From the IMG/VR virus record IMGVR_UViG_2778261454_000013: DNA of 10,026 nucleotides. One strand, written 5' to 3'. The notes under the pieces are model-generated. The model made no database searches. It was not told the DNA's origin and worked only from the letters and a program-made list of their open reading frames with translations. This DNA comes from a virus (Duplodnaviria; Heunggongvirae; Uroviricota; Caudoviricetes). Numbering within the stretch: position 1 is the first letter of the stretch; each line of letters opens with the position of its first letter. Position numbers and translations under genes: made by a program. Below, piece by piece: positions 1 to 10,026 of the stretch.

Positions 1-411
1 ATGGCTCAGGTTGCCATTTTTAAACAAATATTCGATAAAGTGCGAAATAATTTAAACTATCACTGGTTTTATTCTGAACTAAAACGTCACAATGTCTCAC
101 ATTACATTTACTATTTAGCTACAGAGAATATTCATCTTGTTCTTGAAAACGATAATACGGTTTTAATAAAAGGACAGGGTAAGGTTGTAAATGTAAGATT
201 TTCAAAAAATAAATGCCTTATAGAAGCCACCTTAAAAGGATTCAAATCAGGAGAGTTATCATTTTACGAATACAGGAAAAATCTTGCTACAGCAGGGGTT
301 TTCAGATGGATTACAAATATCCACGAAAACAAAAGGTATTACTATACCTTTGATAATTCATTACTCTTTACTGAGAACATTCAGAACACTACACAAATAT
401 TTCCGCACTAA
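1..411 (+). CDS. ybcV: DUF1398-family prophage protein (YbcV-like), 136 aa
   Basis: ORF starts with ATG at window position 1. Translation ([14 protein letters not shown]...[12 protein letters not shown]...[13 protein letters not shown]) matches my recollection of DLP12 YbcV in sequence and length. Antiparallel to the lysis cassette, as in DLP12. Confidence 0.6.
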
Positions 412-760
412 ATCATAACGTCCGGTTTCTTCCGTGCCAGAACCGGACTCGCTGGCATGATGAAATATGTGTACCCGGTAACCCCGGTGTGCATCGTTTT
501 TGATTATTCCCGCACACTCGCGCAGAAGGAGTTCCCCGTCGGGCTACGGTCTCTGTTAATACGGGAATACGGCGACGATACAGCGCATGATGTGTCAGGC
601 TTGAATGCCTTTATCCGTTAAAAGGGATATCAGTTAAGTTATCCCGTGCAGGGTATAAGCCATTATCAAGCCCACCCGTAGATGGGCTTTGTAATGGATA
701 GCCGTTGCTCAGTTCTAGTAATGCTTTGATTTTTTCGATAACGCAGTTTTGCGTTTGCCA

Positions 761-1282
761 TCAGCACGCGATATCGAGAGTCAACTGCAGTTGCTCGCGC
801 CAGTACTCAACATTTGCTTCAATAACCGGCTTATCCCATCGCCAGCGAGCCATCTCTCTTGCCCCATTGCTGGCTTTTGATTTCCGGTCATCGCGAATGC
901 GACATGCTTGCTCATATTTCTGCTGCTCAGTCAGTTCACCGCGAAGCAGACTATCAATGTGCAGGTCGCACCACACAGCAAAACGAGCATCACACCAACG
1001 GGCAAATGCAACTGAAAGTTTTGGATGTAGCCACGTACCACCACCCCTGTCCTTTCGTGCCTTGCTGGTTTTTACATACCTCGATTGTGAGGGATGTAAA
1101 ATTTGAGATTCTTTCCCGGTCAACGCTTCGTCTAAAGCACGAACGTATTCAAGCGTTTCTGCCAAACGCATCCAGTTATCAATGCGTTTCCCAAATCTCT
1201 CAGCAACACCTGTGACGTTGATCCAACCATCAGTGTTGAAACTGACAATTTCACCTTTGTAATTAAGTGGCACGATATTCAT
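761..1282 (-). CDS. KilA-N domain protein, 173 aa (possible antirepressor-like or truncated)
   Basis: Translation contains a KilA-N-like core (GGTWLHPKLSVAFARWCDARFAVWCD). AGGT Shine-Dalgarno-like motif about 8 nt upstream of the ATG. Overlapping plus-strand ORFs 705..1106 and 859..1215 are Cys/Ser-rich and judged spurious. Confidence 0.55.
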   Translation of the reverse strand: MNIVPLNYKGEIVSFNTDGWINVTGVAERFGKRIDNWMRLAETLEYVRALDEALTGKESQILHPSQSRYVKTSKARKDRGGGTWLHPKLSVAFARWCDARFAVWCDLHIDSLLRGELTEQQKYEQACRIRDDRKSKASNGAREMARWRWDKPVIEANVEYWREQLQLTLDIAC

Positions 1283-1397
1283 AACGTTTACCTACCATTT
1301 GAAATGAACCTTTGCCGCACAGGAAACCAGCCCACCGAGGCTCGCCAGCACTAACTGGTATCCTCAAAGGCCCATTCCAAAGGGGCAGGTTCGGTGT

Positions 1398-1424
1398 AAA
1401 AAAAACATGCGTTGCGGTACGCAT
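1398..1424 (-). terminator. Putative intrinsic terminator downstream of Rz (second of two in tandem)
   Basis: Minus-strand hairpin ATGCGT-ACCGCA-ACGCAT (plus 1407..1424) followed by a run of 8 T on the minus strand (plus A-tract 1398..1405). Confidence 0.4.
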
Positions 1425-1430
1425 TTATTG

Positions 1431-1454
1431 CAAAAAAGCCCCGCATCGCGAGGC
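1431..1454 (-). terminator. Putative intrinsic terminator immediately downstream of Rz
   Basis: Minus-strand hairpin GCCTCGC-GAT-GCGGGGC (7-bp stem with one G.U, plus 1438..1454) followed by TTTTTT on the minus strand (plus A-tract 1432..1437). Confidence 0.5.
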
Positions 1455-1486
1455 TCATTAAATGGACTTTGTGATTTGCAAAAAAA

Positions 1487-1924
1487 TTATTTCAGACATT
1501 GCGTCCTGATGTACTCCTGCAGGTAGTTAACCTGCGCGGTTATCCTGTCGATTCCACTTCGGAGACGGTAATAATTGAGTTCAGCATCTGCTGTAAGTCT
1601 TGGGCTTTCTCCATCGCCCATGCTGCTGGCTCCGGTCTTTGACTTTGCACAGGAGGCGGCGACTTGCAGCCGCTTACGCCCAGCAGAAACATCATCACGG
1701 AGACTTTCGATAGTCGCGTTAGCATCAGCAAGCTCCTTTGTATATCTGGCATCGAGTTCTGCTACGTCACGTTGACGCTTCTGCATGTCAGCGATGATGG
1801 ATGTGGCTTTGTCGCGCTGTTCTTTGTAGGTCATGGCGTTATCACGGTAATGATTAACAGCCCATGACAGGCAGACGATGATGCAGATAACCAGAGCGGA
1901 GATAATCGCGGTTACTCTGTTCAT
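1487..1924 (-). CDS. rzpD: Rz-type i-spanin (inner-membrane spanin), 145 aa
   Basis: N-terminal TM segment ([21 protein letters not shown]) followed by a charged coiled-coil-like periplasmic domain. ATG at 1924 overlaps the endolysin stop as ATGA. The ORF track's longer form starts at 1936 (MGSAMNRV). Confidence 0.75.
1540..1725 (-). CDS. rzoD: Rz1-type o-spanin lipoprotein, embedded in the +1 frame of Rz, 61 aa
   Basis: Embedded ORF entirely inside Rz. Signal peptide with lipobox ([20 protein letters not shown]), then proline-rich mature region ([13 protein letters not shown]). Start chosen at the Met giving a canonical lipoprotein signal; the exact start is uncertain. Confidence 0.6.
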
Positions 1925-2418
1925 TGCTGACCCCACAAACAGATTTCACGCTCAATCTCACGACGAGTCATGAGACCTTTCCATTGCTTACCGCCAGCAT
2001 ATGTCCAGCGACGTAGCTGATCACATGCGCCTTTGATATCGCCCTGGTTTATTTTGCGAAGAAGCGTCGATGTTCTGAAATTGCCAGCACCCACGTTGTA
2101 AACGAATGAGTAAAGAGCGCCGCGCATTGTTTCCGGTATATCGACTTTGATGTACGGGTTAATTTGTCTGGCGACCGTGGCAAGGTCTTTATTCAGGAGG
2201 GCTTTGCATTCTGCTTTGGTATACGTTTTACCGAGCATGATGTCTTTTCCTGTATGCCCGTGACATACAGTCCATACACCAACAATATCTTTGTATGGTA
2301 TGTAGCTGACACCTTCCAGACCATCGTTACCACTTGGGCCAGTAATTAACACTGATGCTATAGCAATTGCTCCGCCACCAATAGCAGCAGCAACGGCTTT
2401 TCGTAATGATGGAGGCAT
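1921..2418 (-). CDS. rrrD: SAR endolysin (phage lysozyme, R21/RrrD-like), 165 aa
   Basis: N-terminal signal-anchor-release-like hydrophobic segment ([20 protein letters not shown]) followed by a lysozyme domain ([23 protein letters not shown]). Start ATG overlaps the holin stop (TAATG on the minus strand). Confidence 0.85.
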
Positions 2419-2633
2419 TATTCACCTCTCGCAGCCTTGCGCTTATCTTCTTTAATCTTGAAATAAAGGTTTGTCAGGTACGTCAGCAGGCCAAATACCA
2501 GGCTACCCAGCACACCTATTGCTGCCCACTGTGAGGGCGTGACTTTATCGAGCAGCTGTAAAAACCAGTAACCGGCACTACCTGCTGAGGTGCCATAGGC
2601 GACACCCGTTGTTAACTTATCCATGGATTTCAT
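2418..2633 (-). CDS. essD: Class II holin / pinholin (S21/EssD-like), 71 aa
   Basis: Start at MKSMDKL with GAGGTG Shine-Dalgarno upstream. Two in-frame Met codons (Met1, Met4) typical of holin/antiholin dual starts; two TM segments. The ORF-track start at 2678 is an upstream extension without ribosome-binding support. Confidence 0.8.
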
Positions 2634-3125
2634 AACCCCACCTCGCAGACAAAGCGGGTGTAAATTGAGGGAATACAACGTATCGCAAAAAAGCAGAAAC
2701 GTAACAGACTCGGAGTCAGTGAATAACTCAGGTATTGAGTTATCAGCTAATATCGAGACTCAAAAAATGGAAAAACCAGCTCGACGGCGGGTTTAAGCTG
2801 TGTGACGAAGTAACCACTCTTAACAGCATAACCAATTTTTTACGTACGTAAACCACTGAATGATATTTATGAGAATGCTACCGAGTGTTCAAAACACCAC
2901 CACAAATACATAAGAAAACCTCAACAAATAACCAATAAATAATTTCAGAGGTTATTTTTAGTTGATTTAAATTAAACTGCCGAATTATAGAACCCCCATA
3001 AATAACAGCCATTAATATAAATTAGCTAATAGGTTTATTTTTGTTCAAATAAGAGCCATAAATAGGTTTCGATAGAAAAAGTTCAGATAAAAATAGAGAT
3101 CTACTTCACAAATTAAATGAGAAAC

Positions 3126-3150
3126 TAAAACTTACATCTTGAAATAATCA
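3126..3150 (+). promoter_or_regulatory. OmpR-box-like motif in the porin upstream region
   Basis: Sequence AAACTTACATCTTGAAATAATCAC resembles the ompC OmpR-binding half-sites (TTTACATTTTGAAACATCTA) as I recall them. Lies about 80 bp upstream of the porin ATG inside an AT-rich ~540 bp ORF-free region. Confidence 0.3.
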
Positions 3151-3221
3151 CATTGATTAGATGAATATTTATCGCGCAGTGACATCATTTTTTAATAATA
3201 GTTCAAAAAAAAGGGCTCACG

Positions 3222-4304
3222 ATGAAAAAATTAACAGTGGCAATTTCTGCTGTAGCTGCATCAGTACTGATGGCGATGTCTGCTCAGGCAGCTGAAATTT
3301 ATAATAAAGACAGTAACAAGCTGGATCTGTACGGGAAAGTTAATGCTAAGCACTACTTCTCCTCTAATGATGCAGATGATGGTGATACTACTTATGCCCG
3401 TCTTGGCTTCAAAGGTGAAACCCAAATCAACGATCAACTGACTGGTTTCGGTCAGTGGGAATATGAATTCAAAGGCAACCGCGCTGAATCTCAAGGTTCC
3501 TCCAAAGACAAAACCCGTCTTGCATTTGCAGGCCTGAAATTCGGTGACTACGGCTCAATCGATTACGGCCGTAACTACGGTGTAGCATACGACATCGGTG
3601 CGTGGACTGACGTTCTGCCAGAATTCGGTGGCGATACCTGGACCCAAACAGATGTATTCATGACTGGTCGCACCACAGGTGTTGCAACTTATCGTAACAA
3701 CGACTTCTTTGGTCTGGTTGATGGCCTGAACTTTGCAGCTCAGTATCAGGGCAAAAATGACCGAAATGAAGTAACTGAAGCTAATGGCGATGGTTTCGGT
3801 TTCTCAACTACTTATGAGTATGAAGGATTCGGCGTGGGTGCAACCTATGCTAAATCTGATCGCACTAATAATCAGGTTATCTACGGTAACAACGGTCTGA
3901 ATGCTTCTGGTCAAAATGCTGAAGTATGGGCAGCTGGTCTGAAATATGATGCGAACAACATCTATCTGGCCACCACCTATTCTGAAACCCAGAACATGAC
4001 TGTTTTTGGTAATAACCATATTGCCAACAAAGCACAAAACTTCGAAGCTGTTGCACAATATCAGTTCGACTTCGGCCTGCGTCCATCCGTTGCTTACCTG
4101 CATTCTAAAGGAAAAGACTTGGGTGTTTGGGGTGATCAGGACCTGGTTGAATATGTTGATGTAGGTGCAACCTATTACTTCAACAAAAATATGTCCACTT
4201 TTGTTGACTACAAAATCAACCTGATTGATAAGAGCGATTTCACGAAAGCATCTGGCGTTGCTACCGATGATATCGTTGCTGTAGGTATGGTTTACCAGTT
4301 CTAA
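3222..4304 (+). CDS. nmpC: Phage-encoded general porin of the OmpC/OmpF family (NmpC/Lc-type), intact, 360 aa
   Basis: Signal peptide [23 protein letters not shown], mature N-terminus [22 protein letters not shown] loop-3 motif, C-terminal aromatic ...VGMVYQF. Full length with no interruption. Sits between Q and the holin on the opposite strand, as nmpC does in DLP12. Confidence 0.9.
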
Positions 4305-4470
4305 TTTGATTACTAAAAGATATGTTGCGGGAGGCTTTGCCTCCCCAACATATAAGTGGCTCCCTCAAGCCACTTCCTTTAGGAGCACAACCTTGCTTCT
4401 AACTATATAAACCTTCTGTTATATATTACCCTTTATTTTTGGGGGCGTCTCAACGCCCCATTTTTAATAA
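4305..4470 (+). ncRNA. ipeX: Structured porin 3' UTR, IpeX-like candidate regulatory RNA
   Basis: About 166 nt between the porin stop and a terminator. Three perfect hairpins: GGGAGGC-TTT-GCCTCCC (4329..4345), AAGTGGCT-CCCTCA-AGCCACTT (4354..4375), GGGGCGT-CTCA-ACGCCCC (4442..4459). IpeX is described as lying in the nmpC/lc 3' UTR before its terminator. Confidence 0.4.
4442..4470 (+). terminator. Rho-independent terminator ending the porin transcript
   Basis: 7-bp GC-rich stem, 4-nt loop, followed by TTTTTAATAATTTTT. About 25 bp before the convergent Q stop codon. Confidence 0.55.
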
Positions 4471-4492
4471 TTTTTAGTAAACAATTGGCATA

Positions 4493-4876
4493 TTAATTAG
4501 AGTTATTAACAACGATATCCATCTCTAACCGGATATCTAATGCCATTAACATCCCTTCAATTATACCCTCAGCCTTCTGTAACCTTTTCCCGATATAACC
4601 ATCAGAGCAGCAATGCTTACCTGCCAGTGACATGAATGTCATACCGACTACATAATAATCTACTAATAAATCGTGCAAATCGCTGTTGTTCTTTTTCAGA
4701 CGGGCCATGCACCCGCAAATGATCATCGCGTCATCGTCACAACATTGCGGGCGAGATTTTACTTTTGAAGGAATTAATCCCTTAAAACCGGCGGCAATGG
4801 ACGACCAGGTCACATCTTCATGATTATTAGCCGCCCACGCTCCCCAACGCTCAAGAACCATCTGAATATCACGCAT
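4493..4876 (-). CDS. quuD: Late-gene antitermination protein Q (QuuD-like), 127 aa
   Basis: Cys-rich zinc-binding motif ([19 protein letters not shown] ... GKHCCSDGY). ATG at 4876 preceded by GGAG. The ORF-track start at 4891 is a TTG five codons upstream. Transcribed in the same direction as the lysis cassette. Confidence 0.75.
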
Positions 4877-5120
4877 CAACTTACTCCACAAAAATCAGAC
4901 CAGAACGCCAATTACAAGCAAAAATCAATAAAACAGTATTAGTTGATTGTTATCTCTGACTTCATACTCCTGCTCCTGTCAGGGTTTTGGCGTAATTCCT
5001 CAGTATTCGGTAATCGGTCAAAACAGAACCGGGGAAACGATATAAGCGCAGGCGCATCCAGCGGTGGCGAAGACGTTCTGCCATATAAGACTCAAACATC
5101 ATTCATCTCCCAGTTCAGTG

Positions 5121-5303
5121 ATGGTCAGTTCCAGCTTCCCACCTTTGGTAGGCACGATCACTTTCGTCTACTCCGTTACGAAGCGAGGCTGGGTATTTCC
5201 CGGCCTTTCTGTTATCCGAAATCCCCTGAAAGCACAGCGGCTGGCTGAGGAGATAAATAATAAACGGGGAGCTGTATGCACAAAGCATCTCCCGTTGAGT
5301 TAA
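5121..5303 (+). CDS. Small pL-operon ORF (lambda orf60a-like by position and length), 60 aa
   Basis: ATG at 5121 gives MVSSSFPPLVG...; ends at 5303, overlapping the next ORF by 28 nt. This matches my memory of the lambda orf60a/orf63 overlap. Identity not verifiable here. Confidence 0.4.
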   Translation: MVSSSFPPLVGTITFVYSVTKRGWVFPGLSVIRNPLKAQRLAEEINNKRGAVCTKHLPLS

Positions 5304-5467
5304 GAACGAGTATCGAGATGGCACATAGCCTCGCTCAAATTGGAGTCAGGTTTGTGCCAATACCAGTAGAAACAGACGAAGAATTTCATACGTTAGCCGC
5401 ATCCCTTTCACAAAAGCTGGAAATGATGGTGGCGAAAGCAGAAGCAGATGAGAGAGACCAGGTATGA
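5276..5467 (+). CDS. Small pL-operon ORF (lambda orf63-like), 63 aa
   Basis: GGGGAG Shine-Dalgarno 4 nt upstream of the ATG. Balanced composition (MHKASPVELRTSIEMAHSLAQIG...). Stop overlaps a downstream ATG as ATGA. Confidence 0.5.
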   Translation: MHKASPVELRTSIEMAHSLAQIGVRFVPIPVETDEEFHTLAASLSQKLEMMVAKAEADERDQV

Positions 5468-5759
5468 CAACCACGGAATGCATTTTTCTGGCAGCGGGCT
5501 TCATATTCTGTGTGCTTATGCTTGCCGACATGGGACTTGTTCAATGACACCTCAGCAGGAAAACGCCCTTCGCAGCATTGCCCGTCAGGCTAATTCTGAA
5601 ATCAAAAAAGCCAGACAGCAGTTTCCGGATAAAAACGTCGATGACATTTGCCGTAGCGTACTGAAGAAGCACCGCGAAACGGTAACGCTGATGGGATTCA
5701 CACCGACTCATTTAAGCCTGGCAATCGGCATGTTAAACGGCGTCTTTAAGGAACGATGA
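5448..5759 (+). CDS. Hypothetical small protein (lambda orf61 position); start uncertain
   Basis: ORF overlaps the preceding gene by 20 nt if it starts at 5448 (103 aa). An internal ATG at 5544 (MTPQQENALRSIARQ..., 71 aa) overlaps, as ATGA, the stop of an intervening 27-codon ORF. Confidence 0.4.
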   Translation: MRETRYDNHGMHFSGSGLHILCAYACRHGTCSMTPQQENALRSIARQANSEIKKARQQFPDKNVDDICRSVLKKHRETVTLMGFTPTHLSLAIGMLNGVFKER

Positions 5760-5780
5760 ACATGAAAAGCAAAATCATCA

Positions 5781-5802
5781 GGGAGCTACAGGCTCCTTTT
5801 TT
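5781..5802 (+). terminator. Possible intrinsic terminator or attenuator between small ORFs
   Basis: Hairpin GGAGC-TACAG-GCTCC followed by TTTTTT. Alternatively this stretch lies inside a 31-codon ORF (5756..5851). Confidence 0.3.
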
Positions 5803-5857
5803 ATTATTCGCATTCACCCTCAAGCGTATTAACCAACAATTCAGGGATTAATGGAAG

Positions 5858-6079
5858 ATGGCAGACATCATTGATTCAGCATCAGAAATTGAAGAATTAC
5901 AGCGCAACACAGCAATAAAAATGCGCCGCCTGAACCACCAGGCTATATCTGCCACTCATTGTTGTGAGTGTGGCGATCCGATAGATGAACGAAGACGCCT
6001 GGTCGTTCAGGGTTGTCGGACTTGTGCAAGTTGCCAGGAGGATCTGGAGCTTATCAGTAAACAGAGAGGTTCGAAGTGA
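5858..6079 (+). CDS. TraR/DksA-family C4 zinc-finger protein (lambda Orf73-like), 73 aa
   Basis: Motif CCECGDPIDERRRLVVQGCRTCASC fits the DksA/TraR CxxC-(N17)-CxxC zinc finger with conserved G, I and R positions. The 73-aa length matches TraR-like phage proteins. Confidence 0.7.
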   Translation: MADIIDSASEIEELQRNTAIKMRRLNHQAISATHCCECGDPIDERRRLVVQGCRTCASCQEDLELISKQRGSK

Positions 6080-6176
6080 GCGAAATTAACTAGAAGCCAA
6101 AGATAAAATCATCGCTGAGCAGGAGAAAATCGCTAACGGAGAAAAGACAGTAAGTCAGTATATGAAAACCGCATGA
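6076..6176 (+). pseudogene. Probable ea22-like remnant, interrupted after codon 5
   Basis: GTG at 6076 overlaps the upstream stop (GTGA) and encodes (M)SEIN, then an in-frame TAG. From memory lambda Ea22 begins MSEINSQ. A shifted frame continues EAKDKIIAEQEKIANGEKTVSQYMKTA to 6176. Confidence 0.3.
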
Positions 6177-6231
6177 TATCATCAGATAAAAATCGGTCGT
6201 AAAGCGAAATATTAATACCAGAACAAACGAG

Positions 6232-6255
6232 TCGAGGTAAATTATATTACCTCGA
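6232..6255 (-). terminator. Strong hairpin downstream of the membrane-protein gene (putative terminator)
   Basis: Perfect 9-bp stem TCGAGGTAA-ATTATA-TTACCTCGA (6232..6255), about 35 bp past the minus-strand stop. The downstream minus-strand sequence is only moderately U-rich (ctcgtttgttctgg). Confidence 0.4.
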
Positions 6256-6289
6256 TAAATTAACTAAAACTTGCCCGCTATATACTATA

Positions 6290-6892
6290 TCATTCAGTAT
6301 CATCACGCGCGGTCTGTGCATATGTCACTACCGCACCTAATATATTAATTTTCTTTTCAACATAGATAATATTATCGTACTCATAATTGCCATACGGATA
6401 GCAAATGCGAATATTCTCATGTAGTTCGGGGTCATCCACCTCAGCTCCAGAACAACTTTTTGAACTACCGGAAGTATACCGATACGGTGCAACATAAGAC
6501 GATGTCTCTCCAGGCAAAAAATAAGTTAGTGTCGTAAGGGGTATAATCAGAAAAAATCCAGCAAATATGCACATCCCTGCATAAACCTTAAGGTATGCTG
6601 ACAGACTCTTCCAGCCTCTTTGTTTTACTATCCCCTTCTTAACCCAAAACAGAGATAACAGAAAAGCTATTCCCATGCTAAACAGAATGTAATAGTGGGA
6701 TATACTCTGATTAAGAAACGTGACCCTGTAGATATCTGCCCGCCACCAGAAGAAAAGGAAAATAAAGATCAGCCCTGAAACTGTCATGCAAATCAAATAA
6801 GGATACGAATCTTTTTTCATGTTTAGCGCCCATAAAATTTTTCCTGACCCGGACAAATTTACCATCCATTTTTTGCGCAGAAAATAGCTCAT
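6290..6892 (-). CDS. Unrecognised integral membrane protein (3 predicted TM helices plus ~75-aa C-terminal domain), up to 200 aa
   Basis: Long minus-strand ORF in a markedly AT-rich segment. Hydrophobic stretches LICMTVSGLIFIFLFFWW, YYILFSMGIAFLLSLFWV and VYAGMCIFAGFFLIIPLTTLTYFL, then a polar tail with Cys and Tyr residues. No clear Shine-Dalgarno at any candidate start (6892, 6865, 6820). TATTAT hexamer at 6906..6911 on the transcribed strand. Confidence 0.55.
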   Translation of the reverse strand: MSYFLRKKWMVNLSGSGKILWALNMKKDSYPYLICMTVSGLIFIFLFFWWRADIYRVTFLNQSISHYYILFSMGIAFLLSLFWVKKGIVKQRGWKSLSAYLKVYAGMCIFAGFFLIIPLTTLTYFLPGETSSYVAPYRYTSGSSKSCSGAEVDDPELHENIRICYPYGNYEYDNIIYVEKKINILGAVVTYAQTARDDTE

Positions 6893-7065
6893 TACTTACT
6901 GCACAATAATACACAAAATTGCGTAAATTTTTTGCATGGATTTTAGCTCTTTCAGCCGAAATTTAAGGGGTAAATAGCATTTCCTAAAAGCAACTGCACC
7001 AACCCAACAGAATGGGCTACCGCTTACGTTGAGAGCAAAAAAGTGTATAGCAGCAATGAACAGCA

Positions 7066-7094
7066 TCCTCGCACTGACGAGGATTTCTTTTATC
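7066..7094 (+). terminator. Hairpin with T-tract near the right edge of the cargo segment
   Basis: TCCTCG-CACTGA-CGAGGA followed by TTTCTTTTAT. Confidence 0.3.
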
Positions 7095-7134
7095 TGAACT
7101 CGCTACGGCGGGTTTTGTTTTATGGAGATGATAA

Positions 7135-7302
7135 ATGCACTTCCGAGTCACAGGTGAATGGAATGGAGAACCATTCAACAGAGTTATCGAAGCCGAGAAC
7201 ATCAGCGACTGCTATGACCACTGGATGCTGTGGGCGCAGATAGCACATGCAGACGTAACCAATATTCGAATTGAAGAACTGAAAGAACACCAAGCCGCCT
7301 GA
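7135..7302 (+). CDS. Small pL-operon ORF upstream of xis (lambda orf55-like), 55 aa
   Basis: GGAGA Shine-Dalgarno 6 nt upstream of the ATG; translation MHFRVTGEWNGEPFNRVIEAENISDCYDHWMLWAQIAHADVTNIRIEELKEHQAA. The 40-bp gap to xis matches the lambda layout as I recall it. Confidence 0.5.
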   Translation: MHFRVTGEWNGEPFNRVIEAENISDCYDHWMLWAQIAHADVTNIRIEELKEHQAA

Positions 7303-7317
7303 TGGCGGTTTTTTCTT
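7294..7317 (+). terminator. Intrinsic terminator-like hairpin between orf55 and xis
   Basis: GCCGCC-TGAT-GGCGG followed by TTTTTTCTT. The orf55 stop codon lies in the loop. Confidence 0.45.
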
Positions 7318-7360
7318 GCGTGTAATTGCGGAGACTTTGCGATGTACTTGACACTTCAGG
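7316..7360 (+). promoter_or_regulatory. pI-like, CII-activated int promoter region
   Basis: TTGC-N6-TTGC direct repeat (7316..7319 and 7326..7329) just upstream of and overlapping the xis start, as in lambda pI. Confidence 0.5.
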
Positions 7361-7560
7361 AGTGGAACGCACGCCAGCGACGCCCAAGAAGCCTTGAAAC
7401 AGTTCGTCGATGGGTACGCGAGTGCAGGATATTCCCTCCTCCGGTTAAGGATGGAAGAGAGTATCTGTTCCACGAATCAGCGGTAAAGGTTGACTTAAAT
7501 CGACCAGTAACAGGTAGCCTTTTGAAGAGGATCAGAAATGGGAAGAAGGCGAAGTCATGA
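7342..7560 (+). CDS. xis: Excisionase Xis, 72 aa
   Basis: Translation MYLTLQEWNARQRRPRSLETVRRWVRECRIFPPPVKDGREYLFHES... appears identical to lambda Xis. Overlaps int by 23 nt. Confidence 0.95.
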   Translation: MYLTLQEWNARQRRPRSLETVRRWVRECRIFPPPVKDGREYLFHESAVKVDLNRPVTGSLLKRIRNGKKAKS

Positions 7561-8608
7561 GCGCCGGGATTTACCCCCTAACCTTTATATAAGAAACAAT
7601 GGATATTACTGCTACAGGGACCCAAGGACGGGTAAAGAGTTTGGATTAGGCAGAGACAGGCGAATCGCAATCACTGAAGCCATACAGGCCAACATTGAGT
7701 TATTTTCAGGACACAAACACAAGCCTCTGACAGCGAGAATCAACAGTGATAATTCCGTTACGTTACATTCATGGCTTGATCGCTACGAAAAAATCCTGGC
7801 CAGCAGAGGAATCAAGCAGAAGACACTCATAAATTACATGAGCAAAATTAAAGCAATAAGGAGGGGTCTGCCTGATGCTCCACTTGAAGACATCACCACA
7901 AAAGAAATTGCGGCAATGCTCAATGGATACATAGACGAGGGCAAGGCGGCGTCAGCCAAGTTAATCAGATCAACACTGAGCGATGCATTCCGAGAGGCAA
8001 TAGCTGAAGGCCATATAACAACAAACCCTGTCGCTGCCACTCGCGCAGCAAAATCAGAGGTAAGGAGATCAAGACTTACGGCTGACGAATACCTGAAAAT
8101 TTATCAAGCAGCAGAATCATCACCATGTTGGCTCAGACTTGCAATGGAACTGGCTGTTGTTACCGGGCAACGAGTTGGTGATTTATGCGAAATGAAGTGG
8201 TCTGATATCGTAGATGGATATCTTTATGTCGAGCAAAGCAAAACAGGCGTAAAAATTGCCATCCCAACAGCATTGCATGTTGATGCTCTCGGAATATCAA
8301 TGAAGGAAACACTTGATAAATGCAAAGAGATTCTTGGCGGAGAAACCATAATTGCATCTACTCGTCGCGAACCGCTTTCATCCGGCACAGTATCAAGGTA
8401 TTTTATGCGCGCACGAAAAGCATCAGGTCTTTCCTTCGAAGGGGATCCGCCTACCTTTCACGAGTTGCGCAGTTTGTCTGCAAGACTCTATGAGAAGCAG
8501 ATAAGCGATAAGTTTGCTCAACATCTTCTCGGGCATAAGTCGGACACCATGGCATCACAGTATCGTGATGACAGAGGCAGGGAGTGGGACAAAATTGAAA
8601 TCAAATAA
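7538..8608 (+). CDS. int: Tyrosine integrase Int (lambda Int), 356 aa
   Basis: Translation MGRRRSHERRDLPPNLYIRNNGYYCYRDPRTGKEFGLGRDRRIAITEA... with C-terminal catalytic region ...HELRSLSARLYEKQ...LLGHKSDTMASQYRDD. Full length. Confidence 0.97.
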   Translation: MGRRRSHERRDLPPNLYIRNNGYYCYRDPRTGKEFGLGRDRRIAITEAIQANIELFSGHKHKPLTARINSDNSVTLHSWLDRYEKILASRGIKQKTLINYMSKIKAIRRGLPDAPLEDITTKEIAAMLNGYIDEGKAASAKLIRSTLSDAFREAIAEGHITTNPVAATRAAKSEVRRSRLTADEYLKIYQAAESSPCWLRLAMELAVVTGQRVGDLCEMKWSDIVDGYLYVEQSKTGVKIAIPTALHVDALGISMKETLDKCKEILGGETIIASTRREPLSSGTVSRYFMRARKASGLSFEGDPPTFHELRSLSARLYEKQISDKFAQHLLGHKSDTMASQYRDDRGREWDKIEIK

Positions 8609-8712
8609 TGATTTTATTTTGACTGATAGTGACCTGTTCGTTGCAACAAATTGATAAGCAATGCTTTTTTATAATGCCAACTTAGTATAAAAAAGCAGGC
8701 TTCAACGGATTC
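8609..8712. other. attL: attL recombination site: phage P' arm, 15-bp core, bacterial B arm
   Basis: Core TTAGTATAAAAAAGC at 8682..8696 is the reverse complement of the lambda core GCTTTTTTATACTAA. P' arm carries arm-type Int sites (AGGTCACTAT on the opposite strand) and an IHF-like TTGATAAGCA element. Beyond the core is GCAGGCTTCAACGGATTCAT. Confidence 0.85.
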
Positions 8713-8742
8713 ATTTTTCTATTTCATAGCCCGGAGCAACCT

Positions 8743-10026
8743 GTGAACACATTTTCAGTTTCCCGTCTGGCGCTGGCATTGGCTTTTGGCGTGACGCTGA
8801 CCGCCTGTAGCTCAACCCCGCCCGATCAACGTCCTTCTGATCAAACCGCGCCTGGTACCTCTTCTCGCCCGATTCTGTCGGCAAAAGAAGCGCAGAATTT
8901 CGATGCTCAACACTATTTTGCATCCCTGACACCAGGTGCTGCAGCGTGGAATCCTTCCCCGATTACCCTGCCTGCGCAACCTGAATTTGTTGTCGGCCCG
9001 GCGGGCACTCAAGGTGTAACGCATACCACGATTCAGGCGGCGGTAGATGCGGCAATTATCAAGCGTACCAACAAGCGCCAGTATATTGCCGTGATGCCTG
9101 GTGAGTATCAGGGAACGGTATATGTCCCTGCCGCTCCGGGTGGAATTACTCTGTACGGTACAGGTGAAAAACCGATTGATGTGAAGATTGGGCTTTCCCT
9201 TGATGGTGGCATGAGCCCTGCCGACTGGCGTCACGACGTCAACCCGCGCGGCAAATATATGCCAGGTAAACCAGCGTGGTATATGTACGATAGCTGCCAG
9301 AGCAAACGCAGCGACAGTATCGGTGTTCTCTGCTCTGCGGTCTTCTGGTCACAAAACAATGGCCTGCAACTGCAAAATCTGACCATCGAAAACACGCTGG
9401 GCGATAGCGTAGATGCAGGTAACCATCCGGCGGTGGCACTGCGTACTGATGGTGACCAGGTACAGATTAACAACGTTAACATTCTCGGTCGTCAGAACAC
9501 CTTCTTTGTCACCAACAGCGGTGTGCAGAACCGTCTGGAAACGAATCGTCAGCCGCGTACGCTGGTGACCAACAGCTACATTGAAGGGGATGTGGATATC
9601 GTTTCTGGTCGCGGCGCAGTGGTGTTCGATAACACCGAATTCCGCGTGGTGAACTCACGTACTCAGCAAGAAGCGTATGTGTTTGCACCGGCTACGCTGT
9701 CCAACATTTACTACGGTTTCCTCGCCGTAAACAGCCGTTTCAATGCTTTCGGTGATGGTGTGGCGCAACTGGGCCGCTCGCTGGATGTTGATGCCAATAC
9801 CAACGGTCAGGTGGTGATCCGTGATAGCGCCATCAACGAAGGTTTTAACACGGCTAAACCGTGGGCCGATGCGGTGATCTCTAATCGTCCGTTTGCGGGT
9901 AATACCGGCAGCGTAGATGATAACGACGAAATACAGCGCAATCTGAATGACACTAACTACAACCGCATGTGGGAATACAATAACCGCGGCGTGGGTAGTA
10001 AAGTGGTTGCAGAGGCGAAGAAGTAA
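8743..10026 (+). CDS. ybhC: Host outer-membrane lipoprotein YbhC (pectinesterase-fold acyl-CoA thioesterase family), 427 aa, complete
   Basis: GTG start with GGAG upstream. Lipoprotein signal MNTFSVSRLALALAFGVTLTAC. Full-length ORF ending at the window edge with TAA. ybhC is the chromosomal gene flanking the lambda attachment site. Confidence 0.95.
   Translation: MNTFSVSRLALALAFGVTLTACSSTPPDQRPSDQTAPGTSSRPILSAKEAQNFDAQHYFASLTPGAAAWNPSPITLPAQPEFVVGPAGTQGVTHTTIQAAVDAAIIKRTNKRQYIAVMPGEYQGTVYVPAAPGGITLYGTGEKPIDVKIGLSLDGGMSPADWRHDVNPRGKYMPGKPAWYMYDSCQSKRSDSIGVLCSAVFWSQNNGLQLQNLTIENTLGDSVDAGNHPAVALRTDGDQVQINNVNILGRQNTFFVTNSGVQNRLETNRQPRTLVTNSYIEGDVDIVSGRGAVVFDNTEFRVVNSRTQQEAYVFAPATLSNIYYGFLAVNSRFNAFGDGVAQLGRSLDVDANTNGQVVIRDSAINEGFNTAKPWADAVISNRPFAGNTGSVDDNDEIQRNLNDTNYNRMWEYNNRGVGSKVVAEAKK

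Follow-up and report, generated by a model that had tools for sequence, protein, structure and literature searches.

IpeX, a regulatory RNA reportedly first described by Castillo-Keller, Vuong & Misra in 2006 (J Bacteriol 188:576), is encoded at the 3' end of prophage porin genes and acts on the porins of the host. The abstract of the 2006 study is said to state that IpeX and ompC lack complementarity, or that the RNA does not act by base pairing. It is also said to report an effect that is Hfq-independent on ompC and Hfq-dependent on ompF, and to have found OmpA unaffected. In DLP12 and phage PA-2, IpeX is a 167-nt RNA processed from the porin transcript (PMC12197685). It was discovered as a multicopy suppressor (PMC3617542, PMC5069750) and lowers both OmpC and OmpF (PMC12197685, PMC3617542, PMC5069750), a reduction that is also brought about by ipeX alone in multicopy, in the absence of the porin (PMC3617542, PMC12197685). 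Its action has been described as one that "does not involve base-pairing" (PMC3617542), it has been stated that between ipeX and its targets "no complementary sequences exist" (PMC10690425), and a further account likewise speaks against complementarity or base pairing by this RNA (PMC12197685). The literature, in short, treats the mode of action of IpeX as non-antisense and unexplained. Other RNAs invite comparison. The host represses the same two porins with MicC (RF00121), a chromosomal and Hfq-dependent repressor of ompC, and MicF (RF00033), a repressor of ompF. The sRNAs CpxQ, SdhX and NarS are, like IpeX, products of mRNA 3' ends and share the terminator of the mRNA concerned, and DicF-like prophage sRNAs resemble IpeX in being horizontally acquired RNAs that act on core-genome genes (PMC5069750).

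The window analysed here, a stretch of 10,026 nucleotides of DNA from a virus of the Caudoviricetes (IMG/VR record IMGVR_UViG_2778261454_000013), carries such an element on its plus strand. The preliminary description of region 4305-4470 had proposed an IpeX-type element, at the very site to which ipeX had been mapped, and both the proposal and the placement are borne out by pairwise alignment. Over about 190 nt, the window differs at 5 positions from the 3' regions of K-12 DLP12 nmpC and phage PA-2 lc (J02580), the homology by which ipeX is defined, and blastn puts the identity of the window element to the K-12 and PA-2 copies at 97.6%. The region is 100% identical to the corresponding part of a DLP12-like prophage found in E. 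coli E24377A and many other strains, and to phage ev099. The element follows immediately after the stop codon of an NmpC/Lc-type porin gene that is read in the same direction, has an intrinsic terminator at its end, and converges with the Q gene; the sequence, the position after nmpC or lc, the terminator and the convergent quuD are all shared with IpeX of K-12 DLP12 (qsr') and PA-2. The predicted RNA starts at the porin stop codon and runs to where the terminator U-tract ends (4305-4465, plus strand), a length of 161-166 nt as compared with 167 nt for K-12 IpeX, whose annotation corresponds approximately to 4305-4470 of the window. The changes relative to the known IpeX sequences affect positions just past the stop codon, the hairpin 1 loop, and hairpin 3, where a pair that is A-U in K-12 is G.U in the window. 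Judged by this homology, region 4305-4470 is almost certainly ipeX itself and not merely a sequence reminiscent of it. As an element, ipeX is already known and is thus a rediscovery here.

The preliminary description had called this region highly structured, and the folding of 4305-4470 agrees: the minimum free energy is -63.2 kcal/mol, compared with -30.7 +/- 3.4 kcal/mol in 200 dinucleotide shuffles (z = -9.6), not one of which was as good. Three perfect hairpins with stems of 7, 8 and 7 bp had been listed; an inverted-repeat search recovers these, but the list undercounted the extent of the structure, as hairpin 1 reaches 15 bp and there is an additional hairpin of 9 bp. Hairpin 1 (4320-4353), detected by folding and as an inverted repeat, contains a bulged C4328 and a UUU loop, and includes the perfect 7-bp repeat GGGAGGC/GCCTCCC (4329-4335 with 4339-4345). 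Hairpin 2 (4354-4375) has a perfect 8-bp stem, AAGTGGCT/AGCCACTT (4354-4361 with 4368-4375), and a 6-nt loop. Hairpin 3 (4379-4402), the additional hairpin detected by folding, comprises 9 bp, one of which is the G.U pair. Hairpin 4 (4404-4425) is weak, consisting of 7 bp made up exclusively of A and U (TATATAA/TTATATA, 4404-4410 with 4419-4425), and partly covers the proposed seed discussed below. The intrinsic terminator (4442-4465), which functions as such on the plus strand only, has a 7-bp G+C stem (GGGGCGT/ACGCCCC, 4442-4448 with 4453-4459), a 4-nt loop and a tail of A plus UUUUU (4460-4465), and is also recognised by a terminator scan. The ~166 nt said to separate it from the porin stop codon includes the terminator itself, and the distance to its stem is ~137 nt. 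The layout of IpeX is therefore one of three stable 5' hairpins (4320-4402), an A/U-rich and little-structured stretch of ~40 nt (4403-4441), and the terminator (4442-4465). The sequence UUUAUUUUU lies upstream of the terminator and its five U residues.

The porin gene that precedes the element (3222-4304, plus strand, TAA at 4302-4304) is intact, as the preliminary description had maintained. It encodes an NmpC/Lc-type prophage porin of 360 aa with a full-length match to Pfam Porin_1 (E = 3.6e-152) that is 90% identical to PA-2 Lc, from which it departs in surface-loop regions, the differences being grouped in two stretches. In K-12 DLP12, by contrast, nmpC is split by IS5, and it is PA-2 that the window resembles in this respect. 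The upstream region (2679-3221, plus strand), which contains the putative promoter and is common to PA-2 lc and K-12 nmpC, aligns closely with the region upstream of PA-2 lc, in which CRP sites have been annotated. Given an intact porin and a PA-2-like upstream region, the argument that ipeX of the window would be transcribed appears reasonable. On the other side, the element faces the convergent Q antiterminator gene quuD (4493-4876, minus strand; named after RefSeq at the identical E24377A locus, and matching Pfam Phage_antitermQ), which bounds the porin-ipeX moron on its 3' side. The gene order is of the DLP12/PA-2 type, with Q convergent with the porin and a P21-type holin, lysozyme and Rz on the other side, and the host element is a DLP12/PA-2-like lambdoid prophage of E. 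coli. The late promoter pR', the target of Q, could not be located on the minus strand in 2634-3221 or 4466-4492 of the window. As the ipeX terminator is confined to the plus strand, minus-strand transcripts running out of Q would cross ipeX and the porin gene in antisense before reaching the holin (2633). In phage Lambda_2E9 (L173 2525-3583), which has a Q gene that is 88% identical, a convergent gene for the lipocalin Blc sits directly downstream of Q, and the slot just downstream of Q looks like a hot spot for moron insertion.

The A/U-rich stretch of IpeX is complementary to the translation start region of ompC. Pairing was scanned with windowed duplexes corrected for the energy needed to open them (accessibility); whole-molecule RNAduplex was discarded, since the duplexes it returned were extremely long and made no sense, those of the MicF control included. 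The proposed seed 1, AACCUUCUGUUAUAU (4410-4424, plus strand), pairs in an unbroken run of 15 bp, one G.U and 14 Watson-Crick, with positions -21..-7 of ompC, the target in K-12 being AUAUAACAGAGGGUU, and thereby covers the Shine-Dalgarno (SD) sequence GAGGG. A proposed extension, CCUUUAUUU (4430-4438, plus strand), forms another 9 bp with ompC -31..-23 (AAAUAAAGG), and is separated from seed 1 by a 5x1 internal loop, so that the predicted duplex comprises 15+9 bp over ompC -31..-7. Its energy is -26.4 kcal/mol raw and -17.6 kcal/mol net, whereas the same procedure yields -26.5 raw and -15.9 net for MicC and ompC. As good a result was found in 0/2000 shuffled seeds, 0/2000 shuffled targets and 0/611 background start regions, these background sets being small (611 start regions and 0.93 Mb) and distinct from a whole-genome ranking of targets. 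In 466 kb of enterobacterial DNA, searched on both strands, the only runs of at least 14 bp complementary to ipeX are 14 copies of the start-region site of OmpC orthologues, and leaders carrying a complementary site come from several genera. No other match to the seed of at least 11 nt occurs anywhere in the window. What is characteristic of antisense sRNAs, an accessible seed complementary to the SD/AUG region of a target beyond chance expectation, is thus present in IpeX.

Similar, if weaker, complementarity extends to the second porin. The proposed seed 2 (4413-4433, plus strand), which overlaps seed 1, pairs with ompF -14..+9, a segment that includes the SD and the AUG, through 10+5+4 bp. 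Its net energy is -11.5 kcal/mol, compared with -18.2 kcal/mol for MicF and ompF, and it is equalled in 47/2000 shuffled seeds, 40/2000 shuffled targets and 4/611 start regions (p ~0.02), a significance that is modest. Pairing with ompA is at background (466/2000 shuffled seeds, 707/2000 shuffled targets and 263/611 start regions; p 0.23-0.35), and the start region of the phage porin itself is unremarkable, 50 of the 611 background start regions being as good. The predicted energies consequently follow the reported order of regulation, with ompC ahead of ompF and none for ompA. The complementarity to the ompC and ompF start regions goes beyond the published accounts, which deny that any exists, and makes the mechanism of IpeX testable. 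It may also bear on where the seed came from: the reverse complement of IpeX 4395-4438 aligns with K-12 ompC -31..+14, which is beyond the paired core, and this alignment suggests an inverted copy of an ompC-type porin leader as a possible source of the seed.

Comparison with the host RNAs gives the proposed seed a familiar appearance. The 5' end of MicC reads GUUAUAU[G]CCUUUAUU, whereas IpeX has GUUAUAU[AUUAC]CCUUUAUU in 4418-4424 together with 4430-4438, and both RNAs show complementarity to the ompC segment around -31..-15, at comparable predicted energies. There is no homology between them outside of the seed. MicC has a gene of its own and carries its seed at the 5' end, while the seed of IpeX is internal, 3'-proximal, directed over the SD, and contained in the 3' UTR of an mRNA. 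Likewise, MicF, by way of UUAUUUAUUACC, and IpeX, by way of UUAUAUAUUACC, both pair with the SD region of ompF, GGUAAUAAAUAA, but the MicF duplex is longer and stronger, the two RNAs have no further similarity, and their genomic contexts differ. The proposed seed of IpeX has the position that is found in sRNAs of the CpxQ, SdhX and NarS type, upstream of a terminator hairpin with its U tail. IpeX is set apart from these RNAs and from DicF by its three extra stable 5' hairpins and by its reported Hfq independence for ompC, and its pairing, processing and Hfq binding are putative. A 13-nt sequence identical to IpeX 4424-4436, TATTACCCTTTAT, is present on the opposite strand ~700 nt upstream of OmpC-orthologue genes in six Enterobacteriaceae genomes (loci L048, L052, L066, L080, L087 and L090, at about 1783-1826). 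A connection of these matches to MicF was dropped, as the sequences surrounding them are unlike MicF.

How the element varies is informative about what is constrained. A total of 28 distinct variants were gathered and realigned with the window copy, yielding an alignment (A4) of 24 distinct rows. Across these 24 distinct variants, 96.7% of the cells in the proposed hairpins are paired. The variable positions are those of loops, the bulge, the ends of stems and the 5' arm of hairpin 4; in the terminator it is mostly the loop that varies. The bulge of hairpin 1 is shifted in the S22EC/PhiR63_2 variant, and the top two pairs of hairpin 2 are missing in some variants. The sole compensatory pair is found in E. 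albertii, where the top pair of hairpin 1 is U-A instead of C-G; with one such pair and too little divergence, covariation was rejected as support for the hairpins, and the structure therefore rests on thermodynamics and on the location of the variation. Hairpin 4 behaves differently from the sequence that it partly covers. One of its pairs is broken and uncompensated in 11 of the 24 distinct variants. The commonest IMG/VR variant and E. albertii are among these 11, and in these two cases the hairpin does not form. The rest of hairpin 4, its loop and 3' arm, and the nucleotides that follow (AACCTTCTGTTATATATTACC...), on the other hand, are almost invariant, E. albertii included, and the cost of opening the seed stretch is 1.0-3.5 kcal/mol in every variant tested. 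An arm that mutates without compensation next to a seed that hardly changes indicates that the constraint is on the sequence and not on hairpin 4. The target is similarly static: 5359 of 5426 E. coli genomes have an ompC leader of at least 99% identity, and, as seed and target are both nearly invariant, natural covariation cannot serve as a test of the antisense model.

Taken as a whole, these properties suggest that antisense action on ompC, and less efficiently on ompF, is probably the mechanism behind repression by IpeX, an assessment drawn from complementarity and conservation. We further lean towards the notion that IpeX is an ordinary antisense sRNA, a phage-borne mimic of MicC and in part of MicF, whose seed (4410-4438) occludes the ribosome-binding sites of ompC and ompF. 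In such a scheme, the porin promoter would drive transcription of ipeX, which would form the tail of the porin mRNA and be active either as this 3' tail or as a processed RNA. The A/U-rich stretch 4403-4441 would provide the antisense seed, of which 4410-4424 and 4430-4438 would pair with ompC -31..-7, over the SD and overlapping the MicC site, and 4413-4433 would pair less perfectly with the SD and AUG of ompF. Both pairings are predicted to block translation initiation, and the lysogen would as a result exchange host OmpC and OmpF for the phage porin. The three 5' hairpins may act as stabilisers or as barriers to processing, and the terminator with its U tail may be the 3' module customary in sRNAs of the Hfq type. 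It is proposed that the length of the ompC duplex accounts for the Hfq independence of the effect on ompC, and the imperfection of the ompF duplex for the Hfq dependence of the effect on ompF.

A different possibility, less probable but the foremost rival, is that IpeX acts indirectly, as has been published, and that this structured RNA titrates or recruits some protein (for example Hfq, ProQ or a ribonuclease), or else interferes with the translation or stability of porin mRNAs, the pairing being incidental. That the effect on ompC is said to be Hfq-independent would fit with such a role, as would the three very stable hairpins and the terminator, which resemble the 3' ends that proteins of the ProQ/FinO type generally bind. 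It also agrees with the reviews that deny base pairing (PMC3617542, PMC10690425, PMC12197685), and no ipeX entries occur in the supplements of the EPEC RIL-seq and CLASH interactomes. Several of the observations above are nevertheless hard to reconcile with incidental pairing. The 15+9 bp match to ompC is as strong as the validated MicC-ompC interaction and was not reached in 4000 shuffles or 611 start regions, the constraint falls on the seed sequence instead of on the hairpin that covers it, and a specificity in which ompC exceeds ompF and ompA is left unpaired tracks the predicted energies. The denial of complementarity may itself have a simple cause, as the longest exact Watson-Crick run between IpeX and ompC is 10 nt, which is below the default blastn word size of 11, and a similarity search in 2006 could thus have missed the match.

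It is unlikely that the element functions in cis only, that is, as stabilising 3' hairpins and a terminator for a lysogenic-conversion moron, with the fall in OmpC resulting from competition for export or assembly or from envelope stress. The reduction of OmpC and OmpF reported for multicopy ipeX without the porin (PMC3617542, PMC12197685), which for OmpC concerns the K-12 copy, contradicts this explanation, which would also leave unaccounted for an almost invariant, little-structured stretch with complementarity to the start regions of two host porins. Its appeal lies in the arrangement of the locus, a promoter, gene and terminator inserted convergently just downstream of Q as is typical of morons, with Blc convergent in the same slot of a related phage, and in the protection that 3' hairpins often afford to mRNAs. 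Very improbable, finally, is a function of the minus strand, such as late-promoter, qut or tR' signals after Q, or of a small ORF. Q does end 22 nt from the region of the terminator U-tract, the late promoter of lambda-type phages directly follows Q, hairpin 1 in antisense is followed by CUUUU, and three records annotate ORFs over ipeX, but on the minus strand of 4305-4492 a scan turned up nothing resembling a promoter or a terminator, a candidate -35 would fall in the terminator loop, which is variable between variants, and the ORFs are short (35, 34 and 26 aa), that of PA-2 being cut after 12 codons in the window. The annotated ORFs (window 4261-4410) are "ORF1" of PA-2 (L002 2428-2637), a "hypothetical protein" of phage 434 (L003 3182-4590) and CDS0012 of Chlobot (L008 2502-2606). 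They are probably not genes, as the frame of PA-2 ORF1 is cut by a 1-nt indel near 4314 that separates the variants.

If antisense action by IpeX is correct, a single prophage stretch of ~30 nt would hold the functional equivalents of the seeds of host MicC and MicF, and the prophage would use these MicC/MicF-like seeds to exchange the porins of its host for its own. OmpC is the receptor of PA-2, and under the same assumption this porin swap would be a form of superinfection exclusion. An antisense mode of action would also overturn twenty years in which IpeX has been cited as regulating porins independently of base pairing. OmpC and OmpF are relevant to antibiotic entry and as phage receptors, and it is a regulator of these two major porins that annotation pipelines miss. 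The window in its entirety has no match in Rfam 15 at gathering thresholds, and no Rfam IpeX family was matched despite the 97.6% identity to K-12 ipeX. Six Rfam matches at E <= 10 in 4200-4560 are attributed to chance, having 10-18 bits compared with gathering thresholds of 34.5-80, and MicC (RF00121) and MicF (RF00033) are not among them. None of the complete E. coli genomes that carry ipeX has an annotated feature under it, which, together with the lack of an Rfam match, indicates that the pipelines overlook IpeX.

The element is nonetheless common. Of 5426 complete E. coli genomes, 2509 (nearly half) contain it, nearly all at an identity of at least 90%, as do 36 phage records, the matches in genomes and phages being put at 97.6-100% identity. 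It is likewise present in all 80 of the 80 IMG/VR contigs that encode the window-type porin. Since E. coli genomes have a median of one copy, a reading as a dispersed, REP-like repeat was dropped. Among 80 loci with relatives of the porin, taken from one genome per species, only those of E. coli and E. albertii have ipeX, the latter being the most divergent case at 87.7% identity overall; at the 78 others (Citrobacter, Salmonella, Enterobacter, Klebsiella, Serratia and others) there is no ipeX-like sequence 3' of the porin relative. The chromosomal OmpD-like porins of Citrobacter, Salmonella and Enterobacter thus lack the element, and within these 80 genome loci ipeX is found solely beside the Escherichia prophage porin. 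RefSeq (PGAP) labels the window-type prophage porin "ompC: porin OmpC" (loci L004, L005 and L006). By this naming, the genomes appear to hold two ompC genes, even though the 3' UTR of the prophage porin reportedly represses the real one. In E. coli NGF1 and Nissle-type strains (L005 1416-2664), the porin and ipeX adjoin yedK, in the absence of Q or lysis genes, and at the NGF1 locus ybcM, ybcL and emrE come after them. The NGF1-type locus is a prophage remnant that has retained the porin-ipeX module.

Follow-up and report, generated by a model that had tools for sequence, protein, structure and literature searches.

The window analyzed here, i.e. the whole stretch of 10,026 nucleotides from the IMG/VR virus record IMGVR_UViG_2778261454_000013, raises the question of how an antiterminator gene Q and a gene of the pL operon of a lambdoid prophage came to lie head-to-head at a distance of about 245 bp. 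The initial annotation placed Q on the minus strand and an orf60a-like gene on the plus strand, and saw in the DNA between them, 4877..5120, the mark of an internal deletion. Q is indeed found at 4493..4876 on the minus strand and an ORF of 60 codons starts at 5121 on the plus strand; the nature of what lies between them turned out to be different.

The sequence identifies the window as the int-proximal end of a prophage of the lambda family that is integrated at att-lambda and adjoins the host gene ybhC. The att core, the lambda-type int and xis genes, and ybhC are all present, and the phage homology stops at position 8696 in the matches with both lambda and phage ev099 (NC_049953, Radostvirus, 47,224 bp). 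The visible DNA covers 10 kb of the element, the remainder and attR lying outside the window. Between the pL-operon genes and Q, we found neither the immunity (cI/cro), nor the N, nor the replication (O/P, ori) modules. The features of the window are as follows.

3222..4304, plus strand: porin gene of the OmpD/NmpC type, intact, 360 aa (ORF listing and Pfam)
4493..4876, minus strand: Q antiterminator of the QuuD/phage-21 type, intact, 127 aa (Pfam PF06530, E 8.5e-54; corresponds to ev099 gp62 at 41856..42239)
4877..4961: native spacer between Q and ylcG, 85 bp (colinear with ev099 41771..41855)
4962..5102, minus strand: ylcG, intact nin-region gene of 46 codons (maps exactly onto ev099 YlcG, 41630..41770)
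5099..5150, minus strand: 3' remnant of rusA, the final 52 nt of a 363-nt gene (aligns to ev099 41633..41582)
5121..5303, plus strand: chimeric ORF of 60 codons, orf60a/DUF1317 (Pfam DUF1317 over residues 10-59 only)
5147..5150: deletion junction, GGTA common to both parents, with the crossover TA at 5149..5150 (three-way alignment and BLAST segments)
5185..5207, plus strand: terminator-like hairpin within DUF1317 (terminator scan and DNA fold of the equivalent ev099 region)
5276..5467, plus strand: orf63/DUF1382 gene, intact (Pfam PF07131, E 3e-31; 98.3% identity to lambda)
5858..6079, plus strand: TraR/DksA-type zinc-finger gene of the exo-xis region (Pfam PF01258, E 1.6e-8; equivalent to ev099 gp37)
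6290..6892, minus strand: ORF of a predicted membrane protein of 200 aa (no Pfam match)
7342..7560, plus strand: xis, 72 aa (ORF listing; xis-int DNA 98.8% identical to lambda)
7538..8608, plus strand: int of the lambda type, intact, 356 aa (window 7065..8696 is 98.8% identical to lambda 29355..27724)
8682..8696, minus strand: att core GCTTTTTTATACTAA, attL (exact match, 0.01 expected by chance)
8743..10026, plus strand: host ybhC (annotated as ybhC in all best-matching E. coli chromosomes)

The genes on the far side of Q belong to a late module of the DLP12/phage-21 type, with a PF06530 Q, a porin moron, a holin, an RrrD-type lysozyme, and Rz, accompanied by a KilA-N gene and a DUF1398 gene (ORFs and Pfam). 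The names quuD, essD, rrrD, and rzpD are found among its RefSeq matches, and the ORFs at 3222..4304, 2418..2678, 1921..2418, and 1487..1936 are colinear with ev099 gp62-68. The porin gene sits between Q and the holin, antiparallel to the late operon, and is a typical moron kept in many decayed att-lambda prophages. The counterparts of 4962..5102 in related E. coli loci are annotated as YlcG family proteins, and the product of this gene has no Pfam match. The hairpin at 5185..5207 occupies what we take to be the position of lambda tL3. At the other end of the element, a perfect 12-nt inverted repeat (TGCTTTTTTATA and TATAAAAAAGCA, 8662..8697) spans the att core and the boundary between phage and host.

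The annotation map of ev099 shows these very modules, arranged and oriented as in the window. A BLAST comparison of the two gives three segments: window 1..5150 corresponds to ev099 46731..41582 (99.7% identity), window 5147..6091 to ev099 31053..30109 (98.4%), and window 7054..8696 to ev099 28591..26949 (98.7%). There is no matching segment beyond these. Hence, the window shares gene order and modules with ev099 at 98.4-99.7% identity but lacks the 10,528 bp that ev099 has at 31054..41581. Since nothing in the window matches this stretch, the element is a deletion derivative rather than a complete member of the lambda family, and the initial annotation was correct in stating that the recombination, N, immunity, replication, and nin modules are missing between Q and the exo-xis region. 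The two also differ in that ev099 carries ea22/LprI genes at the place of the membrane-protein segment of the window (6092..7053), which is absent from both ev099 and lambda. The gene within this segment (6290..6892) is also present in strain LR-71-1 (WP_208595490, hypothetical).

Lambda itself matches window 5147..6091 and 7065..8696, at ~98-99%, and many phage records (Turner, mEp332, the PhiR series, and others) hold both halves of a query made of 4300..5800. The undeleted progenitor would have been essentially phage ev099, with lambda-type int/xis/exo-xis genes and Q/porin/lysis genes of the DLP12/21 type. This combination of a late module and an int module had been read as a mosaic. Since ev099 and many phage records carry it too, it is not peculiar to this element and was not created by the deletion, and a DLP12/21 late module together with a lambda int module is a normal architecture in the group.

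A base-level three-way alignment follows the parent carrying rusA, ylcG, and Q through position 5150 and the parent carrying orf60a from position 5147, with an overlap of 4 bp (GGTA). The ev099 map, the BLAST segments, and this alignment all agree with an internal deletion that juxtaposed Q with the int-proximal remnant of the pL operon, as initially proposed. The breakpoint is not within 4877..5120, where it had been placed, but ~30 bp to the right of this interval, at 5147..5150, and this is also where microhomology, for which a check had been suggested, was found. A single colinear deletion of ~10.5 kb probably brought codon 10 of orf60a/DUF1317 directly up to the 3' end of rusA. According to the annotation of ev099, the lost stretch comprised the first 26 nt of DUF1317, exo, bet, gam, kil, two hypothetical genes, N, an NYN-domain gene, cI, cro, cII, O, P, ren, ninB, a methyltransferase gene, ninE, a DUF2591 gene, ninF, and 311 of the 363 nt of rusA. 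The promoters pL and pR, the operators, and ori are gone with it.

The interval 4877..5120 had been described as non-coding. It holds the intact ylcG gene and the first 22 nt of the rusA remnant, so that only 85 bp of it are intergenic. A crude consensus scan revealed no promoter-like sites in the junction region or in the spacer between Q and ylcG. The stop codon reported for the frame expected to carry the end of exo does exist (TAA at 5086..5088), but its connection with exo does not hold: the DNA is antisense ylcG, exo is wholly gone, and the stop is uninformative on this gene because the deletion ends downstream of it. The orf60a-like gene cannot be taken as native either, since codons 1-9 are antisense rusA and the match to DUF1317 starts at residue 10. 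Codons 10-60 of the ORF at 5121..5303 are native orf60a/DUF1317, and its ATG is in the part derived from rusA. This ATG lies 26 nt before the junction, at the same offset as the native ATG of orf60a. The chimeric ORF keeps the native length of 60 codons because the two offsets are equal, and this equality looks like a coincidence.

Apart from the shared GGTA, the two parents are unrelated at the junction. Together, these two ev099 segments account for every base of 4300..5800, which leaves nothing to be attributed to an IS-mediated deletion. The join is an illegitimate, non-homologous one with a 4-bp microhomology, involving neither an IS nor att. A deletion promoted by Int at a secondary site was considered and rejected, since the endpoints 5150/5151 lie 3.5 kb from the att core, which is itself undamaged (8682..8696).

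The junction is known from one assembly. With a query of 201 bp, none of 5,426 complete E. coli genomes gave a match reaching across the junction, and the junction patterns are absent from the GTDB species representatives and the JGI metagenomes. An exact junction that is found nowhere else is what one would expect if the assembly had joined two lambdoid prophages of the same genome, e.g. a DLP12-like and a lambda-like one, in place of a true deletion, and prophages sharing these modules are frequent (the window has a median of 5 matching places per E. coli genome). However, misjoins occur at long shared repeats and the parents share only 4 bp, the order and orientation of both sides are those of a single colinear genome, that of ev099, and analogous deletions are present in many complete genomes, three of them at the same nucleotide. 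Such a chimera is extremely improbable. Another explanation is recombination between separate prophages, or an exchange of modules resulting in a new functional mosaic phage. The DLP12/21-type Q/porin/lysis genes next to int/xis/exo-xis DNA that is 98-99% identical to lambda would fit with this, but intact phages (ev099, Turner, mEp332, the PhiR series, and others) already hold both halves, and we regard this explanation as very improbable. Its functional version is impossible, because the junction ruins rusA and orf60a and every immunity and replication gene is missing.

A true deletion in an ev099-like prophage also has parallels. Comparison with related att-lambda prophages, which had been suggested as a check of the deletion, shows that the same central region was lost by different events. 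Seven complete E. coli genomes have lost the immunity/replication region and kept the Q/porin/lysis and exo-xis/int genes, and each has a different endpoint on the Q side. Their junctions are as follows.

LR-71-1: IS5-associated junction
52F4: DUF1364' joined to 'exo
P377: ylcG' joined to 'bet
TA8571: Q side joined to 'DUF1382
KH_005 (L007): remnant of an IS3-family element abutting DUF1317, 20 bp downstream of the recurrent TA
ET776: NinG-like' joined to 'DUF1317
LR-64-1: ybcN' joined to 'DUF1317

These prophages differ from the one in the window by their own Q-side endpoints, and by the presence of IS5 in LR-71-1 and of the IS3 remnant in KH_005. In ET776 and LR-64-1, the breakpoint on the pL side is identical to that of the window to the nucleotide. 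Hence, these two genomes and the window have three different endpoints on the Q side and a single one on the pL side, ..TA/GGCGCGATCAC (the slash marks the breakpoint).

Given the absence of cI/cro, the operators, pL, pR, N, O, P, and ori, the element should be neither inducible nor replicable. This is what the initial annotation had concluded, and it is in line with the established biology of lambda. In lambda, cII activates the promoter pI of int. In the window, int and xis would be deprived of pL and cII, and Q would be deprived of pR; no known promoter would be left for int/xis or Q. The result would be a locked-in remnant in which intact ORFs for Q, the porin, the holin, the endolysin, the spanin, xis, and int remain. 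Those of Q, lysis, xis, and int are probably silent, and the porin gene would be transcribed independently. Taken alone, the window is a case of routine prophage decay, in which a lambda-type prophage became fixed in the chromosome, and this is an ordinary feature.

The comparison of junctions indicates that the TA of codon 10 (GTA) of orf60a, in CCGGGTA/GGCGCGATCAC, is a recurrent breakpoint that is precise to the nucleotide, is used in both directions, and is not random. At least 16 distinct junctions keep the int/exo-xis side and 2 keep the exo side, for at least 18 different rearrangements in all; most of the later alleles in these counts came from patterns requiring the TA, the unbiased ones being those of the first scan, of the E. 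coli genomes, and of the anchor scan. They originate from unrelated isolates and metagenomes, and their independence is deduced from the differing partner sequences. The first scan, an unselected one, searched IMG/VR with the 24-mer that adjoins the site on its right and retrieved at least 120 loci, almost all with the canonical sequence upstream. Foreign DNA was joined exactly at the TA in at least 6 of these loci, and another one carried an IS629 insertion 6 bp upstream. Patterns excluding the canonical base before the TA (IMG/VR and JGI metagenomes) yielded further alleles after removal of chance matches. Among the latter, L131, L141, L143, and L145-L148 were discarded, since a check of downstream identity showed them to be fortuitous hits in unrelated phages of high GC content. 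As a control, the T or the A of the pattern was substituted, and no genuine junction came up. When the anchor of the scan was placed 21 nt further right, all the non-canonical junctions within 56 nt upstream were at the TA, with the exception of one IS629 insertion, and one extra allele was found.

Some otherwise canonical loci (L018, L101, L142, L144, L149) carry a synonymous variant of the site, GGGTG/GGCGCG, where GTA is changed to GTG, and no junction was seen in them. A search of the literature on orf60a, the exo-xis region, and microhomology or breakpoints in lambdoid phages revealed no description of the TA site.

The 16 partners of the int-side junctions map within and upstream of rusA, to ren, to two sites of ybcN, to a NinG-like gene and other ORFs of the nin region, to a tail-fibre gene, and to baseplate genes of the Mu/P2 kind. 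The two TA-anchored deletions ending in ybcN (L006 and L132) have ends 34 nt apart (..GGTTTCATA/ and ..GCATCTTTTA/). For 14 partners, the intact parental sequence could be recovered from other loci, and all of them have a TA at the crossover, i.e. there is a TA on both sides, as expected for a TA-specific element of the IS630/Tc1 kind. The base at +2 is a C in 13/14 partners (background 0.29, p about 1e-6), a preference that was spotted after inspecting the data, and positions +1/+2 are CC in 8/14 (background 0.07, p about 2e-6). The flanks of the partners are not more similar to the canonical site than those of random TA sites (p about 0.2), which gives no support to annealing-driven slippage or extended imperfect homology.

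When the left flank was scanned for with any base but the canonical one after it, two junctions came up, those of the exo side, which read ..CCGGGTA/CC... In one, the partner is the middle of a DLP12-type int gene adjoining fimZ/sfm. In the other, the partner site precedes an IntD-type int by ~94 bp, and its locus also contains exo' and fragments of P/ren; this second junction is the exoD pseudogene junction of the DLP12 prophage of E. coli K-12 MG1655 (..CCGGGTA/CCTCACAAC..). The full exoD junction, of 89 nt, is present in 316 of the 5,426 complete E. coli genomes, e.g. in NZ_CP032667.1 at 3315471..3315559. Like the prophage in the window, DLP12 is a defective lambdoid prophage with quuD, an nmpC-type porin gene, essD, rrrD, rzpD, and rusA-ylcG, and its exoD junction is at the same TA of codon 10 of orf60a. 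It differs in being integrated at argU with IntD, whereas the prophage of the window is at att-lambda with lambda Int, and at the TA it retained the exo side but is missing the exo-xis side, which is the reverse of what happened in the window. The joints of the int-side class have the form flank-TA-flank. GGTACC is found at those of the exo side and would also be expected in the excised product of the int-side class. A TA stands at each end of the deleted segment, with a short inverted CC..GG just inside. Taking the locus and its relatives together, we consider it very likely that an ev099-like prophage underwent one deletion of ~10.5 kb, which turned it into a locked-in remnant and which has a recurrent, non-random endpoint at the TA.

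As for the origin of this recurrence, we tentatively suggest that codon 10 of orf60a might be an undescribed precise recombination site (..CCGGG-TA-GGCGCG..). Some enzyme would exchange strands at its TA with loose TA-CC partners, and this might be a major route by which lambdoid prophages of E. coli, including DLP12, lose their early or int-proximal regions and become fixed remnants. One possible, if speculative, candidate is a transposase-, HUH-, or recombinase-like enzyme that swaps strands at the 2-bp TA, using ..CCGGG/TA and TA/CC.. as pseudo-ends, producing flank-to-flank and end-to-end joints, the latter with GGTACC. The precision to the nucleotide, the invariance of the TA in all partners, the strand specificity of the TA/CC preference, and the observation of both products (flank-TA-flank and CCGGG-TA-CC) are in favor of such an enzyme, and the similarity of the flanks at the level of random TA sites speaks against annealing slippage. 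The arrangement resembles the reaction of a recombinase with a 2-bp crossover, or that of cut-and-paste transposons of the IS630/Tc1-mariner type, where a segment bounded by TA..TA has an inverted CC..GG inside and the flanks are rejoined via one TA, but here the inverted repeats are of at most 2-5 nt, there is no transposase, and the "element" would be the early region of the phage. We found no inverted copies of either flank in the window or in ev099, and no transposase ORF or Pfam match in the window. A classical IS or MITE at the site was rejected for want of terminal inverted repeats in both sequences. Other points against the enzyme are that neither side of the site has a terminal inverted repeat partner, that int is the only gene for a transposase or recombinase in the retained module, that we could not identify any known E. 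coli element combining a TA target with CC..GG ends, and that the partners are too poorly conserved for a classical site-specific recombinase. The reverse complement of the hot-spot sequence has what we take to be a likeness to the IS621 target ATCAGGCCTAC. A crossover of the integron type (G/TT), the CT core of the IS621 type, and recombination at secondary sites of Int were all discarded, because the position of the crossover or the partner sequences do not fit.

Two other mechanisms come into question, and we find both of them rather unlikely. The site could be a hot spot of IS insertion, with sloppy, transposase-dependent excision, known for IS629 and other elements of the IS3, IS30, and IS1 types with the IS-excision enhancer IEE, taking variable flanking DNA along, so that one end remains fixed at the former boundary of the IS. 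IEE is reported to promote the excision of IS629 either precisely or with extensive deletions, via microhomologies of 2-4 bp (bioRxiv 10.1101/2023.06.07.543989). This type of excision is the closest described one-ended mechanism: one end is fixed and the other variable, the microhomology is very short, and the IS is gone afterwards. There are insertions close by, with IS629 at 6 bp from the site in L114 and the IS3-family remnant at 20 bp in KH_005. Yet, both are at positions other than the TA, no IS was detected at the TA in any allele, and none was found exactly there in IMG/VR with patterns able to catch typical IS ends on either side. Moreover, the TA/CC preference and the use of the TA in two directions would be left unexplained. 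The IS629 of L114 (IMGVR_UViG_2778261..., oriented 9883..11192) is ~1.3 kb long, has a 3-bp duplication (ATC), and lies upstream of the TA. Elements of the IS3 family seem to favor the neighborhood of the TA of orf60a.

Alternatively, a local feature of the DNA could cause breakage or stalling at the TA, followed by rejoining with minimal homology. This feature might be an imperfect inverted repeat whose right arm starts from GGCGCGATCAC, a REP-like sequence attracting gyrase, or the hairpin 35 bp downstream. A modest DNA structure is predicted with the TA at the foot of the stem (z = -2.1), and the terminator-like hairpin at 5185..5207 is indeed there. The region 5135..5165 (ev099 31035..31065), with TATCCGG, GTAGGC..GAT, and GTAGGCGCGAT, presumably has some likeness to the REP consensus of E. 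coli. REP/BIME-associated recombination, by RAYT or by gyrase acting on REP, would call for a REP hairpin with a 5' GTAG; the DNA fold at the site shows no evident palindrome of the REP type. The predicted structure is weak. With stalling or breakage, endpoints should scatter over a few nucleotides and the partners should lack a strand-specific motif, in contrast with the single-nucleotide precision and the TA/CC preference of the data.

The usual view of deletions that inactivate prophages is that they arise illegitimately and at random and are then filtered by selection, whereas here one endpoint has been reused with single-nucleotide precision. If an enzyme is responsible, the domestication of prophages in E. 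coli would be partly directed, and the TA of orf60a would provide a simple genetic handle to find this enzyme.

Follow-up and report, generated by a model that had tools for sequence, protein, structure and literature searches.

By sequence comparison, the open reading frame (ORF) at 5858-6079 (+) of the window, which is the entire 10,026-nt stretch of DNA analyzed here, is the phage lambda gene orf73 carried by a remnant of a lambda/434-type prophage, and its product has already been characterized. Orf73 is a TraR-type binder of the RNA polymerase (RNAP) secondary channel; the assignment to this family is correct and was already known. Taking the locus as a whole, we consider it probable that this TraR-type RNAP inhibitor of lambda is silent or nearly so here and that its gene is passively retained in a recent remnant. 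The structure class, target, and phenotype of Orf73 have already been published, and most E. coli genomes carry the gene; only the loss of the native promoter of orf73 sets this locus apart.

Sequence, family, and activity of Orf73

The gene has the following features:

5858-6079, plus strand: orf73, encoding a TraR-family protein 73/73 identical to lambda Orf73, with DxxDxA at residues 3-8, the C35/C38/C56/C59 finger, R46/R47, and the extra cysteines C36 and C53

The ORF starts with ATG, ends with TGA, and is intact, with 0 frameshifts, 0 premature stops, and 0 motif residues lost; the 73-aa product has the sequence MADIIDSASEIEELQRNTAIKMRRLNHQAISATHCCECGDPIDERRRLVVQGCRTCASCQEDLELISKQRGSK. 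Its counterpart of identical protein sequence is an unannotated 73-codon ORF of phage lambda (2213-2434 of the lambda stretch compared). At the DNA level, 220 of the 222 nt (99.1%) are identical, and both differences leave the protein unchanged. The lambda GenBank record J02459 has no annotation between orf61 and ea22, and an ORF listing of that gap gave orf73. In lambda, orf73 belongs to the exo-xis region, in which the gene order is orf60a-orf63-orf61-orf73-ea22 (PMC4195576, PMC8614690). The two copies have the same place downstream of orf63 and orf61, as well as the same t2 hairpin, Shine-Dalgarno-like element, and start codon, and they differ in context only.

The original prediction of a TraR/DksA-like zinc-finger protein, based on the Cys-4 motif and the 73-aa size, was confirmed by profile searches. 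Pfam PF01258 (zf-dskA_traR) matched residues 33-64 with 34.8 bits (E=1.6e-08), above its gathering cut-off of 24.9 bits, and PHROG phrog_54 ("DksA-like zinc-finger protein") aligned over the full length of Orf73 at E=7.8e-25. NCBIfam TIGR02419 (phage/conjugal plasmid C4 zinc finger, TraR family) covered residues 3-64 on model positions 1-64 of 64 (E=1.1e-14) with 54.7 bits, 5 bits below the curated 59.7. Because phrog_54 matches over the full length with the E-value given above and PGAP calls the same DNA "TraR/DksA family transcriptional regulator," this shortfall appears to reflect the threshold of the TIGR02419 model and not the family. The YbiI-type model NF008243 matched at 2.9e-09 with 37 bits, far under its 96-bit cut-off, and the PADLOC defence models reached E=0.0099, with no stretch passing alone. 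Searching the PDB with the Orf73 sequence returned TraR of the F plasmid at the top (5W1S; 6N57 and related RNAP complexes) and YbiI (2KGO) as third-best.

Upon re-translation of 5858-6079, all four zinc-finger cysteines were kept, and C35, C38, C56, and C59 form a CxxC-x17-CxxC arrangement with exactly the spacing of F TraR. In a pairwise alignment with 34% identity, D3/D6/A8, C35/C38/C56/C59, and R46/R47 of Orf73 fall on D3/D6/A8, C37/C40/C58/C61, and R48/R49 of TraR, and the N-terminal motif D3-I-I-D6-S-A8 lies opposite D3-E-A-D6-E-A8. In TraR, R48/R49 are involved in contacts to the rim helix and beta'Si3 (PMC9239242). The two proteins are alike in having 73 aa, an N-terminal DxxDxA, the CxxC-17-CxxC finger, and an RR pair, and probably also in an N-terminal helix that carries the DxxDxA and a C-terminal helix; TraR has four cysteines and Orf73 has six.

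We also considered that orf73 might be a dead relic with a non-functional product, e.g., one in which the extra cysteines prevent folding. A single-sequence AlphaFold2 model with a mean pLDDT of only 56 could be taken in favor of this reading; however, the low pLDDT reflects prediction without an alignment, and the published Orf73 model made with an alignment has a pLDDT of 93 (PMC8614690). The helix layout of the low-confidence model (helix 5-33, non-helical 34-55, helix 56-70) fits the three-part arrangement of TraR, in which a single long N-terminal helix in place of a coiled coil is followed by a zinc globule and a C-terminal helix. The intact reading frame with all motif residues also argues against a dead relic, as does the finding that the identical purified protein is as active as TraR on rrnB P1 and complements a dksA-null strain (PMC9239242). 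We regard a dead relic as barely credible.

Lambda Orf73 was purified and characterized by Gopalkrishnan et al., mBio 2022 (PMC9239242). The protein competes with DksA for the site in the RNAP secondary channel and inhibits rrnB P1 with an IC50 of ~50 nM, like TraR, as well as rpsT P2; ppGpp is not needed, initiation is regulated with no binding of Orf73 to DNA, the complementation of the dksA-null strain was observed on minimal medium, and the D3N or D6N substitution cripples activity (PMC9239242). By contrast, the three amino-acid/stress promoters tested, i.e., thrABC, argI, and rpoH P3, are activated weakly if at all, possibly due to the two extra cysteines (PMC9239242). The proposal that the protein binds the secondary channel and mimics ppGpp/DksA is, therefore, borne out for the binding and, as to the mimicry, mainly for the strong inhibition of rRNA and ribosomal-protein promoters.

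Comparison with related proteins places these activities in context. F TraR (5W1S; RNAP complexes 6N57 and 6PSQ-6PSV) binds the same secondary-channel site and inhibits rrnB P1 independently of ppGpp with a similar IC50. Unlike Orf73, TraR activates thrABC, argI, and rpoH P3; it is also encoded in the tra operon of a conjugative plasmid, whereas Orf73 is phage-borne and expressed from pL in lambda. DksA and YbiI have the PF01258 C4 zinc finger and the RNAP-binding site in common with Orf73, but DksA has about twice the length, its acidic tip is borne by a coiled coil, and it is fully active only with ppGpp, whereas Orf73 and TraR have a single helix and do without ppGpp (PMC9239242). The Orf73 homologues of the Stx phages Phi24B and 933W and Orf82 of P2 belong to the same family.

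The N-terminal helix of Orf73 with D3/D6/A8 would reach through the secondary channel toward the RNAP active site, and the C4 zinc-finger globule together with the C-terminal helix would make contacts to the rim helices as well as to the insertions beta'Si3 and betaSi1; Orf73 inhibits rRNA and ribosomal-protein promoters without ppGpp. In a live phage, Orf73 is made early from pL with N antitermination, slowing growth of the host and giving a 3-4-fold larger burst. The RNAP and live-phage steps of this mechanism have been shown in the literature for the identical sequence. Specifically, Orf73 expressed from pL of a single-copy defective prophage caused slower growth and a ~10^4-fold lower plating efficiency, and the phage yield after induction was 3-4-fold higher with Orf73 (PMC9239242).

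An alternative main role of Orf73 would be to keep host DNA replication from initiating (the "bin" phenotype ascribed to the exo-xis region) via dnaA transcription or origin supercoiling, with ribosome reprogramming being secondary. According to the accounts given in PMC9239242 and PMC10789677, Sergueev et al. 2002 linked orf73, along with ea22, ea8.5, and orf55, to an inhibition of initiation. However, Orf73 from a single-copy prophage left dnaA mRNA little or not affected while clearly inhibiting rrn and rpsT (PMC9239242), and in the window a different cassette takes the place of ea22 and ea8.5, which are also bin candidates. We consider this role very unlikely as the main one; an effect on replication would be a downstream consequence of the same RNAP-binding mechanism and is compatible with Orf73 acting as a TraR-type RNAP inhibitor.

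The prophage remnant around orf73

The window corresponds to the att-proximal portion of what is left of a lambda-type prophage at att-lambda beside the host gene ybhC, which starts at 8743, beyond the att core. Its relevant features are as follows:

4493-4891, minus strand: quuD-type Q antiterminator gene, divergent from orf73
4962-5102, minus strand: ylcG, the last complete gene on the late-region side before the deletion junction
5121-5303, plus strand: orf60a (DUF1317) remnant with a foreign 5' end, spanning the deletion junction
5147-5151, no strand: deletion junction, at which the 3' tail of rusA (minus strand) is joined to orf60a at about codon 9 via GGTA(G) microhomology
5276-5467, plus strand: orf63 (DUF1382), intact (profile match and comparison with lambda)
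5448-5759, plus strand: long form of orf61, unbroken (103 aa, or 71 aa from the ATG at 5544); frameshifted in reference lambda
6290-7066, minus strand: two-gene cassette of the 434/mEp332 type (membrane proteins of 56 aa and 200 aa), replacing lambda ea22/ea8.5 and convergent on orf73
7135-7302, plus strand: 55-aa ORF (phrog_676) where lambda has orf55, the name orf55 being assigned by position
7342-7560, plus strand: xis, intact (profile match)
7538-8608, plus strand: int of the lambda type, intact (profile match and comparison)
8682-8696, minus strand: exact 15-bp att-lambda core GCTTTTTTATACTAA, the prophage/host junction between int and ybhC

The gene order orf60a'-orf63-orf61-orf73-...-xis-int-att agrees with that in lambda, 434, and mEp332. 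In a megablast search of 4900-7600 against phage genomes, the sequence from ~5147 onward was 98-99% identical to mEp332 and 434, and partly to lambda. To the left of the junction, a DLP12-like late region comprises the rusA 3' tail, ylcG, quuD (Q), a porin gene, the EssD/RrrD/Rz lysis genes, a KilA-N gene, and a DUF1398 gene; the plus strand upstream of orf60a' is antisense to rusA'/ylcG/quuD. The GGTA(G) microhomology at the junction is 4-5 bp long, matches both parental sequences, and is typical of illegitimate deletion.

In contrast to lambda, pL, N, and the early-left operon upstream of orf60a are deleted here, and ea22/ea8.5 downstream of orf73 have given way to the minus-strand membrane-protein cassette of the 434/mEp332 type. 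Upstream of orf60a' in the window, pL, nutL, and the recombination genes are all missing. Contig ABLNIT010000046.1 of GCA_029738555.1 matches all 10,026 bases of the window at 100.000% identity, and none of N, cI, cro, O, and P was called on the 18.6-kb stretch of this contig that was read. About 700 bp to the left of window position 1, the contig stretch contains a 485-aa ORF (1177-2634, minus strand) in which a complete terminase small-subunit Nu1 domain (residues 1-164) is fused in frame to the C-terminus of a tail fibre (Collar domain, phrog_295). This fusion is the scar of a second large deletion that removed the head and tail genes. A second att core was not found within the contig. The nearest chromosomal relative, E. 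coli LR-71-1, carries the same remnant without the 5147-5151 junction, and the interval there keeps rusA, ninX, IS5, cIII, kil, gam, bet, and exo.

The exact att core by ybhC and the two deletions document the decayed prophage in which orf73 had been proposed to lie. The accompanying claim that its neighbours are intact applies to orf63, the long form of orf61, orf55, xis, and int, but not to orf60a, the 5' end of which is lost, or to ea22/ea8.5.

A terminator at 6232-6255 belongs to the cassette at 6290-7066 (-). The 200-aa cassette protein is annotated as "putative membrane protein" in phages 434 and mEp332, and its C-terminal 88 residues match phrog_1416 of unknown function, which is the sole PHROG match of the cassette; Pfam, NCBIfam, and PADLOC searches with the cassette proteins gave no match. 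The cassette may be a moron. No RNA family was detected in the whole window with Rfam at gathering thresholds.

Several other observations concern the genes of the remnant. An A-run at ~5653-5658 in orf61 is A7 in reference lambda and A6 in the window, phage 434, and E. coli LR-71-1. Because A6 keeps the frame open and the long-form product matches phrog_303 at positions 1-93 of 101, lambda "orf61" seems to be a longer conserved gene that a frameshift has truncated. An intact gene for a 360-aa porin of the OmpC/NmpC type lies at 3222-4304 (+), flanked by Q and the holin gene and reading against the direction of the late operon; in related genomes, PGAP calls this gene ompC, and it has a strong terminator of its own at 4442-4459. 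Directly beyond the tail-fibre assembly gene on the contig stretch, a GGDEF diguanylate-cyclase gene (1-519, plus strand) is cut by the contig end; situated at the outer limit of the remnant, it may be either phage cargo (a b-region moron) or host DNA. The KilA-N gene at 761-1282 (-) is intact here (173 aa) and is split by an IS3-family element in LR-71-1 (1761-3544 of the stretch compared), which also carries IS5 where the immunity region is expected; therefore, related att-lambda remnants decay by different, independent events.

Expression signals upstream of orf73

Lambda transcribes its exo-xis genes from pL with the help of N antitermination and keeps them repressed in the lysogenic state (PMC9239242, PMC10789677). 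This mode of expression is unavailable at the locus described here, from which pL, nutL, and N are absent; their absence concerns the regulation of orf73 and not the identity of the protein. The following signals lie between the porin gene and orf73:

4442-4459, plus strand: porin terminator (-13.9 kcal/mol, z -3.7), 3' of the porin gene, blocking read-through toward orf73
5185-5207, plus strand: t1, a terminator-like hairpin in the orf60a remnant (-17.6 kcal/mol, z -2.8; Bloch et al. 2014 [PMC4195576])
5775-5807, plus strand: p1, a predicted weak promoter (-35 TCATCA, -10 box TTTTATTAT; BPROM prediction only, Bloch et al. 2014 [PMC4195576])
5780-5798, plus strand: t2, an intrinsic terminator in the orf61-orf73 interval, formed by a hairpin and a U6 tail (-10.2 kcal/mol, z -3.7; Bloch et al. 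2014 [PMC4195576])
5843-5847, plus strand: AGGGA, resembling a Shine-Dalgarno sequence, 10 nt before the ATG of orf73; the annotation of phage 434 has a ribosome binding site at the corresponding position

Bloch et al. 2014 (PMC4195576) predicted t1 and t2 in lambda and used them to explain the lower level of orf73/ea22/ea8.5 mRNA in this phage, in which orf73 mRNA is below that of the upstream genes (PMC4195576). In the Stx phage Phi24B after H2O2 treatment, orf73/ea22 mRNA was instead more abundant than the mRNA of the genes upstream, a pattern in keeping with an internal promoter (PMC4195576). Phi24B and 933W have the same conserved exo-xis block (orf60a-orf63-orf61-orf73-ea22), including t2 and p1 of identical sequence; however, their copies reside in inducible, complete prophages with pL and N, and expression patterns have been reported to differ.

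The p1 sequence of Bloch et al. 2014 is conserved in the window. In our scoring, the predicted -35 and -10 hexamers match at 3/6 and 5/6 positions, respectively, with a 21-nt spacer, and the predicted -10 coincides with the U-tract of t2. A hexamer scan of the plus strand from 4300 to 5860, a method that is blind to promoters needing activators or other sigma factors, gave one good sigma-70-like site (10/12) at 4627-4656 (+), antisense inside quuD and upstream of t1 and t2. If t1 and t2 are leaky, this site could feed read-through transcripts to orf73. On the plus strand 3' of t2 up to 5860, the best sigma-70-like site scored only 8/12. In the remnant, orf73 sits behind the porin terminator, t1, and t2 and lacks a credible sigma-70 promoter, and it would be silent or nearly so. 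From this arrangement of signals, we infer that transcription of orf73 in the remnant is at most weak. Such weak transcription would also account for the toleration of an intact growth-inhibiting gene without a repressor. A continuing effect of orf73 on the host appears unlikely on the same sequence evidence.

Conversely, orf73 might still be expressed, from the predicted p1, from a stress-responsive promoter, or by read-through, and might have been kept as a domesticated ppGpp-independent brake on the transcription of host rRNA and ribosomal-protein genes. The retained p1 sequence and the Phi24B mRNA pattern are consistent with such expression, as are the intact ORF, Shine-Dalgarno-like element, and functional residues; moreover, at an IC50 of ~50 nM, even low expression could matter. 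On the other side, p1 is a computer prediction with a poor -35, an overlong spacer, and a -10 made up of the t2 U-tract, orf73 mRNA in lambda is lower than that of the upstream genes, and Orf73 is costly to the cell, as judged from the growth and plating defects, with no repressor left in the remnant. We consider continued expression of this kind unlikely. The narrower version, in which p1, perhaps under oxidative stress, drives orf73 as a domesticated "mini-stringent" brake on ribosome synthesis without ppGpp, is in our estimation distinctly unlikely.

Between orf61 and orf73, a 29-codon ORF at 5762-5851 (+), MKSKIIRELQAPFLLFAFTLKRINQQFRD, is annotated in 434 and mEp332 and contains the t2 hairpin inside its coding sequence; a search of this ORF against PHROG gave no match.

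Retention and conservation of orf73

The original prediction had taken the retention of orf73 in a decayed prophage as a sign that the protein may still modulate host transcription. Owing to the abundance of lambdoid prophages, orf73 is common in E. coli: its DNA was found in 3,316 of 5,426 complete genomes (61%) at 4,718 places, and it is routinely annotated as a TraR/DksA family transcriptional regulator. By contrast, the rusA'-orf60a' junction was present in none of these 5,426 genomes, and the 60-aa ORF that spans it occurred in only three contigs of a large public gene index. Look-ups of the junction-spanning 79-aa (+) and 69-aa (-) ORFs gave no result. A scan for exact junction 40-mers among the GTDB species representatives also gave 0 hits, a weak result with one genome per species. 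The absence from the complete genomes and the occurrence in three contigs indicate that the deletion at ~5147-5151 is rare and, therefore, presumably recent.

In a comparison by segment, the identity of orf73 is 97.3-99.1% with lambda, 434, and mEp332 and 95.9% with LR-71-1, while the non-coding segments 5760-5857, 6080-6289, and 6893-7134 reach 98-100% with their closest phage counterparts. Thus, orf73 is no better conserved than the adjoining non-coding DNA, and its intactness is therefore what is expected of a young remnant without selection. We also evaluated the possibility that intactness implies selection, and rejected it, as the flanking non-coding DNA is equally or better conserved.

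These results bear on continued expression as well. Speaking against a brake kept by the host, orf73 shows no selection signal, the deletion is rare and therefore young, and the gene occurs in so many genomes simply through common lambdoid prophages. Our preferred reading is that orf73 survives through recent deletions that would have happened to spare the att-proximal exo-xis block, and not through host selection; on the available comparisons, its retention looks passive. The suggestion of continued host modulation is, accordingly, unsupported, given the loss of pL and N, the upstream t1 and t2, the lack of a good promoter, the rare and recent deletion, and the absence of excess conservation; with the weak predicted p1 still present, it is unlikely rather than refuted. 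Because orf73 is an ordinary known gene without its normal promoter in a recently gutted prophage, its survival says nothing about a new host function.

Should TraR-like genes left behind in prophage remnants that lack a promoter be expressed, a host could throttle rRNA synthesis independently of ppGpp, and if orf73 were driven by p1, a phage anti-host factor would have been turned into a regulator of host growth. Nothing in this locus indicates expression of stranded TraR-like genes.

The region 5276-8742 is a fine-scale mosaic. Here, orf63 and the segment from 6080 to xis are essentially of the mEp332 type (99.5-100%), orf61-orf73 are nearest to lambda (99.1-99.5%), and int is nearest to lambda (99.7%) and identical to that of LR-71-1. 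Recombination among lambdoid phages has reshuffled the exo-xis block.

Follow-up and report, generated by a model that had tools for sequence, protein, structure and literature searches.

A one-gene cassette in the ea22/ea8.5 slot of a defective lambda-like prophage encodes a predicted three-helix membrane protein with a possible role in superinfection exclusion

Introduction

The SieA protein of phage P22 is a prophage-expressed, autonomous inner-membrane protein of 162/164 aa with three predicted transmembrane (TM) helices, and SieA alone blocks DNA injection (PMC10461980). Gp15 of phage HK97 is encoded by a superinfection-exclusion moron, which carries its own terminator and lies between conserved lambdoid genes. 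In phage lambda, the interval between orf73 and orf55 is part of the exo-xis region and holds ea22 and ea8.5; exo-xis genes affect lysogenisation and induction (PMC7093339, PMC3824215), and a pro-lysogenic role has been reported for Ea22 (PMC7093339). In P2-like prophages, the stretch between gpA and the portal gene gpQ, known as the old/tin locus, is a reservoir of defence systems (PMC9122126). Its commonest cargo is the non-defence StbA/Plasmid_stab_B pair (PMC9122126, Table S5B), and the fourth most frequent is listed as "system #4, 3 TM, 470 occurrences" (Rousset et al. 2022, Table S5B, PMC9122126), an entry with neither name nor Pfam family. Here we analyse a one-gene cassette within a 10,026-nt stretch of viral DNA (IMG/VR record IMGVR_UViG_2778261454_000013), hereafter referred to in full as the window.

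Results

A non-lambda cassette lies between orf73 and orf55

The prophage in the window is a defective, lambda-like element of the 434/mEp332 type. Everything from rusA to orf60a is missing, so that the whole immunity and replication region is gone, and the membrane-protein gene described below is intact. A P21-type holin is encoded at 2418-2678, and a porin, another conversion gene, lies between Q and the holin gene.

BLASTN comparison with the lambda genome (NC_001416) revealed that window positions 5147-6091 correspond to lambda 31325-30380 (98.3% identity) and positions 7065-8696 to lambda 29355-27724 (98.8% identity), and no alignment of 6092-7064 to lambda 27400-32100 was obtained. Since lambda homology ends at 6091 and restarts at 7065, window 6092-7064 replaces lambda 29356-30379, a segment containing ea22 (29847-30395) minus its first 16 nt together with ea8.5 (29374-29655). 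Both junctions (6091/6092 and 7064/7065) are sharp. The features of the interval are as follows.

5858..6079, plus strand: TraR/DksA-family zinc-finger gene, the lambda orf73 equivalent and left neighbour (PHROG 54, TIGR02419; annotated as TraR/DksA in NCCP15648)
6076..6093, plus strand: ea22 start remnant of 5 codons (GTG AGC GAA ATT AAC TAG) at the left junction, overlapping the stop codon of the TraR-like gene
6092..7064, no strand assigned: cassette, inserted or replaced, 973 bp, 38.0% GC, in the slot of lambda ea22 and ea8.5
6896..7066, minus strand: 56-aa ORF, "putative membrane protein" in the phage 434 record, probably not a gene
7065..7084, plus strand: tL4-type terminator hairpin of the pL operon, lambda-homologous, beginning exactly at the right junction
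7135..7302, plus strand: orf55, the right neighbour (lambda hypothetical protein 29118-29285; PHROG 676; annotated in lambda and 434)

The alignment thus bears out the claim of an earlier note on this DNA that the lambda-like pL operon is interrupted between the TraR-like gene and orf55 with replacement of ea22 and ea8.5, and it identifies the segment as non-lambda rather than ordinary conserved lambda sequence. The limits given there (6180-7060) have to be moved to 6092-7064. The five surviving ea22 codons reported in that note are present, window 6076-6091 being equivalent to lambda 30395-30380. The segment had also been described as far more AT-rich than its flanks; its GC content is clearly lower (38.0% vs 47.1% and 45.2% for the two flanks homologous to lambda), and only 3.9% of 973-bp windows across the whole stretch match its AT-richness, but "far more" overstates a difference of 7-9 points.

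The tL4-type hairpin is followed by a second hairpin (7096-7115), and record M60848 annotates terminator t-L4 at the matching position of 434. In other phages the flanking orf55 adjoins other cargo, such as an ASCH-domain gene. An Rfam scan of 5800-7400 returned no RNA family. The 56-aa ORF was rejected as a gene: it receives no PGAP call, has no match in PHROG, Pfam or NCBIfam, is located upstream of the conserved promoter block described below, and lies mostly outside the stretch shared with the cassettes of P2-like prophages.

The cassette encodes a conserved membrane protein with its own downstream hairpin

On the minus strand, the cassette carries a single gene followed by a terminator-like structure.

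6290..6820, minus strand: coding sequence of a 176-aa membrane protein (MKKDSYPYL...) with the family-supported start; three predicted TM helices, then a ~70-aa C-terminal beta domain in which two Cys are invariant
6821..6892, minus strand: 24-codon N-terminal extension of the 200-aa annotation, probably untranslated 5' region
6232..6255, minus strand: hairpin with a perfect 9-bp stem and a 6-nt loop (arms 6232-6240/6247-6255), terminator-like, 35 nt 3' of the stop codon, with a weak T tail (CTCGTTTGTT)

The minus-strand ORF is present as listed in the earlier note (6290-6892, 200 aa), and the perfect 9-bp hairpin downstream, also reported there, scores as terminator-like on the minus strand. 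The 200-aa product, by contrast with these, is probably too long. Annotated starts differ among records (188 aa in that of 434, 200 aa by PGAP, 176 aa as supported by the family), PGAP itself calling 176 aa for the copy in E. coli C10. The homologues, of 166-189 aa, begin at a Met equivalent to ATG 6820. The equivalent of ATG 6892 reads ATG-TAG in Salmonella cassettes and is missing from the E. coli P2-type cassette, and in the window it sits upstream of a conserved -10 element. The gene model starting at ATG 6892 was rejected on the basis of family alignment and upstream conservation, both of which favour ATG 6820, and the true product is probably the 176-aa protein, as judged from sequence comparison. 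Pairwise dN/dS values of 0.08-0.21, taken from pairs with unsaturated dS, indicate that this is a real gene.

The upstream region contains a conserved extended -10 motif

In lambdoid and P2-like cassettes alike, conservation extends beyond the ORF to approximately 100-130 bp 5' of the ATG, a stretch that includes the following elements.

6856..6864, minus strand: extended -10 promoter-like motif TGGTAAATT, conserved, 44 nt upstream of ATG 6820, putative
6879..6884, minus strand: hexamer TTTTCT at the -35 position, 17 nt upstream of the -10 hexamer, a weak consensus match (3 of 6)
6895..6916, minus strand: direct repeats (TTGTG(T/C)A type) in the upstream region, containing TTGT-N6-TTGT (6903-6916), the CII box of the phage 434 record

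Six phage-borne cassettes were examined for this motif. Five of them carry TGNTAAATT at -44, namely the 434-type cassette, the KplE1 remnant, the E. coli P2-type cassette and two P2-type loci of Salmonella. In the remaining one, a Salmonella cassette of the P2 type that is more divergent, TGATAATTT is found at -47. The extended -10 motif is missing from the chromosomal copies of the gene. The TTTTCT hexamer lies inside a block that is invariant in the upstream alignment, and a generic sigma-70 scan called neither this hexamer nor any strong promoter upstream of the gene. Repeats of the ATTGTGCA type, two to four in number, are conserved in the P2-type cassettes. Promoters activated by CII (pRE/pI/paQ type) have a TTGC-N6-TTGC box across the -35 position. 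A CII-dependent promoter, as suggested by the CII box annotated in 434, was considered unlikely: the pattern is not above chance, with 4 occurrences in the window vs 2.9 expected, which by itself has no significance, and P2-like phages share the upstream block. CII is absent from P2-like phages.

Judged from its sequence, window 6092-7064 is probably a moron in the Juhala/Hendrix sense: one gene forming an autonomous transcription unit, which is passed among temperate phages that are otherwise unrelated. It constitutes extra DNA between collinear genes, with a composition unlike that of its flanks. With regard to its own promoter and terminator, the hairpin is present and the -10 motif is found in all six phage-borne cassettes, although the sigma-70 scan called no strong promoter. 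The conserved upstream block with its extended -10 in the phage-borne copies argues for the autonomy of the cassette, which is found in unrelated phages (434, mEp332 and 2B8; a KplE1-type remnant; P2-like prophages of E. coli and Salmonella).

The protein is predicted to expose a conserved domain to the periplasm

The 176-aa protein has three predicted TM helices and is similar in size to SieA. An AlphaFold model had a pLDDT of 87 over its full length; the C-terminal domain by itself reached 89.8 and is predicted to be a small, OB-like, periplasmic beta-barrel of ~70 aa. Two Cys residues of this domain are the only invariant columns of the family alignment, and the family motifs are CSGA and ICYP. 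Across 33 family members, loop 2 averages 4.3 K+R vs 0.7 D+E, a positive charge that places this loop in the cytoplasm. Columns at least 80% identical account for 16 of the 69 in the C-terminal domain vs none in TM2, loop 2 and TM3, which argues that the functional surface is periplasmic. With this predicted topology, the protein would have no cytoplasmic domain able to sense infection.

The profile searches and structure prediction proposed in the earlier note support its reading of three TM helices and a C-terminal domain without a family, and the protein as a whole matches no described family. In Pfam, the only match was to DUF6057 (E = 0.18, 11 bits vs a 29.8-bit cut-off), with none to SieB, T4 Imm, colicin immunity or holin families; NCBIfam gave no match, and no component family of PADLOC-DB 2.0 was hit at E up to 1. 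The sole PHROG match, to a family of unknown function (PHROG 1416), covers only the C-terminal 88 aa. A sequence search of the PDB yielded chance matches (E at least 1), the structure search gave no match, and in BFVD a "SMODS-associating 2TM beta-strand rich effector" appeared as a very weak, non-significant match (rank 33, E = 0.84). Homology to P22 SieA was rejected (hhalign probability with the family profile, 0.2%; FnRYPnEAnnFNK motif absent), as was homology to HK97 gp15 (hhalign probability, 0.6%). The lack of sequence or profile likeness to any known exclusion or defence protein was counted against an exclusion role.

The family is shared by lambdoid prophages, P2-like prophages and chromosomes

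The cassette is 98.6% identical to that of phage 434, 99.6% to that of mEp332 and 98.7% to that of 2B8, and 905 of 5426 complete E. coli genomes (~17%, about one in six) carry it in full. Homologues are found across the Enterobacterales (E. coli, Shigella, Salmonella, Klebsiella, Enterobacter, Cedecea, Serratia and Pantoea). The gene can therefore no longer be called an orphan, nor is it as new as the earlier note implied. A profile search of 1.84 billion representatives returned 61 matches, all from the same small family; P0123, a repeat protein of 3074 aa whose E of 5.7e-7 is the sum over 9 repeats, was regarded as spurious, its Cys spacing being different.

Homologues 51-78% identical lie between gpA and gpQ of P2-like prophages in Salmonella and E. 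coli, in the P2 hotspot, among them P0039, P0044 and P0048. The representative listed for system #4 gave 51% identity over 168 aa by BLASTP (E = 7e-56). Neither family motif is found among the tested systems of Rousset et al. (Tables S2A/S2B, PMC9122126). Stand-alone copies occur in chromosomes or megaplasmids of Klebsiella, Enterobacter, Serratia and Pantoea, in neighbourhoods free of phage genes; these non-phage copies, which make a general envelope role possible, were counted against exclusion. No conserved neighbour gene was observed in any context examined, which points to a single-gene function. The KplE1/torI remnant of E. coli C10 is a heavily decayed prophage in which the gene is intact, and its retention in two such prophages, this one and that of the window, was counted in favour of exclusion. 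Truncated forms are common, one of them of 112 aa. Their frequency, the non-defence cargo that hotspots also hold and the absence of a strong sigma-70 promoter call were likewise counted against that role.

Discussion

We propose that envelope-level exclusion of incoming phages is the most likely role of this protein. The cassette has taken the place of ea22 and ea8.5 in the exo-xis region, within a prophage of the 434/mEp332 type. Its 176-aa product would be an inner-membrane protein with the N-terminus inside, anchored by three poorly conserved TM helices, and would present to the periplasm a conserved first loop and the conserved OB-like beta-barrel, the latter probably disulfide-bonded. 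A promoter of its own, of the extended -10 type, probably drives the gene in antisense to pL, and expression in the lysogen may therefore be independent of phage regulators. The periplasmic domain might then bind part of the DNA-delivery apparatus of an incoming phage, or an inner-membrane or periplasmic host factor that this apparatus needs, and such binding would block genome entry and result in superinfection exclusion. That the moron encodes protection of the lysogen against other phages at the envelope level through such a genome-entry block is a proposal to which we give somewhat less than an even chance. The suggestion of the earlier note that the segment is anti-phage or superinfection-exclusion cargo gains independent support from the location of relatives in the P2 defence hotspot; against this, the family is absent from the listing of tested systems, and literature searches on the protein accession, phage 434, mEp332 and P2-hotspot exclusion found no functional study of the protein.

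Other roles have to be weighed against the same evidence. The stand-alone copies in ordinary chromosomal or megaplasmid settings would fit a lysogenic-conversion or host-fitness factor whose periplasmic domain modulates a non-defence process of the envelope (stress tolerance, transport or surface properties, for instance), as would the porin conversion gene of the same prophage and the absence of a PADLOC defence-model match. We nevertheless regard such a factor as unlikely, given that no conserved neighbour or pathway points to a process, that the phage-borne copies lie specifically in a defence-enriched locus, and that a family so small and patchy (61 of 1.84 billion representatives) is better suited to accessory conflict genes than to housekeeping. 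The protein could also be an orphan immunity protein against a toxin acting in the periplasm or membrane (a colicin or bacteriocin, or a T6SS or CDI effector): it is small, is predicted to lie in the inner membrane and to present a conserved binding domain to the periplasm, and is encoded by an autonomous single gene that is partnerless in many genomes. A 3-TM topology is typical of the immunity proteins of E1-type pore-forming colicins. In pore-former immunity proteins, specificity resides in the TM helices; in the window protein, unlike these, the helices are the least conserved part. Since, in addition, a toxin gene is adjacent in none of the contexts examined and the Pfam immunity families gave no match, we consider immunity decidedly improbable.

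The poor conservation of the helices is also unexpected for a pore lining, and this weighs on the idea of a single-protein abortive-infection effector, in which the three-helix bundle would oligomerise into a pore or depolarise the membrane upon periplasmic detection of a phage and kill the cell before the phage cycle is complete. TM effectors are frequent in defence systems and at P2/P4 hotspots (PMC9122126), relatives of this gene sit at the P2 hotspot, and the non-significant BFVD match (E = 0.84) is to an effector of that kind; both a cytoplasmic sensor domain and a partner gene are missing, however, and stable carriage in ~17% of E. coli genomes with a constitutive-looking promoter is hard to reconcile with it, so that abortive infection has a slim chance of being the answer. 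We find it very unlikely that the gene serves the phage life cycle in place of ea22/ea8.5, for example by biasing the lysis-lysogeny decision. It does fill the exact ea22/ea8.5 slot in a region with known effects on lysogenisation and induction, and a CII-box-like TTGT-N6-TTGT is annotated upstream of it in the phage 434 record. Yet the gene is antisense to pL, encodes a membrane protein unrelated to Ea22, shows a CII pattern not above chance, and was kept in a prophage that lost its whole immunity and replication region. Moreover, the same cassette and upstream region occur in P2-like prophages, and the gene also stands alone in chromosomes. P2-like prophages lack CII and the lambda decision circuit.

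Returning to envelope-level exclusion, it is possible, if doubtful, that the protein represents a previously unrecognised class of anti-phage function acting at the envelope: a three-helix anchor bearing a disulfide-locked, OB-like barrel that would intercept trans-periplasmic DNA delivery or its host factor, encoded by a cassette with its own promoter that is traded among lambdoid prophages, P2-like prophages and chromosomes, and that might partly explain exclusion by 434 and by ~17% of E. coli strains. Were an exclusion role correct, it would give a function to a gene of the textbook phage 434 that is carried by about one in six E. coli genomes and belongs to the fourth commonest cargo of the P2 hotspot. 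It would add a structurally new periplasmic OB-like family to the few injection blockers of Gram-negative bacteria (SieA, gp15 and Imm), and would affect host-range prediction for phage therapy in E. coli, Shigella and Salmonella. If the protein is not anti-phage, it is still a widespread, conserved and horizontally traded envelope protein.

Comparison with known systems

Essentially the same cassette, in the same position and orientation, is found in phage 434 as CPT_434_36 ("putative membrane protein") and likewise in mEp332 and 2B8 (98.6-99.6% nucleotide identity); part of the 434 version already appears in an earlier record (M60848), under the name "ORF-22+". Phage 434 differs in being an intact phage with an extra ORF114 between orf55 and xis, whereas the prophage of the window lacks the rusA-to-orf60a segment. 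System #4 of the P2 hotspot belongs to the same family, with which it shares the architecture of three TM helices plus a C-terminal domain, the CSGA and ICYP motifs and single-gene organisation. Relatives 70-78% identical to the window protein sit in that same hotspot, whereas the window copy belongs to a lambdoid prophage and is flanked there by orf73 and orf55.

The remaining systems resemble the locus in part. Lambda Ea22 and Ea8.5 occupy the same genomic slot, orf73-orf55 in the exo-xis region, but are soluble and encoded on the pL strand; they have no sequence similarity to the window protein and also differ from it in strand, localisation and composition. DUF1093 and generic OB-fold small beta-barrels (3npp, cold-shock domains and the OB domain of EF-P) were counted among the closest known systems. 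HK97 gp15 is similar in being encoded by a moron between conserved lambdoid genes, but has 62 aa vs 176 aa and lies in the tail-gene region. P22 SieA is close in size, number of predicted TM helices and moron-like organisation with its own promoter, which is putative for the window gene; the conserved motif of SieA, however, is C-terminal and predicted to be cytoplasmic (PMC10461980), whereas the conserved C-terminal domain of the window protein, with its two invariant Cys, is predicted to face the periplasm.

Boundaries and gene content of the cassette

The lambda alignment called for in the earlier note fixed both junctions of the cassette by BLASTN, at 6091/6092 and 7064/7065. Lambda 31325-30380 corresponds to window positions 5147-6091 and lambda 29355-27724 to positions 7065-8696, with the intervening 973 bp (6092-7064) standing in for lambda 29356-30379, a stretch comprising ea8.5 and ea22 minus its first 16 nt. 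The ea22 remnant (GTG AGC GAA ATT AAC TAG, 6076-6093) overlaps the stop codon of the TraR-like orf73 gene, and the tL4-type hairpin that belongs to the pL operon begins exactly at the right junction. The cassette has a GC content of 38.0%, against 47.1% and 45.2% in its flanks, and contains a single long minus-strand ORF, past whose end lies a perfect 9-bp inverted repeat (6232-6255) with a terminator-like score on the minus strand. Thus, the earlier description of an AT-rich replacement of ea22/ea8.5, with five surviving ea22 codons and one minus-strand gene followed by a 9-bp hairpin, was correct except for its slightly narrow coordinates (6180-7060). Its interpretation, an orphan gene serving as anti-phage cargo, is supported only in part.

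The 200-aa gene model is probably too long. Family members comprise 166-189 aa, their first residue aligning with Met25 of the 200-aa ORF, and PGAP annotates a 176-aa protein in E. coli C10. Moreover, the equivalent of ATG-6892 is directly followed by a stop codon in the Salmonella cassettes and is absent from the E. coli P2-type cassette. Consequently, the coding sequence likely spans 6290-6820 (176 aa). Pairwise dN/dS values of 0.08-0.21, obtained for pairs with unsaturated dS, indicate purifying selection on the protein.

The host prophage

The window covers the integrase-proximal end of a lambda-like prophage at attλ, with the host gene ybhC beyond int:

7342-7560, xis
7538-8608, int

Directly upstream of 5147 come rusA'/ylcG/Q and a porin gene, along with a P21-type S-R-Rz lysis cassette on the other strand. 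Since Q, ylcG and a truncated rusA (4892-5150, minus strand) are fused at about 5147 to the 3' part of orf60a, the nin region through orf60a is missing, and with it replication, immunity, N and red; the prophage is defective. The 10-kb arrangement was found unbroken in none of the complete RefSeq E. coli genomes, the best match consisting of three pieces across 16 kb with IS elements. The nearest intact phage is mEp332 (97.5% identity in the Q region and 99.6% in the cassette segment).

The porin gene (3222-4304, plus strand), situated between Q and the holin gene, is of the OmpC/OmpD/NmpC type (Porin_1, E = 3.6e-152). It is preceded by a region of just 25% GC (about 2900-3200) and has the appearance of another moron or lysogenic-conversion gene of the same prophage. 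The pI CII box (TTGCGTGTAATTGC, 7316-7329), the t'I terminator (7292-7311) and a second tL4-like hairpin (7096-7115) are intact despite the loss of cII, N and pL. Phage 434 carries an additional gene, ORF114, between orf55 and xis (5235-5672 of its locus), which is absent from the window (7311-7314) and from lambda, making this interval another variable spot. A 103-aa plus-strand ORF (5448-5759), without Pfam matches, lies between orf63 (DUF1382) and the TraR-like gene and overlaps lambda orf61 in position; in the 434 record, this place is given to two small hypothetical genes.

Distribution and genomic contexts of the family

The gene is not an orphan. A 1061-bp query around the cassette was 98.6% identical to phage 434, 99.6% to mEp332 and 98.7% to 2B8, the only isolated phages encoding it among 50,697 phage records, and 905 of 5426 complete E. 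coli genomes, O157:H7 strains included, contained the entire cassette. The annotation of phage 434 calls the gene a 'putative membrane protein'; an older record, M60848, contains its first codons under the name 'ORF-22+'. Clustering at 90% identity groups the exact protein with others into a set of 873 members, and it occurs on more than 1000 contigs. Homologues were found in Shigella, Salmonella (58-70% identity), Enterobacter, Klebsiella, Cedecea, Serratia and Pantoea, with only 61 hits when 1.84 billion cluster representatives were searched exhaustively with a profile; the family is small and confined to Enterobacterales, and its named members are all labelled 'hypothetical' or 'transmembrane protein'. 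Shortened forms of 96-112 aa (P0131, P0133, P0085 and P0080), which retain the C-terminal domain preceded by loop 2 or TM3, are very common; P0131 alone occurs on more than 1000 contigs.

The contexts of the homologues are the most informative evidence. One E. coli homologue (78% identical) and two from Salmonella (70% and 58%) occupy the interval from the portal gene to gpA in P2-like prophages. This cos-proximal gpA-gpQ interval, which harbours old and tin in P2, is a hotspot of anti-phage systems (Rousset et al., PMC9122126). System #4 of Table S5B in that study, a single protein with no Pfam family, described as '3 TM' and recorded 470 times (PMC9122126), is 51% identical to the window protein (BLASTP, E = 7e-56). 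Both family motifs sought, CSGA and ICYP, were absent from the tables of tested systems (PMC9122126); the family was catalogued there but apparently never assayed. The cassette is thus already public, in a textbook phage and as abundant hotspot cargo; it very probably belongs to a familiar kind of element, the morons that encode prophage membrane proteins, and is no categorical surprise.

More distant members occur singly, in unremarkable chromosomal or megaplasmid surroundings:

Enterobacter copy, after a LysR gene
Klebsiella copy, between a bgl-type PTS operon and a LysR gene
Serratia copy, after ptsG
Pantoea copy, near fetAB

No neighbouring gene was conserved across the contexts examined, which argues that the gene works alone. 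Many Salmonella P2-like loci (L009 and L012-L014, 5100-5890) have two small genes (81-123 aa and 119 aa) ahead of the homologue and in the same orientation; one or both are missing from L010, L015 and L021, so they are probably separate hotspot cargo. The Serratia marcescens homologue (50% identical; NZ_CP042515, 3333-5510), directly downstream of ptsG, is on a linear 'plasmid' record that looks like a chromosomal fragment and carries mltG, tmk and holB. HK97 genome entry uses the inner-membrane factor PtsG; the adjacency may be coincidental. In E. coli C10 (NZ_CP010132, 2431-5840) an intact cassette, 96.5% identical, resides in a decayed KplE1/torI-type remnant beside dsdC, where its neighbours are a YqaJ recombinase pseudogene, a fragment of a tail-fibre-assembly gene and an IS4 transposase gene with a frameshift. 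The gene is hence intact in two decayed prophages, this one and that of the window, which is weakly consistent with a benefit to the host.

A shared upstream block

The window and the P2-type cassettes resemble each other in nucleotide sequence from 100-130 bp upstream of ATG-6820 to near the stop codon. Part of the shared block is an extended -10 motif (6856-6864 in the window). Of six phage-borne cassettes examined, five have it as TGNTAAATT, at -44 from the ATG, and the sixth, the more divergent Salmonella P2-type cassette, has TGATAATTT at -47. The hexamer TTTTCT, also in the block, occupies the -35 position without variation. Upstream of these elements, the lambdoid and P2-type cassettes share two to four ATTGTGCA-type direct repeats spaced by about 10-11 bp (6895-6916 in the window; also in L010 and L021), which may constitute an operator for an unknown regulator. 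Chromosomal copies lack the block; ATTGTGCA occurs about 130 nt upstream of the Serratia gene.

Some of this repeat sequence is labelled a CII box in the phage 434 record. We disfavour this assignment, given that the pattern occurs four times in the window against 2.9 expected, not above chance, and that the block is also found in P2-like phages, which are not known to have CII. We therefore read it as a putative phage-independent promoter, perhaps with an operator. With this block, the shift in composition, the downstream hairpin and its presence in unrelated phage types, the cassette fits the classical picture of a moron, with a predicted promoter, and is very probably a real, autonomous one encoding a membrane protein. 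The orientation antisense to pL would favour expression in a repressed prophage; pL itself is deleted in the window prophage.

Architecture of the protein

The three transmembrane helices and the unassignable C-terminal domain of the earlier note were borne out: Pfam, NCBIfam and PADLOC searches gave no match, and AlphaFold with the family alignment yielded a confident model (pLDDT 87) with helices at residues 5-29, 38-61 and 70-101. A short strand of the first loop packs on a five-stranded C-terminal beta domain (105-171), which reached pLDDT 89.8 when modelled by itself. PHROG 1416 (function unknown) matches this domain only, its length of just 90 positions being probably due to the abundant 96-112-aa forms. 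The excess of K+R over D+E in the TM2-TM3 loop (4.3 versus 0.7 across 33 diverse members) predicts that this loop is cytoplasmic and that the first loop and the C-terminal domain are periplasmic, leaving no cytoplasmic domain.

The only two invariant columns of the family are both Cys residues of the C-terminal domain, which the model places at the open end of one beta-hairpin; a disulfide between them is probable and would fit a periplasmic location. Columns at least 80% identical number 16 of 69 in this domain and none in TM2, loop 2 and TM3. Accordingly distributed conservation makes the helices look like an anchor and the periplasmic barrel like the working part.

Proposed function and comparison with known systems

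The hotspot location suggests conflict with other phages, and an anti-phage role for the window protein comes close to an even chance. The gene is prophage-borne and single, probably has a constitutive promoter, and encodes a predicted inner-membrane protein whose conserved surface is predicted to be periplasmic; these four features favour a function in the envelope over sensing inside the cell. Tentatively, superinfection exclusion at the DNA-entry step is the best-supported function of this membrane-protein moron: a lysogen would express the gene from its own, probably constitutive, promoter, the protein would present its conserved periplasmic surface, and incoming phage DNA would be stopped at entry. 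Taken by itself, an entry block is possible but doubtful.

A general envelope or fitness role, which the chromosomal copies outside phages favour, is unlikely. Orphan immunity to a periplasm-acting toxin is less probable still, since a toxin gene was never adjacent in the contexts examined and specificity in colicin immunity proteins resides in the transmembrane helices, the region with the least conservation in this family. The poor conservation of the helices, along with the lack of a sensor domain or partner gene, also makes a single-protein abortive-infection pore improbable. A life-cycle substitute for ea22 is very improbable, as the gene is antisense, is also carried by P2-like prophages and chromosomes, and has been kept here despite the loss of the immunity region. 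The cassette is a good, cheap experimental target.

PDB sequence searches returned chance-level hits only, and a BFVD structure search gave no significant hit. Direct profile comparisons of the family with P22 SieA (probability 0.2%) and HK97 gp15 (0.6%) were likewise negative. As an exclusion protein, the window protein would be an analogue, not a homologue, of HK97 gp15 and of SieA, a 162/164-aa inner-membrane protein with three transmembrane helices that by itself blocks injection (PMC10461980).
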